Shown here: positions 1 through 40,869 of the stretch, one piece after another
Layout of the letters: every line of letters starts with the position of its first letter
Numbering within the stretch: the stretch's first letter is position 1
Source of the DNA: a virus
Lineage: Duplodnaviria > Heunggongvirae > Uroviricota > Caudoviricetes
Direction: 5' to 3' (one strand)
Length of the DNA stretch: 40,869 nt
Virus record (IMG/VR): IMGVR_UViG_2541047754_000003
Translations under genes and position numbers: made by a program
The notes under the pieces: generated by a model
What the model was told of the DNA's origin: nothing
Databases searched by the model: none
Seen by the model: only the letters and a program-made list of their open reading frames with translations

Positions 1-516
1 ATGAAATTTAAAAAATGTCTTCTGCCTGTGGCAATGTTAGCGTCATTCACTCTGGCAGGATGCCAGTCAAATGCTGATGATCATGCTGCCGATGTTTATC
101 AAACCGATCAACTGAATACCAAACAAGAAACTAAAACCGTTAATATTATTTCCATTCTTCCCGCAAAAGTTGCCGTAGACAACGCCCAAAATAAACGGAA
201 CGCACAAGCCTTCGGCGCGCTTATTGGCGCTGTCGCTGGCGGTGTTATCGGCCACAACGTCGGGTCTGGCAGCAATTCCGGAACGACGGCAGGTGCAGTT
301 GGCGGCGGAGCTGTAGGCGCGGCAGCGGGTTCGATGGTGAATGATAAAACCTTAGTGGAAGGTGTTTCTTTAACATATAAGGAAGGCACCAAAGTGTATA
401 CCTCCACCCAGGTGGGTAAAGAGTGCCAGTTTACGACAGGTTTAGCCGTTGTTATTACCACGACGTATAACGAAACGCGTATTCAGCCAAATACCAAATG
501 TCCTGAAAAGAGCTAA
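1..516 (+). CDS. Outer-membrane lipoprotein, glycine-zipper type (YcfJ/SlyB/OsmB-like); possibly host flank
   Basis: N-terminal signal peptide with lipobox LAGC; Gly/Ala-rich GxxxG-type zipper segment (GALIGAVAGGVIGHNVG...); 171-aa ORF. Confidence 0.6.
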   Translation: MKFKKCLLPVAMLASFTLAGCQSNADDHAADVYQTDQLNTKQETKTVNIISILPAKVAVDNAQNKRNAQAFGALIGAVAGGVIGHNVGSGSNSGTTAGAVGGGAVGAAAGSMVNDKTLVEGVSLTYKEGTKVYTSTQVGKECQFTTGLAVVITTTYNETRIQPNTKCPEKS

Positions 517-531
517 TAATCAGGAGGAGTC

Positions 532-1071
532 ATGAAGAAAGTTTTTCTTTGCGCCATCTTAGCCTCCTTAAGCTATCCGGCTATCGCCTCATCATTGCAG
601 GATCAACTCTCGGCTGTCGCAGAAGCGGAACAGCAAGGTAAAAATGAAGAGCAAAGGCAGCATGACGAATGGGTCGCGGAGCGCAACAGGGAAATCCAGC
701 AAGAGAAGCAACGTCGCGCAAACGCCCAGGCCGCGGCTAATAAAAGAGCGGCAACGGCAGCGGCGAATAAGAAAGCTCGTCAGGATAAACTGGACGCCGA
801 AGCCACTGCGGACAAAAAACGCGATCAAAGTTATGAAGATGAGCTACGCAGCTTAGAGATTCAGAAACAAAAACTGGCGCTGGCGAAAGAAGAAGCCCGC
901 GTCAAGCGCGAAAACGAATTTATCGATCAGGAACTGAAGCACAAAGCTGCGCAAACCGATGTGGTGCAATCTGAAGCTGACGCAAACAGAAATATGACTG
1001 AAGGCGGTCGCGATCTGATGAAAAGCGTGGGTAAAGCAGAAGAGAACAAATCGGACAGCTGGTTTAACTAA
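532..1071 (+). CDS. Secreted, highly charged Lys/Glu/Ala-rich coiled-coil protein of unknown function
   Basis: Strong RBS caGGAGGagtc before ATG; cleavable signal peptide (..SYPAIA-SS); followed by intrinsic terminator. Confidence 0.6.
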   Translation: MKKVFLCAILASLSYPAIASSLQDQLSAVAEAEQQGKNEEQRQHDEWVAERNREIQQEKQRRANAQAAANKRAATAAANKKARQDKLDAEATADKKRDQSYEDELRSLEIQKQKLALAKEEARVKRENEFIDQELKHKAAQTDVVQSEADANRNMTEGGRDLMKSVGKAEENKSDSWFN

Positions 1072-1115
1072 GCGATGTCAGTAACTTCAAGCCTATGATT
1101 CGTGAGTATAAAAAA

Positions 1116-1142
1116 CCCTCTGTAGTAACAGAGGGTTTTGTT
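1116..1142 (+). terminator. Rho-independent terminator
   Basis: 8-bp GC-rich stem CCCTCTGT/ACAGAGGG, loop AGTA, then TTTTGTT; A-run upstream could make it bidirectional. Confidence 0.6.
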
Positions 1143-1289
1143 CATTCATAGTGCAGGGTTCAAATCATTCCCACTCAATTATTTACGAAAACCATAACCA
1201 ATTGACTGATAACAACTTTCCTCAACCTAATTTTCACCGTACCGTTTTATATACCGTCACCGGAAATCAGTACCATGAAAAATGCCATG

Positions 1290-1772
1290 CTATCTTGTCA
1301 GGGTGTCATACTGTTTTTCGCAGACTCTTCCGGCTTCGGCTGCCCGGTCAGCATACTCTGCCAGTTGTCTGTTTCTCTCGAGAGATTTGCTGAGCACGTC
1401 GGCAAGCAAAACTCCGGTGTCTGCGGCTGACGTCCCAGCGCCGACAATGGCGTTATACTGCCTGAGCTGCTCACGGATGGCAAAGAGTTGTTGCTGCAAC
1501 CTGCCAGCGCGAGCGGCAGCATCAAGAGCATCATTGCGCGCCTGGTCGATTCTTTGCTGCGCTTCACGTTCATTGGTCACTTTCTCCTGTTCGTAGTACT
1601 GACGAACTTTGTCTTCTTCGTCTTTGCGGTCTTCTTCCGCCTGCGCATACCCGGCATCGTACTGGCGACTACCGTGTATATTCCAGGCAACCACTCCGAC
1701 GATGAACAGAGCAGCAAGCATCACCACGATAACCAGTTGTTTCCAATATGCTTTTACGAATGCCCAGATCAT
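1290..1772 (-). CDS. Rz-like i-spanin (inner-membrane spanin subunit)
   Basis: N-terminal TM helix followed by charged coiled-coil; 4-nt overlap with endolysin stop; last gene of lysis cassette. Confidence 0.75.
1298..1573 (-). CDS. Rz1-like o-spanin lipoprotein, fully embedded in the Rz gene in another frame
   Basis: ATG at 1573 with AGGAG upstream; signal peptide with lipobox LALAGC; Pro-containing mature part; embedded architecture as in lambda Rz/Rz1. Confidence 0.7.
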   Translation of the reverse strand: MNVKRSKESTRRAMMLLMLPLALAGCSNNSLPSVSSSGSITPLSALGRQPQTPEFCLPTCSANLSRETDNWQSMLTGQPKPEESAKNSMTP

Positions 1773-2398
1773 ATAGCCAGCACCTTACTGGCAGTGACGT
1801 ACCGCGCGCGCCGGTCGTCGATGCCGTTCCGGCCACCATTGATAATCAGAGTTACACGTACAATATCTCCGGTATACTTCATGCAGCCTTTGCTGGAGAA
1901 GAACCAGGCCGCGCTACGAGCCGCGTATTCGTCCTGTGCCAGCAGTTCAGGATTCTCCAGCAGGTCCACTTTCAGGCCGTTTCCGCAATCACGATAGTTA
2001 TTCAAACCGGTAATCTGGATAAGTCCGCGGCCACGGTAATTCCAGCCATCGCCGGGGGCATTGTTCCCCATGCGTTTGCTGTACACCAGATTGGCAATCG
2101 CTCGCTGGCGCTCGAGTGGCAATGGTGGTTCACCAGCATGGCGACCCAGTGCATTAGCCTGCCCCTGAGTGAGACGCCCAGCCCGAACGAAGTTAGCCAG
2201 TCCGCTGACACTGTAGTTGAAATTCTCCTGCAACCTGGTGAAGCCCCCAGACTCATGCCCGACTTGGGCAATAAACATTGCCTGATCTTCTGCTTTGCTG
2301 ATACCAAACTCTTTCATCGCAGAAGTTATATGCGAGAACCAGCGTGCGGCCAGCGCCTCGCTAATACCAGCAGCTCGCTGGAATTGTTTAATCTCCAT
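1769..2398 (-). CDS. Endolysin, glycoside hydrolase family 19 (chitinase-like lysozyme)
   Basis: Start reassigned to ATG 2398 (MEIKQFQ...) rather than upstream extension; motif [12 protein letters not shown] typical of GH19 endolysins; sits between holin and Rz. Confidence 0.85.
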
Positions 2399-2696
2399 GT
2401 TTAGACCTCGATATTTTGAAAATCTGAACAACGTTACCGCGTGTTTTAATAACCGCGGCAAGCATGACAGCGTTGATAATGACCTCAGATAAATCCACAG
2501 CCATTGGCGTGCGTAACCAGATTGCATAGACGACACGAACAGGAATACTGGCCGCAGCAACAATAAGGAAATAAGCAAGCCACCCTCCCCATCTTCGATG
2601 TTGAGAGCCGTTACGCCGGAATGTGACAACGCGAATTGCTATGCCAGTACAAATAACTGCATTGGTGATAAGCAAAAAAAACTCATGCGTTACCAT
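2388..2696 (-). CDS. Holin/antiholin-like small membrane protein
   Basis: 102 aa with 2-3 predicted TM helices; overlaps endolysin start; lysis cassette position. Confidence 0.6.
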
Positions 2697-3087
2697 CGTC
2701 TTTTCTCCCCGGAATTAAATCGCGTGGATTGTCTGAACGGTGGTAGAGCCATATACCAATACGCACAGCGACAATTGCTGACACGAATGCGCCAGCAGAG
2801 AAAACAATCCCTTTTTCAAAAGAGTCCTGCGTGATGGTAGGGATCAGGCTGGCTATGCCGATAAGAATTGATGCTGCTGGTTTGTAGAAAAGAAGTCCAC
2901 AGAGAAAGCTAAGCATCGATAAGAGTACGCGACGATGAATTGGGTACTCTACCGCAGAGGTAACAAAAATTACCGCACCAGCAAGAGCACCGAGCGCCAC
3001 CTCTGGCGGAACGCCTACGATAACTGCAGCAAGAGAGCTCACACTAAGCCATTGATTTAAAGAATCAGTAGTTAGATGGGCTGACAT
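2683..3087 (-). CDS. Putative holin (multi-TM membrane protein)
   Basis: About 134 aa from first ATG (ORF track starts at GTG 3096); several hydrophobic helices; first gene of lysis cassette after tailspike. Confidence 0.6.
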   Translation of the reverse strand: MSAHLTTDSLNQWLSVSSLAAVIVGVPPEVALGALAGAVIFVTSAVEYPIHRRVLLSMLSFLCGLLFYKPAASILIGIASLIPTITQDSFEKGIVFSAGAFVSAIVAVRIGIWLYHRSDNPRDLIPGRKDDGNA

Positions 3088-3316
3088 AATGAACACCGTT
3101 TATTACGCATAACAATCTCCTTACTATTGAAGATTCACACATAATAAACCATTTAAGGATAATAGTTACCTCAAAACGCTGTATTTCTACCTTCTACGGC
3201 AATGAAAATTTCGTTCAGAAAATGGTCTAGTGTACCTCTCAGTCACAATTAAAGAAGAAAGAAGCCGAACTTACTTCGTAATAAGCAAGCCGGCTACTAA
3301 GATTAATCCTCAATAT

Positions 3317-6073
3317 TTAGCTACTTTCAAGCATTGCAAGACGTGATTCTATTTTTTCGATTCTTCTACGCAAATAAGCTGACTCAAGCCATAAACACTG
3401 GTCAGTACGGATACCCCACCTATTTCCAGCCTTGCAAACCAGAGTTCGCTCTTCTGTTTCGTATTCTTCTTCCATCTCAATTTCGACGCCATCCACAACT
3501 TTAGTGATCATCCTTACCGCCATCACTGGCGCGTATTTATCATCCCATTCATCGTAACAGAGAAGGCCAAATCTGGTTCCATCAATCCCATGCGCGAGGA
3601 AAGTGTCTCTCACTTGTTGTGCTATAACACCAAAATGCCAGCGGGCACCATCTCCCTTTTCCCTGACGGCATCAAGCCAGCGAAAAGCTACAATCCTGAT
3701 ATCTCCCCATGCATCCAGAATTGCATCACCTTCATAACCACGAGACATATACAAGCTGAGCTCACTTGTACTAATCGGTTCACTTTTTTCTCTACCATCT
3801 GATGTGTTTATCGAACCGTTCGCAGAATAAACCTGTGCCCATCTAAATGATGGTGCACCAAGAGATTTGCTGTTATCAATAATTGGTGAAAAATTACCTT
3901 TAATGGCAATATTTCCAGAGTCGCCGAATATATTAATAACTGCAGAGTCATCACCATGGTTTTTTACGCTTAAGTTTCTTGATGAAATATTTATATCTTT
4001 GTTATATCCACTAACATTAATCCATCTTTTACCATCAATGTGATACCCGTAAATATTTCCGTCTGATTGTTCGTCAGGTGACTCTCTAAGAACAATAGCA
4101 TCTGCTCCAGACGACCATTGTATTTTTGTATCTGTAGGCCTCCAGTTCTTTATAATGAACGAACCATCAGTAAACTCCGTTTTTATTTGTCTATTGTCTA
4201 CAAATGCGTCTCTTGGTTTAAACTCACTTGTGTTAACGCTGCTCTGAAGATCAGAAGCAAAAAATCTAAGATTTCCTGTATAACCCTGAGTCTCGGTCTG
4301 GTTATACGCAATCATAATTCCATTTTCAAACTCAGATGATGTTATTTTAACATCACGGCAATCACCAAAAATGCAATTTCCTTTATCAAATGTTGTTTGA
4401 GCTTTGAATTTATCAAACCTTAAATTACGAACAGGGAAACCATCAACCTCTAATGCAAAGGATGCAGGAAGGCCAAAGTATTCTGATGGCTTACCTGATG
4501 TATGATCAAGAGTAGTGGCTACTGTATTCTCAAAAACAGTCCCGCTAAAATTATTACCAATTGACGGAAACCTGATTACACTTATTGTACCTTGTATTTC
4601 AGGAGAAATACCAGATAGTGTGATGTTAGCTCCATCAAATGATGCATCTGAATACGTATATACTGATTCACTGCCAGCAATTTTAAACTGTTTAACTGAA
4701 GTTATTCTCATCGACTTTTTATGTTTAAATGTCACTGAGCTTTCAGTATTACTTACAAGATCAATCTGAGGGCTATTCCTTATCGCGATCCCTGACTGGA
4801 CATAAACGTTATTAAAGTGCGTTTTTTCAGGATTTCCCTTCATTGAAAGGCTCCCGTCATTTTCTGTCAGTAGTAGTCCTTTTACCCTCCAATAGCCGAC
4901 AATCTGTACGTTATCAATAACTGAATCACAGCTATCGTATACATGCAACCCTATATCCCAGTTATCACCCAATGAATAAGAATCAGGGTTATTGTATCCT
5001 TCAATACCATTTTTACTTACCATTATTCTCAGATTGCGTAACTGTGATGCCCTGTTGATACTAACAGCTACGCTCATGGCTTTTGGTGTAGCAGGAGTAA
5101 CACCTACAGAATCTTCATTTGTAAACTCAGTGAACTTACAAGATATCCCTTCAACAATTTTAACTGGTCTTTCATTAGAGATGTTAAAAAAATATTTGTT
5201 TTTTTCTCCATCACCAGTAAATACAAGATGGGTTCCTTTACTCCAACTTTTTAATAATCTTTCAGGCGCTGGTCTATATGTATCCCAGTAATCAATTCCA
5301 TCACCAATTAATGAAACTCCAGGAGGCACATCTATATTCTTAGAAATCATCCATTTACCTGCAGGTATTCTAACGACACTTGCACCAGAATTTATCGCAT
5401 TAATTAACCATTCAGACGCATCAACTTCAAAATTTAATGCAGCATATCTTTGCTCAAACGGAACAAAATCAAGAGCGTTAACGTTATCCCGCATCTTATC
5501 CTGGAACGTTCGGTATACTGCTCCAGAACCATACTGAATAAACCAACCAAAACCACCAATAACTCCGGCGATTGCAGCATCGACATAATTACGCATTGAG
5601 CGATTATTTACAGCGTCCTGCTCAAGTGATGGATCAGCAAGGTTAGATATTCTGTTTTGCTTTGCATCGTAATATTTTGCAAGCAAAGATGGTTTCATCA
5701 ATGCACGTCTGAACCACCCAAAACATTGCTGGATCAGCATCGTCAGGTAGTCAAAAGCATCTTCATGCACTTCGGGGAAAAATTTACCCTGATTGCGAAG
5801 GTCTGTCTCCTGCACTACATCAAGCACACGATCTATCGTAATTCGCCATCCAGCAGCAAGCGGAGACGGAAGAACAACAGAACCGCCACTATAAGTGCCC
5901 GCCCCAGTTACCGTATAACCGGTATCCAGAACCAATTCTGTTACGTTCCCGTTCAGGTCAGACACCTGAACAACCAGGTCGGATTTTTTGAAAATACGGA
6001 AGGTATACGGAAATGATGTCGTAGCGCCGTTACCAGTGTATTCGTTGTGGTCAACTTCGGTTGAGACCGTCAT
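3317..6073 (-). CDS. Tailspike: conserved podovirus N-terminal anchor domain, central beta-helix-like enzymatic domain, C-terminal self-cleaving intramolecular chaperone (peptidase S74-like)
   Basis: 918 aa; N-terminus MTVSTEVDHNEYTGNG...; Gly/Asn/Ser-rich repeats typical of beta-helix depolymerases; C-terminal motif S-D-G-R-E-K (Ser/Lys dyad spacing). Confidence 0.85.
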   Translation of the reverse strand: MTVSTEVDHNEYTGNGATTSFPYTFRIFKKSDLVVQVSDLNGNVTELVLDTGYTVTGAGTYSGGSVVLPSPLAAGWRITIDRVLDVVQETDLRNQGKFFPEVHEDAFDYLTMLIQQCFGWFRRALMKPSLLAKYYDAKQNRISNLADPSLEQDAVNNRSMRNYVDAAIAGVIGGFGWFIQYGSGAVYRTFQDKMRDNVNALDFVPFEQRYAALNFEVDASEWLINAINSGASVVRIPAGKWMISKNIDVPPGVSLIGDGIDYWDTYRPAPERLLKSWSKGTHLVFTGDGEKNKYFFNISNERPVKIVEGISCKFTEFTNEDSVGVTPATPKAMSVAVSINRASQLRNLRIMVSKNGIEGYNNPDSYSLGDNWDIGLHVYDSCDSVIDNVQIVGYWRVKGLLLTENDGSLSMKGNPEKTHFNNVYVQSGIAIRNSPQIDLVSNTESSVTFKHKKSMRITSVKQFKIAGSESVYTYSDASFDGANITLSGISPEIQGTISVIRFPSIGNNFSGTVFENTVATTLDHTSGKPSEYFGLPASFALEVDGFPVRNLRFDKFKAQTTFDKGNCIFGDCRDVKITSSEFENGIMIAYNQTETQGYTGNLRFFASDLQSSVNTSEFKPRDAFVDNRQIKTEFTDGSFIIKNWRPTDTKIQWSSGADAIVLRESPDEQSDGNIYGYHIDGKRWINVSGYNKDINISSRNLSVKNHGDDSAVINIFGDSGNIAIKGNFSPIIDNSKSLGAPSFRWAQVYSANGSINTSDGREKSEPISTSELSLYMSRGYEGDAILDAWGDIRIVAFRWLDAVREKGDGARWHFGVIAQQVRDTFLAHGIDGTRFGLLCYDEWDDKYAPVMAVRMITKVVDGVEIEMEEEYETEERTLVCKAGNRWGIRTDQCLWLESAYLRRRIEKIESRLAMLESS

Positions 6074-6177
6074 GTTAAATCTCCAGATAGTCGCAGCACC
6101 CGTTGCGCCGCATATCTGGTTATTCTATTACCTGAAAAACCATATATGGATAGATAACCCATAAATACGAAAAGATA

Positions 6178-6192
6178 TTACCTTTCAGGTGA
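6178..6192. promoter_or_regulatory. Operator-like palindrome TTACC-N5-GGTGA (one mismatch to TTACC-N5-GGTAA)
   Basis: Sequence TTACCTTTCAGGTGA upstream of the LexA-box gene. Confidence 0.45.
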
Positions 6193-6229
6193 TTTGCAAA
6201 ACGTGCTGGATAGCAAACAAATTATTTGA

Positions 6230-6249
6230 TACTGTATATTTATACAGTT
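6230..6249. promoter_or_regulatory. LexA (SOS) box
   Basis: TACTGTATATTTATACAGTT, 18/20 match to consensus TACTGTATATATATACAGTA with perfect CTGT-N8-ACAG core, about 20 bp upstream of start codon at 6269. Confidence 0.7.
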
Positions 6250-6268
6250 ATTGCATGGAGAAGATAAG

Positions 6269-6526
6269 ATGCAGCAGTATCACTATCCACTGGAAGACGG
6301 ATTTACCGAAAGGATTCACACGCCGGGAGGCGTCAGGTCACTGGTGGAGGGATCGCACTTGATGAAATTACTCCGGGATCTCGATAAGGATGGATTTAAT
6401 GTCGATGGCCCACTTGCCGAACTGACTGCACTGATTAACTACGTCACCAGCTCACAGATGTCTATGCAGGATCTGCAAACACATCTCGACTATTGTGCCG
6501 AACAATTACGAAAACAAACCCGGTAA
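6269..6526 (+). CDS. Small protein homologous to the C-terminal domain of the neighbouring antirepressor; SOS-regulated antirepressor candidate
   Basis: ATG 6269 with GGAG 8 nt upstream; about 45 percent identity by eye to C-terminus of the 7672-8358 product (shared IH.P.GV..L.E.S.LM.LL..L..DG..V.G..AEL...Y...Q.L.DLQTH..Y). Confidence 0.6.
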   Translation: MQQYHYPLEDGFTERIHTPGGVRSLVEGSHLMKLLRDLDKDGFNVDGPLAELTALINYVTSSQMSMQDLQTHLDYCAEQLRKQTR

Positions 6527-6560
6527 ATTTAAAGGCCGCAAGAGCGGCCTATCGTTTCGC
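6525..6560. terminator. Bidirectional intrinsic terminator between convergent genes
   Basis: Hairpin GGCCGC-AAGA-GCGGCC flanked by AAATTTAAA on one side and T-rich tract on the other. Confidence 0.5.
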
Positions 6561-7277
6561 TTTGTGCTCATCCCAGCACGTTTTGCACCATGCCATTAAG
6601 CCGTCCGCATTTTGATTATTAGGGTAAAAGCTGGTTCGTTTTCTGCGGACATTACAAATTGGGCACCACTTCATATGGCGTGTATTCTTTGGGCCATCGA
6701 GACACCTTGCACACCACTTAGTCAATCCATCTGGATTTTTTGACGATTTCCTGAATTTTTCATATGGAAGGTTTATTCTGCATCGCAAGCACTGCTTGCT
6801 ACCACTTGAAACTCTGTTAGCTGATTCTTCTTTTGGCGGCGATGCAGAAGGTATTCTTGCTGGCTCTGATACTGCCTGAGGTGCTTTTTTAGATGACTGA
6901 GACGATATGTCATCACCAGGGAATCTTCCATGATATGCCGGACGCGTTGACACTCCAGGTGGAAGCTCAGCTGTAAACGGCTTTGGCTGAATCAGTTGCC
7001 TCTCTTTTGCTAACTCCTGCTGTTTATAATATGTCTGGATTACCGCACTATCATAAGCAGGAGGTGCGGAAATATTAGGCGCATTACCTCCAGTTTTTTG
7101 AAACTGAGTAGAGGTGTGTTCTATCACCTGTGTACGATTAATCGTTATCTCCCCATCTTCGGTCTTTATCGTTTTGTTATGATTAACGACCGTACGATCA
7201 GAGATCTTAGTCTTGTTCTGGTTGATAACGTAAATAATCACCGCAACCACACCAACAACTATCCAGAAAACTTCCAT
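6549..7277 (-). CDS. Membrane-anchored protein with two C-terminal Cys4 zinc-ribbon modules; function unknown
   Basis: ATG 7277 with GAGGA RBS; N-terminal TM helix; Pro/Ser-rich linker; two C-x2-C...W-C-x2-C modules. Confidence 0.6.
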   Translation of the reverse strand: MEVFWIVVGVVAVIIYVINQNKTKISDRTVVNHNKTIKTEDGEITINRTQVIEHTSTQFQKTGGNAPNISAPPAYDSAVIQTYYKQQELAKERQLIQPKPFTAELPPGVSTRPAYHGRFPGDDISSQSSKKAPQAVSEPARIPSASPPKEESANRVSSGSKQCLRCRINLPYEKFRKSSKNPDGLTKWCARCLDGPKNTRHMKWCPICNVRRKRTSFYPNNQNADGLMAWCKTCWDEHKAKR

Positions 7278-7297
7278 TGCTTTTCCTCACAATAACA

Positions 7298-7312
7298 TTA
7301 CCTTAAAGGTAA
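7298..7312. promoter_or_regulatory. Operator palindrome TTACC-N5-GGTAA
   Basis: TTACCTTAAAGGTAA, perfect arms, between divergent genes 6549-7277 and ant. Confidence 0.6.
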
Positions 7313-7361
7313 TATCTTGCTTTCAGGTGATCAAGCGTTAAACGCAATCAACCAAATACGG

Positions 7362-7405
7362 TTGATTTTAATATTTCTTCGCGTTTATCATTACCTTTGC
7401 GGTAA
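7362..7405 (+). promoter_or_regulatory. Putative ant promoter (-35 TTGATT, -10 TATCAT) overlapped by operator TTACCTTTGCGGTAA (7391-7405)
   Basis: Sigma70-like hexamers with 18-bp spacer; perfect operator palindrome overlapping -10/+1. Confidence 0.5.
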
Positions 7406-7496
7406 ATTTACATCGCACTCCTCTTGTGCCATAGTAATCGGGCACTGGATTTTGCCAGTGCCGGGATTGGCGTCCCGGGTTACTACAGAGGCACAT

Positions 7497-7518
7497 ATGC
7501 CGCATAAGCGGTTTTTTT
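7497..7518 (+). terminator. Weak intrinsic terminator or attenuator in the ant leader
   Basis: Short GC stem (GCCGC/GCGGT) with loop ATAA followed by seven T; preceded by two stable hairpins at 7442-7478. Confidence 0.35.
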
Positions 7519-7671
7519 ATGTGTAAAGCGCACCTATTCTATGGTGGGCTGTGTGGGGGCACCGAAAGGTGCGCCGGGTCCTTTGTAGCCGGTTACGCCA
7601 ACCCTGCACAGTTCACCACCAACCGATTGGCGTCGGTAGTGGTGATTAACCTAACTACAAAGGTGATCACT

Positions 7672-8358
7672 ATGACTGCTAACGTAACCCCATCTGTTTT
7701 TCATTTTGAATCAGAGGCAACCATTCGAGCCATTGTTATTGATGGAAATCCTTGGTTTGTTGCCAAAGACGTTATTAAAGCTCTTCAACTGACAAACCCC
7801 ACTATGTCAATAAAATCTCTTGATGATGATGAAAGGGCTAAATTTAACTTAGGCCGTCAAGGCGAAACCAATATTATCAACGAGTCAGGCCTCTACACAC
7901 TGATCCTCCGCTGCCGCGATGCGGTGACACCAGGCACTATCCCCTACCGCTTTCGTAAATGGGTTACAGGTGAGGTTCTTCCTCAGATCCGCCGCACCGG
8001 AAGTTACATTAAAAACTCGCTCCCGCAGGAAGAACGCATAAAGATGGTTGCCGACCAGGTAGCCAACGCCACGGCGTCAGCAGTAATGCAGGCGATGAAG
8101 ATAGAGAACAAAACCTACAGTGCCCCGCTGAAGCCCGGCTACCGCAGCCTGATTCACTCGCCGTCTGGTGTTCTCGGCCTGACGGAGAACTCACTGCTGA
8201 TGAATCTGCTGAACCAGTTACAGGAAGACGGGCACGACGTATCGGGCGCGGCGGCAGAGCTGACCACCATGTTCTGCTACATCGTCGGTGTGAGCAAATG
8301 CCTGCGTGATATCCAGACGCACGCGGAGTACATCAACGACAAAGCAGGATTCTTCTGA
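7672..8358 (+). CDS. ant: Antirepressor (BRO-N-like N-terminal domain plus Ant C-terminal domain)
   Basis: ATG 7672 with AAGGTGA RBS; N-terminal FHFESEATIRAIVIDGNPWFVAKDVIKAL resembles BRO-N antirepressor domain; upstream part of ORF-track ORF is structured leader. Confidence 0.8.
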   Translation: MTANVTPSVFHFESEATIRAIVIDGNPWFVAKDVIKALQLTNPTMSIKSLDDDERAKFNLGRQGETNIINESGLYTLILRCRDAVTPGTIPYRFRKWVTGEVLPQIRRTGSYIKNSLPQEERIKMVADQVANATASAVMQAMKIENKTYSAPLKPGYRSLIHSPSGVLGLTENSLLMNLLNQLQEDGHDVSGAAAELTTMFCYIVGVSKCLRDIQTHAEYINDKAGFF

Positions 8359-8431
8359 CAGAACGGCGGCACATGGATGTGCCTTTAAATAATTCTGTAC
8401 AGATTGCAGACTGTTGGTGAATAGCGTACTA

Positions 8432-8446
8432 TTACCTCAAGGGTAA
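8432..8446. promoter_or_regulatory. Operator palindrome TTACC-N5-GGTAA
   Basis: TTACCTCAAGGGTAA about 60 bp upstream of the 8507 ORF. Confidence 0.6.
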
Positions 8447-8506
8447 ACGGATTGGTTTCATTTTTATTAATCCGTGTAATGAACTTATGAGATATGAGGT
8501 AATGTC

Positions 8507-8686
8507 ATGCGAAACGAAAAATTGCAGATGCGTAGAGCGCAAGCTGCCGCAAGACGTTCTTTCAATGGAAGCGTAGAGTGCGTAAAAGTTACTATGACAA
8601 AAGATCACGCAAGTCGCGTATCCCGCGCTTTCTTTGATTCTCGTAACAATAAGGAAAATTATGAGTTCGTCTGCGTCGCAGAATGA
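8507..8686 (+). CDS. Small ORF (59 aa) overlapping the next gene; candidate antitoxin or partner protein
   Basis: ATG 8507 with GAGGT RBS 6 nt upstream; 26-nt overlap with the 8661 gene; one codon below the ORF-track length cutoff. Confidence 0.4.
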   Translation: MRNEKLQMRRAQAAARRSFNGSVECVKVTMTKDHASRVSRAFFDSRNNKENYEFVCVAE

Positions 8687-9206
8687 TAAAAATCAAATTG
8701 TCAGATATAAGGGTCGAGTATTGCATACGCAAAATTTCTCGGCCCTTTGTGCATCTGATCTTGAGCTGAAGAAAGTATCTGATGCCTTTACCCAGTATTG
8801 GAAAACGGGATACCATCCATCTCTTGGTAAAGATGCTGCATTTGCTCGTCCGACAGAAATGCTTAAACTAAATGTCAGGCATACTCATGTCGATAACCAA
8901 GACTATATTCCAGAAGATAGTGATAAAAAACACACTGGTAAAAAATCATCTTGGGATGCATGGAAAAATATAGCGTCTGTGCAAGTAAAATGCATACCAA
9001 CAAGTGATTGCTTTTTAGTTTATTCGGTAAATCACAATCGTGATGCGCTGGTTATGTTTTTTGTTGACGCAGATGCCCACAACATAACTGAGCAAGAAGA
9101 GTTTAAAGAGGCAGCAATCACTATCAGTTATCAATTCTTTGAGAAAACAAAAACAGAACCAATGCCTTTAGAAGAAGATCTTTTTTCTGATAAATGGAAG
9201 GAATAA
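8661..9206 (+). CDS. Hypothetical protein with YafO-toxin-like motifs (possible ribosome-dependent mRNA interferase)
   Basis: ATG 8661 with AAGGA RBS; motifs D-F-x-Y-W-K-x-G-x-P..GKDA, H-T-H-V and D-C-F-L-V-Y recalled as similar to YafO; not confirmed by search. Confidence 0.5.
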   Translation: MSSSASQNDKNQIVRYKGRVLHTQNFSALCASDLELKKVSDAFTQYWKTGYHPSLGKDAAFARPTEMLKLNVRHTHVDNQDYIPEDSDKKHTGKKSSWDAWKNIASVQVKCIPTSDCFLVYSVNHNRDALVMFFVDADAHNITEQEEFKEAAITISYQFFEKTKTEPMPLEEDLFSDKWKE

Positions 9207-9228
9207 GCCCGCGTTGCGGGCTTTTTTG
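9206..9228 (+). terminator. Rho-independent terminator
   Basis: Stem AGCCCGC/GCGGGCT, loop GTT, followed by TTTTTT. Confidence 0.7.
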
Positions 9229-9262
9229 TGTCTGCGGATTCCCGCCCGGGCGGCGGTGGCAT

Positions 9263-9291
9263 TCGTTAAAAACAAGGCCGCGAAAGCGGCC
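9263..9291 (-). terminator. Rho-independent terminator ending the leftward virion operon segment
   Basis: Hairpin GGCCGC-TTTC-GCGGCC followed by TTGTTTTT on the minus strand. Confidence 0.6.
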
Positions 9292-9292
9292 T

Positions 9293-9304
9293 GTGACATG
9301 TCAC
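9293..9304. repeat. 12-bp perfect palindrome GTGACATGTCAC (copy 1 of 3)
   Basis: Identical copies at 26576-26587 and 28842-28853, all at gene 3-prime ends bordering the late operon. Confidence 0.6.
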
Positions 9305-9311
9305 GCTCACG

Positions 9312-9452
9312 TTATGACAAGCCTATGTACCCTGCTACACCAGATAATATCAAAATAACTGCAACAGCAAATTCGCCATCGTCAATGATACATTTACGGT
9401 TCATAACGCCAAGTGCAACAAGCGCAAACACAACAAGAATAAAAGCAATCAT
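9312..9452 (-). CDS. Small hydrophobic protein (46 aa, two predicted TM helices)
   Basis: ATG 9452 with AGGA RBS (taAGGAtgagaaATG); not in ORF track (below 60 aa); directly follows the 824-aa virion protein gene. Confidence 0.45.
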   Translation of the reverse strand: MIAFILVVFALVALGVMNRKCIIDDGEFAVAVILILSGVAGYIGLS

Positions 9453-9461
9453 TTCTCATCC

Positions 9462-11936
9462 TTATTGCGGAGTGACATCCTGTGGTCGCCACCAGTATGT
9501 CTGGTTAAACTCTTTCTTCGAACGTTGCTCCATTTTACGCAAATAGCCTGGTGAAAAATACTCCTGCATCTGGTTAAAGATCATGTGATCGAGAGCCGCC
9601 TTTAAGTACCAGAGATTCGCACCTGGCATCAAACCTTTCCCCAGCTTCACCAGATCACCACCAGTCTGCTCACTCTTCCCTTCCACAGCATTTAACGGTA
9701 TGCCCTGAGCAATCTTCACTACGTCATCAACCAGACCAGCTACCGGGCCAAGCATCGACGCCAGCGCGCCGCTTCCGTACCTAGTGTGATCTGACAATAA
9801 AAAGTCACCGTAAAGGCCAAGACCACCACCTTTCAGTAGAGCACCAAGCCAAAATTTAGCAGCATCTTCTCCTGTCATCTCGCGAGGATTACGACCAGAC
9901 GCAAGGTCGTTAAGTTGCTGCGACAAAGCGCCAAGAATGGTCGTACTGGCAATAAACGTCGCAATATATGCCGCACGCCCACCAGCAGACGGCATACCCA
10001 TAGCGCGTGACCAGTGACGCATAACTACCGAGATAGGGAACGATTTAAACAGGAAAACACTTCTCGTTAATTCACCTTTCCATGTTCCACGCTGAATACC
10101 AGAACCGGTTATCAGTTGCTCACGTGCTCCCGGTGTAATAACAGCCATATCAACTTCTTCAGTTACGGCACCGAGAAGTTTACGCATTGCCTCAAATTTC
10201 ACGCGTTCAGGCTCACCAAGATGTTTAACTGCTGAATCAGGGATACGCATAATGCTTTCCGGTGTCAGCATCGTATTATTGCCGTTCCCCCAGTCCTCCT
10301 GTTGCGCCAGCTTCCATACGCTCCAGTCTGTTTCAGTAATCCCTTTGCTTTTCAGGATACGAAAATCAGAGTCATCGAGGCTACGAAGGTCTGGTGTCCG
10401 TGACACTACCTCTCCCAGGCTTCCCATCATTGTTACGCCATAGGCGCGCTTGTGCGCATCTGACCATGCTGTAAGCCCACTGGCACGCATTACCGCCGTT
10501 GCCGCCCAACGAGACACAGACGGCCCCATATTATCCATTGCCCAGCGGTTAACACTGCCAAGTAGAGATTCCATCGCCAGACCAGCGCGGCGCGCCCGCG
10601 CAAGCTCAGTACGGTTCGTTGGGTCCATAGCTTCAAGCTGGTTGCGGAATAACTGGTTCATTGGAAGGTTGGTCACCTTCGCAGACAGATACATGGTTCC
10701 AAGATCAGAGAACGATGACAGCAACGCGGATCCTAGTCGGCTGGCAACCAGCCAGTTGCGGATATTGTCAGACCAGCGCGCGATGTGCGGATTCGCTACA
10801 GGCTGTGTCTTTCCGGAAATAAAGTTGTACAGATTCTCTGTGTTGTTCGCCAGCCGCTCGACTTTACCGGTTTTACTCGGGTTAGCTGTTGCCGTTTCTG
10901 CCTTCACCTGATCAAGAAGAGAGCGGAAAACATGATCGGGGTTTGGGCCATATGTTTCCACCAGTGCAATATCTTTACTGATACCTTCCAGGTGACCGAC
11001 CATGATTTCCCATAGAGAGCGATCGCCATAAAGTTGCTGATATTGCAGATAGGAATCTGCATCTTTGAAATGTATCTGTCGTGATGCATTACCCCGGTTA
11101 GCACGTGCGCCGGAAATTCGCATTCCGGTATCAGTAAGCTTATTCAGCCCACCAGTAGCGATCGTGTTATAAGCCTCTCCAAGAAATGCAGACAACTCGG
11201 CATCGTTCATCAGTTGTCCATCGACTCGGGTATAATATTTGCGATCCAGCTTACCTATAACATCGCTAACCCACTTATCCTTTGATACCGCCCCAACCTT
11301 TTCCATAGAATGATGTTGAGGGATCCCCCAGTTTTCGAGATAGCCAATGTCCCCACCAGCATCATTAAACCGGCGGCGCAGTAGCTCTGTCACTTCTCTC
11401 CACGCCTTAGCACCTTTTCTTGCTTTAGCATTGCCAGTATTTTGCCCTCGCATTTCATATACCAGGTCACGCACGCCAGCTTCATCTTCAAACAGGCCAA
11501 AAAAGCGAGGATCAACTGCTTCAAATGCCTCCTGCAATTGACTCAATGCATAATCACGAGTGGCTTTTGTTCTGGATTCAACAGAGAGGAAATTCGATTT
11601 ACCGTCTGCATTAAAAGCAATAGTACGGTTAAGAGCGCCAAGTTTCCCATCAGCCCCTTGATAGCTATTGATAAATTTATCCAATCTCTGACGTGCGGCT
11701 ATAGTGAGAGCCACACGACGTTTCTTTAATGCCGCTTCTCGCTGTAATTCTTCAGATGCCAATTGTGCTGCACGATACAACCGTTCTGATTCGGAAAGTT
11801 GTCGCCACGACATCGGATCATCACGAGCAATGGAGCGCATATTTCGATAAATGCGGTCTTCAATGTTCTGTATTTCTCGCGCCGTTAACGTGCGCTGCGC
11901 CGCCTGCTGGACCGCTTGTATACATTCCTGTCTCAT
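9462..11936 (-). CDS. Large internal virion/ejection protein (824 aa)
   Basis: Long ORF in collinear structural operon after capsid and tail genes, as in podovirus ejection-protein modules. Confidence 0.7.
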   Translation of the reverse strand: MRQECIQAVQQAAQRTLTAREIQNIEDRIYRNMRSIARDDPMSWRQLSESERLYRAAQLASEELQREAALKKRRVALTIAARQRLDKFINSYQGADGKLGALNRTIAFNADGKSNFLSVESRTKATRDYALSQLQEAFEAVDPRFFGLFEDEAGVRDLVYEMRGQNTGNAKARKGAKAWREVTELLRRRFNDAGGDIGYLENWGIPQHHSMEKVGAVSKDKWVSDVIGKLDRKYYTRVDGQLMNDAELSAFLGEAYNTIATGGLNKLTDTGMRISGARANRGNASRQIHFKDADSYLQYQQLYGDRSLWEIMVGHLEGISKDIALVETYGPNPDHVFRSLLDQVKAETATANPSKTGKVERLANNTENLYNFISGKTQPVANPHIARWSDNIRNWLVASRLGSALLSSFSDLGTMYLSAKVTNLPMNQLFRNQLEAMDPTNRTELARARRAGLAMESLLGSVNRWAMDNMGPSVSRWAATAVMRASGLTAWSDAHKRAYGVTMMGSLGEVVSRTPDLRSLDDSDFRILKSKGITETDWSVWKLAQQEDWGNGNNTMLTPESIMRIPDSAVKHLGEPERVKFEAMRKLLGAVTEEVDMAVITPGAREQLITGSGIQRGTWKGELTRSVFLFKSFPISVVMRHWSRAMGMPSAGGRAAYIATFIASTTILGALSQQLNDLASGRNPREMTGEDAAKFWLGALLKGGGLGLYGDFLLSDHTRYGSGALASMLGPVAGLVDDVVKIAQGIPLNAVEGKSEQTGGDLVKLGKGLMPGANLWYLKAALDHMIFNQMQEYFSPGYLRKMEQRSKKEFNQTYWWRPQDVTPQ

Positions 11937-11941
11937 TTAAT

Positions 11942-13744
11942 TTAACCTCTCAAGAAACACGCCACAGCAACATCAAACAGGCTGGAATCCTGTATTGCCT
12001 GCTCACTTTCCCTGTTCGCTTCATCCAGTACTTCACGCGCACTGCGCGATTGTGGATTACCATCATCATCCAGCACGGTGATTATCATGTCCGGAGATTC
12101 AAGCAGCGAGTCTTCAGCTATACGCAGATCAATATCTCCTGCCGGATCTGCCATCATTTTTTGTTCTGTCTGTTGCAATATCTTACCGGGCTCAAAAGGA
12201 GCTACTTCGTCTGGCGTCCTGACCTCTGCTGTTTTATAGAATGAAACAGCCTGAGCATTAAGTTCACTTTCAGCCTGCTGTCTCCGTGCCAGTTCTGCTC
12301 GAGCTTCAAAAAACTGACCGCCAGGCTCATGCGGTGCCAACGCGTTACGGGAAAATTCCAGGCGTTCTTGTGCCTGCCGGATTCGTTGGTCAATATCGCG
12401 AATTCTGGCCTGTTTATCTGATCGAGCACGAGACAAAGCTTTACCGCTACCAGTTGGCTCTTCTGCAAGAATTTGTGCGCGCTGTTCAGTGAGATTGTCG
12501 ATAATTCGTTGGCTATTAGCGATTTCAGACTGGTAAACCTGTCTATCGCCACGCGACAAAAGCTGCGCGGCCTGTTCTTCAAGCAACCGATTTTCTATAG
12601 CGCGCGCCGTTTTTCCATCATCTACAGATGACAGAGCCTCATTAACTGCCTGAGAAAGCAGACTCTTGTGCCCAGGGATTTCACTGAAAGATGCAGACTC
12701 AACAATGCTGGCAACGTCTACAGGTCTCCCCTGGCTAACATCAGACATGGCTTTTCGCAGAGCCTGAATGTGAGAATTACGCGAAAGCACGTTGATCGGC
12801 ACGCCAGGAGCAATATCAATTTCAGCATGATGAGCGGCATTCGCCGCCAGTGCAGCATCGATATCAACTGGTGAAAAATTTGGTGCGCTTGTAGACTCGC
12901 CGCGAGAGTTAATAAATCTGCCGACACCACCAAACGCCACCCCAAGAACAGCATCAATAGCAATTGCCTGTCGATCCAACACATCATACTGGTTAGCCAT
13001 TTCGCTATAGCCACCATCACGAAGCGTTTTTGCAGTAAGCCCACGCTGTGCCATACCGAACGCAATATTTGTACCTGCGGCATAGGCAATATCTGGCGTT
13101 GCACGTACTGCTGTTGCTGCGGCGCGTCGCACTGAACTCTCACCCGTCCGCGCAAGCTGAGCCGCCACACCTTCCGCCAGCGCACCACCAGCACGTAACC
13201 CGAGGCTCATAGGGATCAGTGTTCCGGCACCAGCAGTAATGCCCTGCACTAATCCCGCTTCCTGCGCCGTCCTGAAATCAACACCCTGTGCTATCAGCCG
13301 TTCAAACTCAGAAAAACCCTGTAGCGAAGTTACCGCCGCTGCACCTCCGACAGGACCACCGAGCGTTGTACCGACAACAGCCTGCCCGCCCATATCGAAC
13401 AACCCATAAAGAACCTGCCCGGCGGTTCCGGTTGTCGCGGCATCAGGCGTCAGCCGCTTAACCTGCTGCTCTGCTAGTTTTCTCTGCTCGGCAATGTATG
13501 AAACTGAAGTATCATTGAGCGAGGTGTTTTCGTTAATAAACTGAGCAATCGGGGATACGATTTTATCCATCCCAGCCCATAGCAACTGATCTGGCTTTGC
13601 CACCAGCCCGGAGTACAAACCAGACAATGCCGCTCCTACAGCATTGTCGAAAAAACCAACATCGCTGTTAAAGCCCGCTGGATTTGATGCTGCTTCGTCA
13701 AGTTGCTGATTCTGGTTTACTGGATTAAGGCCAAAGTAACTCAT
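11942..13744 (-). CDS. Internal virion/ejection protein (600 aa), Gly/Ala-rich
   Basis: Long ORF; Gly/Ala-rich hydrophobic stretches suggesting membrane interaction; operon context. Confidence 0.7.
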   Translation of the reverse strand: MSYFGLNPVNQNQQLDEAASNPAGFNSDVGFFDNAVGAALSGLYSGLVAKPDQLLWAGMDKIVSPIAQFINENTSLNDTSVSYIAEQRKLAEQQVKRLTPDAATTGTAGQVLYGLFDMGGQAVVGTTLGGPVGGAAAVTSLQGFSEFERLIAQGVDFRTAQEAGLVQGITAGAGTLIPMSLGLRAGGALAEGVAAQLARTGESSVRRAAATAVRATPDIAYAAGTNIAFGMAQRGLTAKTLRDGGYSEMANQYDVLDRQAIAIDAVLGVAFGGVGRFINSRGESTSAPNFSPVDIDAALAANAAHHAEIDIAPGVPINVLSRNSHIQALRKAMSDVSQGRPVDVASIVESASFSEIPGHKSLLSQAVNEALSSVDDGKTARAIENRLLEEQAAQLLSRGDRQVYQSEIANSQRIIDNLTEQRAQILAEEPTGSGKALSRARSDKQARIRDIDQRIRQAQERLEFSRNALAPHEPGGQFFEARAELARRQQAESELNAQAVSFYKTAEVRTPDEVAPFEPGKILQQTEQKMMADPAGDIDLRIAEDSLLESPDMIITVLDDDGNPQSRSAREVLDEANRESEQAIQDSSLFDVAVACFLRG

Positions 13745-16254
13745 TGCGGAATATCTCCGGAGAATCTCTGACGCTTCTGTGTCAGATCAAGAACAACAGG
13801 AGAACCATCATCTTTCAGCAGATAACCAGTACCAAGTTTCACCAGGTACTGACTATCGCCGTAACTTTGCAAACCATACTGACCAGGCGGTGTTTTTATC
13901 CCGGTGCCGACAACTTGTTCATTCCAAGCCTGATTAACCTGCTTATCGAATTGCTCTGCAGACATTCCCCACGGCAAAAGGACATTCCCCATTCCGTTAT
14001 AGTCATGCACGCCACCTGTAGCTACGTTAACAGCCTGTTTCCAGATATCAGTGTCAATTTCGCCTGATATCACGCCTTTTTTCGCCATCACACCAGCGTA
14101 ATAGTCCTTTGCGATCTCGTATGCCATTGATGCCCCCTGAGCATCACCAGCAAATGCATCCTTCACCATGTCAGAAAACTCAAGGCGAAGATCAGCATCT
14201 TTAGGCATCGGAATACCTTTCGCATCATCAGTACCTTTACGAGCCGCCGCGCCAGCAAGAATTGTCTGCGCAGCGGTTTCAGGAGACACGGAAACATCCG
14301 GATTAAACCAGTTTTTTTCTGCCAAAATACCACCAGGCTTGTCCATCAGTATCCCGGCAACGGCAGCAGATGGAGCGTTGGCACTGATCTGCTGTAGTGC
14401 TGACATATACACCTGCCCACCACCAGTGCTCTGCCTGATGGTATCGAGATATGCTGCCTGTTGAGAAACTGGAGCATCACGAAAGAAAACACCGATCTGA
14501 TTGGCCTCGTCTTTGGAAAAGAACGTCAGTGGAGTGCCATATGACTTAGCAAGGTCACTGACCTGAGCGGCACGCAAGGCAACGCTATGTCCAAAGTTAT
14601 CCTTATTGCTCATGTCGATAGGCTTTGCCTGTCCGGAGGCAAGAGAGAACTGCACAGGATCCGACTGCCGCTGCTTTATCACCTGATTTGCAGCCGAAAC
14701 AACGTTGTCATAAAGAGCTGCGCGAGACGCATAACCCTCCCCTGTCTCACCAGTATCCGGGCGTAATTGCTCAACATATGCTGTAATGCTGCTTGTCGGC
14801 ATGTTGCGGAAAGAGCCTATATACTGTCCGGCGATCTGCGTATTCTTAAACTCGGTATATCGCAGGTTTCCTTCTCTGACTCCATAAGCTGCAATAAAAT
14901 CATCCTCACCAGGTGGGTTAGGAAATTCAACGCCACGCATATACGCAGCTGTCGCATCGCGAACCTGGCTGTCAATCATCGTTTTATATTCATCCTGCTG
15001 CTGCCGACGCAGTTGATCCGCCTGTCGCATAAAACTTGCCTGCGCCTCAGAAGATGCCGCATCGAATGCTGCATTACCGGTATAGCGTTTGGTGTTGGTT
15101 GGAATTGTTGATAAACCAAGTGCTGCACTGACACCAGCAGTTAACTGCTGATCACTGTATGGATGGCTACCGTTCTCATGATGGATAATGGCTGCACAAA
15201 GCGCCTTCAGGGTATCAGGATTTGATGCATCGAGAGGCTCATCAGCAGAAACGCCAAGTTGTTCGCACACTGCTTTGATATACGACATAGTGTCATTTTT
15301 ATCAGTGGGCGGTGCCCAGCGATTAATTATCTCGCTGACGGTATCAATACCCTGCCTATGATACGACATCAGGTTCCGCCCTAATGCACGAATCCCGTGT
15401 TCAGGTGTTTCGAATTTAGCAAATCGACCATCATCACCGGTCTGGCCTACCCACGGATTAGTTTTGCTGTATTCGAGATTTCCTGGGTTATTGTTGCGTA
15501 TGCCACGGGCACGATCGGAAGAGTCACTATCGGCTACAGCACGGCGAGCTCCAGCAGCAGTATCACTTAACTCGCCATTACTTTGGATGAATGCGGTCGC
15601 ATTGTTTGCCGACCACTGGGACAATGCGGCATCAGCAACCTTCTCTTTAAACTCGATTTTCTTGGCCTGGATTTGCTCGTCGCTCCAGCCATGCGCAATG
15701 CCGTAATCCTCAATTTGCTGGAAAGTTTGCTTATTAGCCAATACGTATGCGGCGTTGTCGCCATACAATGCTGCGGCATTTTTACCATTGTTCAGCAGCG
15801 TAGCCTGAAACTGACCTTCTTCGTAGGCATTTATTTGCCCTATCTCGTGCCGCCCGGCCTGCGTAGTGAACTGAATACGCTGCTGCTGCGCCTGCTGCAT
15901 GAAAGCATTACGAGCCTGTTCATCCGGCAGCGACATAGCCAGTTGTTCGACCTGAGCATCAAACTGCTGCGTATACTCCTGACCTTTTCCAATAGCATTT
16001 TTCCCTTTCAGGTTAAGCAAACCTGTTTCAGGGTTATTCAGCAGATCGCTGCTTATCTGGCTTAAGCTAAGAGAAGCATCCTGAGCCATAGCAACATTCG
16101 CGCGCTGTTTTGCCTGCGCAATAATACCTGCATATTGCTCTGCAACATCGCCAAGTACATCACCGACATTTGGTGTCTGAAACGATGAGAATCCCTGCGT
16201 CGAAATCCCTCTGCTCTGAACCTGACGGCCCGATGTTGTTGGTACAACTGGCAT
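13741..16254 (-). CDS. Large internal virion/ejection protein (837 aa)
   Basis: Long ORF with 4-nt start-stop overlap to neighbour; structural operon context. Confidence 0.7.
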   Translation of the reverse strand: MPVVPTTSGRQVQSRGISTQGFSSFQTPNVGDVLGDVAEQYAGIIAQAKQRANVAMAQDASLSLSQISSDLLNNPETGLLNLKGKNAIGKGQEYTQQFDAQVEQLAMSLPDEQARNAFMQQAQQQRIQFTTQAGRHEIGQINAYEEGQFQATLLNNGKNAAALYGDNAAYVLANKQTFQQIEDYGIAHGWSDEQIQAKKIEFKEKVADAALSQWSANNATAFIQSNGELSDTAAGARRAVADSDSSDRARGIRNNNPGNLEYSKTNPWVGQTGDDGRFAKFETPEHGIRALGRNLMSYHRQGIDTVSEIINRWAPPTDKNDTMSYIKAVCEQLGVSADEPLDASNPDTLKALCAAIIHHENGSHPYSDQQLTAGVSAALGLSTIPTNTKRYTGNAAFDAASSEAQASFMRQADQLRRQQQDEYKTMIDSQVRDATAAYMRGVEFPNPPGEDDFIAAYGVREGNLRYTEFKNTQIAGQYIGSFRNMPTSSITAYVEQLRPDTGETGEGYASRAALYDNVVSAANQVIKQRQSDPVQFSLASGQAKPIDMSNKDNFGHSVALRAAQVSDLAKSYGTPLTFFSKDEANQIGVFFRDAPVSQQAAYLDTIRQSTGGGQVYMSALQQISANAPSAAVAGILMDKPGGILAEKNWFNPDVSVSPETAAQTILAGAAARKGTDDAKGIPMPKDADLRLEFSDMVKDAFAGDAQGASMAYEIAKDYYAGVMAKKGVISGEIDTDIWKQAVNVATGGVHDYNGMGNVLLPWGMSAEQFDKQVNQAWNEQVVGTGIKTPPGQYGLQSYGDSQYLVKLGTGYLLKDDGSPVVLDLTQKRQRFSGDIPQ

Positions 16255-16266
16255 CTTATTATCCCC

Positions 16267-16806
16267 TTATCGACCGGTTGGAGTGCCAACAGCAGCAGAA
16301 ATCGGCGCAGCCTTCTGAGAGAACGGGCTCCACGTTCCGCCGCCCATCTGGTATGCACCGTATGCTTTTAGTGGTGCCGTTAACAAAGTGCTGGTCATCG
16401 ATGATTTAGCAGCCGACTGAGCAGCAGCCCCCTGTGCCTGAGCATTCATTCCCTGAACCTGATACCCATATGCCTCACGCTGAGCATTATTCACTGTCGT
16501 TAACGCATCAAGAGTGCCGAACTGAGCATTATCCGCAAAAACGTCAAGAGCTGTTCCGCTACTTAATTCCGCACCGGTAGCCCCCATAGTGGCCGCCGCA
16601 GTGCCTGAGCGTTGACGCATTTCACGACGACGCTGATCCGCTTCAATATTCCCACGATTGATTGAATCCTGTGCCTGAACTTCAGCAATTTCAGCATTCC
16701 GATCAGCTATGGCTGACTGGTATTTTGCCTGCTTGCTCTGGCTGTACATTGACGCGGCTGTGGATGCCACTGTGACGGCAACCAAAGCGATGGCTGGGTT
16801 ACACAT
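16267..16806 (-). CDS. Virion-associated protein (179 aa), Ala/Gln-rich
   Basis: ORF in structural operon; hydrophobic N-terminus. Confidence 0.6.
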   Translation of the reverse strand: MCNPAIALVAVTVASTAASMYSQSKQAKYQSAIADRNAEIAEVQAQDSINRGNIEADQRRREMRQRSGTAAATMGATGAELSSGTALDVFADNAQFGTLDALTTVNNAQREAYGYQVQGMNAQAQGAAAQSAAKSSMTSTLLTAPLKAYGAYQMGGGTWSPFSQKAAPISAAVGTPTGR

Positions 16807-17270
16807 TATTTTCTCTCCATGTGAAATCTGTGGAAATTAAGACCAAGAGCACCATAAGGCGCGGCTTCTTCAAGCCTGAATCCAAGCCAGTGCAGCCATG
16901 CTTTGGCAACATGGTTTCGCTCGTCGACGTAGTTTTCCAGGCGCGGATAAACTGCCAGCATCTGCTGCAATACAGGGCGGCAGTGGCGAAGAAATGTCTT
17001 CTGATATTTTTCAATACGGCTGGTTCCGACCAGCCATGGCGTACCATTGCCACCGATCATTGACGCCGGAGATACACCAAACATGGTTACCAGTTCTCCG
17101 TTCGCGAACCCTGACCAGGCCATAGTCGCAGTGCGCAGACCAACGCGCAGCGCATCTTTGGTAGTCATCAGCGATACCGCATACAGTTCGTCAATATCAG
17201 CCTGACGAACATCCGGCAAAATCATCTGAAGATGCTCTTCGGTAGCGGGAATAATTCGAACATCGATCAT
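16806..17270 (-). CDS. Virion-associated protein (154 aa)
   Basis: ORF with overlapping start/stop to neighbours in structural operon. Confidence 0.6.
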   Translation of the reverse strand: MIDVRIIPATEEHLQMILPDVRQADIDELYAVSLMTTKDALRVGLRTATMAWSGFANGELVTMFGVSPASMIGGNGTPWLVGTSRIEKYQKTFLRHCRPVLQQMLAVYPRLENYVDERNHVAKAWLHWLGFRLEEAAPYGALGLNFHRFHMERK

Positions 17271-19741
17271 CAGAATCCCCCAACAGTAAGGCGAGGAATA
17301 ACGGCAAGAACAGACAGTGGCAACGGGTCAAGCTGACGGATTCTTACACGTCCGTTTTTGCCCCAGTTACTGTCCAGTTTCACTTCTACTTTTCCGGTAG
17401 CATCATCAACAGAATCATCGTAGAACTCGAATTCACGCTGTGGATATTCGTACCATTTACCGCCGGGCGTAGTCGCCCAGATGCCGCGACTGGCATTCAC
17501 AACCAGAGTAACGGACGGGATCACCTGTTTTTTGTCCAGCAGCGTTTCCTGTCCGCTAATGTTGATATCCAGTGTTTCGAATTCAGCAGTTATTGGCAGG
17601 CCGATGTGCACAACAGCCCCCGGTGATTCCAGCGTGACGGCACCTCCGGAAACCACTTTCTGTGGTTCCACGTTCGCATCAGAGAGAATGTTTACGGTCT
17701 GGCCTTCAAGATGAGACATGCCTCCAAATGTCCGGCGCGCCATCTGCCAGTTCGTGGTGGCCGCATTCCTGAGGGATGGCGGGACGTTCCTGTTAGCACG
17801 AACCACTACAGCGGTATTGCTGGTTACAGAAATAATGTCGCAACGTAATTCTTTTGACACTTCATCGCCAGTATCAGGATCAGTTCCGGTATAAGGGAAC
17901 TGTAGTTGCGCACCAACATCACTACTGGTGAAGTACGCACCACCAGAAACACTGATTGTATATTCCGCGCGGTAATCCCATTCACCAGAACCACCAGTGA
18001 TGGTCATCGTTCTGTCAGACGTATTTCTTCCATCATAGCTAAGGCCAGAATCAACAAAGAAAGCATCTTCATCGCTGGTAAATAAACGGCTGGACAGTCT
18101 CTCGATGTATCTCACTGTTTGCCCGTTAACGGTTCTGTTAACGACGAAATACACCGCATCTTCATTGCCTTCGCTGATACTGCATGTGCTTTCATATTTT
18201 CCGGTACTGGATTGTGGTGCCCATGCAAAAACCTGCTGATCACGCAAATAGGTCATCACCAGTAATTTACCGTCATCACGAATGCAGAAGGCGCTGGAGT
18301 AAGGGACAATCGAGAAGCACCAGTCAACAATGCTGTGCTTCTGAAAAAGATGATTGGCAAGGATGGTCAGGTCGTTCCCCTGATAGCCGTCAACATCGAA
18401 TGAGTAGGCCAGATCACGGACAACACTGCCTTTCTCCTGGACGAACAGAGCAATATTCGCCACGGCAATTGGTGGGACATTGCTCGAGCCATTTGATCCC
18501 TGAGAGCTGAATGCAAATGATGATGGGGTAAGCACTTTGTTCTGGTCGCCAGTGATGACGTACTCACCTCCGGAAGTCAGCGCCACCAGCGAACCAACAT
18601 CAATCAGGTGACGGATCTCATTAACCTGACGCCCGGCATAGGTGTAGATAATTCTGTCGTCATCCTGCGTAGGATTGCTTTTGCCAAAATCCTTATAATC
18701 CCCGGTACGGCTGGCCCAGATAGTCTGAGGGAACGCAGTCGATGCGGCGAAGTAAAGGCGTTGTTGATAATAAACAACAGTGCCAGGATAACCGTTAATA
18801 CTGTTCCAGGCATATTTAGCCCATTTATAGCTGGCATTATCCTCGCCAACTACCTGCGAAGGGATATAGGAAATCACCTCGGCAGTTGCAGTAGTTCCAT
18901 TTGCAGCAGAGATACGGGCAATGCCAAAACCACTGTGCAGATACTCCCACTCAATGCCGGTATCATCATCACCGGATCCGCCCCAGCCATCCCATGATGT
19001 GCCTTCTGTATGCGAAGGGCGCAAAGTGCCTGTTTTGCCTGCTGTAACGGCGCGATAGTAGTTACTGTCTGCACGGCGAATATCGCCAATCGACGTACTC
19101 TTACTGGTTTCCCATACCGGCACAGAATCCACTGCAGGCTGTTCCAGATAGAACAATTTGCCTACCTGCTCCGCGCCAAAAATTGAGGCGCTTGCCGTTA
19201 ACGTAATTGTCCCGGTGCTGGCGCTGGCATAAACCGTCACTGACTCGTCAATATTGATATCTTCAAATGGCCCGTTCTTCGTTACCACATCAACCAGTTG
19301 CCAGTTGTCATGCGCATAGCGGCGCAACTCTTTCGGCGGGTATGCCGGATGAACCAGCGTAAGCACGTCTGCGCTTTGCGTGAATTTAATTCGGAACAGA
19401 TCGGCTTCAGTATATGGCGTGGCAATTTCATAAATAACATTGCTGCTGTTCAGCACCAACGCACCATCTTTGATAACGCGCATGTACTGGTGTCCGAACT
19501 CCAGAGCATAAGTCTGAACCGTCGAGAACTGGAACGGGATCAGGCGGCATTTCCGATTTGGGTATTTGGCGGCACCGACAAAACGCGTACCAGGTCGATT
19601 CTCAACGCCGCCATACTGCCGCACGATAAAGTTATCGCACTTGCGCAATGCCACCTGGTACTTCGCCATGTCGATACGACCGTACAACGACGGTCCAATC
19701 TCACCACCGGCAAAGCTGGGCTGGATCCAACTGATAGCCAT
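17270..19741 (-). CDS. Large tail structural protein (823 aa), tail tube/nozzle candidate
   Basis: Long ORF following a 202-aa partner gene, an arrangement resembling podovirus tail tubular proteins A and B. Confidence 0.7.
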   Translation of the reverse strand: MAISWIQPSFAGGEIGPSLYGRIDMAKYQVALRKCDNFIVRQYGGVENRPGTRFVGAAKYPNRKCRLIPFQFSTVQTYALEFGHQYMRVIKDGALVLNSSNVIYEIATPYTEADLFRIKFTQSADVLTLVHPAYPPKELRRYAHDNWQLVDVVTKNGPFEDINIDESVTVYASASTGTITLTASASIFGAEQVGKLFYLEQPAVDSVPVWETSKSTSIGDIRRADSNYYRAVTAGKTGTLRPSHTEGTSWDGWGGSGDDDTGIEWEYLHSGFGIARISAANGTTATAEVISYIPSQVVGEDNASYKWAKYAWNSINGYPGTVVYYQQRLYFAASTAFPQTIWASRTGDYKDFGKSNPTQDDDRIIYTYAGRQVNEIRHLIDVGSLVALTSGGEYVITGDQNKVLTPSSFAFSSQGSNGSSNVPPIAVANIALFVQEKGSVVRDLAYSFDVDGYQGNDLTILANHLFQKHSIVDWCFSIVPYSSAFCIRDDGKLLVMTYLRDQQVFAWAPQSSTGKYESTCSISEGNEDAVYFVVNRTVNGQTVRYIERLSSRLFTSDEDAFFVDSGLSYDGRNTSDRTMTITGGSGEWDYRAEYTISVSGGAYFTSSDVGAQLQFPYTGTDPDTGDEVSKELRCDIISVTSNTAVVVRANRNVPPSLRNAATTNWQMARRTFGGMSHLEGQTVNILSDANVEPQKVVSGGAVTLESPGAVVHIGLPITAEFETLDINISGQETLLDKKQVIPSVTLVVNASRGIWATTPGGKWYEYPQREFEFYDDSVDDATGKVEVKLDSNWGKNGRVRIRQLDPLPLSVLAVIPRLTVGGF

Positions 19742-20349
19742 CAGGACAACCTCGCAATGGTAAACTCGTCAACCGGTGGCTGTGGTTCCTGTGATTCATT
19801 CTGGCTATGCGAGCCAGCACTAAGAATCACGCGATTGTACATATTGAGGGCAAACGTACCGAGGTCTGCATTCCCAGTGAGCGCCATGTTAATAGCTGCC
19901 GCAAGACGCCAGGCCAACGCCTCCATAAAAATGGCATCAAACATGTTCACATCTGAAACGCGAGAGACATACTTGAGCCATGCCTGCGGCTGGTCTGTGT
20001 AGATCAACTTTCCTGTTCCGTTGGTGTCTGCACCAACTTCGTACTGAACGCGCATTGCTGCTGTTGGATTGCGTACACCAGGAAGCATAATTTCAGTAAT
20101 GCGCAGACAATCGGACGGGTACTGGTACGCATATTCCCAGTCAGGCGGTGGATTGCTCGTATCTGCAAGCGCCACGCGTTTGGTAGCAAAGTTCCAGTCA
20201 AAATCAGAAAGAACAGCATCACGGCAGGCCTCAAAGTGCAGCGAACATTCCCCCGCTTCCTTGCTGGCTTCCGTCAGGCTGTTAATACTGCGGCTGTTGC
20301 CAATATTGGACAGCGCACGATTACAGATCTCTACTACAGAGGCCATCAC
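19741..20349 (-). CDS. Tail structural protein (202 aa), tail adaptor/tubular-A candidate
   Basis: ORF with ATGA overlap to downstream 823-aa gene. Confidence 0.6.
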   Translation of the reverse strand: MMASVVEICNRALSNIGNSRSINSLTEASKEAGECSLHFEACRDAVLSDFDWNFATKRVALADTSNPPPDWEYAYQYPSDCLRITEIMLPGVRNPTAAMRVQYEVGADTNGTGKLIYTDQPQAWLKYVSRVSDVNMFDAIFMEALAWRLAAAINMALTGNADLGTFALNMYNRVILSAGSHSQNESQEPQPPVDEFTIARLS

Positions 20350-20669
20350 TCACCTCCGTTACCGTACAGAGTTTCAGCCGCTGATTTTTCTACATCCCTG
20401 GAAACAGGAGCGATCGCCATATCAGTGATCTGCAGATCGGCGCTGCGATTAACACCATCGTCAGTTTCTCTGGCAGACAGGCCTCGAATAACAGCCTTTG
20501 CAGTTATCATCACTTCTGTTCCGACGCCCTGAGGTTGCGCCTTCAGCTTATTCAATGTGTCGTTATTAAGAGTGATGCACAGCTCCCACGGGTATTCATC
20601 GCGAGTTCTGGTTTCTCCGCTCTCATCCTGGTAGCTGTCAGTGCCGGTTTTGAGGTTTACGAGTTCCAT
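20346..20669 (-). CDS. Hypothetical head/tail-joining protein (107 aa)
   Basis: ATG 20669 with AGGAG RBS; structural operon. Confidence 0.55.
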   Translation of the reverse strand: MELVNLKTGTDSYQDESGETRTRDEYPWELCITLNNDTLNKLKAQPQGVGTEVMITAKAVIRGLSARETDDGVNRSADLQITDMAIAPVSRDVEKSAAETLYGNGGE

Positions 20670-20719
20670 ATACACTCCTGCAATAAAGGGGCCGAAGCCC
20701 CTTGTCGGATTCGCGAGGC

Positions 20720-21055
20720 TTACACGCCCAGTTCTTTACGCTTATCTGCGATCTTCTCTCGGAGCGTTTCGGCTTTAGCGTTATGGTGTGGCTTCTCGTT
20801 AAAGAGCAATTCGTACTCTTCACGGAGCTTATCCAGTTCACCATCATCTGACACATCGTTGATGATTTTGGTGCTGGTTGCTGCCATAGACACCTTTCCT
20901 GCTACCTTTGCTTTTGCCTGTCTGGCTGCATCGTTAACAGGTTCCAGTGCGCTACCAGGCTCACCTTCGTATTCGATTTCTGCCCCCTCCGGCCACAGTG
21001 TGTTATGGATATGAGAGAGGCGCAGAACGCGGTATCTTGGTTTCTCACCTGACAT
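20720..21055 (-). CDS. Small structural protein (111 aa), possible capsid decoration/stabilising protein
   Basis: ATG 21055 with AGGTGA RBS overlapping upstream stop; position just downstream of capsid gene. Confidence 0.55.
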   Translation of the reverse strand: MSGEKPRYRVLRLSHIHNTLWPEGAEIEYEGEPGSALEPVNDAARQAKAKVAGKVSMAATSTKIINDVSDDGELDKLREEYELLFNEKPHHNAKAETLREKIADKRKELGV

Positions 21056-21065
21056 CGATATCACC

Positions 21066-21503
21066 TTAACCAGTTACTTTTGAGCGGATCGGGTACGGCG
21101 TATTGGCATCAACATCCAGACTGATACCCGCAGTGAATTTGCCGGCCGTTAGTGGGCCAGTTGCGACGGAGTAGTTAACACGCAGATATCGCTGAACACC
21201 GGCTGGCACCTTTGCAGAAACAACTCGCTTACCTGCTGTCAGGGTGGCCTTTGCCAACGCACCACTATCATAAATAGTGGTCCAAGAGCTGTTATTCTCA
21301 CTCGTCTGCAACTGGATGTTTACAGTTGCCTCACCACTTGCCGTGGCGGCTTCGTTAACCAGCACCCAAAACTCAAGCGGGTAACCCACACCGATATCGC
21401 GACGGTTTCCATCAATTGGACCGAGATCGATTACGTCAGTAGAAGCCGCGGTATTCGTAACCGCCTGAGCTTCGGAGAACATCAACAGTTTGTCGGTGAT
21501 CAT
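21066..21503 (-). CDS. Hypothetical structural protein (145 aa)
   Basis: ATG 21503 with GGAGAAAG RBS; between capsid and small structural genes. Confidence 0.6.
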   Translation of the reverse strand: MITDKLLMFSEAQAVTNTAASTDVIDLGPIDGNRRDIGVGYPLEFWVLVNEAATASGEATVNIQLQTSENNSSWTTIYDSGALAKATLTAGKRVVSAKVPAGVQRYLRVNYSVATGPLTAGKFTAGISLDVDANTPYPIRSKVTG

Positions 21504-21554
21504 CTTCTTTCTCCATTAGTGGGTCTGTTACGACCCACAGGTTAATAACAGGCG

Positions 21555-22547
21555 TTACACCACGCGGGCTTCTGTTTCCAGAAGCGCATCAGTTTCACGG
21601 ATTGGTACACCACGGAATGACGTCCACCACTCGCCTTCAGTCTCTTTTACGCTAATCGCCAGAGATGTTTTCTCCAGAGACTGCAGATCAAGAGCCTGGC
21701 CTACAGTGCGGTTCATGTAGAACACCGGGCGACCCATGCCACGGTTTGGAATGCGATGCAGTGCTTTAACCATCAACTTCGCAATATTTGCGGCAGAGGA
21801 AGGTTCTGAAAGATTGCTGACATCGATGTTTGCAATGCGAACAACATAACGCCAGTCACGCAGAGCAAGTCCGTTGTCCCATTTGTAATGGGTACGGTAG
21901 CCTTCGTACTTGCCGCCATTAGCATCTTCCAGTGTCACCTGGCCTTTATCTTCCATCTGAATGCCAGCCTTCTGCCCTTTCGGGAAGATGCCATGCACGG
22001 TGTTTTCGCCCCACACCACTAACCAGATTGAGGTGTTATCTGTGCCCGTGCCACCAGCATCAATGATGTTCTGAGCATTACCTGCAGACAGGCTGGAATA
22101 GCGGGAGGACAGTCCCATAAACTGCTGAGGGTTAACGCTGGAATCACCATAAAACAGCGTCTGCGCCATCTGCTGATTCATCGCTTCAATAAATGCGCGG
22201 TCTTCAGACAGGCGGAATTCGGCGGTATTGCCGTTCAGATCAGCCAGTGACTTATCGACTTCAGCATAGGTTTCCAGCATGCCAACGGAATCGGTTACCT
22301 GCACTGTGGTTGATTTGCTTGGCTGTACGCCATAGTTCAGCAAACGCCAGGTAGCTGAAGGTAAACCAGAACGAATGGTGGTTCGGTGTCCGGTAGGAAG
22401 GTTCCCTTCGACAAAAGGCATATCCTGAAGGATCGGGTTAGTTTGACCGAGAAGCTCGATAATCTTATCGACTTTCCCGTTTGGATCGACGCGCTTACCC
22501 CAGTCAGCCAGCGTTAGCGCAGTTAAGCCTTTAACAGCCATTGTCAT
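21555..22547 (-). CDS. Major capsid protein
   Basis: 330-aa ORF immediately after scaffold gene; size and position typical of major capsid proteins. Confidence 0.75.
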   Translation of the reverse strand: MTMAVKGLTALTLADWGKRVDPNGKVDKIIELLGQTNPILQDMPFVEGNLPTGHRTTIRSGLPSATWRLLNYGVQPSKSTTVQVTDSVGMLETYAEVDKSLADLNGNTAEFRLSEDRAFIEAMNQQMAQTLFYGDSSVNPQQFMGLSSRYSSLSAGNAQNIIDAGGTGTDNTSIWLVVWGENTVHGIFPKGQKAGIQMEDKGQVTLEDANGGKYEGYRTHYKWDNGLALRDWRYVVRIANIDVSNLSEPSSAANIAKLMVKALHRIPNRGMGRPVFYMNRTVGQALDLQSLEKTSLAISVKETEGEWWTSFRGVPIRETDALLETEARVV

Positions 22548-22555
22548 TTCCTCTC

Positions 22556-23257
22556 TTATTTGCCATAGAGCACTTCGGCCGCACTACGCTGGCCTTCATT
22601 ACCACCGGTGACCATGCCATCTTCAGACATCGCCTTTCCGATTTTCACGAACGTTTTGACCAGGTCAGGGTGATTACCCAGTCCGGTGGTGTTCAGATAT
22701 TCTTTGAGTTCAGGTGTCCCGAACTGGTCAAGCGCACGCTGTGCGGCGCTAAGGTTAGAAATCAACTTGTCGCCACCGATTTCTTTGTCAGCTTTTACAT
22801 CCGCAGCCCACTGCTCGGTTGTTTTCTGCCAGGCTTCTGCCTGGCGCTGCTGAACACCTGCCAGAATCTTCGGATAAGCATCAACCAGCTTTTGCGCTTG
22901 CTCGTTGGTCAGGTTTAGTTCTCGCGCCACCGGCTCGAATTCCTTCAACGCTTCTGTATCCAGCTCTACGCCTTCGGCAGCCTGAAACTCGTACTTCTCA
23001 GGCGCACCCTCTGGTTTATCGCCGCCCTTTTTTTCATCCTGCTTATCGTTTTCAGGCTTTTTGTCATCAGCAGGTTTATCGCCATCAGAAACAGGTTGTG
23101 GCTTATCACCTTCCTGTTGTGATGGATCACCAACTGGAGCAGGGTTATCATCTGCATGCGCTGACGGTTCTGACGCAGCCGGAGCTGCCCCACCATCGAC
23201 TTGTTGCTCATTGCAAAGACGGCGATACAGCAAACGCTCAAATAAACTCATGATCAC
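22556..23257 (-). CDS. Scaffolding protein
   Basis: Acidic, Lys/Glu/Asp/Pro-rich low-complexity N-terminal half and helical C-terminal half; between portal and capsid. Confidence 0.6.
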   Translation of the reverse strand: MIMSLFERLLYRRLCNEQQVDGGAAPAASEPSAHADDNPAPVGDPSQQEGDKPQPVSDGDKPADDKKPENDKQDEKKGGDKPEGAPEKYEFQAAEGVELDTEALKEFEPVARELNLTNEQAQKLVDAYPKILAGVQQRQAEAWQKTTEQWAADVKADKEIGGDKLISNLSAAQRALDQFGTPELKEYLNTTGLGNHPDLVKTFVKIGKAMSEDGMVTGGNEGQRSAAEVLYGK

Positions 23258-23550
23258 TCCTGTTCACTGGCCTCTTTGGCCATCTTCAAATACTGTTCAG
23301 GGCAATGCGCCATAACGCGCTGAAACAGTTCCAGCGCCAGATTGCGTTGCCCCTCATTAAATGCCATTGCCATAGCATCCATCGGAGAGATAGCGGAAAA
23401 CACCCGGCCTTTCTCCAGCACCGACCAGACAACGCGACGCCCCTGTTCACTGCTCATGACAAAGCGAATGTCATCAATTTCACGCTGTGCCATGTCACGT
23501 TGCTTACGGGCGTTTTCTTCTTTCAGTTGATCGTCTTCGTAATCTGTCAT
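23254..23550 (-). CDS. Hypothetical protein (98 aa)
   Basis: ORF with ATGA overlaps to portal and scaffold genes. Confidence 0.55.
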   Translation of the reverse strand: MTDYEDDQLKEENARKQRDMAQREIDDIRFVMSSEQGRRVVWSVLEKGRVFSAISPMDAMAMAFNEGQRNLALELFQRVMAHCPEQYLKMAKEASEQE

Positions 23551-25226
23551 TGTGATTGCCCACCCTGACCACTAACTGCATTCGCCATAGCTGACAACAC
23601 ACTCGGATCCGAAGTTTTAGCTTCGCTTAGCGTCTTGGCCCCCTGTGCCGCCGCCATCCCCATCGCCATCATTTGTTGCTGCTGTTGTTGCTGTGCCCGT
23701 TGCTGGCGAGCCTGCTCAACCTGTTCCTGCGGAACAATGACGGTTGGAGACACTCCGGACATATCAGCGAATGCATCGATCGCCTGATCAACGTTGAGTT
23801 TGTCGAGAGCTTCTGGTTTCGCTTGCGCAAGTTGACCAATGAAGTTAACCGTGGACGCCAGACTGGACAGGCCGATAGACTTCTGCGCCTGAGCCATGAC
23901 GGAAATGTATTCGACCTTCAGGGGCATGCCTTCCATCGCGTCAGGCGGTGGCGGCAGCATGTTTTTGCGCACCATCATCGAGAAAGCGCGGTCAATGAGA
24001 GGATTAAGACATTCGTCGTTCAGACGCTCCAGAACCGGCCCCAACATCAGAAGTTTTTCTTCTTTCATTTCGATCACCGCTTCAACAGGCATCGAGCGGG
24101 TATTGATGTTCTGCAACATCATGAACAGATCGACAAAGTAGGCGCTGTTAATGATTTGACGAGTGTCCTGAATGTCTGCCACCAAATCTGCTGTACTGGG
24201 GTTAACCAGATAAGCAGGCCTGAAGCCATCCTGACCAGTAATCTGATCGATATACGTGATGTCGCCAGGAAGAAGGGAGGCGCGCTGATTCTTGAGGGAA
24301 GTCGGAGCAACCATCGGCGGATTGGTGGCTTTATCAATCAACTGCGACTTGCGCTTCTGGAGAAGCTGCAATGCCTTAACAGGTCCAAGCGCCAGCATAC
24401 CCGGGCATGATGATCCATAAACATCTTCGCCGTTAACTTCCCAGCGCGGAGCCATAATTGGAAACTCATCGAATCCGGACTCACGCAACAACTTGTCGTT
24501 ATCTCCACCAACCTCGTAATAAACCGATTTGAATGGCTTGTTCTTGCTATCCAGCTTCGATGTATCGCGGTCAATGTTCGGGTAAACCGAATGCCTCACT
24601 TCGATCCACTTCTCGTAGGTGCCGCTTTCCCACATGCTTTTTACGGATTCGCTGACGTTATTTAGCCCGAACTCCTGAACAAGCTGACGAACAGTCATAG
24701 AGAACTTGCGAAAACAGGTGTCAACACTGCCACGAGGTGAGTTAGCCAGGTAGTAACTGCCTATCGGGAATGGCATTGTGCGAATGATGTCCTCGTCATC
24801 CTCCAGCACTGCCATTGCACCAGTGCTGTATGTGCCGAGGCTTCCGTATAACTGCGGAAGAGACTGGTAGAGATTCGACTTATTGAACATATCGTTCATG
24901 CGGTTCTGAACTGCCTCAAGCCACAACTTAACAGGGCCATAATCCATCATTTCAGGATCTGGCGTAGCCAGGCGAAACCACGGACGCGCGGGGCTTGTGA
25001 TGCCTGACATCATGCCGCTGGCGAGAGTGCGCGCCGCCATAGTCCCGGTCGAATCAATAATGCGTGTATTGCGCCGATCGTTACGGTTGGCCTCAGAAGT
25101 CAGAAAGCGGGAACCACGCGGGTTGATGTAATCACTCAACTCGCGCCAGTGCGGCTCGAACGACTGACGCTCGCTTTCAAGTTGTGCGAACTGTTTGTTC
25201 AATCGCTCTTTAGTTGTTTCCGCCAT
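23547..25226 (-). CDS. Portal (head-to-tail connector) protein, podovirus type
   Basis: 559 aa; ATG 25226 with GGAG RBS; C-terminal Gln/Ala/Met-rich tail (QQRAQQQQQQQMMAMGMAAAQ) as in T7 gp8-like connectors; follows terminase. Confidence 0.85.
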   Translation of the reverse strand: MAETTKERLNKQFAQLESERQSFEPHWRELSDYINPRGSRFLTSEANRNDRRNTRIIDSTGTMAARTLASGMMSGITSPARPWFRLATPDPEMMDYGPVKLWLEAVQNRMNDMFNKSNLYQSLPQLYGSLGTYSTGAMAVLEDDEDIIRTMPFPIGSYYLANSPRGSVDTCFRKFSMTVRQLVQEFGLNNVSESVKSMWESGTYEKWIEVRHSVYPNIDRDTSKLDSKNKPFKSVYYEVGGDNDKLLRESGFDEFPIMAPRWEVNGEDVYGSSCPGMLALGPVKALQLLQKRKSQLIDKATNPPMVAPTSLKNQRASLLPGDITYIDQITGQDGFRPAYLVNPSTADLVADIQDTRQIINSAYFVDLFMMLQNINTRSMPVEAVIEMKEEKLLMLGPVLERLNDECLNPLIDRAFSMMVRKNMLPPPPDAMEGMPLKVEYISVMAQAQKSIGLSSLASTVNFIGQLAQAKPEALDKLNVDQAIDAFADMSGVSPTVIVPQEQVEQARQQRAQQQQQQQMMAMGMAAAQGAKTLSEAKTSDPSVLSAMANAVSGQGGQSQ

Positions 25227-25240
25227 TTCAATGACTCCGG

Positions 25241-25447
25241 TTACTGACCAAGCAGCGTTTTACCGCTGGTATTAGCGGTTGATGTGTCGCCCTGAGAACC
25301 GGTAAGCAGCGTAGAACTACGACCAGCAGCAGCGCGACGGCGACGTGTTTCTTCGTCGCGGGCATCAACAACGGCAGCATCCTGCTCCTGTGGTGCTGCC
25401 TGAACTTCTGGTGTTGCAGGCACTGATGGTGAGCTACCCATGCACAT
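25241..25447 (-). CDS. Possible small ORF (68 aa) upstream of portal
   Basis: ATG 25447 preceded by the same 13-nt translation-initiation sequence (CGGAGTCATTGA) as the portal gene; low-complexity product. Confidence 0.3.
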   Translation of the reverse strand: MCMGSSPSVPATPEVQAAPQEQDAAVVDARDEETRRRRAAAGRSSTLLTGSQGDTSTANTSGKTLLGQ

Positions 25448-25515
25448 ATCAATGACTCCGTACGCAATTAAATTATTACCAATTTAACCACATATGATTT
25501 ATTTATCGTAGATAG

Positions 25516-25552
25516 TTGACATTTAACGCGCGAATTATTACCTTTCAGGTAA
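25516..25552 (+). promoter_or_regulatory. Putative promoter (-35 TTGACA at 25516-25521) with operator TTACCTTTCAGGTAA (25538-25552)
   Basis: Consensus -35 hexamer; perfect operator palindrome immediately downstream; oriented toward tRNA and cargo gene. Confidence 0.45.
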
Positions 25553-25874
25553 CTAAAGAGTTCATTCCGGTTACTAACCTGACTGGCTTGTCGTTAAATT
25601 GAACAGGTGGAGTGAGCTTTTATTTTGAGCAGTACGGCGTATGGCACATGCGACGATAGCGGTCTGGATACGTTTAAGGGGCACCCTCCCTTGCTCGGGC
25701 AAACGAACCAGGTAGCCGGAATGTGCAAGTCGAGCGGTTTTATTCCGCGCACGGGGATTCACCATCCCGGCGATTCGGTGTGACGCCTCGGAAGAGACGA
25801 GGGTACAACGATGAGAGCATTTATGGAGCCGCGACAAAGTGTGGTGCCTTAACAGGCTAAGTGCTCTCAGCGTT

Positions 25875-25951
25875 GTGGCATTAGCTCAGTTGGACAGAGC
25901 AACCGCCTTCTAAGCGGTTGGTCGCAGGTTCGAATCCTGCATGCCACGCCA
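25875..25951 (+). tRNA. tRNA-Arg (anticodon TCT), phage-encoded
   Basis: 77 nt; 7-bp acceptor stem GTGGCAT/ATGCCAC, D-arm TAGCTCAGTTGGACAGAGCA, anticodon loop CTTCTAA, T-arm GGTTCGAATCC, 3-prime GCCA; acceptor stem differs from E. coli argU as I recall it. Confidence 0.9.
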
Positions 25952-25994
25952 GAATCACGCCTAAGGACCGTGATGCCAGAAGTTCCAAGGGCTT

Positions 25995-26037
25995 GGCGGT
26001 GATGGTTTCCCTTGAAGGACTATCACCGCCCTTTTTA
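25995..26037 (+). terminator. Putative terminator after tRNA
   Basis: 9-bp stem GGCGGTGAT/ATCACCGCC with large loop, followed by CTTTTTA. Confidence 0.45.
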
Positions 26038-26114
26038 CAGCAGGACGCCATTGCGATGACTTCATGCTGTAAACCAGTACAGCCACGGAAGGCATAACTC
26101 ATTGCTTCCAGTTC

Positions 26115-26138
26115 GCCCGGTTCGCCGGGCATTTTTTT
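26115..26138 (+). terminator. Rho-independent terminator abutting the RBS of the downstream gene
   Basis: Stem GCCCGG/CCGGGC, loop TTCG, followed by seven T; RBS AAGGTGAG and ATG 26150 follow directly. Confidence 0.6.
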
Positions 26139-26149
26139 AAGGTGAGATT

Positions 26150-26572
26150 ATGAAGACAATTGATATGTTGGCTAAGTATCTAAATGAATGGCCATTAAAA
26201 TATTCTCGTATCGTTCAGGCTGAAGACTGCGTTTTTTATGGCGTTTTTGCTGGTAATGAAATGCATTACGAAGTAATTCAGAGTGAGGGACTGACCGGGT
26301 TAACTCTTAGCGAAGACCATGGTACTAGCGTTACGTTCCATGACTGGATAACAGCACAACGTTCTGAAATGGAAAAAGGCGATGTGTTTGATATTTCTCG
26401 CTCTGTATACGCCAAAGAAAAAAGTGATGATGATTACATGCGCGAAAACTTATACAACATGAAGTTACAATGCCTGGCTGAAGTGCTTAGTAAAAGATCT
26501 TTACTTGATGTGGTTGGTGCTGAGCAGGACGCCAAGGCAATCAACGCCGCATTCGATAAAATAACCTTCTAA
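26150..26572 (+). CDS. Hypothetical cytoplasmic protein (140 aa); cargo gene downstream of tRNA
   Basis: ATG with AAGGTGAG RBS; antisense to flanking terminase and portal genes; terminator downstream. Confidence 0.65.
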   Translation: MKTIDMLAKYLNEWPLKYSRIVQAEDCVFYGVFAGNEMHYEVIQSEGLTGLTLSEDHGTSVTFHDWITAQRSEMEKGDVFDISRSVYAKEKSDDDYMRENLYNMKLQCLAEVLSKRSLLDVVGAEQDAKAINAAFDKITF

Positions 26573-26575
26573 CGC

Positions 26576-26587
26576 AGTGACATGTCA
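26576..26587. repeat. 12-bp palindrome GTGACATGTCAC (copy 2 of 3)
   Basis: Exact copy 4 nt after the stop of the cargo gene. Confidence 0.6.
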
Positions 26588-26591
26588 CAAA

Positions 26592-26618
26592 CAGCCAGCC
26601 GATGAGCTGGCTTTGTTT
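26592..26618 (+). terminator. Rho-independent terminator
   Basis: 7-bp stem AGCCAGC/GCTGGCT followed by TTGTTTT. Confidence 0.55.
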
Positions 26619-26662
26619 TATCCTCATCAGAGGATATCAACGACATTATCCCCACCAGCGGA

Positions 26663-28138
26663 TTAAGCATAGGGATCGTAATCTGTGATGGCCTTGCCTT
26701 GCTGGTTCTGCTGACCGGGAATTCGCAGACGCTTCGACACAGGGAACGCAAACGTCAGCAGTAGCGCATCGCCTTTACCAGGAGAACGCCCAAGCCGCTC
26801 CTTGATATCTTCCTTCTGTTCGATAATGATTTTACCGTCCACGCGAACTTTGTACTCTGCCGCCGACAGGTCGTCCGCTGTTTCCTGGTCATCCAGCATG
26901 CCGCCCAGCCTCAGCCATGTCTTGCATGAATTGAACATCTCCCCACGCTTGTTGAGCATCTGCGGGTCAGTAGACGCGCCACCGAACGGAACAAGTTGCC
27001 ATGTACGACCCCATCCGTCACCGATTGACTTCAAACCGGTTCCGTAACCGAAGTCGATGAACACCGCGTCAGCCTGATACTGGTCTTCAAAGTCAGCGAT
27101 ACGCTTTGCCATAATCAGATCGTCAGTGGTCTTGTTGCCAGTCCACAGCACCTTACTGTGCAGCCCCTGCCGCAGGTATATCACAGCGTCATCAACGCCT
27201 GAGTATGCCGGGTCAACGCCGATTATCACCGGAGCATGTGCAACCTGCGCAGCGGTGACCACCCGTTTCATTGCCTCGTCAGTAAGTCCGGTAGGGATAA
27301 ACTGCAATTCCGATGCATCCGGGAATATGCCGCGCACACGGATTTTAACGAAGTCGCTGTCTTCCCCGTAGTCATCAACCCATTTCTGCAACTGCTGTTT
27401 GTTGGTGCCTTCCACCGTCCGGCTGTCAATCTGCGCAGTTTTCCAGCGGTGTTTATATTTGCGGAAACATTCGCGGAAACGTCCGGTATTACGCGTCGGG
27501 TTTCCGAACGCCACCCAGATAATCTCAGTGTCTTCGTCCGTTAGCGCACCCTCGGCAACTTCCCACACCAGATCCGCAATGTTCGACGCTTCATCGAATA
27601 CCACGATGATGCGTTTGCGCTCGTTGTGTAGTCCGGCGAATGCCTCAGTGTTGTGCTCAGACCAGGGTATTGCGTCAGCTCGCCACCGCTTGTCGTGTCC
27701 AGGATCATTGCTGTACATCGCGGTAGCGGTACAGGTAAACCAGTCTTTCGTGATAGCAAGGTTCGACCACTTGATAATTTCCGGCCAGGTCTTCGTTCGT
27801 AGCTGGTTGTCGGTGTTGGCGGTCACCACAACCTTACAATCCTCGCAAGTGGACATGCCCCAGTTGATCAGCATTGAGATGAATGCGGATTTACCAATAC
27901 CGTGACCCGAAGCGCGTGCCAGCATAAGCGGCTGATAGCGCGTCTCTGGATTCTGCAGGTGATCACGTATCTCTCGGAACGCATCAGCCTGCCACTGACG
28001 TGGACCGGTGGCATGTGCCAGTTCAGTCCCATCTTCCCCCCACGGGAACGCATAGAGGGCATAGCCAAGCGGATCGTGAGTGAACCCTGCAATATCCTCG
28101 ATTAACTGCTCTTCAGGAGATAACGCTGTATCTGTCAC
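26663..28138 (-). CDS. Terminase large subunit
   Basis: 491 aa; Walker-A-like ASGHGIGKS near N-terminus; 4-nt overlap with small-subunit gene; followed by portal. Confidence 0.9.
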   Translation of the reverse strand: MTDTALSPEEQLIEDIAGFTHDPLGYALYAFPWGEDGTELAHATGPRQWQADAFREIRDHLQNPETRYQPLMLARASGHGIGKSAFISMLINWGMSTCEDCKVVVTANTDNQLRTKTWPEIIKWSNLAITKDWFTCTATAMYSNDPGHDKRWRADAIPWSEHNTEAFAGLHNERKRIIVVFDEASNIADLVWEVAEGALTDEDTEIIWVAFGNPTRNTGRFRECFRKYKHRWKTAQIDSRTVEGTNKQQLQKWVDDYGEDSDFVKIRVRGIFPDASELQFIPTGLTDEAMKRVVTAAQVAHAPVIIGVDPAYSGVDDAVIYLRQGLHSKVLWTGNKTTDDLIMAKRIADFEDQYQADAVFIDFGYGTGLKSIGDGWGRTWQLVPFGGASTDPQMLNKRGEMFNSCKTWLRLGGMLDDQETADDLSAAEYKVRVDGKIIIEQKEDIKERLGRSPGKGDALLLTFAFPVSKRLRIPGQQNQQGKAITDYDPYA

Positions 28139-28731
28139 TGATTACCATCCTGACGTTCTTTGAGTCGCTTCCTGGCTGCTGCTATGCGATCAGCAATTGT
28201 CACATTCACATTAACATCCAGACGTTCTTTGAATGCGTTGACATCAACATGCTTACCAATCAGCTCAAGGTTCTTCACCTTGTCAGGCCATTTAATTTTT
28301 TTGAGGATTGTCTCTATTGAATCCTCGTTCATGTTCATGATGGTCGATGACAGATCAAAGCCACTAAGCGTAGTGCGCCAGATTTTCGGCCACTCACGGA
28401 TTGGTTTAAGGCTCCCATCGTCGTTGAGGATGTCGATCACGTCCATCTGGTCGATCTCCACCAGGCGCATGAGAACGTAATCAGCACTGACACGCATTCG
28501 TTTGTTGCGCTCCTCCATCAACTCGGCAATCCGTTTCTGAATGCGTTCATCGCGCATCATGACACTGGCTTTAACTGCCGCTGTATTTGGGGAGAATCCT
28601 GCGTTAATCGCAGCCTGAGTCTGGTTTTCAGGCGTTTTGATGTATGACTGGCAATAAGCCTCCTGCATTGCTGTGAGCGGCTTAAATTGCGTTGATTTGC
28701 GTTTATAGGTTTTAGGTTCAGCAGGCATCAT
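28135..28731 (-). CDS. Terminase small subunit
   Basis: Start set at ATG 28731 (MMPAEPK...), because the ORF-track TTG extension covers a terminator and operators; basic DNA-binding N-terminal region; immediately upstream of large subunit. Confidence 0.7.
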   Translation of the reverse strand: MMPAEPKTYKRKSTQFKPLTAMQEAYCQSYIKTPENQTQAAINAGFSPNTAAVKASVMMRDERIQKRIAELMEERNKRMRVSADYVLMRLVEIDQMDVIDILNDDGSLKPIREWPKIWRTTLSGFDLSSTIMNMNEDSIETILKKIKWPDKVKNLELIGKHVDVNAFKERLDVNVNVTIADRIAAARKRLKERQDGNQ

Positions 28732-28763
28732 AACCACCGTGGTAATTGTTACCGTTGTGGTAA
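28731..28763. promoter_or_regulatory. Tandem operator-like palindromes at the head of the late operon
   Basis: TAACCACCGTGGTAA (28731-28745, one mismatch) and TTACCGTTGTGGTAA (28749-28763, perfect). Confidence 0.55.
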
Positions 28764-28774
28764 TAGTACCATGC

Positions 28775-28800
28775 AAAATAAAGCCGCCATAGTTGGCGGC
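28775..28800 (-). terminator. Rho-independent terminator upstream of the late operon
   Basis: Hairpin GCCGCC-AACTAT-GGCGGC followed by TTTATTTTG on the minus strand. Confidence 0.5.
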
Positions 28801-28841
28801 AGTATTCAAAATCCATCAAATTCATCATGCATAATCTACTC

Positions 28842-28853
28842 GTGACATGTCAC
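28842..28853. repeat. 12-bp palindrome GTGACATGTCAC (copy 3 of 3)
   Basis: Exact copy overlapping the stop codon of the 28850-29188 gene. Confidence 0.6.
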
Positions 28854-29188
28854 ACTATTAATTTCGTTTCATGCCAGCCTTTAGTCACCCAGCATTGCGA
28901 GTCACCATTACACGGGCATGAATTAACTGGAACTCTCTCGCCGCACTTACCGCAACGTTTTCTGCTGATCGATTTTATACGCCCGCGCACGCGTGCATCA
29001 TCCTGGCGGATCAGTAACGCTATATACTCACCAAATTCGTAAGGCGCACGCCCGGGGCGACGCGTGGCACAGTTACGCTCCAGCATTTCAATTTCCTGAG
29101 CATCAAGCACAATCTCCAGCTTACGCACACCAGATGCAGCTTGTCTGGCTCTCTGAGCGGCTTTGCGCTCTGCTGCTGATTTAGCCAT
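28850..29188 (-). CDS. Zinc-ribbon protein (112 aa), candidate regulator
   Basis: ATG 29188; basic N-terminal helix and C-terminal Cys cluster C-G-K-C...C-P-C...C; last gene before terminase. Confidence 0.55.
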   Translation of the reverse strand: MAKSAAERKAAQRARQAASGVRKLEIVLDAQEIEMLERNCATRRPGRAPYEFGEYIALLIRQDDARVRGRIKSISRKRCGKCGERVPVNSCPCNGDSQCWVTKGWHETKLIV

Positions 29189-29462
29189 CAATATTTACCT
29201 TTATCGCGAACACCTTTACCGGTTTATCACCGAAGTGCGGATGTGTGATTGTCTTGATTTCATATCCGTCATACGGGACGTCAATTCTTCGGCTGGAATC
29301 GTCGCGCTTCGGATATCCCTTTGTGATAATCAGGCGGTCATACTCCCGGAACATAATTCGCTTATTCCAGTAGTCATTACACAGGCGATACTCTTCCGTT
29401 TTCTCTCCACGAATCATGGCATCGAAGTATTCACCTTTGACGGCAAGTTGCAGGTTAGCCAT
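29181..29462 (-). CDS. ASCH/PUA-like (DUF3850-like) protein
   Basis: ATG 29462 with GGAGG RBS; N-terminal pattern KGEYFDAMIRGEKTEEYR resembles ASCH-type domains (from memory). Confidence 0.5.
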   Translation of the reverse strand: MANLQLAVKGEYFDAMIRGEKTEEYRLCNDYWNKRIMFREYDRLIITKGYPKRDDSSRRIDVPYDGYEIKTITHPHFGDKPVKVFAIKVNIDG

Positions 29463-29722
29463 TACCGCACCTCCAGTCTCCATACCGCCTGACCAATCCG
29501 GCTGGCATAGGTATCTTTGGATACTGCTCCGTCTTTAGCCAGCTCCATAAGAATTTTGCGCAAATCTGCCGAACGCCATTCTTCATCAGGAAATTCCTTC
29601 TCCATTGCCAACCGCAGATTCCAGGTTGCTATCGTGAATGGATATTCCCCGCCGAGAGCTTTATCTTGCAGGGCAGCCCGGGAACGCATCACCTGCAAAA
29701 CCTTCTCTTTTACATCCATCAT
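29462..29722 (-). CDS. Hypothetical protein (about 86 aa)
   Basis: ATG overlapping upstream stop as ATGA; ORF-track N-terminal extension overlaps neighbouring gene. Confidence 0.5.
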   Translation of the reverse strand: MMDVKEKVLQVMRSRAALQDKALGGEYPFTIATWNLRLAMEKEFPDEEWRSADLRKILMELAKDGAVSKDTYASRIGQAVWRLEVR

Positions 29723-30405
29723 TTCGCCCCCTTCGGAGGTTCTGGCAACGTCATCCAGAACAAGACGTTCCCTAACCACGATAAAGTGCCGTCGCTCAAC
29801 TCCACGTATTCCCCTTGCACCTGTCCTGCCATATACTCGCCGTGCTTTGAATAAATTAAAATCCAATCATCTTGAGGGGGCATTCGCTCACTACAGCTTA
29901 TCCAACCATCCGGAATTACCGGATAGTTGCCATTTACATCGAAGTTTGGCTCTGCGTCCTGAACCAGGAGGATGTAACCATTCTTGGCTGTATCAAGTTC
30001 TAACGCCTCGGTGACGGTGCCGAAATAGCGATTACCTAAATCAGCATCACAAGTGCTTACATCAATGGAAACTTCCATGCCTTCGATTAATTCTGGCAAG
30101 TTGTAAGTTTGGCTTACAGGTTGGCTACCCTGAAGCATGGCGGCGCGGTGACACCAGATAATCCAGCCAAGCGCCATATCCCATGCCATGTATTCTCTAT
30201 CGCCATTTTTTGCCCTACGGCGATCTACAGATTCCCCGAAACGCTTCTCCATAAATAATTCATAGGCTGCTCGTTCATCCGATACTGCTGCCAGCGATGC
30301 CAGTGCGATTTCATAAGCCAGGCGCTCAATATTGTCTCGCACGTCCAGGCTGCCGATTCGCTCTCTGATTTCTTTAATCAGTTCTTTGTCGGTAAAAGTA
30401 GTCAT
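29719..30405 (-). CDS. DUF551-like phage protein
   Basis: ATG 30405 with GAGGA RBS; C-terminal motif WISCSERMPPQDDWILIY typical of DUF551. Confidence 0.6.
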   Translation of the reverse strand: MTTFTDKELIKEIRERIGSLDVRDNIERLAYEIALASLAAVSDERAAYELFMEKRFGESVDRRRAKNGDREYMAWDMALGWIIWCHRAAMLQGSQPVSQTYNLPELIEGMEVSIDVSTCDADLGNRYFGTVTEALELDTAKNGYILLVQDAEPNFDVNGNYPVIPDGWISCSERMPPQDDWILIYSKHGEYMAGQVQGEYVELSDGTLSWLGNVLFWMTLPEPPKGAK

Positions 30406-30408
30406 GTG

Positions 30409-30696
30409 TTAGTCCTCATCCACTTCAACGCCATCTTTCAGCGTGATGCCGTGCCAATCATCAGCCCAACTGGTTAGCCCTGGCGCATCAATGCTAGGCA
30501 TATAGACGCTTGCAGTGTGGTAGCCCTTATCGTTATCAATGCTGGCAACGTGCTCGCCGTTGTATGCGCTCAGCGTGTCCAGGACGCTATAAAACTTTCC
30601 TCCGGCTGCCCTGAAATCCTTTACAGCCTTCACAAGGCGATTCCACGCTTTTTCCTGTTCTGGCGTCAGGTCGATTAATTCCTGCAAAGTTGCCAT
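30409..30696 (-). CDS. Hypothetical protein (95 aa)
   Basis: ATG 30696 with AAAGGAGAG RBS. Confidence 0.55.
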   Translation of the reverse strand: MATLQELIDLTPEQEKAWNRLVKAVKDFRAAGGKFYSVLDTLSAYNGEHVASIDNDKGYHTASVYMPSIDAPGLTSWADDWHGITLKDGVEVDED

Positions 30697-30697
30697 A

Positions 30698-31485
30698 TCA
30701 CTCTCCTTTGATGCGAATGCCAGCAAGCCAGTTTCTTATGCCGATATATTCAGCGTTCCTGAAACCGCTTTTTACATATATAAATGGCAAGCGAAGATTG
30801 TGACCATTGGCTGCCAGGTAGTCTTTACAACCCTGTTCGGTAAAACAGCAGGTAACGAATTCATCAATATCTTTCACAGCAACGCGCCGCCATTTTTCTG
30901 GTGGCTCCCGAAAGTTTTCATGAAGTAGTTCGAGACGACGACTTTGGAGTTTATTGGCTTCATTGCCATCTTCATCAACCCAGACAATCCGGTCATAGTC
31001 ATAATCAGCATCAACAACGATTTCGCGCTTTTGATACACACAAAACATAGGGTCTGACGTTATATGATTGTCCTGTGTTCGAATATTTTCACCGATGATG
31101 CCAAACGAATCTGGTGCAGATTTTGTCTGCAACTCTGCTATGCGCTTACTTCCATCCGCGATTACTCCCTCGTAATACACACGCTGCTCGTTGAGTTTTG
31201 ATTTTGTCTCCTCAAGCTCAACTCTCAGCTTCCCTACCGTTAGCGCAATATCCTCGTTCTCCTGGTCGCGGAGTTTGATGTATTGCTGTTTTTCGTCCAG
31301 CTCATCCAACAGCCCGGCGATAATGTCCACTTCCCGATGACGGATTTCTCGCTTAAACGCCGCTAAAGCTGCATCACAATCCTGTTCAGCGTTTGGACTG
31401 TCTGGCTTTTCCTGATACCACGCCAGAGTCGATTGATAGTTTTGTGCTGCCTTACGCAACGCCTGATAGTCAATCTCGCTCACTG
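30698..31485 (-). CDS. Ea22-like early protein (coiled-coil N-terminus, conserved C-terminal domain)
   Basis: GTG 31485 with AAAGGAGG RBS; coiled-coil region; C-terminal region recalled as Ead/Ea22-like. Confidence 0.45.
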
Positions 31486-32081
31486 GTGCCTCCTTTGCGA
31501 AGCTGGGCAGCAAAGTCAACTAACCACTCAGTCATTTCAACCTTCCCTACCAGGTCTGAACCAGGGTGCATACAGCAATCACTCTGCGCCGCTTTGAAAT
31601 CCTTATACTCATATTCTTGGGCCACCAGATTTTTTGCAGCTTCTATAGCAGCATCCACCCCCTGCGCCCGCACTTCAGACAGGAAAGCATCGGTGGCTGG
31701 AATGGGCTTTTGTGGTGATATAGCAATGCGAATTGTCTCAAGGTCTGGATCTGTTTCCGCTGCTGGCACCTTGATATAACCCATCTGCACCCCATTCATG
31801 ATGAATCTGCGACGGTCATCACATATCGCCTTTAGCCCCGCATTCTCCGCTGCCAGCGTCGAAAACTTCTCGTGTGCCAACTTAACAGCTGCATCAGCCT
31901 GCTTAATTGACTCAATCGCTCTCTGGTGGTCTTCGGCCAGCTCATTAGCACGCACCAACTGAACTTCCAGTTGCGCTGCCAAACAGCGAACAAGCACGGA
32001 TGGTGCGCCTGTCATGTCGTCAGCTAACGCATGCCCTGATGCCACTAAATCTTTGATCATACCTTCAGCCATACTTTCCAT
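31470..32081 (-). CDS. Hypothetical early protein (203 aa)
   Basis: ORF in early operon; helical, acidic. Confidence 0.55.
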   Translation of the reverse strand: MESMAEGMIKDLVASGHALADDMTGAPSVLVRCLAAQLEVQLVRANELAEDHQRAIESIKQADAAVKLAHEKFSTLAAENAGLKAICDDRRRFIMNGVQMGYIKVPAAETDPDLETIRIAISPQKPIPATDAFLSEVRAQGVDAAIEAAKNLVAQEYEYKDFKAAQSDCCMHPGSDLVGKVEMTEWLVDFAAQLRKGGTSERD

Positions 32082-32142
32082 CTTTACCCTCGCTTATCCA
32101 CATAACTTATTGATTACATTGATAACTAAAAAGATCGTCGAT

Positions 32143-32487
32143 TCAGAACTTTTCGATGTTCCAGCCACCACCTGCTTTCTTTGGTTTAACCGTTACCCCG
32201 ATGATTCGGAACGGATACTGATCTGCGGCGACTTTGGTTTTCACCCTGGCGTCGTCGCTCCAGAAACCTTTCACTTCGTGCAGTTCCATCTCGCCGGTGG
32301 CGAGCATCACAGCAAAATCGGGCGTATAGAACGTGTTGTCAGCTAACCGCAGCTTGATACCCTCAAATCGATACCAGACGATTTCTCCTGCACGTTTACG
32401 CAGCTCAAGGTGCTGGCAATACGCAGATTCTGTTTTGTTCATCTGGCCTGTTTTGAGTCGACCAAGAGCCTGTATCTGTTTTCTCAT
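32143..32487 (-). CDS. DUF1064-like phage protein
   Basis: 114 aa; N-terminal basic segment and E-x-x-x-Y pattern resembling DUF1064 (from memory). Confidence 0.45.
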   Translation of the reverse strand: MRKQIQALGRLKTGQMNKTESAYCQHLELRKRAGEIVWYRFEGIKLRLADNTFYTPDFAVMLATGEMELHEVKGFWSDDARVKTKVAADQYPFRIIGVTVKPKKAGGGWNIEKF

Positions 32488-32490
32488 GAT

Positions 32491-32567
32491 TTACCCCTTA
32501 GGTAATTAAAAACCACATAAGACACGAAATCAATAGATTTTAGAATATTTTATTACCTCGAAGGTAA
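32491..32567. promoter_or_regulatory. Pair of operator palindromes TTACC-N5-GGTAA inside the early operon
   Basis: TTACCCCTTAGGTAA (32491-32505) and TTACCTCGAAGGTAA (32553-32567), both perfect arms. Confidence 0.6.
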
Positions 32568-32604
32568 TTATCGAGACGTAAAAAAATGCGCTATCGCGCT
32601 GGTA

Positions 32605-33390
32605 TTACTTGATAAATCCTGACGCCTTTCCCCGCCTGTATTCCTCCATCAGCCACTGCGCCGGTGTTATTCCCCCAAGGGTGGCGGCGTTAGGCATGCA
32701 CCCGAAACTTCGCCCTGGTGGATGGTAAACGTCTCTCCCTGTGTCCGGAGGCGTACTCATGGGTTCTGGCTTTGCCTGTATGCTGATCACCGGATCGGGT
32801 ATCTGCTGTCCGGAAGCCACCTTTTTCGCCCAATCATCGAGCAGCCTGCGCGCGTGTTTCTCAACCTCAATCTCGCTAAGCTGGCGCTGATACATTGCAC
32901 GGCGGGTATCACATACGACCCAGTACATAACCGGATGTCGCCACGGGAATCTTTCGGGACCACCAGGATATAAACTTTTTTCCTTGCTGTACCGGTGAAA
33001 CTCCGCCATCACATCGTCAATGGTGACGCCAAGAACCATCTTGCTGTCTTTACACCACTTGATGAATTGCCCTGGCGACGGCCAGAACGGAGATTCACTG
33101 GCGCGGGCGTGGCGCATACCAGCAGAAACCTGTTCACGGGTTCGGATCCCCCCTTCGGCAAACGCAGCAATCCACTGCTGTTTTGCAGCAACTTCCTGCT
33201 CTGGCGTCTTCAGGTTGGTTACCACTGCCGCCGGAAACAGTTGTTTCAGCTGTTTGAAAAGGGCATCAACAAGCCTCTCTGCTGACATGTTCACCACGTT
33301 GTCATTGTTGGTGTACTGATGCTCATAACCTGACATGCGAGAAAGGGCTTCTCCGTCACGGTTTTGTATCGCGGTAAAAACGTTGTTCAC
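32605..33390 (-). CDS. Replication protein P-like helicase loader
   Basis: GTG 33390 with GGAGG RBS, overlapping O-like stop (GTGA); motif GMRHARASESPFWPSPGQFIKWC matches lambda P region GMRVARRQNRPFLPSPGQFVAWC. Confidence 0.8.
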   Translation of the reverse strand: MNNVFTAIQNRDGEALSRMSGYEHQYTNNDNVVNMSAERLVDALFKQLKQLFPAAVVTNLKTPEQEVAAKQQWIAAFAEGGIRTREQVSAGMRHARASESPFWPSPGQFIKWCKDSKMVLGVTIDDVMAEFHRYSKEKSLYPGGPERFPWRHPVMYWVVCDTRRAMYQRQLSEIEVEKHARRLLDDWAKKVASGQQIPDPVISIQAKPEPMSTPPDTGRDVYHPPGRSFGCMPNAATLGGITPAQWLMEEYRRGKASGFIK

Positions 33391-34202
33391 AAGAAATCCT
33401 CCCATGCTTCAGGGCTGTTCCAGTGCGGAACGTTGTTATCAGATAATGTTGATTGCTTCTGTCTGCTAATCTGCAGCCGCCTTGCCAGCTTCTGCTCCCA
33501 CTGTGCCTGATGGTATGCCTTACCCTCAGCCATCCAGTAAATTCTGAACTCTGCAAGTTCCTGTGCCGTTGGCAGACTGTCCAGGTAGATCCCCTGCAAT
33601 GAGCTTTTCCGAAGAAAGTCATCTGATGGTTGCCATTGTTCATGCATGACAAATTTGCCTAATTGCCCTGGCCCACCAGGAGGAACAAAGTTATTCATCA
33701 CGGCGTTGTTTGCGCCGGGGTCATGATGCACAGAATCCCCGTTTTTTGTCCTGCTCTCCCTCTCTTGGTTAAATGACTGGTTATATGACTGGTTCTGGAT
33801 CCCGTTTTTGGGATCATTCAACATCCCGTTTTTGGGATCATTCAACATCCCGTTTTTGGGTATATTCCCGTTTTCGGGTTCATTACCGTTTTCGGGTTCA
33901 TTACCCCCCTCCCGGTCGCCTTTAATGTTCCCGTTTTTGGTTATATTAAGAGAGAAAACCCGTACTCTTTTCGTCGCCCCCTTTCTCTCTCCGGTATCTG
34001 AAATAAGACCCATTTTCATGAGCGATATAAGCCCGGCCTGCACGGTTTTTTTATTCAGGCAAGTGTCTTTAACGAGGCGTTCTATGCTGGGGTAGCAGAG
34101 GTTATATTCATCGGCTCTGTCAGCCATCGAGAGCAGTATGAGCTTTAATGACGAGCTACCTGGATCTGTCTCCCAGGCCCAATCTGTTGCATGTCTGCTC
34201 AT
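33387..34202 (-). CDS. Replication initiator (lambda O-like role) with N-terminal winged-helix domain and internal repeat region
   Basis: ATG 34202 with GGAG RBS; N-terminal HTH-like domain; repetitive peptide NGNEPENGNEPENG...KNGMLNDPKNGMLNDPKNG encoded by DNA iterons; directly upstream of P-like gene. Confidence 0.75.
   Translation of the reverse strand: MSRHATDWAWETDPGSSSLKLILLSMADRADEYNLCYPSIERLVKDTCLNKKTVQAGLISLMKMGLISDTGERKGATKRVRVFSLNITKNGNIKGDREGGNEPENGNEPENGNIPKNGMLNDPKNGMLNDPKNGIQNQSYNQSFNQERESRTKNGDSVHHDPGANNAVMNNFVPPGGPGQLGKFVMHEQWQPSDDFLRKSSLQGIYLDSLPTAQELAEFRIYWMAEGKAYHQAQWEQKLARRLQISRQKQSTLSDNNVPHWNSPEAWEDFL
33799..33947. repeat. Iteron array (putative origin of replication) inside the initiator gene
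   Basis: Six direct repeats with core CCCGTTTT(T/C)GG: two identical 24-mers ATCCCGTTTTTGGGATCATTCAAC, then four shorter variants. Confidence 0.7.
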
Positions 34203-34217
34203 GATTAATCTCCGCTA

Positions 34218-34418
34218 TCAGCTTGAATGTTGTGGGGAGGAATTAATCATGATCTGCTTAATCTCTGCCCTGATGCGACGGTTTGATTCCATGGTGCACT
34301 CAACACAGTGTCCGTTGTAAACCCAGCGTTCACTGTCATGTCCGTGCTTACATTGTTTTCCGGTGTAATAGCGTTTAAGTCCGCGCTTTGCGGCATCAAT
34401 ACGTGTAATGATTTCCAT
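34218..34418 (-). CDS. Small Cys/His-rich protein (66 aa), cII-position regulator candidate
   Basis: ATG 34418; motif C-K-H-G-H...H-C-V-E-C; located between cro and replication genes. Confidence 0.45.
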   Translation of the reverse strand: MEIITRIDAAKRGLKRYYTGKQCKHGHDSERWVYNGHCVECTMESNRRIRAEIKQIMINSSPQHSS

Positions 34419-34498
34419 GGTAAGCCCTGTTATTAGTATTGGGATTACGGTTATTTTGTGCTGACACAAAAAAAAGATCAACCAGATTTGGTTTTTTA

Positions 34499-34513
34499 TT
34501 ACCTTTGAGGTAC
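34499..34513. promoter_or_regulatory. Operator-like palindrome TTACC-N5-GGTAC (one mismatch)
   Basis: TTACCTTTGAGGTAC between cro terminator and the small Cys/His gene. Confidence 0.45.
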
Positions 34514-34520
34514 GAATAGA

Positions 34521-34546
34521 TATGAAAAGACCGCCGGGTGGCGGTC
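34521..34546 (-). terminator. Rho-independent terminator downstream of cro (tR1-like)
   Basis: 7-bp stem GACCGCC/GGCGGTC followed by TCTTTTCA on the minus strand. Confidence 0.5.
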
Positions 34547-34568
34547 TACAGAGGGTTGTAGCTGGATA

Positions 34569-34799
34569 TCATGAGTAGAAGAAGTATGCCAGTTCTGCTT
34601 TTGAGCGCAGCCATTGTCTTGTTTTACAGGCTTTAAAAAGCCCATTCATCAATACTTTACCTGGCATTTTGCGCTTACCTGTTAAGTGAGTCTGGATATA
34701 GTGACTCGTCGTTCCGGCTTCCTGTGCGAAGGCTTCACGCTCATCCGGAGTAAGTGCAAGCCAGTGCTTTTTGAAATCGAAATGTCCGTTATCGCTCAT
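34569..34799 (-). CDS. Cro-like HTH regulator (YdaS/Cro family)
   Basis: 76 aa; divergent from repressor gene across operator region; motif LTPDEREAFAQEAGTTSHYIQ resembles Cro/YdaS-type HTH. Confidence 0.7.
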   Translation of the reverse strand: MSDNGHFDFKKHWLALTPDEREAFAQEAGTTSHYIQTHLTGKRKMPGKVLMNGLFKACKTRQWLRSKAELAYFFYS

Positions 34800-34835
34800 A
34801 GCTATTGCCTGATATTTATTTCAGATAATAAATAT

Positions 34836-34898
34836 TCACCCATAAGGTAACAAAAATCAAGGATAGTTACCTATGAGGTGCATTTACCTGTTGGGTAA
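34836..34898. promoter_or_regulatory. Tripartite operator (OR-like) between cro-like and repressor genes
   Basis: TCACCCATAAGGTAA (34836-34850), TTACCTATGAGGTGC (34867-34881), TTACCTGTTGGGTAA (34884-34898); first site lies between candidate -35/-10 of the leftward promoter. Confidence 0.7.
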
Positions 34899-34953
34899 TA
34901 TTGCTTTAAATTGAATCATCTACTGATTCATATATGAGACGATTTTCCAGAAA

Positions 34954-40869: not shown

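Follow-up and report, generated by a model that had tools for sequence, protein, structure and literature searches.

The DNA analysed here, a stretch of 40,869 nucleotides referred to as the window, carries a complete phiV10/epsilon15-like (Uetakevirus) prophage of E. coli that extends from the integrase to Rz and is integrated between yfgI and guaA. Over 73% of the window's first 25 kb, the prophage backbone matches phiV10 at about 96.5% identity. A preliminary description, made from the sequence alone, had placed a tailspike at positions 3317 to 6073, and an open reading frame of 918 aa plus a stop codon lies at exactly these coordinates on the minus strand. It has an ATG start with the sequence GGAG 7 nt upstream, its frame is open throughout, and the predicted mass of the precursor is 102.4 kDa. 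The gene is flanked by the virion genes on one side and the holin-endolysin-Rz cassette on the other, as expected for a Uetakevirus and as is the case for the tailspike genes of phiV10 and epsilon15. The product is the single receptor-binding protein of this temperate podophage. Simple scans gave no promoter above the shuffled expectation around the gene and no convincing terminator after it. According to the ORF list and the annotation of the identical prophage, nothing is encoded in the gap between the tailspike stop codon and the lysis cassette; in phiV10 this spot is occupied by an O-antigen acetyltransferase gene (oac), which is absent here. The protein is built from three modules (Table 1), all of which were found where the preliminary description had put them and are of the kind that it had named.

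Table 1 Features of the tailspike locus (window coordinates).
Feature	Position	Strand	Description and basis
Tailspike gene	3317..6073	(-)	ORF list; end-to-end match to PHROG 1171 'tail spike protein', E = 7e-300
Particle-anchoring module, aa 1-166	5576..6073	(-)	Conserved in Uetakevirus (epsilon15/phiV10) tailspikes; sequence homology
Linker/neck between anchor and exchanged module, aa 167-222	5408..5575	(-)	Coverage end-points of relatives
Exchanged receptor-binding module, aa 223-757	3803..5407	(-)	Right-handed parallel beta-helix, then beta-rich stalk; predicted capsule depolymerase
Stalk segment before the cleavage site, aa 715-757	3803..3931	(-)	Holds Asp733, Arg744 and Thr757
Peptidase_S74 intramolecular chaperone, aa 758-918	3320..3802	(-)	Pfam PF13884; 3GW6; Foldseek
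SDGREK motif, aa 758-763	3785..3802	(-)	Ser758 as nucleophile, Lys763 as general base (S-x4-K); alignment to homologues
Gap from tailspike stop to lysis cassette	3097..3316	.	220 bp; ORF list compared with the phiV10 and identical-prophage annotations

E. coli 85.0412 and ECE170 encode the tailspike with 100% identity, and 11 further genomes have it with at least 98.7%. In NZ_CP122448.1 the identical gene carries a pseudogene flag from PGAP ('incomplete; missing C-terminus'); checked against the sequence, in which the ORF is uninterrupted, this flag is an annotation artefact. The flag would speak for a decaying prophage remnant that yields no functional spike, but such a state is extremely improbable: all 918 codons are open with a proper start and stop, the cluster at 99% identity holds 654 member sequences of 918 aa, the catalytic-site residues are all intact, and the prophage retains every module from integrase to spanin.

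The N-terminal 166 residues are assigned to particle anchoring by homology. They are 68% identical to aa 1-162 of phiV10 gp25 and 71.5% identical to aa 1-165 of epsilon15 gp20, and they are homologous to the N-terminal 180 residues of the solved tailspike 28lx, which has the sequence of 8ck1 (E = 1e-31). The anchor is thus slightly longer than the roughly 150 aa originally proposed. In the AF2 monomer model this region is poor, with a pLDDT below 50 for aa 84-185, and aa 1-27 are also poor. In a previous study, the anchor of the genus was represented by residues 1-205 of phiV10 gp25 (PMC10408124). The boundaries of recombination in the linker zone differ by relative and lie at about aa 166, 203, 223 and 273: aa 1-203 recur with 94-97% identity in proteins whose receptor domains are different, phiv142-3 has 75% identity over aa 1-273, and the DNA match to a P22-like tailspike gene begins at window position 5407. 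phiV10 gp25 itself shares the anchor but has an unrelated receptor domain past aa ~166, where a forced global alignment gives 10-37% identity per 30-residue block.

A beta-helix in the centre, as the preliminary description had it, was obtained by AF2 structure prediction of the monomer, with a pLDDT above 90 for aa ~195-625, and the fold search agrees. The model is again poor at aa 627-635, and the C-terminal, beta-rich stalk of the receptor module spans aa ~650-757. The tailspike has no match to the Pfam profile Pectate_lyase_3 (PF12708) at E up to 1 and does not belong to this profile, but precomputed PF12708 matches are present in many homologues at 40-80% identity, and the assignment of the fold stands. 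The solved beta-helices closest to the centre share just 10-17% identity with it, too little for assigning catalytic residues or a reaction type. Which activity should then be expected? A beta-helix that binds the capsule without cutting its backbone, either as a pure adhesin or as a de-O-acetylase, is an unlikely answer. Six acidic residues (D370, D373, E416, E542, D563 and E583) do not vary among 40 homologues, the most divergent at 36% identity, as would be expected of an active site, and the best-scoring phage relatives in the fold search are depolymerases. Furthermore, known phage esterases use SGNH domains, and a Pfam search detected no such domain in the tailspike.

The C-terminal module is a Peptidase_S74 intramolecular chaperone. 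Instead of the roughly 155 aa first suggested it comprises 161 aa; PF13884 matches aa 758-829 with 40.6 bits against a cut-off of 22 (E = 3.1e-10), and the match to the solved endosialidase chaperone 3GW6, which aligns over about 200 residues, is far beyond chance (E = 5e-34; E = 2.6e-35 in a second search). Further solved matches to the domain are 9vvr, 3gud, 7y5s, 6eu4 and 4uw8. The modelled domain (pLDDT 75-88) consists of helices at 769-827, a hairpin at 846-880 and a helix at 890-917, and so contains the helical core, the long beta-hairpin 'tentacle' and the C-terminal helix of the S74 fold; Foldseek aligned the model to 3GW6 with E = 2.4e-13 and a TM score of 0.60 on the target. Among 52 homologues S758, D759, K763, H813 and Q819 are each conserved to at least 90%.

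The Ser/Lys motif SDGREK, already recognised in the preliminary description, is located at the very start of this domain, and the codon of Ser758 occupies window positions 3800-3802. Ser758 and Lys763 are in register with S911/K916 of endoNF and S1264/K1269 of T5 pb1; since the 3GW6 crystal is the S911A mutant, SDGREK is aligned there to 'tAngerK'. The mechanism of Ser1264/Lys1269 in T5 pb1 has been described (PMC4690869). The similarity extends upstream of the dyad. T757, R744 (-14) and D733 (-25) have the same offsets as T1263, R1250 and D1239 of T5 pb1 and align to T, R and D in endoNF, and the stalk at aa 715-757 aligns to the stalk part of 3GW6, with a weak match to Pfam End_tail_spike that stays below the cut-off (E = 0.0027). 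By analogy to the homologues, in which the corresponding residues act as folding 'sensors', Asp733 and Arg744 may have this function here, and cleavage between Thr757 and Ser758 is predicted to release the chaperone as a fragment of 18.6 kDa from a mature spike of 83.9 kDa.

The K1F endosialidase endoNF is likewise a tailspike aimed at a capsule, with an N-terminal anchor that can be exchanged and a Peptidase_S74 chaperone at the C terminus. In contrast, its catalytic part is a beta-propeller sialidase to which the beta-helix has no detectable similarity, the End_tail_spike likeness is limited to the last 43 stalk residues, and its substrate is polysialic acid and not the K14 capsule predicted here. 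The L-shaped tail fibre pb1 of T5 (4UW8) has the same Thr|Ser scissile bond with the Lys at +5, but it is a siphovirus fibre with a non-enzymatic, mannose-binding tip, and it resembles the tailspike only in the chaperone and in the residues that directly precede it (E = 7e-10). phiV10 gp25 gave no similarity to the S74 region in BLASTP. phiV10 and epsilon15, whose tailspikes share about 165 aa of anchor with the one described here, target O antigens, different from the target predicted for this protein. A group 2 capsule is also the target of the spike of CUS-3, a P22-like K1 prophage and likewise a temperate podophage.

The centre has been swapped in, as had been proposed. The tailspike WP_213666884 of a P22-like prophage, found in E. 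coli NCCP12480 and 15 other genomes, shares the beta-helix with 97-100% amino acid identity (aa 271-750), and the DNA of the module is 96% identical over 1.6 kb. Both flanks differ: WP_213666884 has a P22 head-binding N terminus (PF09008 in the related cluster P0004) unlike the Uetakevirus anchor, and its S74 chaperone is shorter and divergent (TSDETLK), with 30-43% identity to the one studied here. The breakpoints are at about aa 223-259 and no more than three residues from the cleavage serine. The entire receptor module has thus been transferred between two phage genera, and a breakpoint lies on either side of it. The exchanged module is also marked by its low GC content of 36% (aa 211-760), compared with 45% in the parts of the gene on either side of it and about 50% in the prophage. 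Other homologues combine this centre with PF09008, PF18668, PF03906 and PF12571 N termini, and the anchor is also joined to other centres.

What does the exchanged module recognise? Tailspikes of Uetakevirus and Lederbergvirus are classic O-antigen enzymes, phiV10 being specific for O157, and receptor-binding proteins of prophages often match the serogroup of their host (PMC10408124). To address the specificity by host genomics, we determined which surface loci accompany the module in 5,426 complete E. coli genomes, using chimeric megablast queries composed of beta-helix DNA and a wzy marker; presence of a marker was read from the number of matching places per genome, with one marker per locus. 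The beta-helix is carried by 29 genomes, 13 with the Uetakevirus-type and 16 with the P22-type gene. An O6 wzy was present in 6 of the 29 carriers and an O15 wzy in 3, leaving 20 with neither, and the O antigen was rejected as the factor common to the carriers. In three carrier genomes with a module 98-100% identical the loci were read directly and are O6, O15 and O25. The genome of carrier E50 is arranged differently, and the position that synteny would give for its O locus falls in the ompA/hya region. The kps region-2 polymerase gene used as K14 marker, on the other hand, was found in 28 of the 29 carriers, those with WP_213666884 included, but in only 80 of the 5,397 other genomes (Fisher odds ratio 1,861, p = 1.5e-48, with the kinship of the genomes ignored); the lone carrier without it is GF43.

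The capsule locus has the order kpsMT, 4-epimerase, GT2 plus KpsC/S-like Kdo-transferase, hexapeptide acetyltransferase and kpsSCUDEF. JJ1886 has a capsule locus of identical gene order with 98.2% identity to that of the carriers. K52 was considered as the shared capsule, prompted by the O15:K52 clone, and was rejected, as the polymerase has a KpsC/S-type Kdo-transferase domain and the locus matches the K14 locus of JJ1886. K52 is not known to contain Kdo, and the K14 repeat is O-acetylated GalNAc-Kdo. The JJ1886 locus is given as K14 in PMC10866875, a label read from how the words are ordered in a single figure legend. The K14 capsule contains beta-Kdo (PMC12887879) and, going by an entry in the reference list of PMC7387560, was first described from an O6:K14:H31 strain.

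The preliminary description had allowed for either LPS or capsule as the substrate. These data suggest that the target of the tailspike is the K14 capsule and not the O antigen; K14 is the likely receptor because the O types differ and yet 28 of 29 carriers have the K14 gene. An O-antigen-specific spike like those of the relatives phiV10 and epsilon15, with the host range set by the O serogroup, would fit the phage family and also the enrichment of O6 among the carriers (6 of 29 compared with 148 of 5,397 other genomes, p = 1e-4). This enrichment is expected regardless of the receptor, since K14 is common in O6 lineages, and the occurrence of practically the same module with at least three unrelated O loci, the many carriers with neither O6 nor O15, the nearly constant K14 marker and the lack of an O-antigen-modifying gene after the tailspike, unlike in phiV10, make O-antigen specificity very improbable. 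The association with K14 could also have arisen by hitch-hiking, if the spike used another surface receptor or if the prophages merely circulated in K14 lineages. The genomes are indeed not independent: several carriers are clonal (for example CREC-36, CREC-U1, CREC-U3 and CRKP-1, or E50, E67 and E20), and the counts come from one marker per locus without phylogenetic correction. But the association is seen in three O groups, in hosts of human, bovine and poultry origin, and with two prophage backbones that are unrelated and inserted at different sites. At a background of 2%, the probability that even five independent lineages would all be K14 is about 3e-9. We therefore regard hitch-hiking as quite unlikely and K14 recognition as the preferred reading.

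From these considerations a model can be drawn. Residues 1-166 dock the trimer on the phage tail. As described for the K1F endosialidase and T5 pb1, the C-terminal domains of the three chains would associate first and template the folding of the trimeric stalk, and Arg744 of a neighbouring chain would complete the active site only in a correctly folded trimer. Lys763 would then activate Ser758, the Thr757-Ser758 bond would be cut, and the departing chaperone would leave a kinetically stable mature spike. The beta-helix, going by the host genomics, would recognise and probably depolymerise the group 2 K14 capsule, whose degradation would clear the virion's way to the outer membrane. Altogether, we consider this explanation, a tailspike of three modules with S74 self-cleavage by analogy and K14 recognition by host genomics, highly likely to be correct.

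The combination of anchor, exchanged beta-helix and S74 chaperone is textbook architecture and teaches nothing new about the workings of tailspikes; what is useful is the prediction of specificity. The K antigens that PMC12488582 lists as having known phage depolymerases do not include K14, and in the literature searched we found neither a phage tied to the K14 capsule nor a K14 depolymerase. We are inclined to think that this would be the first K14-specific capsule depolymerase identified for E. coli, a beta-helix enzyme for a group 2 capsule with beta-Kdo, encoded by an interchangeable cassette that is shared by unrelated phiV10-like and P22-like temperate podophages that lysogenise K14 ExPEC including O6, O15 and O25 (probably ST131). 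In a recent population study, K14 ranked near the top of the E. coli capsule types for invasiveness, its odds ratio being exceeded by that of K52 alone, and it is present in the multidrug-resistant lineage CC131 (PMC13171598). If the prediction is true, the gene would be a reagent for K14 typing, for removing the capsule so that strains become sensitive to serum or to other phages, and for retargeting engineered phages or tailocins. It also calls for caution in using the tailspikes of Uetakevirus and Lederbergvirus prophages as predictors of the O serogroup, since the O6, O15 and O25 hosts of this module share the K type and not the O type.

The preliminary description of window 3317-6073 as a tailspike with an anchor, a receptor-binding centre and a chaperone was correct overall: the finding is real, and the protein very probably consists of three modules. 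The reading frame is intact, with the SDGREK motif at the position described, and PHROG 1171 ('tail spike protein') spans the product end to end (E = 7e-300). The GC content differs between the modules (45.7% for aa 1-165, 36% for aa 211-760 and 45.1% for aa 761-918; ~50% in the rest of the window) and the gene is therefore a mosaic. In E. coli 85.0412 (NZ_CP122448.1) the 100%-identical gene (locus L001:20283-22757, corresponding to window 3599-6073) is flagged by RefSeq/PGAP as a pseudogene, 'incomplete; missing C-terminus'. This annotation takes in the first 825 codons only; the real ORF takes in the S74 domain as well and is closed by a stop at codon 919. The flag looks like an annotation artefact, which would conceal the chaperone domain in protein databases.

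Features of the tailspike gene and its surroundings (window coordinates)
Feature	Position	Strand	Remarks
Tailspike ORF	3317-6073	-	uninterrupted 918 codons; ATG start; GGAG seven bases upstream
S-D-G-R-E-K motif	residues 758-763; Ser758 codon 3800-3802	-	ORF translation
242-aa ORF	6549-7277	-	function unassigned; adjoins tailspike
BRO-N domain protein	7672-8358	+	annotation of 85.0412 prophage, coordinates by offset from L001
YafO-family type II toxin	8661-9206	+	annotation of 85.0412 prophage, coordinates by offset from L001
tRNA-Arg (anticodon TCT)	25875-25951		inside prophage, terminase-portal interval
Integrase gene	39619-40869		start is last base of window

Over ~73% of its first 25 kb, the window shares ~96.5% identity with Escherichia phage phiV10 (genus Uetakevirus, epsilon15 group). 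This similarity starts at 1163, directly past yfgI, and this point is probably the left end of the prophage. Since the integrase gene starts at the other end, the window consists in essence of yfgH, yfgI and a single entire prophage. The prophage is complete and its genes are ordered integrase, recombination, repressor, replication, terminase, portal, capsid, internal proteins, tailspike and lysis genes (two holin-like genes, a GH19 endolysin and an Rz-like gene). The same prophage sequence lies in the chromosome of 85.0412 between yfgI and guaA; the same host has an IS1397 element in its colanic-acid cluster, between wzxC and wcaK (L005:9557-10905). In phiV10 the O-antigen acetyltransferase gene oac (L003:23636-24652) directly follows the tailspike gene, whereas the window has a 220-bp non-coding gap there (3097-3316) and no O-antigen- or capsule-modifying gene. 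The BRO-N and YafO-family genes form an accessory ('moron') block (7672-9206) that separates the tailspike from the virion genes; no antitoxin partner is annotated alongside the toxin in the 85.0412 prophage. The 242-aa product has an N-terminal hydrophobic segment and C-terminally repeated, zinc ribbon-like CxxC motifs, and a strong terminator-like hairpin (6550-6533) overlaps the stop codon of its gene.

The expected N-terminal anchor of roughly 150 residues is borne out by aa 1-166, which share 68% identity with phiV10 gp25 and 71.5% with epsilon15 gp20, with similarity to both ending at about residue 166, and which match the solved tailspike N-terminus 28lx (E = 1e-31), a sequence also present in the Carin-1 tail assembly 8ck1. 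For the genus as a whole, Pas et al. use residues 1-205 of phiV10 gp25 as anchor (PMC10408124). The AlphaFold model is poor over this module, and the assignment therefore rests on homology.

At the C terminus, Pfam Peptidase_S74 covers aa 758-829 (40.6 bits; cut-off 22) and residues 709-917 align with the crystallised endosialidase chaperone 3GW6 (E = 5e-34; Foldseek E = 2.4e-13), with S758 aligned to the mutated Ser911Ala position and K763 to Lys916; the postulated chaperone with its Ser/Lys motif is thus present, with the dyad in register. In T5 pb1 the scissile bond is Thr1263-Ser1264 and the activator Lys1269, Arg1250 of the neighbouring chain senses correct trimer folding and Asp1239 is also described (PMC4690869); the tailspike has T757-S758, K763, R744 and D733 at identical offsets. 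Across 52 homologues, conservation is 90% or more for S758, D759, K763, H813 and Q819. Predicted cleavage products would have computed masses of 83.9 kDa (aa 1-757) and 18.6 kDa (aa 758-918).

For the centre, a beta-helix glycanase had been proposed. A Foldseek search agrees on the beta-helix but identities to the matches are only 7-17%, so that the fold is established, the enzyme family and the reaction are not, and the glycanase activity stays a prediction. Pfam PF12708 gave no match to the tailspike at E up to 1, though it is recorded for many homologues. D370, D373, E416, E542, D563 and E583 do not vary among 40 homologues with identities as low as 36% and are candidates for the active site.

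That this centre is swapped in, as supposed, is directly evidenced by 16 E. coli genomes in which it resides in the tailspike of a P22-like prophage (e.g. WP_213666884 of strain NCCP12480, whose prophage adjoins argW and intS). WP_213666884 has a P22-type N-terminus, is 97-100% identical to the window tailspike over aa 271-750 and then changes to another, shorter S74 domain (TSDETLK) with only 30-43% identity; at the DNA level the two genes match (96%) from position 5407 of the window down to 3796, at most three codons from the cleavage serine. In a search of 5.8 billion proteins, centre and chaperone were joined to N-termini of the types PF09008 (P22 head-binding), PF18668 (Ackermannviridae TSP), PF03906 (T7 fibre) and PF12571 (tail-collar); the window anchor (aa 1-203, 94-97% identity) also occurs with different centres, among them Peptidase_G2. 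Some portion of the gene is shared by 509 complete E. coli genomes, the whole gene by only 13. By match counts per genome, NZ_CP196906.1 (ECE170), NZ_CP019243.1 (Combat2C1), NZ_OZ040490.1 and NZ_CP121153.1 (E57) each show two matching places for the beta-helix module alone. This suggests double lysogens in which two prophages, probably one phiV10-like and one P22-like, share one receptor module. In O15_8X a P22-type copy occurs together with a phiV10-type gene that is only 81% identical.

What do the 29 carriers of the module among 5,426 complete E. coli genomes have in common? The O antigen was tested first as receptor, because relatives of the phage are O-antigen specific. The O loci of 85.0412, NCCP12480 and CRKP-1 are O6, O15 and O25, respectively. 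Megablast with queries that joined the 1.5-kb module to a marker gene, reading the number of matching places per genome, found the O6 wzy in 6/29 and the O15 wzy in 3/29 carriers, which rules out the O antigen as common factor. Pas et al. suggest that the receptors of multi-serogroup receptor-binding proteins may include the K antigen (PMC10408124). In 85.0412, kpsMT and kpsSCUDEF enclose a short kps region 2 that encodes, besides a 4-epimerase and a hexapeptide acetyltransferase, a 760-aa protein combining GT2 and KpsC/S-like (Capsule_synth) domains. All carriers but GF43 (28 of 29) have the gene for the 760-aa protein, against only 80 of the 5,397 other genomes (odds ratio ~1,860, Fisher p = 1.5e-48, a calculation that ignores relatedness). 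The K14 link is a correlation over genomes, but clonality alone is unlikely to explain it, since it holds across three O groups, for both prophage backbones and in isolates of human, bovine and poultry origin.

The assignment to K14 comes from JJ1886 (ST131), which has the region-2 gene order of 85.0412 at 98.2% identity and whose capsule locus is labelled K14 in PMC10866875. Its 4-epimerase gene is annotated as a pseudogene with an internal stop (L013:7493-8482) and is intact in 85.0412 (L009:4546-5565), so that JJ1886 may be without a normal K14 capsule. We take K14 to be a GalNAc-Kdo polymer with O-acetyl groups, and the region-2 gene content fits this structure. The K14 capsule contains beta-Kdo (PMC12887879), and its original description was from an O6:K14:H31 strain (work cited in PMC7387560). 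It is common in ST127 O6:H31 and present in ST131 (PMC13171598).

The elements of the tailspike are each already known: S74 chaperones of tailspikes and fibres (endoNF, phi29 gp12 and T5 pb1), beta-helix depolymerases, and the shuffling of anchors and receptor domains in Uetakeviruses and Lederbergviruses (PMC10408124). K14 is missing from the K types with known depolymerases listed in PMC12488582, no paper linking a phage to K14 was found in the literature searched, and a K14-directed enzyme seems to be undescribed so far. In function, the K1 endosialidase spike comes closest, including that of the P22-like K1 prophage CUS-3. We consider it reasonably probable that the tailspike is specific for the K14 capsule, and this testable prediction is the main value added by the finding.

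Follow-up and report, generated by a model that had tools for sequence, protein, structure and literature searches.

The stretch of DNA analysed here, a window of 40.9 kb (40,869 nt), is an E. coli prophage of the epsilon15/phiV10-like (Uetakevirus) type. Its SOS induction switch is very probably the same as that of Salmonella phage SPC32H, with a separately acquired antirepressor cassette adjoining it. The switch mechanism is already known, the window's system being an orthologue of the published and structurally solved SPC32H one, and the less ordinary part is the RNA-gated second antirepressor that lies next to it and carries a homologous Ant-like domain. The Ant-Rep antirepression system of SPC32H is said to have been described by Kim and Ryu in 2013 and by Kim et al. 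in 2016 (PDB 5D50 and 5D4Z). A preliminary description of the window had placed a near-consensus LexA box directly upstream of an 85-aa gene and proposed that SOS induction probably runs through a LexA-controlled antirepressor. All its coordinates proved correct, the box is unique in the window, and the proposal is supported at the sequence level, the boxed gene being 88% identical to the crystallised SPC32H Ant and the resident Rep being homologous. The features discussed below are collected in Table 1.

Table 1. Features of the SOS switch, the adjoining cassette and the repressor region (window positions).
Feature	Position	Strand	Remarks
tail-fibre gene	3317-6073	-	divergent from ant; intergenic region 195 bp
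operator-like palindrome TTACCTTTCAGGTGA	6178-6192		1 mismatch to TTACC-N5-GGTAA; tail-fibre/ant intergenic region
putative ant promoter	6207-6235	+	-35 TGGATA 6207-6212, 17-nt spacer, -10 TACTGT 6230-6235
LexA (SOS) box TACTGTATATTTATACAGTT	6230-6249		18/20 match to E. coli consensus TACTGTATATATATACAGTA
ant, 85-aa small antirepressor	6269-6526	+	SPC32H Ant orthologue; ATG 6269, TAA 6524-6526
G+C-rich hairpin	6533-6550		between ant (+) and convergent 242-aa gene (-); called on minus strand
perfect operator palindrome TTACCTTAAAGGTAA	7298-7312		upstream of isrK/ant promoter region; also in TL-2011b
perfect operator palindrome TTACCTTTGCGGTAA	7391-7405		overlaps -10-like, abuts -35-like element
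isrK-family sRNA	7442-7518	+	RF01394, 56.7 bits vs gathering score 50
C4 antisense RNA (P1 c4 / P4 CI family)	7537-7623	+	RF01695, 79.5 bits vs gathering score 45
C4 target CUACAAAGG	7655-7663	+	overlaps Bro-N ant Shine-Dalgarno; exact 9-nt complement of C4 loop
228-aa Bro-N antirepressor (full-length ant)	7672-8358	+	Bro-N domain, helical linker, Ant-like C-terminal domain
perfect operator palindrome	8432-8446		downstream of Bro-N ant; same arrangement in TL-2011b, loci L014-L016
rep, 194-aa prophage repressor	34954-35538	+	SPC32H Rep homologue; presumed Ant target

The phages nearest to the window are TL-2011b (95% nucleotide identity) and phiV10 (about 93%), and E. coli chromosomes match it at 100%. 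As in Uetakevirus genomes, ant lies between the tail spike/fibre gene and the virion-protein operon, and the order tail spike (-), ant (+), virion genes (-) is common to SPC32H, epsilon15 and phiV10. A 242-aa moron on the minus strand lies downstream of ant and is convergent with it; it is absent from SPC32H, as is the cassette. The hairpin between these two genes is probably a bidirectional terminator, which would leave ant monocistronic.

The 85-aa product matched SPC32H Ant (PDB 5D50 chain E) over residues 2-84 against 3-85 with a phmmer E-value of 4.1e-47, and a tblastn comparison gave the 88% identity to the SPC32H gene annotated 'ant', the two proteins being of the same length. A Shine-Dalgarno sequence, GGAG, is found at 6257-6260. 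The protein is assigned to phrog_450, and neither Pfam nor NCBIfam holds a model for it.

The -10 element of the putative ant promoter corresponds to the first 6 nt of the LexA box, and both CTGGATAG and TACTGT are kept in every aligned relative from E. coli, Salmonella and Enterobacter. A consensus promoter scanner made no call at the -35/-10 pair, and the promoter is therefore inferred. The box lies over this promoter as in SPC32H and aligns in register with the SPC32H one. It is kept at the same position in phiV10, TL-2011b, SPC32H, epsilon15, Tyrion and BUCT554, and Klebsiella phages have a version with one mismatch. Within 3 mismatches of the LexA consensus, it is the single site in the window, for 0.00 expected from shuffles. 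The looser pattern CTGT-N8-ACAG occurs five times for 0.52 expected, and only the site at 6230-6249 combines an all-A/T spacer with a gene start directly downstream.

A similar layout is found in coliphage 186, in which a non-cleavable repressor is likewise inactivated by a LexA-controlled antirepressor, Tum, and in which the annotated -10 of the LexA-repressed promoter p95 is also TACTGT, with which a nearly identical LexA box begins. However, 186 is a P2-like myovirus with another repressor family, and its 146-aa Tum has a DinI-like C-terminus. Homology between Ant and Tum was considered and rejected (BLASTP E 0.061, 46 residues with gaps), so that the likeness to Tum drawn in the preliminary description holds as functional analogy, without sequence similarity (E 0.06), while the orthology with SPC32H had gone unrecognised there. 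The Gifsy prophages, its other example, would likewise be functional analogues.

The repressor is the second component of the switch. It matched PDB 5D50_A with an E-value of 4e-42 and is 42% identical to SPC32H Rep (52% in the N-terminal domain and 38% in the C-terminal domain). Like its counterpart it has two domains, the C-terminal half being an HTH_3-like domain homologous to 5D4Z. HTH_3 was its only Pfam match, and a search for Peptidase_S24 in Pfam and NCBIfam found none; an autocleavable repressor of the LexA or lambda CI type was rejected on this ground, in agreement with the earlier claim that the repressor has no LexA-like self-cleavage domain.

The palindrome TTACC-N5-GGTAA is present at 15 sites in the window for 0.6 expected and is clustered around rep (34836, 34884, 35596 and 35658), as in SPC32H; the enrichment is at least 25-fold in both genomes. 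In the epsilon15 record, copies of this palindrome bear the depositors' annotation as sites of repressor binding. Closer to ant, the site at 6178-6192 occupies an invariant position in 7 Uetakeviruses and is labelled 'repressor (lysogeny)' in the epsilon15 record. This candidate operator could allow Rep to influence ant as well, or could serve the divergent tail-fibre promoter.

Taken together, these elements suggest the following course. In the lysogen, host LexA bound to its box would silence the monocistronic ant. After DNA damage, LexA self-cleavage would allow Ant to be made, and Ant would then bind the non-cleavable Rep and remove it from the TTACC-N5-GGTAA operators, so that lytic growth begins. 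The orthology of Ant and Rep, the conservation of box, promoter and gene order, and a Rep devoid of cleavage domain were computed here; LexA binding and Ant-Rep binding in this phage would follow from the orthology with SPC32H. Since the E. coli Rep is 42% identical to that of SPC32H and Ant 88%, a retained Ant-Rep contact is an assumption. The Ant of SPC32H is tetrameric and breaks up the Rep tetramer (PMC9638917), and LexA-controlled Ant is covered in a review of Salmonella prophages (PMC7380047). Moreover, exposure to a DNA-damaging microcin gave 21- to 47-fold induction of phiV10-species prophages (bioRxiv 10.64898/2026.05.26.727859).

The adjoining cassette (~7290-8358) encodes a second antirepressor. 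A Bro-N domain (Pfam PF02498, E 5.2e-20) covers aa 18-104 (nt 7723-7983) of the 228-aa protein and the Ant-like domain covers aa 147-224 (nt 8110-8343; E 1e-13 against 5D50_E). The small protein had been described as aligning with the C-terminus of this larger one, and a pairwise BLASTP comparison bore this out, residues 2-79 of the former matching residues 147-224 of the latter without gaps (31/78 identities, 40%, E 8e-16). An AlphaFold2 model of the 228-aa protein, built with a 21-sequence alignment, gave pLDDT values of about 75-88 in the Bro-N part and about 55-70 in the Ant-like domain, the low values probably resulting from its being an obligate oligomer. A Foldseek search of the model against the PDB gave nothing at E <= 0.001 and did not return 5D50; the fold search is uninformative, and the homology of the Ant-like domain rests on sequence.

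The region upstream of the Bro-N gene combines protein and RNA control elements. A LexA site was sought there in the window and none was found. One perfect palindrome begins on the last base of a -10-like TATCAT (7386-7391) and stops 1 nt short of a -35-like TTTACA (7407-7412). phiV10, TL-2011b, Tyrion and the Klebsiella phage ST512-KPC3phi13.3 also have an exact palindrome some 36 bp before isrK, and the junction ATCAT-TACC recurs at the early promoter downstream of rep (35653-35672). The preliminary description had put the full-length ant under the prophage operator. The two perfect palindromes in the promoter region agree with this, but the isrK and C4 RNAs, which are the dominant control elements, had been missed.

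The isrK sRNA ends in an intrinsic terminator (7499-7518), and the minimum-free-energy fold of the C4 RNA agrees with the family structure. The C4 loop, CCUUUGUAG at 7580-7588, is complementary to the target that overlaps the ribosome-binding site, and the single-stranded CUACAGAGG of isrK (7483-7491) would pair with the same loop through one G-U pair. In ZX5 and phiV10, a one-base deletion is compensated three ways, the loop reading CCUUUUAG and both targets CUAAAAGG. Whole-molecule duplex energies, calculated by a method that unfolds the RNAs, were weakly better than shuffles for C4 against the ant translation-initiation region (27/500) and against isrK (7/500). The useful evidence for the predicted pairing is therefore the 9-nt loop-target match and its covariation, not these energies. 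From ATG 7519 an ORF continues into ant in the same frame and would give a product of 279 aa; in ZX5 a separate 37-codon ORF ending 5 nt before ant is annotated. The isrK/C4 arrangement recurs in phiV10, TL-2011b, Tyrion, ZX5 and a Klebsiella phage. The cassette is absent from SPC32H, epsilon15, BUCT554 and BUCT711, and in phiV10 a frameshift interrupts the Ant-like domain of the full-length ant, which indicates that the cassette is dispensable.

Several known immunity systems resemble this cassette in part. P22 immI adjoins the tail spike/fibre gene, as the window's cassette does. In P1/P7 immI (c4 RNA-icd-ant) and P22 immI (mnt-arc-sar-ant), a second immunity region likewise holds an antirepressor silenced by an antisense RNA in the lysogen, an RNA loop pairs with the ribosome-binding region, and loop and target change in matching fashion between phages. 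The C-terminal domain of P1 and P22 Ant is unrelated as far as tested, the Ant-like domain being found in Uetakevirus-type genomes only, and the control in the window joins Rep operators with RNA. In Gifsy-1, translation of the antirepressor of isrK-orf45-anrP depends on RNA-RNA pairing (Hershko-Shalev et al. 2016, PMC4825925). There too, the order is an isrK that carries a terminator of its own, a structured C4-like segment (STnc1160, overlapping orf45) and the antirepressor gene. The window differs in that its protein ends in an SPC32H-Ant-like domain, its promoter is flanked by Uetakevirus Rep operators and its upstream ORF is in frame with ant, whereas Gifsy-1 has a separate 45-codon ORF.

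The closest experimental material comes from phage vB_EcoP_ZX5, which has the same isrK/C4 leader. Its ORF4 is 82% identical overall to the 228-aa protein, and beyond about residue 70 the two do not differ. Crude overexpression of ORF4 as a GST fusion in cells that its own phage had infected brought the number of lysogens down from 1e9 to 1e6, about 1000-fold, and reduced the rep transcript by 75% (PMC9782041). In that study the Bro-N protein was taken as the only antirepressor of the phage (Li et al. 2022, PMC9782041); LexA, SPC32H and the small Ant are not mentioned in it, and the small Ant is annotated as hypothetical (PMC9782041).

It is likely that the Bro-N antirepressor is held off in the lysogen by both Rep and the C4 RNA. 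It would then be made only after Rep removal or on infection and would act on Rep via its Ant-like domain, either to reinforce the switch at a second stage or to counter immunity in trans. A broader scheme is put forward tentatively, as a possibility that falls short of even confidence: in Uetakevirus prophages of E. coli, Enterobacter and some Klebsiella, two homologous Rep-binding modules may form an antirepression circuit with two inputs. The free 85-aa Ant would respond to DNA damage through LexA, and the Bro-N-, AntA- or ORF6N-fused Ant to Rep operators and the isrK/C4 switch. The fused form might provide positive feedback and commitment, SOS-independent induction or trans-induction of related prophages, and the Ant domain might be a portable 'warhead', joined by recombination to generic antirepressor cassettes and even carried into satellite-like islands. 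Because Gifsy-1 IsrK rises in stationary phase and in low Mg2+, the second input possibly reports SOS-independent cues besides the immunity state.

Another reading, which seems rather unlikely, is that the Ant-like domain of the Bro-N protein does not target the resident Rep. The domain might then serve for tetramerisation only, or it might fit the Rep of heteroimmune relatives, in which case the Bro-N protein would be directed against the immunity of other prophages or have no part in induction. The domain is indeed only 40% identical to the resident small Ant, and the cassette is dispensable and has decayed in phiV10. On infection, the Ant proteins of P22 and P1 work in trans, which offers an analogy for an anti-immunity role. 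In the same way, Gifsy and Fels antirepressors cross-talk between prophages (PMC7380047), and given that SPC32H Ant is tetrameric, part of the conservation may reflect self-assembly (PMC9638917). Yet the residues common to both Ant subfamilies (Y4, P7, H17, P19, G21, S29, L35, D41, G42, V45, E51, Y58 and H72) are spread over the whole domain, and in the phage collection the Ant-like domain is confined to genomes that also encode an SPC32H-type Rep. Moreover, the near-identical ORF4 of ZX5 reduced both lysogeny and rep transcription in cells infected by its own phage (PMC9782041), and the specificity of the small Ant seems broad, as it tolerates a Rep of just 42% identity across genera.

The relation between the two Ant forms was approached through their distribution. 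In the phage collection, 36 Uetakevirus-type records encode Rep, 35 encode the small Ant and 34 the Ant-like C-terminal domain, and neither Ant form was found there in phages of other types. A word-indexed protein search with the small Ant returned stand-alone forms only, and the fused forms had to be retrieved with the C-terminal domain as query. The domain is carried by at least three or four N-terminal scaffolds (two Bro-N alleles, AntA and ORF6N), and the isrK/C4 leader is widespread in Stx, APSE and other phages devoid of an Ant-like C-terminal domain. This variety of scaffolds, together with the travel of the domain with a generic leader, suggests that a mobile cassette captured the Ant module.

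The opposite direction, in which the Bro-N antirepressor is primary or ancestral and the 85-aa gene a local duplicate of its C-terminal module put under LexA, is improbable. The two genes do lie 1.1 kb apart, the alignment covers the whole small protein, and the small Ants of BUCT711, P0113 and P0115 have the DGHDVSGAAAEL stretch of the fused subtype, which suggests exchange between the forms. Nevertheless, all 35 phage records contain the small Ant, which is the sole Ant form in SPC32H, epsilon15, BUCT554 and BUCT711, the two forms share just 36-40% identity within one genome, so that no recent duplication occurred, and the fused domain sits on multiple scaffolds behind the generic leader. 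The small Ant is thus the core element, and the fused form an accessory, mosaic and sometimes decayed cassette with interchangeable N-domains. The small gene had been presented as a stand-alone paralog of the antirepressor C-terminus. Homology stands, but the direction is probably reversed, the small Ant being universal in the genus and the fused form accessory. Versions of the fused subtype of about 95 aa that look 'stand-alone' were considered as a second free Ant, and the one that was checked (P0131) turned out to be a 5'-truncated remnant of a fused gene.

That the LexA-like palindrome is fortuitous, or controls the divergent tail-fibre gene and not ant, is extremely improbable: the 195-bp divergent region that holds it must also house the tail-fibre promoter, but the box lies 20 nt from the ant ATG and 157 nt from the tail-fibre start, is the sole consensus-like site in 40.9 kb and stays in register with ant across genera although the tail-fibre/tail-spike genes differ, and a mutation in it separates SPC32N from SPC32H. 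In the SPC32N record the box has a single substitution relative to SPC32H, with A replacing C in the ACAG half-site, and the genetics published by Kim and Ryu in 2013 reportedly agree with this difference.

As the SOS switch is textbook-level for this phage genus, the main value of the present analysis is annotation and context. The ZX5 study is the sole experimental paper found on lysis-lysogeny regulators of an E. coli member, and it overlooked the small Ant and credited the Bro-N protein. A Bro-N 'antirepressor' that ends in a homologue of a crystallised Ant provides a first concrete, testable idea of the repressor-contacting part, and it suggests that, in the Bro-N/AntA/ORF6N 'antirepressor' families, which are large and poorly understood, the choice of target lies with the C-terminal domain. 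If both Ant modules do answer different inputs, these prophages, common in gut E. coli, would offer a compact system in which SOS and RNA-based immunity control are combined. A LexA-boxed ant is carried by about 10% of complete E. coli genomes (529/5,426), and its RefSeq name is 'hypothetical protein' everywhere.

The window is assigned by its sequence to the E. coli prophages of the epsilon15/phiV10 group, genus Uetakevirus, since Escherichia phage TL-2011b and phiV10 are respectively 95% and about 93% identical to the region, parts of the chromosomes of two E. coli strains match it at 100% and an integrase gene lies at its right end. The preliminary description placed a near-consensus LexA box just upstream of an 85-aa gene (ant, encoding small Ant), and all coordinates and statements of that observation are correct. 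The box matches the E. coli consensus at 18 of 20 positions and is the only site with three mismatches or fewer in the 40,869-bp window, while shuffled sequence contained none. CTGT-N8-ACAG cores number five in the window against 0.52 expected, and the other four have G+C-containing spacers. The box, the -35-like CTGGATAG and the ant Shine-Dalgarno sequence are kept in phiV10, TL-2011b, SPC32H, epsilon15, Tyrion and BUCT554, and Klebsiella relatives have the box with one mismatch. Kim and Ryu are said to have described in 2013 a variant, SPC32N, in which one change at the LexA site renders Ant constitutive. Sequence comparison of SPC32N with SPC32H reveals a C to A change within the ACAG half-site of this box; that of the window is intact and in register with theirs. 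The putative ant promoter (P_ant) was not called by a consensus promoter scanner. Its layout is that annotated for p95, the LexA-repressed promoter of coliphage 186, in which the -10 is formed by the first six bases of a LexA box almost identical to that of the window.

Features of the two antirepressor loci, the repressor and neighbouring elements in the window
Feature	Position	Strand	Details
Predicted ant promoter	6207-6235		-35 TGGATA 6207-6212; 17-nt spacer; -10 TACTGT 6230-6235
LexA box	6230-6249		TACTGTATATTTATACAGTT; consensus TACTGTATATATATACAGTA
Shine-Dalgarno of ant	6257-6260		GGAG
ant, 85 codons	6269-6526	+	ATG at 6269, 20 nt downstream of LexA box
G+C-rich hairpin	6533-6550		Between ant and convergent gene
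242-aa ORF	6549-7277	-	Between ant and Bro-N cassette
Perfect palindromes upstream of full-length ant	7298-7312; 7391-7405		
isrK sRNA	7442-7518	+	Rfam 56.7 bits (gathering score 50); intrinsic terminator at end
ORF overlapping C4 RNA	7519-7671	+	
C4 antisense RNA	7537-7623	+	Rfam 79.5 bits (gathering score 45); tandem with isrK
Bro-N antirepressor, 228 aa	7672-8358	+	Bro-N domain residues 18-104, helical linker, Ant-like domain
190-aa ORF	8634-9206	+	Downstream of Bro-N ant
tRNA gene	25875-25948	+	Rfam 73.3 bits
rep, 194 aa	34954-35538	+	Matches 5D50 Rep chain, E 4e-42
TTACC-N5-GGTAA copies (15)	2949, 6178, 7298, 7391, 8432, 25538, 28731, 28749, 32491, 32553, 34499, 34836, 34884, 35596, 35658		

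Small Ant matched the 'Anti-repressor protein' chain of 5D50 (E 4e-47), and the SPC32H gene annotated ant, which corresponds to that chain, encodes a protein 88% identical to it. Gene order is conserved as well: ant lies on the strand opposite to the tail spike/fibre gene, and the virion-protein operon comes next. The evidence supports the ant switch as an orthologue of the published and crystallised SPC32H system, whose Ant-Rep mechanism is described in the secondary literature and is already known for the genus. The proposal that SOS induction runs through a LexA-controlled antirepressor, supported by this orthology and by the conserved box, is therefore correct yet not new. Prophages of the phiV10 species were induced 21- to 47-fold by a DNA-damaging microcin (bioRxiv 10.64898/2026.05.26.727859). 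The comparison with 186 Tum and the Gifsy prophages holds for analogues and not for relatives. Tum has no sequence similarity to Ant (E 0.06). LexA box and ant occur together in 529 of 5,426 complete E. coli genomes, where the product is always annotated as a hypothetical protein, and the Ant-like C-terminal domain occurs in 470. Neither Pfam nor NCBIfam has a model for Ant, which among the PHROGs belongs to phrog_450, a family listed under 'unknown function'.

The prophage repressor Rep gave only HTH_3-type matches and no Peptidase_S24 domain in Pfam and NCBIfam, in agreement with the earlier statement that it has no self-cleavage domain. It is 42% identical to SPC32H Rep (52% in the N-terminal and 38% in the C-terminal domain). 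Between E. coli and Salmonella phages, Ant (88%) is far more conserved than its presumed target Rep (42%), and conservation of the Ant-Rep contact in the window phage is therefore an assumption. This difference means either that the surface contacted by Ant is small and conserved or that rep alleles were exchanged and ant was kept.

The 15-bp palindrome TTACC-N5-GGTAA, allowing one mismatch, is found 15 times in the window (0.6 expected) and 18 times in SPC32H (0.5 expected); in both genomes its copies cluster to either side of rep and in the majority of intergenic regions. The epsilon15 GenBank record labels them as binding sites, 'repressor (lysogeny)'. The early promoter that follows rep has one copy beginning at the last -10 base (AATCAT-TACC..., 35653-35672), and the divergent promoter on the cro side has one placed between its -35 and -10. 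From enrichment, position and depositors' annotation, the palindromes are very probably operators of Rep (and Cro). In the window they stand in nearly all intergenic regions, outside the immunity region too, a distribution which suggests that many promoters are silenced by Rep directly, among them those in front of the terminase and head genes. The ant -35 is preceded, at a distance of 15 bp, by the 6178-6192 copy, which has one mismatch and does not vary within the genus; its role may be at the divergent tail-fibre promoter or in modulating ant.

As had been proposed, small Ant is related to the C-terminus of the 228-aa Bro-N antirepressor (full-length ant), to residues 147-224 of which it aligns without gaps (40% identity, E 8e-16). 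This Ant-like domain itself matched 5D50 chain E (E 1e-13); its AlphaFold model was of low confidence and gave no significant match in a fold search. Control of full-length ant by the prophage operator is plausible because of the two perfect upstream palindromes, one of which is kept exactly, at the same distance as 7391-7405, in phiV10, TL-2011b, Tyrion and one Klebsiella phage. The 7391-7405 copy stands between a -10-like TATCAT and a -35-like TTTACA and adjoins both. The main feature of the leader, its isrK sRNA and C4 antisense RNA, had been missed, and no LexA site was found in this leader.

The C4 RNA folds with an 11-nt loop, within which CCUUUGUAG (7580-7588) is complementary at every base to CUACAAAGG; the latter (7655-7663) overlaps the Bro-N ant Shine-Dalgarno sequence. 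The loop also pairs, with one G-U, with the single-stranded part of isrK, at CUACAGAGG (7483-7491). ZX5 and phiV10 have a loop one base shorter (CCUUUUAG), and both targets lack the complementary base (CUAAAAGG), while Tyrion has the same version as the window. This three-way compensatory change between phages is strong evidence, at the level of sequence, that the pairings are functional. In the immI region of P1 and P7, which has the same arrangement as the C4 leader and antirepressor of the window, c4 RNA masks the ribosome-binding region that precedes ant. The isrK-orf45-anrP locus of Gifsy-1 is likewise arranged as the isrK/C4 leader and antirepressor, and there the antirepressor AnrP can be translated because short IsrK acts on the read-through transcript in trans (PMC4825925).

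The ORF overlapping the C4 RNA is the counterpart of Gifsy-1 orf45 and of a ZX5 'ash family' ORF; it is in frame with Bro-N ant, so that an N-terminally extended 279-aa product is possible. The 242-aa ORF (phrog_6762) has an N-terminal hydrophobic segment, C-terminal Zn-ribbon-like repeats and weak Stc1 and endonuclease VII-like matches. It is not found in phiV10, ZX5, Tyrion or SPC32H, TL-2011b has the region as a misc_feature only, and it is probably a moron. The 190-aa ORF, with an operator palindrome upstream (8432-8446), matches phrog_1651 (unknown function) and, at the borderline, a Pfam YafO-toxin model (25.8 bits, cutoff 25).

ORF4 of vB_EcoP_ZX5 is 82% identical overall to the Bro-N protein, with complete identity from around residue 70 onward. 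Its overexpression lowered lysogen titres from 1e9 to 1e6 and the repressor transcript by 75% (Li et al. 2022, PMC9782041). This result, together with the homology of the domain, makes Rep a probable target of the Bro-N protein as well. LexA and SPC32H go unmentioned in the ZX5 paper, as does small Ant, whose annotation there is still hypothetical protein. In a lysogen, Rep on its operators and C4 RNA on the ribosome-binding site would hold the Bro-N protein off. Once LexA-dependent Ant removes Rep, or in an infected cell that has none, the isrK promoter would fire and isrK would titrate C4 RNA. As an inferred second tier, the Bro-N::Ant protein would then reinforce or spread derepression. Alternatively, its Ant-like domain could serve chiefly for oligomerisation, or its target could lie in heteroimmune relatives. 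A free SOS-controlled Ant homologous to the C-terminal domain of an RNA-gated Bro-N antirepressor is not described in the literature searched, and this homology opens the possibility of a two-input circuit.

In the phage collection, 35 records have small Ant, 36 (Uetakevirus-type) have Rep and 34 have the Ant-like C-terminal domain, and these are essentially the same Uetakevirus-type genomes. Small Ant stands alone in SPC32H, epsilon15, BUCT554 and BUCT711, and the fused cassette lies directly downstream of ant in E. coli phages, Tyrion and some Klebsiella phages; one Klebsiella phage has a truncated Bro-N part. In phiV10, a frameshift interrupts the Ant-like domain of the 'anti-immunity protein' p23 (L001 3890-4572), whose out-of-frame remainder is annotated as p22 (29 aa), and phiV10 therefore probably has no functional second antirepressor. 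N-terminal partners of the domain comprise two divergent Bro-N alleles, AntA (proteins P0121 and P0152), an ORF6N-annotated protein and another N-terminus (P0122). The isrK/C4 leader, by contrast, occurs widely in phages without the domain, Stx and APSE phages among them. The small and fused subfamilies align without gaps, with common residues along the whole domain. The most economical reading of these sequences is that small Ant belongs to the core of the genus, and that an Ant-type module was taken up by a generic RNA-gated antirepressor cassette, in which it became the end that recognises the target. The earlier view of a 'stand-alone paralog' arising by local duplication is less likely.

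In E. coli contigs of another Uetakevirus-like prophage (L011 8001-8490 and L012), the Ant-like domain is carried on an AntA (PF08346) N-terminus, at the end of the early-left operon and not beside the tail fibre gene; in L011 an Rfam sRNA-Xcc1 match (7870-7959) precedes it in place of isrK/C4. In Klebsiella/Raoultella-type contigs (L014-L016 8001-8288), the 95-aa P0131 consists of a 5'-truncated Ant-like domain with a downstream operator palindrome, directly behind an AlpA-like gene on the border of a P4-like/satellite-like island (primase-DUF927, SSB). P0131 could be a satellite-borne antirepressor against a Uetakevirus-type helper, comparable to P4 epsilon on P2. Finally, the tRNA gene of the window is probably tRNA-Arg(UCU), as its anticodon loop is CUUCUAA, and the corresponding place in SPC32H carries an annotated tRNA-Arg.

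Follow-up and report, generated by a model that had tools for sequence, protein, structure and literature searches.

Two RNAs, a short terminated one of the IsrK type and a C4 antisense RNA of the phage P1 type, are predicted in the leader of a prophage antirepressor-like gene

Introduction

How is the antirepressor-like gene of this prophage controlled through the long, structured leader that precedes it? The gene, ant, adjoins a tail fibre gene in the stretch of DNA analysed here (the window; 40,869 nucleotides of one strand, IMG/VR record IMGVR_UViG_2541047754_000003). A preliminary description, made from the letters alone, recorded several hairpins and a terminator-like element in the leader, and proposed either an attenuator or a short terminated RNA that would give a second layer of ant control, as the sar RNA does in P22.

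We consider it very probable that the region is an antisense-RNA control module of the P1/P7 immI type, positioned 5′ of a Bro-N antirepressor-like gene in an epsilon15/phiV10-like Escherichia coli prophage. Judged by its sequence, the leader is composed of an IsrK-type short terminated RNA and a C4 antisense RNA of the phage P1 type. The module is real but ordinary and very widespread, and both of its RNAs belong to families that are already catalogued in Rfam.

Two RNA families in one leader

The leader (7436-7690) folds with an MFE of -112.7 kcal/mol, against -85.5 +/- 5.1 kcal/mol for shuffled sequences (z = -5.36), a value that none of 200 shuffles equalled. The elements of the preliminary description all exist at or near the places where it had put them, beyond what chance would provide. 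The RNAs and the gene they precede are as follows.

7442..7518, plus strand: IsrK-family leader RNA, counterpart of the a1/b1 leader in P1; made up of two hairpins followed by a single-stranded linker and an intrinsic terminator
7499..7518, plus strand: intrinsic terminator; 5-bp stem (7499-7503/7508-7512), AUAA loop and U7 run (7512-7518)
7537..7623, plus strand: C4 antisense RNA (Rfam RF01695)
7660..7666, plus strand: ant Shine-Dalgarno sequence AAGGUGA, overlapped by the b2 site
7672..8358, plus strand: ant, the regulated gene, encoding a 228-aa Bro-N domain protein (Pfam Bro-N, E = 5e-20)

The Rfam isrK model (RF01394) matches 7442-7518 over model positions 1-77 with 56.7 bits, against a gathering score of 50. 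Its hairpins, 7443-7448/7455-7460 and 7461-7467/7472-7478, are the two hairpins that had been seen at the start of the leader, and the terminator-like hairpin with its T7 tract was likewise found. Across homologues, 9 of the 13 pairs of the isrK consensus fold show compensatory changes. The terminator hairpin is weak (-7.5 kcal/mol), and read-through is therefore expected; the phiV10 record annotates the homologous terminator. All RNA-family matches above threshold lie on the plus strand and none on the minus strand, where isrK reaches 17.9 bits only.

Another Rfam family, c4-a1b1 (RF03163), is matched over its full length at 7429-7481, but with 26.9 bits it falls below its gathering score of 46.7, which counts against our reading. 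The same model gives 51.0 bits in P1, 50.5 in VT2-Sakai and 48.1 in Gifsy-1, and P1's own a1/b1 leader scores 35 bits against the isrK model. The a1 site in the hairpin exists here despite the sub-threshold score.

In its known form, C4 antisense RNA is stable, about 77 nt long and cut out of a precursor, with RNase P generating the 5′ end. The C4 model matches the leader over its full length (positions 1-87) with 79.5 bits against a gathering score of 45 (E = 3.9e-14). The RNA folds into a three-way structure, in which a closing stem (7542-7558/7602-7618) encloses one hairpin with a GAAA loop (7559-7572) and a second hairpin (7573-7593), with a single-stranded junction 3′ of the latter. Its MFE is -45.2 kcal/mol (z = -3.6). 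One C4 structure is common to 18 homologues, and 15 of its 24 pairs carry compensatory changes. The folding and covariance analysis across homologous prophages that the preliminary description had suggested as a check found both RNA structures conserved. As mature P1 c4 (77 nt) corresponds to model positions 7-83, the mature form here is predicted to span about 7543-7620, or about 78 nt.

The preliminary description had taken this region for another GC-rich stem (7529-7574), and in doing so overlooked C4, the main regulator. The stem it had in mind, GCGCACC (7529-7535) with GGTGCGC (7567-7573), has its 5′ arm in a variable spacer and is absent from homologues; the C4 fold takes its place. Other candidate readings of the leader were coding ones, namely ORFs at 7317-7526 (plus strand), 7368-7505 (minus) and 7517-7609 (minus), and an in-frame extension of ant from ATG 7519; these were considered and rejected.

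The arrangement is the same wherever we looked. In all 16 fetched phage loci, and in P1 and Gifsy-1, an isrK or isrK-like leader is followed by C4 and then by an ORF, with 18-26 nt between isrK and C4 and about 45-55 nt between C4 and the ORF start. The sites were compared across 18 phage loci, which take in P1, APSE, Stx phages, epsilon15-like phages and Moraxella.

Promoters, operators and strand

7407..7435, plus strand: conserved module promoter TTTACA-17-(TG)CATAGT, with TG extension; predicted start near 7441-7443
7362..7391, plus strand: distal promoter-like site TTGATT-18-TATCAT, kept only in TL-2011b, the closest relative
7390..7406, no strand assigned: operator-type palindrome ATTACCTTTGCGGTAAA, overlapping the distal -10 and abutting the proximal -35
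7297..7313, no strand assigned: perfect operator-type palindrome ATTACCTTAAAGGTAAT, just 5′ of the divergent gene 6549-7277

The promoter first proposed for ant was the distal site. It does exist as a promoter-like sequence, but the promoter shared by all 18 loci, with its -35 and -10 at fixed spacing, is the proximal one, which aligns with the P1 promoter P1c4/P51b (-10 TATAGT). Given the tandem promoter layout of P1, the distal site may correspond to P2c4/P51a. With 7407-7435 as the conserved promoter, the leader shortens from the roughly 270 nt first proposed to about 230 nt. The short terminated RNA is predicted to end at the T run (7518), as first proposed, with a length of about 77 nt and not about 120 nt. 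As a motif, the operator is well supported: the window contains 13 ATTACC-N5-GGTAAT palindromes where 1.15 would be expected, and 7390-7406 is among them. Further copies surround an HTH_3 repressor-like gene (34954-35538), and the junction of operator and -35 seen here recurs in 8 epsilon15-like loci.

The strand of these elements bears on the comparison with P22 immI, where the strand opposite the ant leader yields a short antisense RNA. P22 sar resembles the present case in being a small RNA with which a temperate podovirus restrains the synthesis of its antirepressor, and the gene context, with ant beside a tail fibre or tailspike gene, would by itself suggest such control. However, sar is cis-encoded on the opposite strand and overlaps the ant ribosome-binding site (RBS), whereas the RNAs here are structured, lie on the same strand as ant and would act in trans, with C4 processed first, through short loop contacts. 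Both Rfam matches are on the plus strand, the minus-strand isrK match stays at the low score given above, and the minus strand shows neither a promoter-like site between 7054 and 9412 nor a terminator-like site in the leader. We regard sar-like control as extremely improbable. The locus is properly compared with isrK-STnc1160-anrP of Gifsy-1 and with the immI operon of P1/P7, c4-(icd)-ant.

Recognition sites and their coevolution

Family membership, structures, the complementarity of sites and their three-way coevolution come from the comparison itself. The sites are the following.

7580..7588, plus strand: CCUUUGUAG, the b′ recognition sequence, within the loop of the second C4 hairpin
7595..7601, plus strand: a′ recognition sequence ACGCCAA, in the single-stranded C4 junction
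7467..7473, plus strand: a1 site UUGGCGU, within or next to the hairpin 2 loop of IsrK; complement of a′
7483..7491, plus strand: b1 site CUACAGAGG, in the single-stranded IsrK linker; complementary to b′ (9 bp with one G-U)
7627..7633, plus strand: a2 target UUGGCGU, 4 nt past the C4 match; 7 bp with a′
7655..7663, plus strand: b2 target CUACAAAGG, matching b′ through 9 Watson-Crick bp and reaching into the ant Shine-Dalgarno sequence
7639..7645, plus strand: conserved box GUGGUGA, able to pair with the 3′ strand of the closing stem of C4 (7614-7620) and, in this phage, with the spacer between Shine-Dalgarno and AUG

Duplex energies are -14.4 kcal/mol for b′:b1, -13.2 for b′:b2 and -10.3 for a′:a2, and the b′:b2 complementarity was equalled in 9 of 2000 shuffles. 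Two places in the window, the IsrK leader and the ant leader, carry a and b sites together. Elsewhere in the window, b-like 9-mers (1117, 20334, 34546) and a-like 8-mers (2503, 40342) never occur together.

Every one of the 18 loci repeats these relationships. A complement to the b′ loop, 6-10 bp long, lies at or adjoining the Shine-Dalgarno sequence or start codon, and a second lies in the isrK linker; the a′ 7-mer is matched exactly 1-5 nt past C4, and again in isrK hairpin 2. The three copies of each site co-vary across the loci, which fall into 5 a-specificities and 13 b′ loop classes. Each a-class matches its cognate locus only (5/5 cognate, 0/20 non-cognate), and for each of the 13 b′ loop classes the cognate locus is the row maximum. 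An earlier form of this test, over all pairs of loci, was discarded: 24-40% of non-cognates reached the cognate minimum, a blurring caused by near-identical loops, and the test was redone by specificity class. The b specificity reads CCUUUUAG in TL-2011b and phiV10 against CCUUUGUAG here; their a site is identical.

In an unguided MAFFT alignment, a1:a′ and a′:a2 are each 95.5% paired, with double (compensatory) changes at 5 of 7 pairs. None of 500 shuffles reached the observed paired fraction or covariation score, and slid controls were 26-53% paired. Formal pair counts of this kind cover the a sites alone, because MAFFT did not bring b1 and b2 into register; for the b sites the evidence is the search made locus by locus. 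The GUGGUGA box pairs at 95.5%, with a sequence so nearly invariant that covariation is uninformative. The proposal that RNA forms a second layer of ant control is supported by these complementary, coevolving C4 and IsrK sites, although the complementarity of C4 to the ant RBS and to the IsrK leader had escaped the preliminary description.

These results also bear on the possibility of a plain attenuator acting in cis, in which the terminator at 7499-7518 limits read-through, the other hairpins tune it and no RNA acts in trans. The terminator-like hairpin and T7 run are present and conserved, and partial read-through is reported for Gifsy-1 (PMC4825925). Yet an attenuator would leave unexplained the 87-nt C4 structure 3′ of the terminator, and also why the a and b sites covary in all three copies. 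The search for a conserved alternative structure acting as antiterminator gave none. One helix that would enclose the terminator (7491-7496/7519-7524) does not stand out from shuffles: it is 83% paired, but 37 of 500 shuffles equalled it and slid registers pair too. We hold simple attenuation, as first suggested, to be very improbable.

The regulated gene

The first ORF past C4 is the 228-aa Bro-N gene itself, with no icd-like ORF between C4 and ant; icd-like small ORFs (63-77 aa) do occur in P1, yong2, Ayreon and YpM_41. This absence weighs against our reading, since the P1 mechanism runs via icd, whose translation is the direct target and is coupled to ant, and via Rho-dependent polarity. 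The protein, named BRO-N domain protein in RefSeq, also has no significant similarity to P1 Ant1, a second point against, and its antirepressor activity is putative. Overexpression of a Uetakevirus Bro-N 'anti-repressor' lowers lysogeny (PMC9782041). A hairpin past C4 that would sequester the Shine-Dalgarno sequence and AUG (-22.5 kcal/mol, z = -3.6 here) was rejected as a module element; it is not universal, and is absent in Mcat4 and P1.

Proposed mechanism

By analogy with work on P1 and Gifsy-1, we propose that control would involve RNA processing, a translational block, a decoy and a repressor-controlled promoter, and would culminate in a protein with antirepressor activity. Transcription would start near 7442 from the promoter at 7407-7435, flanked by the operator-type palindrome at 7390-7406. 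Most transcripts would stop at the weak terminator (7499-7518), giving a 77-nt IsrK-type RNA that bears a1 and b1. Read-through transcripts would contain C4 (7537-7623), from which, by homology with P1, a stable RNA of about 78 nt would be excised. This RNA would present b′ in its hairpin loop and a′ in its single-stranded junction for pairing with b2 and a2. Pairing of b′ with b2 over the ant Shine-Dalgarno sequence, together with a′:a2, would block ant translation, with premature transcription stop as a possible secondary effect. The IsrK RNA, carrying the same two sites, would bind C4 as a decoy and relieve repression at high promoter output.

We speculate, with about even chances of being right, that IsrK and C4 are two halves of one widespread switch, although the literature still describes each as a system of its own. 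Gifsy-1 'orf45' would then be C4, and IsrK an anti-antisense decoy bearing a1 and b1, with the ratio of terminated to read-through transcripts from a single repressor-controlled promoter setting the antirepressor threshold. Here, the switch would act directly on the Bro-N RBS without an icd relay, and the a and b specificities would represent immunity-like classes among co-resident prophages.

Comparison with known systems

The P1 GenBank record labels a1, b1, c4, a2, b2, the C1 operator Oc4 and two tandem promoters in the layout found here. P1/P7 immI and the present locus share their order on one strand (operator or operator-type motif, promoter or promoters, a1/b1 leader, C4, a2/b2 at the RBS, antirepressor gene), the C4 fold and the use of the a′ junction and b′ loop. 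In both, specificity varies between related phages, as in the heteroimmunity of P1 and P7. They differ in that P1/P7 possess icd, whereas here there is no icd-like ORF and b2 overlaps the Shine-Dalgarno sequence of the 228-aa gene. Moreover, the regulated protein here is of the Bro-N type and lacks an ANT/KilAC domain, the leader matches isrK better and has a clear U7 terminator, the prophage is an integrated epsilon15-like podovirus rather than a plasmid, and the putative operator, a 17-bp palindrome, would belong to another repressor.

The Salmonella prophage Gifsy-1 carries the locus isrK-'orf45'/STnc1160-anrP (Hershko-Shalev et al. 2016, PMC4825925). Part of its transcripts read through the terminator, the read-through mRNA is translationally silent, and an STnc1160 RNA of about 80 nt is processed from it (PMC4825925). 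IsrK, an Hfq-binding RNA, raises anrP translation more than 100-fold in trans (139-fold in translational effect, 8-fold with a transcriptional fusion); Hfq binding and such trans activation of a downstream antirepressor-like gene are known for Gifsy-1 only (PMC4825925). The two loci share both Rfam families in the same order 5′ of an antirepressor-like gene, the a specificity UUGGCGU/ACGCCAA, and a short terminated RNA and read-through mRNA from a single promoter (predicted here). They differ in the b′ loop (UCGGUGAU in Gifsy-1, CCUUUGUAG here) and in the absence of isrJ 3′ of the gene here. AnrP is another type of protein, judging from homologous Stx-phage and SW-37 genes (ORF6N/P22_AR_C). 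In Gifsy-1, the C4 region was published as a 45-codon ORF and IsrK as an activator, and C4 was not named (PMC4825925).

The published Gifsy-1 model has a small upstream ORF past the terminator, with IsrK acting in trans to open a closed mRNA, Ant made by translational coupling or as a longer protein, and C4 having no antisense role. Applied here, we find it improbable. Its authors have reporter and mutational data and attribute activation to translation of 'orf45', which overlaps C4 (PMC4825925), a point against our own reading. A second is their finding that constitutive STnc1160 strengthened IsrK toxicity, where a simple scheme of C4 repressing and IsrK titrating predicts otherwise (PMC4825925). 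At the present locus, a frame is indeed open from ATG 7519 into ant and in frame with it. However, this ATG lies directly past the U-run without a Shine-Dalgarno sequence, stop codons interrupt the frame in 15 of 18 loci, and in HEMP4, APSE-7 and IdasGG the ORF that starts at this point has 2 codons only. The nucleotide sequence is kept as an RNA structure with compensatory changes, and the invariant UAUGGUGGG in the C4 stem contains the first AUG of Gifsy-1 orf45.

A different view accepts C4 as the regulator and has it act mainly on transcription, in the manner of P4 CI or of Rho polarity in P1, with a2/b2 or a1/b1 pairing causing premature termination. In P1, transcription terminates ahead of ant when icd translation is blocked. 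A CI-like role for STnc1160 is considered by the Gifsy-1 authors, and their transcriptional fusion did respond, yet the 139-fold translational effect far exceeds the 8-fold transcriptional one (PMC4825925). In addition, b2 directly overlaps the ant Shine-Dalgarno sequence, so that occlusion of the RBS is the simplest reading. We consider a mainly transcriptional action unlikely, while worth keeping in mind; the two modes of C4 are not mutually exclusive. P4 CI RNA (seqA/seqC), which the Gifsy-1 authors name as a structural analogue (PMC4825925), is likewise processed from the leader of its own operon and has complementary sites on both sides. Unlike C4 as we read it, it acts by transcription termination, and it belongs to a different Rfam family, with no match reported here.

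Returning to C4 and IsrK as antisense RNA and decoy, the compensatory pairs published for Gifsy-1, G28/C162 and G31/C159, fall exactly on a1:a′ when the start of the isrK model is taken as +1, and Gifsy-1 IsrK scores 48 bits against the c4-a1b1 model. On sequence grounds, the IsrK/'orf45' system of Gifsy-1 and the C4 system of P1 are the same module. This, with the position of those mutations, suggests that isrK belongs in one Rfam clan with C4 and c4-a1b1. The Gifsy-1 data deserve a second reading.

The closest architectural match is found in the APSE phages of Hamiltonella, whose annotation lists isrK and C4 among the ncRNAs and marks putative a′/b′ regions (Rouil et al. 2020, PMC7313666; LR794146 and others). 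There too, isrK and C4 lie directly 5′ of a BRO-N protein without icd. The APSE loci differ in their nucleotide sequence (about 69% identity), phage type and host, in their specificities (a, AUGCGAA; b, CCUGUUUAG) and in lacking the epsilon15-type operator palindrome. A literature search for an explicit statement that IsrK is the C4 leader found two papers that mention both RNAs, this APSE annotation paper (PMC7313666) and an unrelated one on Xylella.

Distribution and annotation

For this prophage, the module would account for the silence of the antirepressor-like gene adjoining the tail fibre gene, and the gene map is corrected. Module-related sequence is found in 2325 of 5426 complete E. 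coli genomes (43%), at up to 6 matching places per genome, which makes the module a common, largely unannotated candidate regulator of prophage induction. The RefSeq copy of the identical prophage has a leader without any annotation, and 5 of 8 sampled matches in other E. coli genomes lie under a CDS labelled 'ash family' or 'Icd-like'.

An RNA module in the ant leader

The leader of ant is an unannotated yet typical member of already known RNA families. When the region between the divergent gene at 6549-7277 (-) and the ATG at 7672 was folded, the minimum free energy of 7436-7690 was -112.7 kcal/mol, against -85.5 +/- 5.1 in dinucleotide shuffles (z = -5.36, with 0 of 200 as good). A Rfam scan of the whole window at gathering thresholds (GA) returned three matches: two in the leader, and a tRNA gene inside the prophage, distant from the module.

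7442-7518 (+), isrK (RF01394), 56.7 bits against a GA of 50
7443-7460 (+), 5′ hairpin 1, from folding
7461-7478 (+), 5′ hairpin 2, from folding
7499-7512 (+), terminator hairpin with a T7 run to 7518, from folding
7537-7623 (+), C4 antisense RNA (RF01695), 79.5 bits against a GA of 45
7672-8358 (+), ant, 228 aa, Bro-N domain (E = 5e-20)
25875-25951 (+), tRNA-Arg, anticodon TCT

A permissive scan added a full-length, sub-threshold match to c4-a1b1 ('a1, b1 targets of C4 antisense RNA', RF03163) at 7429-7481 (26.9 bits against a GA of 46.7). The C4 fold comprises a 17-bp closing stem (7542-7558/7602-7618), hairpin 1 with a GAAA cap (7559-7572), and hairpin 2 with an 11-nt loop (7573-7593), followed by an 8-nt single-stranded junction.

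The leader observation in the preliminary description is confirmed once its promoter, RNA length and one stem are corrected; its interpretation is partly supported. Both 5′ hairpins and the terminator with its T7 tract lie where they had been placed. The GC-rich stem proposed at 7529-7574 is rejected as a conserved element: it joins non-conserved spacer (7529-7535) to one arm of C4 hairpin 1, the conserved pairing differs, and homologues give it no support.

Coevolving recognition sites

Using the site names of the P1 GenBank record, C4 carries two recognition sequences (a′ and b′), each with a complement in the IsrK leader (a1, b1) and another 3′ of C4 (a2, b2).

7467-7473, a1, UUGGCGU, in IsrK hairpin 2
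7483-7491, b1, CUACAGAGG, in the single-stranded linker of IsrK RNA, with one G-U to b′
7580-7588, b′, CCUUUGUAG, in the loop of C4 hairpin 2
7595-7601, a′, ACGCCAA, in the C4 junction
7627-7633, a2, UUGGCGU, 4 nt 3′ of the C4 match
7655-7663, b2, CUACAAAGG, overlapping the Shine-Dalgarno sequence (SD) AAGGUGA (7660-7666) of ATG 7672

Both a1 and a2 are exact complements of a′, and b2 is a perfect 9-bp complement of b′. Duplex energies are -13.2 (b′-b2), -10.3 (a′-a2), -14.4 (b′-b1) and -11.9 kcal/mol (a′-a1). Equally good matches arose in shuffled target regions 9 times in 2000 for the b sites and 60-103 times in 2000 for the a sites; a and b sites co-occur at just two places window-wide.

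The window belongs to an epsilon15/phiV10-like E. coli prophage, identical (100%) to strains 85.0412 and ECE170, and 90% and 86% identical to phages TL-2011b and phiV10, respectively. A 421-bp region has matches in 235 phage records. We compared 18 related loci: P1, Gifsy-1 and 16 diverse fetched loci, which include epsilon15-like phages of Escherichia, Enterobacter and Klebsiella, Stx phage VT2-Sakai, APSE-7, Hafnia yong2, Yersinia YpM_41 and Moraxella Mcat4. All share one layout, in which an isrK or isrK-like leader is followed by an 18-26 nt spacer, C4, and an ORF about 45-55 nt later. The folding and covariance check proposed earlier found the fold and compensatory changes in the related loci: C4 folds alike in every one, and the consensus folds contain compensatory changes at 15 of 24 C4 pairs and 9 of 13 isrK pairs.

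The recognition sites change together. Each of the 18 loci has exact 7-mer complements of a′ in two places, shortly 3′ of C4 and within isrK hairpin 2, and likewise two complements of b′, one of 6-10 bp at the SD or start codon and another in the isrK linker. The five a specificities (ACGCCAA, AUGCGAA, AGACCAA, GUCUCAA and CUGUCAA) find complements only in their own locus (cognate 5/5, non-cognate 0/20). Among thirteen b′ loop classes, the row maximum is the cognate locus in every class; one b specificity is common to the window and Mcat4. When the full module was aligned with MAFFT without guidance, a1:a′ and a′:a2 were each 95.5% paired, with changes on both sides at 5 of 7 pairs; the few unpaired cells come from P1, whose row MAFFT had shifted. 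None of 500 shuffles reached the paired fraction or covariation score of the a helices, and slid registers were 26-53% paired. The case for functional a and b sites rests mainly on this three-way coevolution.

At 86-90% identity, TL-2011b and phiV10 keep the a sites, while their b′ carries a 1-nt deletion (CCUUUUAG against CCUUUGUAG in the window) and both b1 and b2 have changed to match. Ant differs as well, in its N-terminal third. The pattern resembles a recent P1/P7-type switch of specificity.

A plain attenuator at the terminator, as previously suggested for ant, leaves C4 and the covarying a and b sites unexplained. Control by an opposite-strand RNA, as with sar in P22, finds no support here. 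A further, weak alternative is translation from ATG 7519, upstream of or into ant. That frame is open across 7519-7671 and in frame with ant, giving a 279-aa ORF. The ATG directly follows the U-run and lacks an SD. Of the 18 loci, 15 have this frame closed, with an ORF of two codons in three of those; the ORF is probably fortuitous.

Promoter and putative operator

All 18 loci have a -35/-10 pair whose distance from the isrK start does not vary.

7362-7391 (+), distal promoter
7390-7406, operator-type palindrome ATTACCTTTGCGGTAAA, overlapping the distal -10 and abutting the proximal -35
7407-7435 (+), conserved module promoter, TTTACA-17-CATAGT with TG extension

The ant promoter was first assigned to the distal site, which is present but conserved only in TL-2011b; the conserved promoter is the proximal one. 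In the c4-a1b1 alignment its -10 aligns with TATAGT of the P1 promoter P1c4 (former P51b), and transcription is therefore expected to start near 7442. The terminated RNA of about 120 nt proposed earlier keeps its terminator (7499-7518), with its length corrected to this predicted start. The distal promoter lies 44 bp upstream of the proximal one, much as P2c4/P51a lies 40 bp upstream of P1c4.

The window contains 13 copies of the 17-bp palindrome ATTACC-N5-GGTAAT, where 1.15 would be expected (at 6177, 7297, 7390, 8431, 25537, 28730, 28748, 32490, 32552, 34498, 34883, 35595 and 35657). Several copies are near an HTH_3 repressor-like gene (34954-35538), including one in the adjoining divergent intergenic region, and others precede accessory genes. 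Scattered in this way, they resemble single operators of the prophage repressor and recall the dispersed C1 operators of P1. From their placement and copies, and with operator Oc4 of P1 as precedent, we infer that the repressor may control the 7407-7435 promoter.

Relationship to known systems

The order of the sites here is that of the P1 record, which lists a1, b1, c4, a2, b2, icd and ant. The module differs from that of P1 only in having no icd relay and in its type of antirepressor-like protein; Ant has no significant similarity to P1 Ant1 (ANT/KilAC domain). The closest architectural match is in APSE phages, where isrK and C4 lie directly upstream of a BRO-N protein, and as there the module would act directly on the large gene. 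APSE records carry the labels 'isrK Hfq binding family sRNA' and 'C4 antisense family sRNA', and mark putative a′ and b′ regions (PMC7313666). Weinberg et al. 2010 (PMC2864571) defined the c4 and c4-a1b1 motifs. Of 5426 complete E. coli genomes, 2325 contain sequence related to 7442-7671, at up to six places in one genome; in 1840 of them the coverage reaches at least 80%. Taken together, these annotations, motifs and frequent matches mark the element as typical of known families. We sampled eight E. coli matches: five are covered by a CDS named 'ash family' or 'Icd-like', the other three by no annotated feature. Strain 85.0412 (NZ_CP122448.1), which carries this prophage, has a second match; cross-talk between co-resident modules of the same a specificity is conceivable.

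The genes downstream differ between loci (Bro-N; ORF6N/P22_AR_C; or icd-like ORFs of 63-77 aa and then further genes), and the RNA module is therefore a portable cassette.

In Gifsy-1, transcription from the isrK promoter either terminates to give a short RNA or reads through into an mRNA that is made but not translated, and the latter is the source of a processed RNA of ~80 nt (STnc1160); IsrK in trans raised anrP translation 139-fold and transcription 8-fold (PMC4825925). IsrK and STnc1160 are abundant in lysogens (PMC7067206). In front of anrP in the Gifsy-1 locus (L019 644-884, reverse complement of NC_010392) we find isrK at 644-720 (79 bits) and C4 at 746-829 (69 bits). With L019 644 taken as +1, the published compensatory pairs G28/C162 and G31/C159 are precisely the G-C pairs of a1:a′, so that helix b of the published 'structure A' is a1:a′. 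The pair G114/C175 falls in the C4 closing stem, and the first AUG of 'orf45' (nt 107) is that of the invariant UAUGGUGGG at the C4 5′ end. On this mapping, 'orf45'/STnc1160 is therefore the C4 RNA. The isrK model scores 35 bits on the P1 a1/b1 leader, and c4-a1b1 scores 48 bits on Gifsy-1 IsrK; isrK is not in Rfam clan CL00128. A 2025 review lists the IsrK/'orf45' and C4 systems separately, and their explicit identity is the sole point here that goes beyond the literature we found.

A model for ant control

Beyond the family membership, folds, site complementarity and coevolution established here, a mechanism can be proposed. In P1, C4 is reportedly cut from the same transcript, its 5′ end by RNase P, and termination before ant follows. 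Base-pairing of P1 C4 around the ribosome-binding site keeps icd/ant translation repressed (P1 GenBank record; 2025 review). Weak promoter activity would give mostly IsrK and few read-through transcripts, and stable C4 from the latter would sit on a2/b2, leaving ant untranslated. Strong transcription would produce an excess of IsrK, which would bind C4 and free the ant ribosome-binding site. C4 may also act at the level of transcription, on top of blocking translation. Extra STnc1160 raised IsrK toxicity in Gifsy-1 (PMC4825925), which a simple titration scheme would not predict. In the related Uetakevirus ZX5, overexpression of a Bro-N 'anti-repressor' cut the lysogen count from 10^9 to 10^6 (PMC9782041).

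Neighbouring genes and additional sites

6549-7277 (-), divergent 242-aa protein with an N-terminal hydrophobic segment, a Cys-rich C-terminus and a weak, sub-threshold Stc1 match
7297-7313, perfect operator palindrome, 20 bp upstream of that gene's start
8431-8447, operator-type palindrome just 3′ of ant
8507-8686, 59-aa ORF, downstream of the 8431-8447 palindrome
8661-9206, YafO-family toxin gene (Pfam YafO_toxin, 25.9 bits)

The divergent gene is missing from phiV10, where just a remnant is annotated. The 59-aa ORF and the YafO-family gene may constitute a toxin-antitoxin moron.

The b-type 9-mer CTACAGAGG has six matches in the window, module copies included, against 0.46 expected. Three lie outside the module, at 1117-1125 (-), 20334-20342 (+) and 34546-34554 (+), with no a site near them; they may be chance occurrences or secondary C4 targets.

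A conserved box, GGUGGUGA (7639-7645), lies 3′ of a2 and is complementary to the 3′ strand of the C4 closing stem (7614-7620) in 18/18 loci, the Mcat4 version being GGUGGUAG:CUACCACC. In this phage it also pairs with the SD-AUG spacer (7664-7671), so that b2 falls in the loop of a hairpin (-22.5 kcal/mol, z = -3.6). The box could affect processing, form an alternative fold, or influence target-site presentation.

Follow-up and report, generated by a model that had tools for sequence, protein, structure and literature searches.

A phage-borne cargo cassette encoding a long-form YafO-family protein and a small co-inherited partner resembles a type II toxin-antitoxin pair

The window analysed here, a 40,869-nt stretch of Caudoviricetes DNA (IMG/VR record IMGVR_UViG_2541047754_000003), carries two overlapping same-strand genes in a prophage, encoding proteins of 59 and 181 amino acids. 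The two reading frames (8507-8686 and 8661-9206) differ and overlap by 26 nt (8661-8686). The features of the locus, numbered from the first letter of the window, are as follows.

8404..8432, + strand: promoter-like element of the backbone slot (-35 TTGCAG at 8404-8409, 17-nt spacer, -10 TACTAT at 8427-8432)
8432..8446, no strand assigned: 15-bp palindrome TTACCTCAAGGGTAA, a copy of a phage-wide operator-like motif, lying directly against the -10 and spanning the predicted transcription start
8448..9230, + strand: exchangeable cargo cassette (leader, 59-aa gene, 181-aa gene, terminator)
8496..8499, + strand: Shine-Dalgarno GAGG of the 59-aa gene, 7 nt before ATG 8507
8507..8686, + strand: gene for a 59-aa basic protein, candidate antitoxin or partner (ATG start; listed ORF)
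8640..8665, + strand: predicted mRNA hairpin CUCGUA/UAUGAG, which pairs the toxin start codon and holds the Shine-Dalgarno AAGGA (8651-8655) in its loop
8651-8655, + strand: Shine-Dalgarno AAGGA of the 181-aa gene, 5 nt before ATG 8661
8661..9206, + strand: gene for a 181-aa long-form YafO-family protein, candidate endoribonuclease toxin (ATG start; predicted RelE/HigB-type fold)
9205..9233, + strand: Rho-independent terminator, AAGCCCGCGTTGCGGGCTT then TTTTGTGTCT

The segment 8448-9230 carries two genes as mobile cargo and belongs to the accessory island of an E. coli prophage of the phiV10/TL-2011b-like (Uetakevirus) type. On blastn comparison with phiv142-3, homology ends exactly at 8447 and is full again from 9231; between these positions the sole match is a 51-nt stretch, 84% identical, in the terminator region (9180-9230). 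The G+C content of the cassette is 0.35-0.41, against 0.52-0.56 in the flank. The close relatives phiv142-3 and phiV10 lack the cassette; of 5426 complete E. coli genomes, 61 carry the whole unit. The cargo is confined to 8448-9230, the upstream palindrome being part of the backbone slot. Its two genes share one promoter-like region and one terminator, an arrangement kept in all relatives. The preliminary description had proposed an autonomous module in an accessory island; its promoter-to-terminator organisation and its status as variable-island cargo were borne out, while the private operator attributed to it was not (further details below). Neither protein matches any defence-system model in PADLOC-DB 2.0, at E values up to 1.

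The RefSeq name for the 181-aa protein is "YafO family toxin", and RefSeq/PGAP label the toxin in the 61 complete E. coli genomes as well as in phage TL-2011b. The finding is thus less new than the preliminary description assumed. The 59-aa ORF is annotated in RefSeq phage TL-2011b as hypothetical protein gp45 and is absent from the annotation of a 100%-identical E. coli chromosome (NZ_CP122448.1), where only the 181-aa gene is recorded. With its partner unannotated there, and apparently in most of the 61 genomes, the toxin looks like an 'orphan'. A literature search found no experiments on this pair or its close relatives, on TL-2011b gp44/gp45 or on phage YafO-like pairs, nor on the operators of phiV10 or epsilon15.

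The 181-aa protein matches the Pfam profile PF13957 marginally, at 25.9 bits (gathering score 25.0) with an E value of 1.1e-5 over profile positions 3-88 of 101. Alignment of its family profile by hhalign with a canonical YafO set of nine proteins, all of which match PF13957 (best E 5e-29), gave a probability of 99.7% (E 2e-25). The suggested resemblance to YafO is upheld, the Pfam score just above the cut-off being backed by the profile alignment. The YafO motifs GK/RD..RP, RHxH, SD..LVY and AH are all retained. Across 23 family members G56, R63, P64, H74, H76, Y121, A139 and H140 are invariant, and K57, R73, S115 and L119 are at least 90% conserved. Members of the long-YafO clade also have a C-terminal motif of their own, MPL-E-DLF-DKW, in which M168, L170, E172, L174, F175 and W179 are invariant. 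Judged by sequence, this protein belongs to the YafO family as a long and divergent member. It is predicted to adopt a RelE/HigB-type (BECR) fold, in a model with a mean pLDDT of 62 that leaves residues 75-116 unmodelled. It is not a compact, basic protein of ~130 residues: it has an insertion (78-112), a C-terminal extension and a pI of 6.0, whereas canonical members span 131-135 amino acids with pI values of 8.6-9.3. PF13957 is placed among the BECR-fold, mRNA-cleaving toxins with antitoxin-then-toxin gene order (PMC11980606; PMC8546651). The candidate toxin would be expected to act as an RNase and to be toxic. Selection was detected on both cassette genes.

The 59-aa ORF is a real, co-inherited gene. 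It had been described as having a good ribosome-binding site and a 26-nt overlap with the toxin gene, and both points held. The frame is intact in 28 of 28 distinct DNA versions of the cassette from viral contigs and evolves under purifying selection in its own frame only (dN/dS 0.17-0.35); the other two frames across it contain 3-4 stops, with omega about 0.6-3.1, mostly near or above 1. The ATGAGGTGATGTCATG stretch around the Shine-Dalgarno is kept across relatives, as is the ATG. PHROG 6685 matches the protein over 59 of 59 residues (E 1e-44). Thirteen homologues were found, mostly 75-95% identical; relatives with as little as 23-55% identity still align, and one of about 23% identity (L059) clearly has the motif FY..RND..NYE in common with the 59-aa protein. 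That PGAP leaves the ORF unannotated in the identical chromosome would fit a frame that is open only by chance within the toxin gene's leader. This explanation is effectively refuted, and we regard it as extremely improbable, given the intact frame in 28 variants, the contrast in dN/dS with closed alternative frames, the retained Shine-Dalgarno and ATG, the end-to-end match to a 59-residue PHROG family and the alignable relatives at 23-55% identity.

The 59-aa protein is strongly basic (pI 9.9) and has no Pfam or NCBIfam match, including to PF02604 (Phd/YefM, YafN-type), and no match in a PDB sequence profile search; no antitoxin or DNA-binding domain, whether Phd/YefM, RHH or HTH, was detectable. 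An RHH or HTH identity was considered and set aside, as neither Pfam, the PDB sequence search nor AF2 supported it. AF2 gave a poor model (pLDDT 57.5) that contains helix 2-18, strand 25-31, helix 32-38 and strand 51-57.

Pairing of the two genes was followed in relatives taken from viral contigs and from searches for the exact proteins; relatives were also sought in a set with one genome for each species, which yielded none. Among cassette variants the two genes overlap by 17-26 nt, and divergence of the 59-aa protein tracks that of the toxin (r=0.92, Mantel p about 2e-4). Within the clade both genes co-diverge strictly, with no partner swapping. One viral contig (L044) has an intact 59-aa gene and a toxin truncated to 112 aa. 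Further afield, a small same-strand ORF (55-113 aa) lies just upstream of every distant long-YafO gene examined. All of these distant pairs sit on mobile elements, almost all of them phages, and they occur in tail modules of siphoviruses, a baseplate module of a myovirus, tailspike regions of podoviruses, the P2 gpA-gpQ hotspot, plasmids and short contigs. In the P2-like case, a long-YafO relative and its small upstream gene sit between the portal gene and gpA, a position defined as a defence hotspot (Rousset et al. 2022, PMC9122126). The partners of the distant long-YafO genes have no detectable homology to the 59-aa protein (hhalign probability 1.6%), and a jackknife HMM run against all ORFs of the window ranks the 59-aa ORF fourth, with an E value of 2.9. 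A pattern recognised by eye, [VIM]-[TS]-x4-[AS]-x2-[IVM]-S-x2-[MF] followed by an acidic C-terminus, had pointed to deep homology of the partners and was rejected, having failed both hhalign and the jackknife HMM.

At the RNA level, synonymous sites are unusually conserved across the 59-aa gene and the first 43 codons of the toxin gene, and predicted hairpins cover both start codons. In a consensus fold of nine relatives the pairs of the hairpin at 8640..8665 are kept in 7-9 of 9, with no compensatory changes. On this model, translation of the toxin may depend on translation of the upstream gene, and the overlap of the genes likewise makes coupled translation probable. A conserved mRNA structure as such was not upheld, since the covariation term was unfavourable (+1.62) and the single-sequence z-score only -1.97, and a search of the cassette for known RNA families gave no match. 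The strong terminator of the preliminary description was found at 9205-9223, a stem-loop with an 8-bp stem containing six G-C pairs and a 3-nt loop, after which comes the T-run TTTTGTGTCT. The stem is nearly invariant in eight of nine relatives (GCCCGC/GCGGGC in six), with a variable loop and a T-run after it; in the ninth (L043) the downstream sequence differs.

Several of these observations would suit a real toxin whose small neighbour is not its antitoxin. The 59-aa protein could be a nucleic-acid-binding regulator or an unrelated moron product, and the toxin could be checked in another way, for example by its own conserved acidic C-terminal tail or by mRNA structure, or be harmless to the host. 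The 59-aa protein lacks an antitoxin domain and is not significantly similar to the small proteins paired with distant long-YafO genes; the long-YafO clade has a conserved C-terminal motif of its own; and synonymous-site conservation coincides with predicted hairpins over both start codons. The recurrence of a small upstream ORF in every lineage examined, the strict co-divergence of the two genes without partner swapping in the clade, and the gene overlap with its probable translational coupling all argue the other way, as does the contig that keeps the small gene beside a toxin cut to 112 aa, the direction of decay expected of a toxin-antitoxin pair. On balance we think a non-antitoxin partner improbable.

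The regulation of the cassette departs from the preliminary description. The element at 8404..8432, read from the sequence, makes 7 of 12 matches, which is under the promoter-scan threshold; its geometry is kept in eight divergent relatives (TTGCAG, TTGACG or TTGCAA, 17 nt, then TAATAT or similar), and it would serve as the promoter. The palindrome that adjoins it had been read as the cassette's own operator, a reading that does not survive. Sites of the form TTACC-N5-GGTAA with at most one mismatch occur 15 times in the window, 10 of them perfect (0.6 expected), and recur at most promoter regions of the phage. Three adjacent copies, one with two mismatches, lie between the divergent repressor gene, encoding a 194-aa HTH protein (34954-35538), and the cro-like gene; others are at the promoters of a neighbouring Bro-N/anti-repressor-like gene and of the early operon beside the repressor. 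The copy upstream of the cassette is kept in all Uetakevirus-like relatives and is present at the same slot in phiv142-3, which has no cassette; it is absent from the non-Uetakevirus loci bearing related pairs. Because at least 14 other sites in the phage and a cassette-free relative carry it, the palindrome is not operon-specific, and because copies lie between the repressor and cro-like genes it is probably the operator of the prophage repressor, whose binding we infer from where the sites lie relative to its gene.

Two other candidate elements were discarded. An inverted repeat at 8444-8453/8469-8478, considered as a cassette-specific operator, is not conserved in relatives and falls where indels are frequent. 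In a 9-bp repeat at 8431-8439/8495-8503, the Shine-Dalgarno region pairs with the left half of the phage palindrome, and the left arm of the repeat is probably outside the transcript if the start follows the -10. No LexA site (CTGT-N8-ACAG) was found within 7565-9479. A good LexA box occurs nearby only at 6230-6248, where it serves another gene.

Should the palindrome be the repressor's operator, the lysogen may keep the cassette silent, which is a poor fit to constitutive defence or addiction by the prophage. One alternative is that the 181-aa protein is an RNase of the lytic programme and not part of a toxin-antitoxin or addiction system. It would cut host or phage mRNAs after derepression, for host shut-off or transcript processing, much as other phage-encoded endoribonucleases do, with the 59-aa protein as a cofactor, an RNA-binding specificity subunit or a timing inhibitor. 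The palindrome at the promoter start site, as at the Bro-N/anti-repressor-like gene and the early operon, points in this direction, and so do the combination of a very basic partner with a mildly acidic RNase, unlike usual toxin-antitoxin pairs, and the nearly exclusive occurrence of the long-YafO clade in phage genomes, often in structural modules. Yet type II systems classically have a small gene followed by an overlapping toxin gene; phiv142-3 and phiV10 do without the cassette, which is thus dispensable cargo, and this argues against a core lytic function; and one relative occupies the P2 hotspot of anti-phage systems. We rate a lytic RNase as unlikely.

The reading we favour, and hold to be reasonably probable, is that 8448-9230 encodes a type II toxin-antitoxin-like pair on phage cargo, transcribed from a backbone promoter. 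The locus has the generic layout of such systems, with two small, adjacent, co-directional genes, one of them homologous to a known toxin. A single mRNA would give both proteins, with translation of the toxin coupled to that of the 59-aa gene. The 59-aa protein would bind and neutralise the RNase; were it lost or outnumbered, the YafO-like protein would cleave mRNA and halt translation. Having no private operator, the cassette would be transcribed from the phage-backbone promoter with the palindrome at its start region, and its expression would follow the lysis-lysogeny switch rather than classical toxin-antitoxin autoregulation alone. Its likely role would be in competition with other phages, abortive infection or host mRNA shut-off after derepression. 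RNase activity, toxicity, neutralisation by the 59-aa protein, binding of the repressor to the palindrome and the biological role, abortive infection included, are all proposals at this stage. For neutralisation, the indirect evidence consists of the co-divergence (r=0.92) and the contig in which the partner is intact beside a truncated toxin. Several results count against this reading: the charges are reversed relative to a typical RNase toxin-antitoxin pair, the 'toxin' having a pI of 6.0 and its partner 9.9; the partner shows no recognisable antitoxin domain and no homology to the distant partners; the Pfam score of the toxin is marginal; the structural models have low pLDDT values; and PADLOC gives no match.

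A more far-reaching interpretation, which we consider speculative and rather doubtful, is that long-YafO proteins, with their small and unclassified upstream partners, make up a separate clade of RNase modules carried almost only by phages. The Uetakevirus copies would be wired to the repressor through the TTACC-N5-GGTAA operator and act as a derepression-triggered host shut-off or suicide switch, not as a classical self-regulated toxin-antitoxin system. Such a switch would be silent in a stable lysogen and would fire at induction, or when the anti-repressor of a superinfecting phage titrates the repressor. The reversed charges, the synonymous-site constraint and the start-codon hairpins would then reflect a different mode of control.

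If the toxin-antitoxin-like pair is confirmed, it would add a new family of small partners (antitoxins) for YafO-type toxins, one currently skipped by annotation pipelines, and a phage-borne clade of long-form YafO proteins recurring in podo-, sipho- and myovirus-like prophage cargo slots and in the P2 defence hotspot. It would also provide a toxin module driven from a promoter bearing the prophage's own operator, which bears on the timing and role of prophage toxins, whether in defence, addiction or lytic shut-off. This would be an incremental extension of a well-known class and would not overturn current understanding.

Among known systems, the closest is YafN-YafO of E. coli K-12, encoded in the dinB-yafNOP operon. 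The toxins are homologous (PF13957, with the motifs GR/KD..RP, HxH, SD..LVY and AH and a RelE-like fold), and both operons have the gene for the small partner before that for the toxin, as is listed for YafO-type type II systems (PMC11980606). The activity expected of a YafO-type protein is mRNA cleavage and translation arrest (PMC8546651, PMC11980606), and the ribosome dependence of YafO itself is disputed (PMC8546651). The differences are considerable. The toxin described here has 181 residues, not about 132, being extended at the N-terminus, enlarged by some 35 inserted residues (78-112) and furnished with a conserved tail at the C-terminus, and is mildly acidic (pI 6.0), in contrast to the basic canonical YafO. 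Its partner, unlike YafN, is a 59-aa basic protein without a Phd/YefM domain. A phage-wide palindrome takes the place of a LexA box at the cassette, which is phage-borne, whereas YafN-YafO is chromosomal. A further comparison is with HigB2, HigB and RelE, ribosome-dependent toxins of the RelE/ParE (BECR-fold) superfamily that act as mRNA endonucleases: the 181-aa protein is only 4-16% identical to them and has no Pfam HigB or RelE match, and HigB systems place the toxin gene first, whereas here the small gene comes first. In its organisation the cassette resembles the cargo of the P2 gpA-gpQ hotspot (old, tin and others), a self-contained, exchangeable unit at a variable position in a temperate phage genome, but it differs from that defence cargo in having no PADLOC match and a promoter that looks repressor-controlled rather than constitutive. 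Repressor operators scattered over a temperate phage genome are familiar from the C1 operators of P1 and the stoperators of mycobacteriophage L5. The short operator-like motif of this prophage is likewise found at many promoter regions, those of accessory genes included; compared with the P1 and L5 sites, the motif, to which repressor binding is assigned from site positions only, is a symmetric 15-bp palindrome.

The two genes lie where the preliminary description had placed them, as seen on reading 8200-9500 together with the ORF listing. The 26-nt overlap between them, in different frames, the good ribosome-binding site of the smaller gene and the terminator after the pair are likewise present.

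Genes and signals of the pair
8507-8686, + strand: 59-aa ORF, ATG start; GAGG at 8496-8499, 7 nt before the ATG
8661-9206, + strand: 181-aa ORF from a conserved ATG at 8661; AAGGA at 8651-8655; the listed ORF spans 8634-9206
9205-9223, + strand: rho-independent terminator, AAGCCCGCGTTGCGGGCTT then a T-run, directly 3′ of the 181-aa gene

In the family alignment, all homologues of the 181-aa protein begin with MSSSASQ. Terminator-like matches numbered 9 in the scanned region, against 2.5 expected from shuffles. A small, conserved predicted hairpin (8640-8645/8660-8665) encloses the toxin start codon, with the Shine-Dalgarno sequence in its loop; since this start sits in a hairpin as well as within the 59-aa gene, the two genes are probably coupled in translation. 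Further hairpins are predicted across the start codon of the 59-aa gene (8502-8511/8548-8557) and, as a 10-bp stem, within the toxin gene (8710-8719/8739-8748); covariation gives no support to hairpins over 8507-8790 (term +1.62). Synonymous sites are unusually conserved over the same interval, which runs through the small gene to codon 43 of the toxin: degenerate codons of conserved residues are invariant in 28 of 53 cases there versus 11 of 80 in the remaining toxin. For dS, the small gene lies 2-7x below the toxin; the two have similar dN.

The 59-aa protein is matched end to end by PHROG 6685 (59 residues, E 1e-44) and has 13 homologues, mostly 75-95% identical. We collected 28 distinct DNA versions of the pair from 44 viral contigs and other loci; the small ORF is intact in 28/28, overlapping the toxin gene by 17-26 nt, with dN/dS of 0.17-0.35 among versions in the same register. 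Its two alternative frames hold 3-4 stops, with omega ~0.6-3.1. Across pairs of versions, the small protein and the toxin diverge in step (r=0.92, Mantel p ~2e-4). This comparative evidence marks the 59-aa ORF as a genuine gene inherited together with the toxin. It had been described as missed by the ORF track; PGAP annotates the toxin and omits the small ORF on NZ_CP122448.1, the E. coli 85.0412 chromosome, where the cassette (8448-9230) is 100% identical; that the ORF is spurious is nevertheless effectively excluded, given its conservation among relatives. In L044 (5233-5924), a metagenomic viral contig, the toxin is cut to 112 aa by an apparent frameshift, which could be real decay or a sequencing error, and the 59-aa gene is intact. 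In RefSeq, gp44 of phage TL-2011b already bears the name ‘type II toxin-antitoxin system YafO family toxin’, a toxin label also present in 61/5426 complete E. coli genomes, and the 59-aa gp45 is entered as a hypothetical protein. New here are the validation of the small gene, the finding that long YafO proteins form a phage-borne clade whose small partners are unclassified, the precise borders of the cargo and the identification of the upstream palindrome as a phage-wide operator-like motif.

The likeness of the 181-aa protein to YafO was borne out by Pfam, where PF13957 (YafO_toxin) matches just over the cut-off (25.9 bits, cut-off 25, E 1.1e-5). PHROG 1651, of unknown function, also matches (E 5e-51); NCBIfam, PADLOC and PDB sequences gave no match. 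A word-indexed search of 5.8 billion sequences returned 27 related protein clusters, and a profile search of 1.84 billion representatives only 70 with E < 1e-3, the weaker matches being proteins of 131-150 aa. Nine of these were aligned (A3), and 9/9 match PF13957 (best E 5e-29). Profile-profile comparison of A3 with the alignment of the 181-aa family (A1) gave 99.7% probability (E 2e-25, 127 columns), bringing the motifs GK/RD..RP, RHxH, SD..LVY and AH into register. Since A3 members were taken from A1 hits, this match shows connectedness and not independent discovery; the Pfam matches of A3 are independent evidence. Judged by sequence, the 181-aa protein is a long YafO. Its AF2 model is mediocre (pLDDT 62, with an insertion unmodelled), and Foldseek leans toward a RelE/HigB-type fold without significance. 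PF13957 is listed among BECR-fold toxins that cleave mRNA, with the gene order antitoxin to toxin (PMC11980606); the ribosome dependence of YafO is disputed (PMC8546651).

In all distant relatives that we inspected, the long-YafO gene is closely preceded by a small ORF on the same strand, of 55-113 aa, or up to ~150 aa for the partner of a paralogue.

Related pairs (L numbers denote loci), their partners and settings
L047, L050: partner 63 aa, 8-nt overlap; inside siphovirus tail modules
L051: partner 62 aa; myovirus baseplate module
L052: partner 69 aa
L053/L054, L059: podovirus tailspike regions
L060: partner 69 aa; P2-like phage, between the portal gene and gpA
L061 and an Acinetobacter plasmid: partners 57 and 73 aa
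Klebsiella phage-plasmid: partner 113 aa; adjoins a Bro-N gene

In P2-like phages, the gpA-gpQ interval is known as a hotspot for anti-phage systems (PMC9122126). A small upstream partner is general in the clade. Compared with each other, partners show no demonstrable homology across its deep splits, and none has a Pfam domain; it is unlikely, given the co-divergence of the two proteins, that the toxin is genuine and its upstream neighbour not its antitoxin.

A second YafO-like gene is present in some relatives (L010, 3680-4631, - strand; L041, about 3600-4560, - strand), with 28-31% identity to that of the window and on the strand opposite to the main pair. It occupies the slot of the window's 242-aa gene, and its upstream partner is larger (<= ~150 aa), ending ...MS.E...S.RM..RT.E.M..E.YDDAE. 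At L059 (5085-5681), in another bacterial chromosome, the pair adjoins a Bro-N gene and a gene with an OspG-kinase domain (PF22303); this island is likewise tailspike-adjacent and shows the varied cargo of such islands.

The window is an E. coli prophage of the phiV10/TL-2011b type (Uetakevirus), and the segment aligns with TL-2011b from end to end (98.5% identity). The accessory island is the interval between the tailspike gene and an 824-aa structural gene.

Island borders and contents
3317-6073, - strand: tailspike gene, border
6269-6526, + strand: 85-aa gene
6549-7277, - strand: 242-aa protein gene, opposite in strand to the 85-aa gene; two zinc-ribbon (Stc1/HNH-like) motifs; PHROG 6762
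7669-8358: Bro-N/anti-repressor-like gene
8448-9230, + strand: the cassette with the 59-aa and 181-aa genes
9292-9275, - strand: terminator between the cassette and the structural operon, within 9231-9305
9312-9452, - strand: 46-aa membrane-protein gene, a hydrophobic ORF, hypothetical in RefSeq
9462-11936, - strand: 824-aa structural gene, border

A near-consensus LexA box (TACTGTATATTTATACAGT, 6230-6248) precedes the 85-aa gene by 20 nt, and the product of this gene shares 40% identity (E 8e-16) with the C-terminal domain of the Bro-N/anti-repressor-like protein. The gene is a candidate SOS-controlled small anti-repressor; this would accord with the Pfam result for the prophage repressor, HTH domains only and no peptidase domain for self-cleavage. 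Exactly at 9230/9231, TL-2011b and many relatives carry ~190 bp that the window lacks, an insertion encoding a ‘putative transmembrane anchored protein’.

Across nine divergent relatives, a -35/17-nt/-10 arrangement is conserved upstream of the cassette, and directly after it comes the palindrome TTACC-N5-GGTAA, which is perfectly conserved.

Promoter-like elements, palindromes and regulator genes
8404-8409: -35, TTGCAG
8427-8432: -10, TACTAT
8432-8446: conserved palindrome
2949, 6178, 7298, 7391, 8432, 25538, 28731, 28749, 32491, 32553, 34499, 34836, 34884, 35596, 35658: palindrome copies, 15 bp each
34569-34799: cro-like gene, divergent from the repressor gene
34954-35538: 194-aa HTH_3 repressor gene

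The window holds 15 copies with <=1 mismatch, 10 of them perfect, against 0.6 on average and 3 at most in shuffled sequence. Nearly all are intergenic and promoter-like, lying upstream of the 85-aa, 242-aa, Bro-N and terminase small-subunit genes and beside replication genes. Three neighbouring palindromes (34836, 34867 and 34884, that at 34867-34881 with 2 mismatches) lie in the interval from the cro-like gene to the divergent repressor gene, and two others (35596, 35658) stand on either side of the promoter for the early recET operon. Probably the 194-aa HTH prophage repressor uses the palindrome as its operator, with Cro perhaps also acting there. The palindrome is not annotated in phiV10, we found no description in the literature searched, and it is absent at related pairs of non-Uetakevirus phages.

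The related phage phiv142-3 lacks the cassette, yet its corresponding slot has the palindrome. The window aligns with this phage up to 8447 and fully again from 9231, with only a weak 51-nt match between, at the terminator (9180-9230). These alignments place the cargo at 8448-9230, inserted behind a backbone promoter/operator. The operator previously proposed as the cassette's own therefore belongs to the phage, the palindrome being phage-wide and present in the cassette-free phage; the other leader repeat, at 8444-8453/8469-8478, is not conserved in relatives.

Taken together, we lean toward a type II toxin-antitoxin-like pair, with a putative toxin and a candidate antitoxin. The small protein, translated first, would bind and silence a YafO/RelE-type endoribonuclease, and transcription of the pair would probably be tied to the phage switch. 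Such a link to the switch might also suit an RNase of the lytic programme with a cofactor, a reading that we regard as rather improbable. Counting against the toxin-antitoxin-like pair are the failure of Pfam, NCBIfam, PADLOC and PDB searches to place the partner in any antitoxin or DNA-binding family, the marginal Pfam score of the toxin, and reversed charge. An arginine-rich N-terminal helix marks the basic 59-aa protein (pI 9.9), whose low-confidence model is helix-strand-helix-strand (pLDDT 57.5); with the YafO-like protein at pI 6.0, the charge pattern is the reverse of that in typical RNase toxin-antitoxin pairs. Canonical YafO proteins of 131-134 aa have a pI of 8.6-9.3, and, in contrast to them, the 181-aa protein carries an N-terminal extension, a ~35-residue insertion (78-112) and a conserved C-terminal tail, MPL-E-DLF-DKW.

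Follow-up and report, generated by a model that had tools for sequence, protein, structure and literature searches.

A 46-residue membrane protein gene at the end of the virion operon of a phiV10-like podovirus and the variable slot that it occupies

Between the last ejection-protein gene and the terminator of the virion operon of a temperate podovirus lies a minus-strand reading frame of only 46 codons. This raises the question whether such a short frame is a gene at all, whether it was described before, and what a small membrane protein encoded at this place might do. The window, i.e., the whole stretch of DNA that was analysed, comprises 40,869 nucleotides (IMG/VR record IMGVR_UViG_2541047754_000003) and belongs to an epsilon15/phiV10-like temperate podovirus of E. 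coli, genus Uetakevirus; over most virion genes it is 96–98% identical to phiV10, PAS61, HEMP4 and phiv142-3. As detailed below, the gene itself is already catalogued as a hypothetical membrane protein and is an ordinary object. The present analysis adds firm support from evolutionary comparison for the reality of the gene, together with the insight that it sits in a slot that is occupied by different small membrane protein genes in related phages.

A short gene between the ejection-protein gene and the terminator

The reading frame, identified from the ORF list and the sequence, is located at 9312..9452 on the minus strand, starts with ATG, ends with TAA and encodes a two-helix membrane protein of 46 residues (MIAFILVVFALVALGVMNRKCIIDDGEFAVAVILILSGVAGYIGLS); the minus-strand sequence 5' of its start is TAAGGATGAGAAATG. 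The upstream gene (9462..11936, minus strand) encodes an 824-residue virion/ejection protein, p20 in phiV10, which is a homolog of gp17 of epsilon15 and matches the family phrog_684 (‘virion structural protein’) with E = 0. Gp17 of epsilon15 was assigned as a T7 IVP-D/gp16 homolog (Hardies et al., PMC4819975, Table 2). The gap between the stop codon of the 824-residue gene and the start of the small frame is 9 nt. A Shine-Dalgarno motif, AAGGA (9463..9459, minus strand), precedes the ATG by 6 nt and shares bases with the TAA of the upstream gene (9464..9462), an arrangement which indicates that translation of the small gene may well be coupled to that of the 824-residue gene.

On the other side, a perfect 12-bp palindrome, GTGACATGTCAC (9293..9304), follows 7 nt past the stop codon and directly abuts the intrinsic terminator of the head-tail-ejection operon (9265..9292, minus strand), which consists of the stem AGGCCGC-TTTC-GCGGCCT (9292..9275) and a T-run (9274..9265), with TGTTTTT after the stem. 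The same terminator is annotated in the records of phiV10 and epsilon15; the sequence of the stem differs between lineages, most of which retain the hairpin. As context only, the convergent terminator of a YafO-like accessory gene (8634..9206, plus strand) lies at 9205..9233 on the plus strand. The small gene is the last cistron of the Uetakevirus head-tail-ejection operon, and the placement given in the initial annotation, at the end of the virion operon between the last ejection-protein gene and a terminator with a palindrome adjoining, agrees with the sequence.

The initial annotation had named conservation of the frame in homologous phages as the check for this gene. The analysis was carried out on 51 related loci from IMG/VR and from phage and genome records, which contain 26 distinct intact nucleotide versions. 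In these 26 alleles variable sites are distributed over codon positions 1, 2 and 3 as 25, 9 and 40, and the mean pairwise dN/dS is 0.25, with values of 0.12–0.19 for the copy of the window compared to the Salmonella and Citrobacter alleles. Across the 26 alleles no stop codon occurs in the sense frame and four of the five other frames contain 2.4–5.3 stops per sequence; the exception is the antisense frame that shares the wobble positions, for which the ratio is 0.17 with 0.12 stops per sequence. The positions of start and stop are fixed, the loop motif of the protein is conserved in the sense frame, and every lineage has an SD-like motif (GGAG, GAGG or AAGGA) at an unchanged distance. L127 and L128, the two alleles that diverge most, have changes at 31 of 34 synonymous sites, i.e., these are saturated, yet retain 63–65% amino acid identity, the start position and the SD-like GAGG/GGAG. 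In about 8 of the 51 copies a frameshift or a changed C-terminus is seen. The frame is thus conserved in homologous phages, which argues that the gene is real, and the description as a real gene with a good ribosome-binding site holds.

Alternatively, there might be no gene at all, the frame being either a chance ORF or the by-product of selection that acts on the other strand or on an RNA structure. This reading takes its support from the wobble-sharing antisense frame, which also looks constrained, and from an ORF of 110 codons on the plus strand (9214..9546). However, an antisense signal of this kind is the mirror artefact expected from a conserved sense frame, and the plus-strand ORF was rejected as the source of the signal on this ground; it starts with TTG inside a terminator and reads across the palindrome and the two terminators, and some alleles interrupt it. 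The fixed start and stop, the conserved SD, the retention of the loop motif at saturated synonymous divergence and a confidently predicted fold likewise stand against a non-coding origin, which is hardly credible. Taken jointly, it can be stated with high confidence that the minus-strand frame 9312..9452 is a true coding gene and an ortholog of p21 of phiV10.

The gene had been introduced as unannotated, which is not correct. The protein corresponds to PhiV10p21 (YP_512275.1) with 98% identity, for which the record reads ‘putative integral membrane protein; two predicted transmembrane helices’, and SPC32H_019 and the equivalent genes of SPN1S, 65FD and 66FD are the same gene. An identical protein is present in E. 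coli VR50 (RefSeq WP_000559990.1), where the DNA is 100% identical over 9270..9480, and the protein of phage PAS61 is 100% identical as well. Among the PHROGs the sole significant match is phrog_7892, a family of unknown function, which covers residues 1–46 of 46 (E = 5.5e-33). As in the PhiV10p21 family, the gene comes after an 824-residue gp17-like gene and is followed by the palindrome and the terminator. It was missed by first-pass ORF tracks only through the length cut-off.

The family is small. A word-indexed search of 5.8 billion proteins resulted in 42 clusters of 74–98% identity, and every source name given among these belongs to the Enterobacteriaceae (E. coli, Salmonella, Citrobacter) or to their close relative Hafnia. 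When 1.84 billion representative proteins were searched with a profile, only 6 clusters of the family were returned, which provides no link to any characterised family, and a scan of the GTDB species representatives resulted in one locus, in Citrobacter braakii. Even the most distant member, a protein of 45 residues (P0046), is again encoded 10 nt after an 824-residue gene. By these searches, the family has very few members and is restricted to this place in Uetakevirus prophages. Regarding its function, Pfam, NCBIfam and PADLOC gave no significant label, the sole Pfam match being DUF5367 below threshold (E = 0.089), and no superinfection-exclusion, defence or holin model of Pfam, PHROGs, NCBIfam or PADLOC matched. 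As a single gene it matters little, i.e., it is a correctly placed hypothetical membrane protein.

The two transmembrane helices proposed earlier are supported by structure prediction and by hydropathy. AlphaFold2, run with the family alignment, predicts a helical hairpin with helices at residues 2–19 and 25–45 (mean pLDDT 93), in agreement with the hydrophobic stretches at residues 1–19 and 25–46 and a GRAVY value of 1.78. All charges are found at positions 19–27 and the C-terminus (...GVAGYIGLS) is uncharged. Since R19 and K20, both in the inter-helix loop, are the only basic residues, the positive-inside rule suggests that the loop is cytoplasmic and that both termini are outside. The topology would be N-out/loop-in/C-out, placing the most conserved segment, NRK-x-II-x-DGEF, in the cytoplasm. 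The conserved core of the family extends from the inter-helix loop into the first part of helix 2, (N/E)RKG(I/V)I..(E)F..A.V..L.GVAGY.G. A Foldseek search with the predicted hairpin returned from the PDB generic helical hairpins only, none at E ≤ 0.001, and from BFVD only the own family.

A polymorphic slot and its palindromic boundary

The position after the gp17-like gene was surveyed in two collections of 80 loci each, for which the C-terminus of either the phiV10-type or the epsilon15-type gp17-like protein served as anchor; 157 of the loci were usable. In 150 of these 157 (~96%), the start of a small hydrophobic ORF is found −12 to +30 nt from the stop codon of the gp17-like gene. These ORFs split into at least seven unrelated families upon single linkage of BLAST matches. 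The largest, found in 39 loci, encodes proteins of 57–60 residues with two transmembrane helices from a GTG or TTG start and is followed by a 98-residue protein with four transmembrane helices (phrog_3075). It is followed in number by the epsilon15 gp18-like family (57–64 residues, 38 loci), in which start and gp17 stop have 1 or 4 nt in common, and by the family of the window itself (46–48 residues, 28 loci) with its 9-nt gap. Further families comprise proteins of 104 residues (16 loci), of 90–113 residues (9 loci), of 41 residues with one transmembrane helix and followed by a 126-residue lipoprotein (phrog_3716) as in phage ZX5 (8 loci), and of 62–92 residues resembling gp19 of Tyrion (8 loci); the remaining four loci carry one singleton each.

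The 57-residue ORF is conserved between E. coli prophages and the Klebsiella phage BUCT711, where it starts with TTG and shows 11 replacements, most of them conservative. It is absent from the annotation of the deposited BUCT711 record. PHROGs provide function-unknown families only, for the 46-residue protein, the 98-residue protein, the lipoprotein and gp18, and nothing for the other slot families; the 57-residue GTG/TTG-start, 62-residue, 91-residue and 104-residue slot proteins are in none of the family libraries queried. The predicted topologies vary among the families, some being N-in/C-in with charged tails, which argues against one mechanism common to all of them; the slot proteins may not all work alike. 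It is the position and not the sequence that is conserved, and the 46-codon gene is one among several occupants of an almost universal and highly polymorphic slot. As far as we know, this wider pattern is the new part of the analysis. No mention of the 46-residue protein or of the palindrome was found in the literature, and the papers on the phiV10 reporter phage and on ZX5 are silent on the gene.

Several observations suggest that the gene is exchanged as an accessory cassette. The 80 loci with 97–100% identical gp17 C-termini (last 250 residues) carry different cassettes. Between E. coli and Salmonella alleles the synonymous divergence of the 46-codon gene is 0.29–0.41, compared to ~0.72 in the adjacent 824-residue gene, and this lower value fits a more recent exchange of the cassette. 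Moreover, the GC content is 38% (GC3 30%) in the small gene compared to 49.5% (GC3 45%) in its upstream neighbour. Differing cassettes beside identical gp17, lower synonymous divergence and lower GC3 together argue for an accessory, horizontally exchanged gene that does not co-evolve with the ejection protein. A deeper positional conservation tied to IVP-D was considered and rejected: in eight distant phages with an IVP-D-type gene (MPK9, YeP5, vB_EcoM_APEC, BcepC6B, QH, Acinetobacter 4316, Skadi-4 and Komp_PA14_gP) no small hydrophobic ORF follows this gene, and a tail-fibre, a convergent or another non-hydrophobic gene comes next. The slot therefore belongs to the accessory region of Uetakevirus between the ejection genes and the tailspike gene. 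The lack of the slot in these distant relatives and the different cassettes beside near-identical gp17 argue for an accessory rather than a core morphogenetic gene.

In the lineages that keep it, the slot ends at the GTGACATGTCAC palindrome, and in many lineages the slot genes end at or inside this element. The window contains three exact copies (9293, 26577 and 28842) and one copy with one mismatch, where 0.08 would be expected by chance. The exact copies are located 0–7 nt after a stop codon and 1–45 nt before a terminator hairpin. The copy at 9293 follows the slot gene on the minus strand, the copy at 26577 follows an accessory gene (26150..26572, plus strand) and shares the bidirectional terminator of the large-terminase gene, and the copy at 28842 follows the gene of a 113-residue regulator (28850..29191) just upstream of the small-terminase gene. 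In phiV10, SPN1S, epsilon15 and Tyrion the first two sites are conserved, with adjoining hairpins that vary and an invariant palindrome. At the slot, it is present downstream of unrelated cassettes in 123 of 138 loci and missing from some of the more divergent epsilon15-type lineages. The TGA inside the palindrome is the stop codon of epsilon15 gp18, of the 98-residue protein and of the ZX5 lipoprotein. As unrelated slot genes stop at this TGA, the cassette-specific sequence ends exactly at the left edge of the palindrome, and this element is the fixed boundary of the variable slot at its 3' side.

Of 5426 complete E. coli genomes, 461 (~8.5%) contain the module of palindrome plus terminator and only 54 the 46-codon gene. 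The GenBank record of phiV10 is linearised at the centre of the third copy of the palindrome (...GTGA before and CATGTTAC... after the break). The operator of the epsilon15 ‘repressor’ was rejected as the identity of the palindrome, the annotated motif, ATTACC-N5-GGTAAT, being different. Candidate roles for the palindrome are protein binding in connection with termination, the marking of a recombination boundary or a function related to packaging.

Expression and possible action of the membrane hairpin

In the 300 nt upstream of the gene no match to the sigma-70 consensus of at least 8 of 12 positions is present in the window or in the Salmonella and Citrobacter types, although such consensus scans are weak evidence. 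The same scan was negative in four of six related lineages; a weak or unconventional promoter might escape scans of this kind. A promoter embedded in the 3' end of the 824-residue gene was considered and dropped, as no consensus match was obtained there; the synonymous divergence in the last 50 codons of this gene is 0.52–0.69 compared to ~0.72 overall, which is a slight dip only. The gene is co-oriented with the operon, its SD lies on the preceding stop codon, no sigma-70-like site precedes it and a terminator follows. For these reasons the simplest reading is that the protein would be made only with the late proteins, as product of the last cistron.

On this basis, the best overall explanation is that the gene encodes an accessory late inner-membrane hairpin that acts on the entry of phage DNA, to which a probability of roughly 0.35 is assigned. 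The protein would be produced together with the late proteins, the hairpin would insert into the inner membrane, and it would act there on DNA entry mediated by the ejection proteins. The outcome might be a block of the superinfection-exclusion type against incoming related phages in induced or infected cells. This exclusion mechanism is a best guess and is put forward tentatively. Expression from the prophage or early during infection is the rule for the exclusion genes characterised so far. With no detectable promoter of its own and a seemingly strictly late expression, a role of the gene in exclusion by lysogens is weakened.

Alternatively, the protein could serve the ejection proteins of the same phage as a partner or ‘immunity’ factor that is made in step with the 824-residue protein by translational coupling, either to shield the inner membrane of the producing cell before packaging or to be packaged and injected as a small subunit of the DNA-entry channel. 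This possibility would account for the start being tightly coupled to or overlapping the stop of the gp17-like gene in the ~96% of loci with a slot ORF and for the family being found nowhere else, and the adjoining gene encodes a proposed component of the inner-membrane channel (PMC4819975). However, slot proteins that are unrelated to one another stand beside gp17 C-termini of 97–100% identity, so that no co-evolution of the two is apparent; distant phages with the same ejection-protein family manage without such a gene, and some of its alleles are frameshifted. The partner role is therefore doubtful. A further combination of ideas goes beyond this: the slot protein would be a hypervariable, coupled companion of IVP-D that works with or against the DNA-entry channel and is perhaps injected, the turnover of at least seven families would reflect an arms race, and GTGACATGTCAC would be a dedicated element, i.e., a protein-controlled terminator or a recombination boundary, that defines exchangeable slots here and after the large-terminase gene. 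As a joint proposal this is improbable.

If the slot proteins do control DNA entry or lysis, they would constitute a compact natural set of interchangeable alleles. Such a set could lend itself to studies of the ways in which very small membrane proteins disturb the ejection apparatus of a podovirus.

Comparison with known systems

Small hydrophobic peptides of bacterial genomes include type I toxins of the Hok, Ldr and TisB type. No Rfam family matches at the locus, and type I toxin loci stand alone with a cognate antisense RNA, whereas the gene described here is the last cistron of a long operon.

The genes called morons in lambdoid phages (a concept of Hendrix and Juhala) are closer in kind. 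A moron carries its own promoter, and gp15 of HK97 is an example of an exclusion moron. The 46-codon gene resembles the lambdoid morons in being accessory, in being replaced between close relatives, in a GC content below that of the flanking virion genes and in having its own terminator; it differs from them in that no promoter of its own is detectable and that it appears translationally coupled to the preceding virion gene. One might thus propose a classical moron for lysogenic conversion, expressed from the prophage and altering the host envelope, e.g., by inhibiting a host membrane enzyme, and the low GC content, the replacement by other genes in the slot and the terminator would suit such a gene. 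Epsilon15 indeed encodes, elsewhere in its genome, a 66-residue inhibitor of the O-antigen alpha-polymerase with two transmembrane helices (gp22, epsilon15 record). However, BLASTP of the 46-residue protein gave no alignment with gp22, the known conversion functions (oac, gp21 and gp22) map elsewhere, and the lack of a promoter-like sequence together with the mere 9 nt to the upstream gene is at odds with expression from the prophage, so a conversion moron is quite unlikely.

Holins form another group with which the protein shares a general outline. Class II holins and pinholins, and the holin-family proteins of the phage itself, are small late membrane proteins with two or three transmembrane helices, and a modulator of lysis timing, i.e., a holin, antiholin or pinholin-like protein, would fit the size, the two helices and the expression with the late genes. 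Moreover, the alternative 98-residue slot protein has a sub-threshold match to Phage_holin_5_2 (E = 0.027). A charged C-terminal tail is typical of holins, and the 46-residue protein ends in ...YIGLS without such a charged domain and matches no holin HMM. Furthermore, the phage has a complete lysis cassette on the minus strand (1290..3096), in another transcription unit, ~6 kb away and beyond the tailspike gene, which comprises a Phage_holin_8 gene (2683..3096), a Phage_holin_3_7 gene (2388..2696), a GH19 endolysin gene (1769..2404) and an Rz-like spanin gene (1290..1772); the small gene lies outside this cassette with no adjoining endolysin. The slot can also hold a lipoprotein cassette instead. 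As the lysis cassette is complete elsewhere, a holin role receives no support, and the holin-like reading of the initial annotation does not stand; the wider possibility of a lysis-timing modulator is likewise unlikely.

The analogy to superinfection exclusion holds only in part. SieA of P22, a temperate O-antigen-specific podovirus, is an inner-membrane exclusion protein that acts on DNA entry dependent on ejection proteins (Leavitt et al., 2024, PMC10883804). Like the 46-codon gene, sieA occupies an accessory region that is flanked by the last ejection-protein gene and the gene of the tailspike, so the part of the analogy that sieA adjoins the last ejection-protein gene stands. However, sieA lies on the strand opposite to gene 16, has its own annotated promoter and is expressed from the prophage, and no promoter-like site is seen for the 46-codon gene. 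SieA is also a protein of 162–164 residues (164 in the form compared) with three transmembrane helices instead of 46 residues with two, and BLASTP gave no alignment between the proteins at E ≤ 100. With sieA convergent and transcribed from its own promoter, the positional analogy is loose. Overall, the functional analogies drawn in the initial annotation are weak.

The closest counterparts are found within the genus. Gp18 of epsilon15 (NP_848226.1, phrog_29212) and the proteins of the other slot families resemble the 46-residue protein in that they are small, hydrophobic and mostly have two transmembrane helices, and their genes occupy the same slot, coupled to or overlapping the stop of the gp17-like gene; their lengths and predicted topologies differ. 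The loop KKGWLGET of gp18 and the consensus NRKGIIEDGE of the 46-residue family share a basic-Gly-hydrophobic-acidic motif. Homology of the two families is unsupported, as hhalign aligns only 11 loop columns with a probability of 2.4% and the BLAST linkage separates them. The p21 protein of phiV10 and its family phrog_7892 show the same length, the same two transmembrane helices and the same place after an 824-residue virion protein as the protein described here.

The palindrome beside the variable gene slots

The 12-bp palindrome GTGACATGTCAC is present in three exact copies in the window (9293-9304, 26577-26588 and 28842-28853), compared with 0.08 expected, and a further copy with one mismatch lies within a coding region (23487-23498). 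Each of the three exact copies is preceded by a stop codon at a distance of 0-7 nt and followed by a terminator hairpin after 1-45 nt. Among the Uetakeviruses compared, GTGACATGTCAC is unchanged and the neighbouring hairpins are variable. Moreover, variable accessory-gene slots have the palindrome as their 3' boundary. The GenBank record of phiV10 is linearised in the middle of one copy. In a divergent lineage (L127:3149-3260), the gene for a 48-aa homolog of the 46-aa two-TM protein (window 9312..9452, minus strand) is followed by the palindrome and then, instead of the terminator, by another gene; a signal peptide (MNKTALLLIALVPQVVSAAVFGG...) forms the N-terminus of its product. Therefore, the palindrome can sit between two cassettes.

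Altered alleles and the commonest alternative cassette

About eight of the 51 copies of the 46-aa gene in the related loci are altered (L130-L133, L138 and L095-L097). An allele found in four loci carries a frameshift close to the C-terminus, another is frameshifted past residue 19, and in a third, present in three loci, the stop codon is lost, resulting in an extended product of 72 aa. This shows that the gene is dispensable for prophage carriage.

In the commonest alternative cassette at this position, the gp17-like ejection-protein gene is followed by a 57-aa two-TM ORF and then by a gene encoding a 98-aa protein. The 57-aa ORF, which uses a GTG or TTG start, is found at L011:3263-3436 on the plus strand and at 2320-2493 on the minus strand of the locus from Klebsiella phage BUCT711 (L005), in the record of which it is not annotated. 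Conservation of the ORF extends from E. coli prophages to BUCT711, and no family was found for it in PHROGs, Pfam and NCBIfam.

Cargo, accessory genes and the antirepressor module

The interval between the genes for terminase and portal holds a tRNA-Arg gene (anticodon TCT; 25875-25951, plus strand), which runs opposite in direction to the late operon and overlaps the mechanically called ORF 25881..26132 (minus strand). Beside the integrase end of the genome are two cargo genes (1-516 and 532-1071, both plus strand); one encodes a DUF5384 protein and the other a glycine-zipper/TraT-like protein, for which PHROGs gives the label 'DNA methyltransferase', apparently a questionable name for the family.

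In the accessory region between the ejection and tailspike genes, a 242-aa phrog_6762 protein with two C-terminal zinc-ribbon/endonuclease VII/HNH-like repeats is encoded next to the tailspike gene (6549-7277, minus strand). A YafO-toxin-like ORF (8634-9206, plus strand; PF13957, E=1.2e-5; TTG start) is oriented convergently to the virion operon. For the same stretch in E. coli VR50, RefSeq annotates two smaller hypothetical genes, so that the stretch may encode a toxin together with its antitoxin, or may be a gene that has been disrupted.

Furthermore, Rfam identifies isrK (7442-7518, plus strand, 56.7 bits) and a C4 antisense RNA (7537-7623, plus strand, 79.5 bits) at the 5' end of a Bro-N/Ant-like ORF listed as 7519..8358. 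RefSeq places the start of this gene later than 7519, and therefore the mechanical start is probably too far upstream. Together, isrK, the C4 RNA and the Bro-N/Ant-like ORF constitute, within this accessory region, an RNA-controlled antirepressor module of the P1/Gifsy type.

Follow-up and report, generated by a model that had tools for sequence, protein, structure and literature searches.

The window analysed here, 40,869 nucleotides of DNA, comes from a phiV10/epsilon15-like Uetakevirus. Antisense within its packaging/head block, in the gap between gp3 and TerL, lies a unit (25516-26618, plus strand) in which an operator and a putative promoter are followed by an untranslated RNA, a tRNA, terminators and a cargo gene, the same order as in the preliminary description. 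That description took the unit for an insertion, yet it is not peculiar to this genome but a standard, genus-wide feature of the phiV10/epsilon15-like phages. Matching units are housed in the gp3/TerL gap of phiV10, PAS61, SPN1S, Tyrion, PAT1 and Klebsiella Uetakeviruses, and epsilon15 carries a deletion derivative at this position, from which most of the RNA element has been lost. The published Uetakevirus genomes (phiV10, epsilon15, SPN1S and the O157 typing phages 9 and 10) place and orient the unit as in the window. Some of these records annotate a tRNA-Arg, a terminator or a cargo ORF, and none annotates a structured RNA, the stretch that it occupies being marked 'none' in the feature column.

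Components of the antisense unit

The unit is headed by a putative sigma-70 promoter on the plus strand (25516-25544), in which a perfect -35 element (TTGACA, 25516-25521) is separated by 17 nt from a -10 element, TACCTT, that agrees with the consensus at three of six positions. This promoter was read from the sequence and a consensus scan made no call for it; it is thus the weak half of the promoter with operator that had been described at 25516-25552. Its layout recurs in three relatives (L011, L097 and L114). The DNA 5' of it is AT-rich. The operator half of that claim stands: the palindrome TTACCTTTCAGGTAA (25538-25552, no strand assigned) overlaps the -10 region, and TTACCTNNNAGGTAA, with up to two mismatches allowed, matches the window 18 times versus 1.0 expected, a number reached in none of 100 shuffles. 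Matches with no mismatch or one sit in the gaps between long ORFs on the window's ORF list. In the GenBank record of epsilon15, the equivalent intergenic region carries an annotated repressor site; IHF and RNase III sites are annotated at this locus too. A dispersed repressor operator that overlaps the promoter argues that the unit is early and off in the lysogen, which makes the earlier analogy to Stx toxin loci a weak one. Our reading of 25516-26618 as an early accessory transcription unit under the control of the phage repressor is a tentative one. Further promoters were sought on the plus strand between 25553 and 26150, and the sigma-70 scan found none.

The proposed tRNA-Arg(UCU) gene (25875-25951, plus strand; anticodon TCT, encoded CCA) is called by ARAGORN and scores 73.3 bits against Rfam RF00005, for which the gathering score is 29. 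AGA accounts for 8.1 per 1000 codons, and the ORF at 3317-6073 contains 21 AGA codons. The tRNA is an optional passenger of the unit: a tRNA adjoins the RNA element in 14 of 71 non-redundant family members, and in 7 a tRNA-Arg(UCU) lies directly downstream. In copies lacking a tRNA, a GUGGU...ACCACAAC helix fills the tRNA slot, and one locus has a 127-nt tRNA hit there.

The two consecutive terminators of the preliminary description were recovered as predicted hairpins with U-tracts on the plus strand, with energies taken from an RNAfold-based terminator scan. T1 (25995-26037, hairpin 25995-26030; -22.0 kcal/mol) consists of GGCGGUGAUGG...CUAUCACCGCC followed by CUUUUUAC, and T2 (26115-26138, hairpin 26115-26130; -11.2 kcal/mol) of GCCCGG-UUCG-CCGGGC followed by AUUUUUUU. 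A third predicted terminator, T3 (26593-26618, hairpin 26593-26612, no strand assigned; AGCCAGC...GCTGGCT), lies between the convergent cargo ORF and TerL; on inspection its tail is U-rich on the plus strand and a weaker GUUUGU on the opposite strand. T1-type hairpins (GGCGGU...ACCGCC-CUUUUUAC), with compensatory changes in the stem, follow the element in Uetakevirus and lambdoid copies. The position of T2 is kept across the genus regardless of cargo, with GCCCAC/GUGGGC as an alternative stem. By our reading of the scan, a strong intrinsic terminator stands between the element and the first ORF in about 40 of the 71 representatives; among lambdoid and Uetakevirus copies, roughly one in three is without a strong predicted downstream terminator. 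A small hairpin, AUCACG...CGUGAU (25954-25974, plus strand), picked out from the sequence, is conserved in L011, L097 and L114. Further conserved hairpin modules lie between T1 and the first ORF, and transcripts therefore probably run beyond T1.

The ribosome-binding site of the cargo gene, AAGGTGAG, directly abuts the U-tract of T2, as had been pointed out, and together with its 140-aa ORF spans 26139-26572 on the plus strand (ORF 26150-26572, ATG start). The product belongs to phrog_4846, a family of unknown function, and has no match in Pfam, NCBIfam, PADLOC or a PDB sequence search. Its 103 homologues come nearly all from Enterobacteriaceae, and every one is named hypothetical. The AlphaFold2 model is poor (pLDDT 63, pTM 0.41), and a Foldseek search of the PDB with this model returned nothing at E <= 0.001. 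The cargo position is a swappable slot. A Tad2-like, anti-Thoeris type of gene (PF11195) occupies it in a Klebsiella Uetakevirus (E = 4e-26) and, in a P1-like phage, forms the first ORF past the element (E = 1e-9). No cargo ORF is present in at least two relatives among the Uetakeviruses, L097 and L133, although both keep the RNA, T1 and T2. The 140-aa protein of the window carries no Tad2-like domain by Pfam, and by analogy to these anti-defence genes in the slot of its relatives a counter-defence role for it is plausible. The constant and most conserved component of the unit is the structured RNA.

Architecture and distribution of the leader RNA

The preliminary description had a non-coding leader of about 320 nt upstream of the tRNA. 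This leader is indeed untranslated, but it is not filler: covariation indicates that 25633-25875 is conserved as a folded RNA. Its five covarying helices include a pseudoknot, and a 19-mer within it is invariant. The core, P1 to P5, spans 25635-25802, and the P6 hairpin extends the element to 25875. A long 5' hairpin, H0 (25556-25621), is present in the minimum-free-energy fold, and the epsilon15 record marks its counterpart as a site of RNase III processing. Helix P1 (25635-25655; CGGCGUAUG-GCA-CAUGCGACG) comprises nine pairs, with 97% of cells paired and one pair switching from G-C to A-U in 32 of 71 sequences. In P2 (25663-25712), residues 25663-25667 pair with 25708-25712 and enclose a variable hairpin with a YCCYUU motif at its apex; its pairs switch from C-G to U-A in 20 of 71 sequences, from G-C to A-U in three and from G-C to C-G in three. 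YCCYUU occurs at this apex in 53 of 71 sequences versus 7.5% in shuffles, and in the T1 loop in 17 of 25 versus 11.5%. The 19-mer GGTAGCCGGAATGTGCAAG (25711-25729) is unchanged in all 71 representatives. P4 (25754-25768; 25754-25757 with 25765-25768) is 98.6% paired and shows double changes in three of its four pairs. Its loop, CACC (25760-25763), forms the pseudoknot with GGUG (25777-25780), which is 99.3% paired and has one pair changed from C-G to A-U in nine sequences; GUUG in place of GGUG is the natural variant. P5 (25786-25802; CCUCG-GAAGAGA-CGAGG) has a conserved loop and compensatory double changes in four of five pairs. Finally, P6 (25806-25875; CAACG-AU-GAGAGCA...UGCUCUC-AG-CGUUG) is a long hairpin whose last pair includes G1 of the tRNA; it covaries as two classes, GAGAGCA/UGCUCUC and AAGAGCA/UGCUCUU, and its apex is variable in length. 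H0 and all of the elements from P1 to P6 are given on the plus strand, which the G-U pairs identify as the strand of the structured RNA.

The covariation statistics are based on 71 non-redundant sequences, with slid alignments and 500 shuffles as controls. Of the helix cells, 95% are paired, versus 28-52% in the slid controls, and compensatory changes are found in 13 pairs and 163 cells. None of the 500 shuffles reached the observed value on four of five measures, and 12 did so on the count of further pair types. Folding the leader from the single sequence does no better than folding shuffles (z = -1.3 and -1.1), so the evidence for structure is entirely comparative. When 25553-25874 and the homologous region of cdtI were searched against Rfam 15 at permissive thresholds, no family matched and only the tRNA passed; the remaining hits in the window and cdtI, with E of at least 0.007, fall far below the gathering scores and lie elsewhere or on the opposite strand. 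The leader RNA is unannotated in RefSeq, and literature searches on the 19-mer, the P1 ban-operon transcriptomes, phiV10/epsilon15 and the newer antiterminator RNAs brought up no description of the element; the vB_EcoP_ZX5 paper does not cover the leader region. Whatever its function, the comparative evidence points to a well-supported RNA family that is absent from Rfam and RefSeq annotation.

By megablast, the leader RNA is present in 1071 of 5426 complete E. coli genomes (about 20%). Carriers also include P1-like plasmid-prophages, Stx2c-converting phages and phages of Salmonella, Klebsiella and Enterobacter, and nucleotide conservation of the leader is about 80% in unrelated phages. The exact 19-mer occurs in 24 species genomes and on at least 120 IMG/VR contigs. 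One of the 24, an Oscillospiraceae MAG (L024), is a chance match in which the remainder of the element is missing; the others are nearly all Enterobacteriaceae. Each family locus examined has a single 19-mer match, and a search of the window for a second copy, comparable to putR, found none (next best hit 8.5 bits, E = 0.43).

In three unrelated backbones the RNA stands at the head of an operon and points the same way as the genes that follow. In Uetakeviruses it lies between gp3 and TerL. In lambdoid phages it lies just 3' of cI and a pL-like promoter, and the first downstream gene is not N-like. In phage P1 it lies upstream of ban and directly follows trnI; the P1 copies are without P6, and no terminator is predicted ahead of ban. 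A repressor-controlled promoter precedes the RNA in each of the three contexts, as judged from the operator in the window, from the annotated C1-controlled ban operon in phage P1 and, in the lambdoids, from the position after cI, where pL lies. For example, the order in cdtI (L004) is cI stop, terminator, a TTGACA-16-CATAAT promoter (2921-2948), the element (3001-3246, beginning 46 nt past the predicted transcription start), an intrinsic terminator (3373-3412) and the first ORF (3549), and this promoter is the only one detected on the element-bearing strand. The first gene past the promoter has no Pfam match in cdtI or mEp460, and no N-like gene was found at this first position in either phage.

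Possible functions of the leader RNA

The leader RNA could act on the transcript that carries it, or it could act elsewhere in the cell. We lean, with some reserve, towards the first possibility and infer a mechanism in which the leader RNA is a cis-acting antiterminator working like HK022 put. The nascent RNA would work, in cis, on the very RNA polymerase transcribing it, either directly or via host Nus factors. Polymerases starting at the 25516 promoter would then get past T1 and T2, so that the swappable cargo is expressed early in lytic growth, and polymerases started elsewhere would stop at T1/T2. The tRNA-Arg(UCU) would be released from the shared transcript by RNase P and 3' processing and would serve AGA decoding in an AGA-rich phage. 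Read-through must happen in the lambdoid copies, because T1 lies between the sole detectable promoter and the whole early-left operon. Cis-antitermination is also supported by the conservation of the T1 sequence across backbones and of the T2 position whatever the cargo, by the lack of a detectable sigma-70 promoter between the start and the cargo gene, and by co-orientation behind a repressor-controlled promoter in all three contexts. Several observations argue against it. Terminator-proof polymerases would cross T3 into antisense TerL and TerS, which seems harmful; L097 and L133 have the RNA and both terminators and no cargo to express; the P1 copies have neither P6 nor a predicted terminator before ban; the strong downstream terminator is missing from about a third of lambdoid and Uetakevirus copies; and epsilon15 is viable despite the loss of most of the element. 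The worry voiced in the preliminary description, that read-through would collide with late transcription, still holds. A put-like RNA mechanism was suggested in 2025 for related lambdoid phages that lack an N homologue (PMC12315714).

A serious rival, though one that we consider somewhat unlikely, is that the RNA is a stand-alone, trans-acting early ncRNA, made on derepression and ending at T1, with a length of about 480 nt from the transcription start prior to processing. Its target, bound or sequestered, would be some component of host or phage, perhaps RNA polymerase, an RNA-binding protein, ribosome-binding sites (via the C/U-rich loops) or a defence system, and the cargo would be expressed only by leak-through. 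Conservation of the T1 sequence along with the element fits this reading too, as do the relatives that retain the RNA and both terminators without cargo and the YCCYUU motif common to the P2 apex and the T1 loop. The long stretches of invariant, unpaired sequence hint at a conserved binding partner, and the viability of epsilon15 would make the element accessory. Yet the element without exception shares the orientation of the genes behind it and heads their operon, the lambdoid arrangement requires read-through, conserved structured modules persist 3' of T1, and the P1 copies have no terminator of their own, all of which count against a trans-acting RNA. It is quite possible, and we put it forward cautiously, that with the leader RNA a new class of phage RNAs comes to light, large and pseudoknotted, which would reprogram the host transcription machinery, through RNA polymerase directly or through Nus factors, or that the leader RNA has a wholly new early-lytic function, such as countering host defence.

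It is improbable, in our view, that the RNA is a processing or stability scaffold, in which H0, P6 and the tRNA-adjacent fold direct cleavage by RNase III, RNase P or RNase E and leave termination unaffected. Cleavage would mature the tRNA, or the tRNA-like structure in its place, and determine how long the downstream mRNA lasts. The RNase III site annotated in the epsilon15 counterpart of H0, the end of P6 on G1 of the tRNA, the location of the phage P1 element immediately 3' of trnI, and the helix and 127-nt hit in the tRNA slot of tRNA-less copies would all suit a scaffold. However, 57 of the 71 members have no nearby tRNA, known processing sites need less than a pseudoknotted core with 19 invariant nucleotides in a row, and the tandem terminators would be left unexplained. 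It is very improbable that the 320 nt are an ordinary untranslated leader in an Stx-like moron of tRNA and cargo, with no functional RNA. The order of promoter, tRNA, terminator and cargo is as that reading expects, but the conservation across unrelated phages and the five covarying helices, pseudoknot included, already contradict it, most members have no tRNA, and control by the operator speaks against lysogenic or late expression. We rejected the idea, which we regard as having almost no chance of being correct, that the stretch encodes a small protein on either strand: ORFs of 45-87 aa overlap the region and hypothetical proteins are annotated across it or beside it in mEp460, Ayreon and phiV10, but conservation tracks base pairing rather than codons, substitutions are compensatory, P2, P3 and P6 have indels of lengths not divisible by three, and phiV10p04 is antisense to the tRNA.

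Should the leader RNA prove to antiterminate in cis, the factor-independent antiterminator RNAs of phages, of which put is so far the one sequence class, would gain a second that is much larger and far more widespread. An RNA class that reprograms the transcription machinery would explain early transcription through terminators in lambdoids without N at its position, in the P1 ban operon and in the Uetakevirus accessory units, and antitermination in cis would make testable how lambdoids of the ST64B/SfV/cdtI type, which have no N homologue, pass their early terminators. The RNA also appears to mark a hot spot for the exchange of early accessory genes, some of them anti-defence genes, and could thus aid the discovery of counter-defence genes.

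Comparison with known systems

The put RNAs cause read-through in cis without phage proteins, and changes to the zinc-binding domain of beta-prime in RNA polymerase, such as Y75N, block their action. Like the leader RNA, putL and putR of HK022 and the putL-like RNAs of HK639 lie 3' of a repressor-controlled early promoter and 5' of terminators, and this put-like location (promoter, element, terminators, ORF) was found for the leader RNA in both cdtI and the window. By eye, helix P1 and put stem I share an identical base (CGGCG/CGUCG, G-U pair included), and in both RNAs a variable hairpin is flanked by GCGG and, on the other side, by CGG(C/A)AAU. In contrast to the two-stem put fold of about 70 nt that we took as the criterion for put, the leader RNA is about three times larger, with a core of about 170 nt plus P6, a pseudoknot and three extra helices. 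It is present in one copy per phage, where put is present in two, and unlike put it occurs beyond lambdoid phages too. Membership of the put family was rejected, since all three homology tests were negative: a profile HMM (nhmmer) of the leader 5' domain found no put in HK022 or HK639, a covariance model of this domain did not hit putL/putR of HK022 and HK639 at E up to 10, and a covariance model of 44 put RNAs, built on the cryo-EM pairing, hit the element neither in the window nor at six family loci. The resemblance by eye remains, and both RNAs occur in lambdoid phages whose usual N position holds no N gene (PMC9378689).

The leader RNA also occupies the same position in the transcript as the lambda nut sites and the rrn boxB-boxA-boxC sequences, antitermination signals that depend on N and Nus. 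In nut sites, boxA (consensus UGCUCUUUA) adjoins a boxB hairpin, and the N protein is encoded just downstream. P5, a 5-bp GC-rich hairpin with a GAAGA-containing loop, presumably resembles lambda nutL boxB, and the 3' strand of P6 (UGCUCUUUCC or UGCUCUCAGC, then GUUGUGG) has what we take to be a likeness to boxA (UGCUCUUU) followed by a G/U-rich boxC. Whereas boxA is single-stranded when it binds NusB/NusE, the boxA-like stretch of the leader RNA is base-paired within the covarying P6 helix.

Finally, the cassettes of Stx phages share with the window unit the placement of phage rare-codon tRNAs, including tRNA-Arg, 5' of a terminator-flanked accessory gene. The stx cassettes are late, Q-dependent morons. 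The window unit, in contrast, is operator-controlled, probably early and antisense to the late genes, and its conserved part is the structured RNA rather than the tRNA.

Setting and control of the unit

The unit at 25516-26618 (+) comprises a promoter and operator, a leader, a tRNA-Arg gene, two terminators (T1, 25995-26037; T2, 26115-26138), a 140-aa cargo ORF (26150-26572) and a third terminator (T3, 26593-26618). It is flanked by genes for the portal protein (Head-tail_con, E = 2e-187), the small terminase (Terminase_2) and the large terminase, all on the minus strand, in a region 94-98% identical to phiV10, HEMP4, PAS61 and other Uetakevirus members. In phiV10, PAS61, Tyrion, PAT1 and SPN1S, and again in Klebsiella phage ST512-KPC3phi13.3, the gp3 homologue and TerL enclose the unit, which is on the opposite strand, and epsilon15 carries a cut-down form at the same position. 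Because it recurs at one position in all of these phages, the unit is a genus-wide feature of Uetakevirus, and not an insertion private to this genome. The terminators and the 140-aa ORF are as given in a preliminary description of the window, and the RBS does abut the second terminator, whose U-tract leads directly into AAGGTGAG-N5-ATG. These features are real yet ordinary for Uetakevirus; what makes the finding valuable is a structured RNA that had been passed over. An 83-aa ORF (25881-26132, -), annotated in phiV10 as PhiV10p04, overlaps the tRNA and T1 on the opposite strand and is unlikely to be a real gene.

The proposed promoter holds up in part: its -35 is perfect, but its -10 (TACCTT) is poor and a consensus scan missed it. 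The proposed operator is clearly a dispersed one, as the palindrome TTACCTTTCAGGTAA that overlaps the promoter has 18 matches at up to two mismatches in the window, against 1.0 expected by chance. Those with at most one mismatch at 6178, 7298, 7391, 8432, 32491, 32553, 34499, 34884, 35596 and 35658 all lie between long ORFs when set against the ORF list. As TTACCTNNNAGGTAA, the palindrome is scattered across the genome in these inter-ORF gaps, at 25538 as well as at the ten positions just given. This scatter is closer to the dispersed C1 operators of P1 than to a single immunity region of the lambda type. For epsilon15, the database record independently marks a repressor site in the corresponding intergenic region. 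With an operator over its promoter, the unit is expected to stay off in the lysogen and to be transcribed early after derepression. Elsewhere in the window, tandem Rfam matches to isrK (56.7 bits) and to C4 antisense RNA (79.5 bits) lie at 7442-7623 (+), directly upstream of a 279-aa ORF (7519-8358) and preceded by two operator palindromes (7298-7312 and 7391-7405); this region looks like a P1-type immI (c4-icd-ant) antirepressor module. The C4 and isrK pair also occurs in three lambdoid loci bearing the structured RNA (L004, L010 and L047).

A structured RNA family in three phage lineages

The stretch between promoter and tRNA had been taken for a plain non-coding leader. A similarity search with 25553-25874 as the sole query recovered approximately 80% identical, unannotated DNA in phages unrelated to the window: the lambdoid phages cdtI, mEp460, 2H10 and Ayreon, Stx2c- and some Stx2a-converting phages and one phage recorded as infecting Stenotrophomonas; the P1-like P1, P7, D6 and SJ46; and Klebsiella phage SopranoGao. 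In an 11-sequence alignment, invariant blocks alternate with variable hairpins bearing compensatory changes. One invariant 19-mer (GGTAGCCGGAATGTGCAAG, 25711-25729) occurs at 24 loci among 185,579 species genomes, all in Enterobacteriaceae except two MAG contigs, one of which is a chance match, and in at least 120 IMG/VR contigs.

Loci from both sources gave 71 non-redundant members, on whose alignment we specified five helices, all on the plus strand: P1 (25635-25655), P2 (25663-25667 with 25708-25712), P4 (25754-25757 with 25765-25768), a pseudoknot (25760-25763 with 25777-25780) and P5 (25786-25790 with 25798-25802). Across the 71 sequences, 95.0% of cells are paired, as against 28-52% with slid partners, and compensatory double changes occur at 13 pairs (163 cells); on four of five measures none of 500 shuffles reached the observed value. 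One pair of the pseudoknot is C-G in 62 sequences and A-U in the other 9, a clean switch, and several G-U pairs indicate that the RNA is the plus strand. A long hairpin, P6 (25806-25875), also covaries (GAGAGCA/UGCUCUC versus AAGAGCA/UGCUCUU), and its last pair takes G1 of the tRNA. The leader is thus a conserved, covarying RNA. In two loci (L012 and L128), several copies of a small unit stand in tandem on both flanks of the element, over about 200 nt each way; each copy consists of a hairpin with a UGACCAG-like loop, GAC and a CCGGGAAAGACCGG hairpin, and resembles core P4-P5.

The family has no match in Rfam 15, even at an E of 10. Of 5426 complete E. coli genomes, 1071 contain it, with no RefSeq annotation across it, and full-text searches found the 19-mer in no published paper. 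Support for this structured RNA is good, it is widespread, and it had not been described before; in three lineages of temperate phages it stands at the start of early transcripts under repressor control.

Genomic contexts and variable slots

Apart from the gp3/TerL interval of Uetakevirus, the element occupies two further recurrent contexts. In P1-like phages it lies between trnI and ban, in the C1-controlled ban operon, and in plasmid-phages related to P1 it precedes a Tad2-like gene. In lambdoid phages it lies on the repressor gene's strand a short distance downstream of that gene, the position taken in lambda by pL, nutL and N. In the cdtI locus (L004), the cI stop (2882) is followed by a terminator (2894-2911), a promoter (TTGACA-16-CATAAT, 2921-2948), the element (from 3001, 46 nt past the predicted transcription start), a second terminator (GGCGGUACCAG...CUGGUACCGC-UCUUUUU, 3373-3412) and the first ORF (3549); no further promoter was found on this strand of the locus. 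The first post-promoter gene of cdtI and mEp460 encodes a hypothetical protein with no Pfam match. A GGCGGU...ACCGCC-CUUUUUAC terminator with compensatory stem changes lies downstream of the element in both Uetakeviruses (T1 in the window) and lambdoid copies. By our reading of script output, a strong terminator precedes the first ORF in about 40 of the 71 representatives, and the interval from T1 to the first ORF holds additional conserved hairpin modules.

Two methods confirmed tRNA-Arg(TCT) at 25875-25951. Of the 71 members, only 14 have a tRNA beside the element. Seven Uetakevirus representatives have tRNA-Arg(UCU) immediately after it, six P1-like ones have a tRNA with a CAU anticodon immediately before it, and there is one other case. 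Slots without a tRNA carry a helix, GUGGU...ACCACAAC, enclosing about 90-150 nt of variable sequence (L004 3236-3330; L031, L097, L114); these helices may be decayed or remodelled tRNAs. Some such slots retain D-arm-like (GTTAGCTCAGG) or T-arm-like (GGTTCAATTCC) strings, and the slot of L127 (1077-1203) has a 127-nt Rfam tRNA match. AGA accounts for 8.1 per 1000 codons in the window and roughly 2 per 1000 in E. coli, and tRNA-Arg(UCU) fits the phage's usage. A 918-aa ORF (3317-6073, -) has 21 AGA and 10 AGG codons, a load that suggests recent acquisition and a special need for this tRNA; it holds about a quarter of the AGA codons counted in the window.

Among relatives, the T2-T3 slot holds at least eight unrelated genes, or none (L097, L133): the 140-aa family of the window, Phage_gp49_66 (phiV10, epsilon15), Tad2-like PF11195, DUF551, an HNH endonuclease and several ORFs without any match. 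The window's protein belongs to phrog_4846, for which no function is annotated, and its 103 homologues, almost wholly from Enterobacteriaceae, are all named hypothetical. It has no match in Pfam, NCBIfam, PADLOC or PDB; its AlphaFold2 model was poor and a fold search matched nothing. In the Uetakevirus relative L039, the slot holds an HNH homing-endonuclease gene (PF13392, 610-1102 nt past the 19-mer), and such an enzyme could be one route for exchange of slot content.

Candidate functions and comparison with put RNAs

We rank cis-acting processive antitermination first, at somewhat less than an even chance, because the loci follow the plan of HK022 pL-putL and lambda pL-nutL: an early promoter leads into a conserved nascent RNA, behind which come tandem terminators and then the genes, and there is no second promoter. 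The nascent RNA would act in cis, allowing polymerase to pass the tandem terminators into the downstream genes. Several observations count against this. In Uetakevirus, polymerase proof against terminators would not stop at T3 and would go on to transcribe terL and terS antisense; two relatives retain the RNA and both terminators without cargo; and P1 copies lack both P6 and a terminator ahead of ban. Furthermore, epsilon15 is a natural deletion of the element, which is therefore dispensable for growth: at L005 3050-3115, what is left is P1, the 5' half of P2 and, joined on through a 13-nt repeat (TTCCCTTGATGCT), the 3' arm of T1; in related phages both the P2 apex and the T1 loop carry a copy of this repeat. 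A covariance model of the element's 5' domain scores 39 bits in epsilon15 versus 85 bits in phiV10.

These same points sustain a strong rival, to which we give a somewhat smaller chance: an early RNA that ends at T1 and acts in trans. It also draws on a C/U-rich motif, YCCYUU(G), common to the P2 apex (25680-25690) and the T1 loop (26007-26016). YCCYUU is found in 53 of 71 P2 apices versus 7.5% of shuffles, and in 17 of 25 T1 loops versus 11.5% of shuffles. The loop motif itself resembles an anti-Shine-Dalgarno sequence. A processing or stability scaffold is improbable, an inert leader is very improbable and a small ORF scarcely credible.

For cis antitermination, the nearest comparison is with the put RNAs of HK022. 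By eye, the P5 loop, GAAGAGA, resembles boxB and UGCUCUUUCC-GUUGUGG resembles boxA/boxC. Pairing of the boxA-like strand within a helix speaks against a simple Nus-factor site. For related phages, a 2025 paper noted that an N homologue is lacking and suggested that an RNA works there in the manner of put (PMC12315714). Tests of put membership were negative in both search directions. A profile HMM and the covariance model of the 5' domain did not find HK022 putL/putR or the annotated HK639 putL-like RNA, and a covariance model of 44 put RNAs, with the cryo-EM pairing of PMC9378689, did not find the element. What remains is resemblance by eye: the CGGCG/CGUCG helix base, including its G-U pair, is identical, and in each RNA GCGG and CGG(C/A)AAU flank a variable hairpin. 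A put-specific 15-mer (TAAACCATGCGTCGG) occurs in at least 120 IMG/VR viral contigs (L162-L281); among the contigs listed there are 47 distinct put-like cores, of which 44 were aligned, and stem II covaries clearly. Within the reach of the Rfam searches, put, too, is without a family. Antitermination is the leading hypothesis for the element and is open to direct test.

Follow-up and report, generated by a model that had tools for sequence, protein, structure and literature searches.

The closest described counterpart of the locus analyzed here is the gp49/terS junction of bacteriophage ε15 (NC_004775.2). The RefSeq record of that phage labels a terminator right after gp49 (39646..39672) and a "protein_bind: repressor" feature at 12..27 just before terS, with others before gp3 and the tailspike gene. 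An arrangement of terminator and repressor sites is thus already on the public record for ε15, whose annotation includes neither the palindrome, the candidate promoter nor the second operator described below. In phage P1, the C1 repressor acts at many dispersed operators, there is an immI (c4-ant) module, and the late genes need the activator Lpa. A further point of comparison is the Q/QBE-PR′/tR′ system of lambda. For the Rep–Ant switch of SPC32H and SPN1S (PDB 5d50 and 5d4z), structural work has established that SPC32H Rep binds palindromic sites as a tetramer, one tetramer being enough for repression (PMC9638917), and that this tetramer is dismantled by the antirepressor Ant (PMC9638917, PMC9986798).

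The window, as we call the whole stretch of 40,869 nucleotides that was analyzed (IMG/VR record IMGVR_UViG_2541047754_000003), is a temperate podophage of the ε15/phiV10/TL-2011b group (Uetakevirus; ε15/phiV10/SPN1S-like), with 93–98% identity to phages of that group over 2.5 kb around the terS junction. It resembles ε15 in gene order, in the palindrome at the stop codon of gp49, in the terminator hairpin, in a TG-n-TACTAT element and in a pair of TTACC-type sites. The ε15 junction differs in that its DNA is ~75% identical and that the spacer from palindrome to terminator is 22 nt, as opposed to 41 nt here. The Rep protein of the window is a full-length homologue of that of SPC32H/SPN1S, and SPN1S shares both the operator and the palindrome layout; SPC32H Ant or its PHROGs are matched by a 91-aa ORF behind a LexA box and by the C terminus of a 279-aa Ant. 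A C4 antisense RNA and an isrK-like RNA precede the ant gene under a repressor operator. The window is thus similar to the C1/immI (c4-ant) system of P1, with one primary repressor and operators dispersed at many promoters. In contrast to P1, the packaging operon itself carries operators, no late activator is recognizable, and the repressors are unrelated. With lambda, the window has in common a regulator-like gene placed last in the early region, followed by a terminator and then by the late genes, but it has no Q-family protein, its candidate late-operon promoter lies after the terminator, and the DNA site stands at no fixed distance from the promoter or from the terminator.

Layout of the terS junction

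An earlier note on this DNA had listed a zinc-ribbon gene, a palindrome, a terminator and two operator palindromes upstream of terS. Each of these elements is present as described there, and all lie on the minus strand, which was read directly (Table 1). The region is most likely the junction of the early-right operon with the first late (packaging) operon of a Uetakevirus. The 112-aa ORF, which matches phrog_536 with an E value of 1.6e-54, begins with an ATG that overlaps the stop codon of the upstream ASCH-like gene (ATGGCTAA), and it is therefore the last gene of the early-right operon. The terminator T1 is formed by a 7-bp stem (28800–28794 / 28789–28783), a 4-nt loop of ACTA and an 8-nt T-rich tail, TTTATTTT, at 28782–28775. 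It folds at −14.5 kcal/mol (z −4.1) and has the GC-rich hairpin and the U-tract on the transcribed strand that characterize intrinsic terminators. In several records, terS is annotated as a long ORF, which would span both the terminator and the operators. We rejected a genome end or cos site at 28849, as the phiV10 record was merely opened after the stop codon of gp55.

Table 1. Coordinates of the terS junction and of related sites elsewhere in the window
Feature	Coordinates	Strand	Remarks
112-aa ORF (ribbon-helix-helix + Cys4 zinc)	28853..29188, stop 28850-28852	minus	Homologue of ε15 gp49, phiV10 gp55 and N15 gp46; phrog_536
PAL1, GTGACATGTCAC	28842..28853	no strand	Overlaps stop codon of 112-aa gene; probable binding site
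Intrinsic terminator T1	28775..28800	minus	GCCGCCA-ACTA-TGGCGGC + TTTATTTT; ends early-right operon; ε15 equivalent annotated as terminator
Candidate terS promoter, extended −10 TG-G-TACTAT	28763..28771	minus	Phylogenetic footprint; predicted start near 28756
Rep operator O1, TTACCACAACGGTAA	28749..28763	no strand	Perfect consensus; ε15 equivalent annotated protein_bind "repressor" 12..27
Rep operator O2, TTACCACGGTGGTTA	28731..28745	no strand	One mismatch; 18 bp from O1
terS	28138..28731	minus	198 aa from ATG at 28731 (ATG 28731-28729); Pfam Terminase_2, E 1e-29; annotations of relatives
terL	26663..28138	minus	Directly after terS; annotations of relatives
PAL2, second GTGACATGTCAC	26577..26588	no strand	Between terL stop and convergent plus-strand gene; terminator hairpin 4 nt away
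Rep operator, head of portal/structural unit	25538..25552	no strand	ε15 equivalent annotated 2931..2947
PAL3, third GTGACATGTCAC	9293..9304	no strand	Directly upstream of terminator of long structural operon (GGCCGC-TTTC-GCGGCC + T-tract)
Rep operator, tailspike	6178..6192	no strand	One mismatch; ~105 bp upstream of gene start 6073; ε15 equivalent annotated 19895..19911
Rep, 194-aa prophage repressor	34954..35538	plus	SPC32H Rep match; PHROG and Pfam HTH hits; operator clusters 34836-34898 and 35596-35672

Scans of the early-left and early-right ORFs gave no match to the Q, N, Ogr or Mor families at Pfam and PHROG sensitivity, and the Pfam Q families PF03589, PF06530 and PF06323 were not matched by the 112-aa protein, by its 58 homologues or by the other early ORFs scanned. 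The statement in the earlier note that no Q- or N-like protein is recognizable thus holds within the reach of the Pfam and PHROG scans of these early-region ORFs, the profile search having yielded no Q-like antiterminator. The proteins found in the early regions are replication proteins (DnaT-like and lambda P-like), Ea22, DUF551 and DUF1064 proteins, an AlpA-like Xis and a PerC-like "transcriptional activator" (38482..38781); outside these regions, the same scans identified Ant proteins. The PerC-like activator and the Cro-like protein could also act at the terS junction.

Probable Rep operators and a candidate terS promoter

The motif TTACC-N5-GGTAA is present in 10 perfect copies in the window, compared with 0.03 in shuffled sequences, and in five further copies with one mismatch. 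All of the perfect copies are intergenic, and the Rep gene is flanked by clusters of them in an OL/OR-like fashion. Rep itself (194 aa, with two HTH) aligns over its full length to SPC32H Rep (PDB 5d50_A) with an E value of 4e-42. The two palindromes ahead of terS share their consensus with the sites that flank this Rep homologue at the OL/OR positions, and TTACC sites recur both at the immunity region and at ant. A tandem operator pair spaced by 17–18 bp, like that at terS, is also present in the OR region (34867/34884), and a terminator followed by an operator is seen again after cro (34552–34528, then 34513–34499). At the junction, O2 covers the Shine-Dalgarno sequence GGTGG (28738–28734) as well as the A of the terS ATG, and at the head of the portal unit, the operator at 25538 also overlaps a plus-strand TTGACA promoter (25516) that faces tRNA-Arg. 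The same operator layout is found in SPN1S and in the Klebsiella phage Kp4865-1; the Rep of the latter is only 45% identical, yet the TTACC and GGTAA half-sites are kept, and the comparison therefore provides no covariation contrast with other immunity types. We conclude that the pre-terS palindromes are most likely operators of the prophage repressor Rep, and direct operator gating of the packaging operon is supported by these sequence comparisons.

The last T of the extended −10 element TG-G-TACTAT is also the first T of O1. For a phylogenetic footprint of this element, we compared 22 distinct sequences upstream of terS, drawn from phages and IMG/VR contigs and representing four host genera. 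The E. coli, Salmonella, Enterobacter and Klebsiella lineages retain TGnTA(C/G/T)TAT directly adjoining O1. The motif is kept in the Enterobacter and Klebsiella relatives although it is preceded there by the end of an unrelated, inserted UmuD-like gene and not by a terminator. The same geometry, in which a −10 hexamer shares its last T with TTACC, also occurs at 8432, 7391 and 32553. The −35 region lies within T1 and is poor, reading TATGGC with a spacer of 17 bp; the terS promoter is thus left to depend solely on the TG extension and is probably weak. On balance, terS–terL would most likely have a promoter of its own that is gated by Rep. Operators are present at the portal and tailspike heads as well, where the −10 matches are weaker, and an own promoter is not clear for every late unit.

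The 112-residue protein and its palindrome

The 112-aa protein consists of a ribbon-helix-helix domain and a Cys4 zinc module. Its AlphaFold model, for which 59 diverse homologues were used, has a high confidence (pLDDT 93) and displays the strand-helix-helix fold that defines the ribbon-helix-helix superfamily; the four cysteines of the C-terminal part are conserved across the same homologues. The family is small, with 154 clusters at 50% identity among 1.84 billion representatives. Compared with the ribbon-helix-helix proteins Arc, CopG, AmrZ, TacA and TraM, it adds the C-terminal Cys4 zinc module, and its probable site lies where the gene ends, not at the promoter of the gene. The earlier note had proposed a comparison of the protein with the Ogr/Delta, Mor/C and Q families. 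No sequence or fold similarity to any of them was found for the 112-aa family, the fold being ribbon-helix-helix. The C terminus bears a weak sequence-profile likeness to the TraR/DksA zinc finger (TraR, E 0.02, and YbiI, E 0.04, for profile versus PDB; hhalign 71%). For the TraR/DksA C4 zinc finger, however, the protein gave neither a Pfam match nor a fold match, and no TraR or Q structural match was found. Relative to DksA/TraR (helix plus CxxC-N17-CxxC, RNA polymerase secondary channel), its fourth cysteine is placed differently and the acidic N-terminal tip is missing. A TraR-like fold was accordingly not adopted, its signal being a weak one at the profile level and not a structural one. 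A BFVD search returned no useful result.

Homologues of the protein are early-region genes in phages that have a Q or Mor of their own. In N15, gp46 coexists with the N15 Q, and in ZF40, gp22 coexists with the Q-like gp25; an N15-like prophage carries a homologue together with Phage_antiter_Q, and in a Mu-like prophage the homologue lies just upstream of gemA and mor. Given that N15-like, ZF40 and Mu-like phages carry a homologue alongside Q or Mor, the 112-aa protein is unlikely to be the late activator. Most probably, it binds DNA as a dimer, at about three sites in each genome.

The palindrome GTGACATGTCAC occurs in three exact copies in the window (9293, 26577 and 28842), where 0.0024 are expected (P about 2e-9). 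Its three positions recur in ε15 and SPN1S, namely the gp49 stop, a point shortly downstream of terL (ε15 2142 and SPN1S 2174, with an equivalent at 15252 in Kp4865-1) and one directly ahead of the terminator of the structural operon (ε15 19517 and SPN1S 19662). The number of sites is exactly three in the window, ε15, SPN1S, ZF40 and Omnitron, three in the right arm of N15, and four in Kp4865-1. The palindrome is found at the 3′ end of the gene in ε15, SPN1S, PAT1, Klebsiella, Omnitron, ZF40, Chlobot and N15, the last with a TG center and with GTGACTGGTCAC overlapping the gp46 stop; in the Mu-like prophage, GTGACCGGTCAC, with a CG center, lies within the 3′ end of the gene. Most of the backbones examined have the palindrome after the homologous gene, with one N15-like prophage lacking such a site, and the pairing of gene and palindrome spans podo-, sipho-, myo- and Mu-like backbones. 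In ZF40 and Chlobot, the palindrome is located 2–6 nt past a different stop codon, and it is therefore not conserved merely as coding sequence. Of 120 short IMG/VR stretches that contain TTGTGACATGTCAC, the gene is present as well in 37, and in 27 of these 37 the palindrome falls within −29 to +8 nt of the gene end. A scan of ten sequences, of which seven were whole phage genomes, showed no variation in the half-sites or in the N2 spacing and yielded no variants with N1, N3 or N4 spacing.

These half-sites are identical to those of matS of E. coli, GTGACRNYGTCAC (PMC6907758), whereas all phages examined have an N2 spacer without exception, and none has the N3 spacer of matS. Homology to MatP was not detectable for the 112-aa protein (hhalign probability 0.7%), which differs from MatP in having no four-helix-bundle domain and a zinc module in place of the coiled coil. 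The relationship to MatP/matS is one of resemblance, not of membership.

In Uetakeviruses, the palindrome tends to be placed beside a terminator hairpin, which it precedes in 50 of 136 distinct contexts, thirty of them at 0–4 nt, versus 84 of 2000 random positions, and all three copies in the window, ε15 and SPN1S are 0–41 nt before a terminator hairpin. The reverse order, with the terminator first, is seen in 30 of 135 contexts as against the 50 in which the palindrome comes first, and there is no clear polarity; ZF40 and N15 have extra sites within coding DNA, far from terminators. The center of the palindrome and the terS −10 element are 79.5 bp apart in the window and 61.5 bp apart in ε15; in Kp4865-1, they are separated by about 430 bp, an interval that contains a LexA-box promoter and a gene. 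Because this distance varies, the palindrome is tied to the gene and not to the terS promoter.

As an RNA hairpin, the palindrome folds at −2.9 kcal/mol, no better than shuffled sequences, and this candidate was rejected; the symmetric loop points to recognition as double-stranded DNA. The simplest reading is that a ribbon-helix-helix dimer of the 112-aa protein likely binds GTGAC-N2-GTCAC. An rseX-like Rfam match in the stretch from palindrome to terminator was sub-threshold (E 0.12) and was judged to be terminator-driven noise. Our literature search found no paper containing GTGACATGTCAC.

Control of late transcription

We propose a model of the junction in which the terS promoter is gated by Rep, and to the model as a whole we assign a probability of roughly 0.6. 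Read 5′ to 3′ on the minus strand, the last early gene (ribbon-helix-helix/zinc) would end in its own probable site, T1 would stop early-right transcription, and the extended −10 sigma-70 promoter (TGgTACTAT) would then start transcription of terS–terL, with O1 and O2 running from the last −10 base to the terS ATG. In a lysogen, Rep, probably as one tetramer on O1/O2, would block the promoter and cover the start site and the leader. Upon induction, the LexA-controlled antirepressor Ant would remove Rep, and the terS promoter would fire. The late region would be split into units of this kind, the portal and tailspike units carrying Rep sites of their own. A Q or N antiterminator would not be needed, because the late unit would have its own promoter and the units would each have a Rep site. 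Timing may be set by weak promoters, graded operator affinity and genome copy number together. Counting against the model, simple derepression gives no obvious delay between early and late expression. Activity of the −10 element as a promoter, binding of Rep at the junction and this mode of late timing are inferences from the sequence. The earlier note had suggested that late transcription is gated by operator occupancy, by the zinc-ribbon protein as an activator, or by both. The operator half of this suggestion is favored by the Rep consensus, the ε15 labels and the conserved −10 element, whereas the activator half is disfavored by the ribbon-helix-helix fold, by the homologues that accompany Q or Mor and by the attachment of the site to its gene.

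Several other arrangements could account for parts of the layout. Transcription from the early-right promoter might read through a leaky T1, with the Rep sites serving in the lysogen as stoperator-like roadblocks to elongation. The operators do lie downstream of T1, within the terS 5′ leader, the Rep sites at the portal and tailspike heads have no convincing −10 elements, and a second terminator-then-operator pair follows cro. We nevertheless consider this reading unlikely, since T1 combines a strong hairpin with a T-rich tail of 8 nt, TGnTAnTAT is also retained in relatives that have neither a terminator nor the end of an early operon ahead of it, and the Rep sites are palindromic and promoter-proximal, unlike the stoperators of L5, which are oriented and asymmetric. 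Quite improbable in our view is a Q-like local antitermination, in which the 112-aa protein on GTGACATGTCAC would engage RNA polymerase near T1, with GTGACA-18-CATGAT in the role of PR′ and T1 in that of tR′. The homologues coexist with bona fide Q or Mor, the extra sites of ZF40 and N15 are in coding DNA at a distance from any terminator, and the DNA after PAL1 in Klebsiella and Enterobacter relatives holds a LexA-box promoter and a gene instead of a terminator. The terminator-first order is also common, and a TraR or Q structural match is lacking. The weak GTGACA-18-CATGAT overlaps the palindrome ahead of T1, is not conserved in geometry and is absent from the Klebsiella and Enterobacter relatives. 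What speaks for antitermination is that the gene occupies the position of Q, as the last early gene before a terminator and the late genes, that the palindrome matches a −35 element at 5 of 6 positions on both strands with a weak −10 at 17–18 bp here, in ε15 and in Omnitron, that palindromes are enriched near terminators, and that the C terminus weakly resembles the RNA-polymerase-binding zinc finger of TraR/DksA.

Classical activation, with the zinc-ribbon protein at the palindrome stimulating a weak terS promoter from upstream, appears very improbable. It would fit the poor −35 region, and the palindrome center, ~91 bp upstream of the predicted start, is at a distance that we would expect to be allowed for some class I activators. 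The change in spacing between the window and ε15 is, however, an 18-bp shift that does not correspond to whole helical turns, and the spacing is far longer in Kp4865-1; moreover, a terminator separates the site from the promoter, and the family has no similarity to Ogr/Delta or Mor/C. We would give hardly any credence to a role in packaging, in which the palindrome, the pre-terS repeats or both would be terminase recognition (pac/cos-type) sites. Such a role would be suggested by the position of the repeats directly upstream of terS and by the two palindromes that flank terS–terL, but the TTACC sites recur at the immunity region and ant and are labeled as repressor sites in ε15, and the palindrome follows the ribbon-helix-helix gene despite the unrelated terminases of ZF40, N15, Chlobot and Omnitron.

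With the Rep-gated promoter as the preferred reading of the junction, we propose that the palindrome and the ribbon-helix-helix/zinc protein form a separate system that merely ends there. More tentatively, and with the odds against it, the protein and its sites may be an undescribed, portable multi-site DNA system of temperate phages, which in Uetakeviruses would mark the ends of transcription units, either through local control of termination, standing in for the missing Q, or through MatP-like looping.

We know of no worked-out account of late timing in ε15-type phages that have no Q, N, Ogr or Mor-type factor. A Rep-covered extended −10 element before terS, together with separate Rep sites before the portal and tailspike units, offers a candidate answer, one that would help both in building phiV10-type reporter phages and in interpreting prophage annotations. 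Operator gating is in itself an already known layout, given the ε15 annotation and the structural work on the SPC32H repressor, whereas the module of gene plus palindrome appears to be undescribed. It provides a small, well-defined putative protein–DNA pair that is found across very different temperate phages and whose half-sites are those of the chromosomal matS.

The terS start and the gene inserted before terS

In several public records terS is given as a long ORF (41..715 in phiV10, where it encodes 224 aa and starts at TTG, and 1..669 in SPN1S), and the equivalent of this ORF in the window, 28135-28809 (-), would span the terminator and both operators. We consider the ATG at 28731, with the ribosome-binding site GGTGG, a likelier start than that of the long ORF. 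The record of ε15 places the terS start at the equivalent of this ATG.

In the Enterobacter and Klebsiella relatives L005, L006 and L012 (Kp4865-1), an additional gene lies between the RHH-zinc gene and terS, preceded by a strong LexA-box promoter (TTGACT-17-GATTAT overlapping TACTGTTTAAATRTACAGTA). Its product is UmuD-like in BUCT554 and Kp4865-1, whereas in the Klebsiella phi13.3 relative the inserted gene encodes another product.

The RHH-zinc gene also occurs in the unrelated phages ZF40, N15 and Omnitron, each of which carries three copies of GTGAC-N2-GTCAC: at 5125, 7622 and 14944 in ZF40, at 28550, 33237 and 39269 in N15 (record coordinates; the 18-kb right arm was examined), and at 14784, 23734 and 37762 in Omnitron. 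The extra copies in ZF40 and N15 are close to the immunity/replication region, and some are intragenic. The PerC-family protein of the early-left operon is the one further candidate for a positive regulator that we saw in the window.

The immI module and a probable antirepressor gene

The segment at 7391-8358 (+) is an immI module of the P1 type, whose elements are listed in the table together with the other features. Because its PHROG matches are shared with the C terminus of the large Ant, the 91-aa ORF probably encodes an SOS-controlled antirepressor of the SPC32H type.

Features of the window outside the terS region
Feature	Position	Strand	Remarks
LexA-box-like palindrome TACTGTATATTTATACAGT	6230-6248	+	immediately 5' of 91-aa ORF
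91-aa ORF	6251-6526	+	matches PHROGs 450 and 15539
Rep operator of immI module	7391	+	adjoins −10 TATCAT
isrK-like RNA	7442-7518	+	Rfam, score above gathering; 3' of Rep operator 7391
C4 antisense RNA	7537-7623	+	Rfam, score above gathering; after isrK-like RNA
279-aa Bro-N/Ant protein	within 7391-8358	+	last element of immI module; 3' of C4 antisense RNA
YafO-toxin-like protein	8634-9206	+	downstream of Rep operator 8432
TTGACA promoter	25516	+	toward tRNA-Arg(TCT); overlapped by Rep operator at 25538
tRNA-Arg(TCT)	25875-25951	+	
Second CTGT-N8-ACAG box	26067-26082	+	upstream of 140-aa gene
Strong terminator GACCGCC-ACCC-GGCGGTC + TTTTC	within 34499-34552	-	immediately 3' of Cro-like gene
Rep-type site GTACCTCAAAGGTAA	within 34499-34552	-	15 nt past terminator of Cro-like gene
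PerC-family 'transcriptional activator'	38482-38781	+	early-left operon

Rep operators at other junctions and their spacing

Past the Cro-like gene lies a second junction at which the terminator comes first and the operator next. The 140-aa gene, which has no assigned function and lies within 26067-26572 (+), is convergent with terL.

Besides tandem pairs of 17-18 bp, we found Rep operators paired at 62-63 bp with promoters between them, both in the window (32491/32553 and 35596/35658) and in ε15 (35907/35969 and 32555/32617) and Kp4865-1 (9526/9588). These two spacing classes suggest two binding geometries for the Rep tetramer, one looped and one adjacent.
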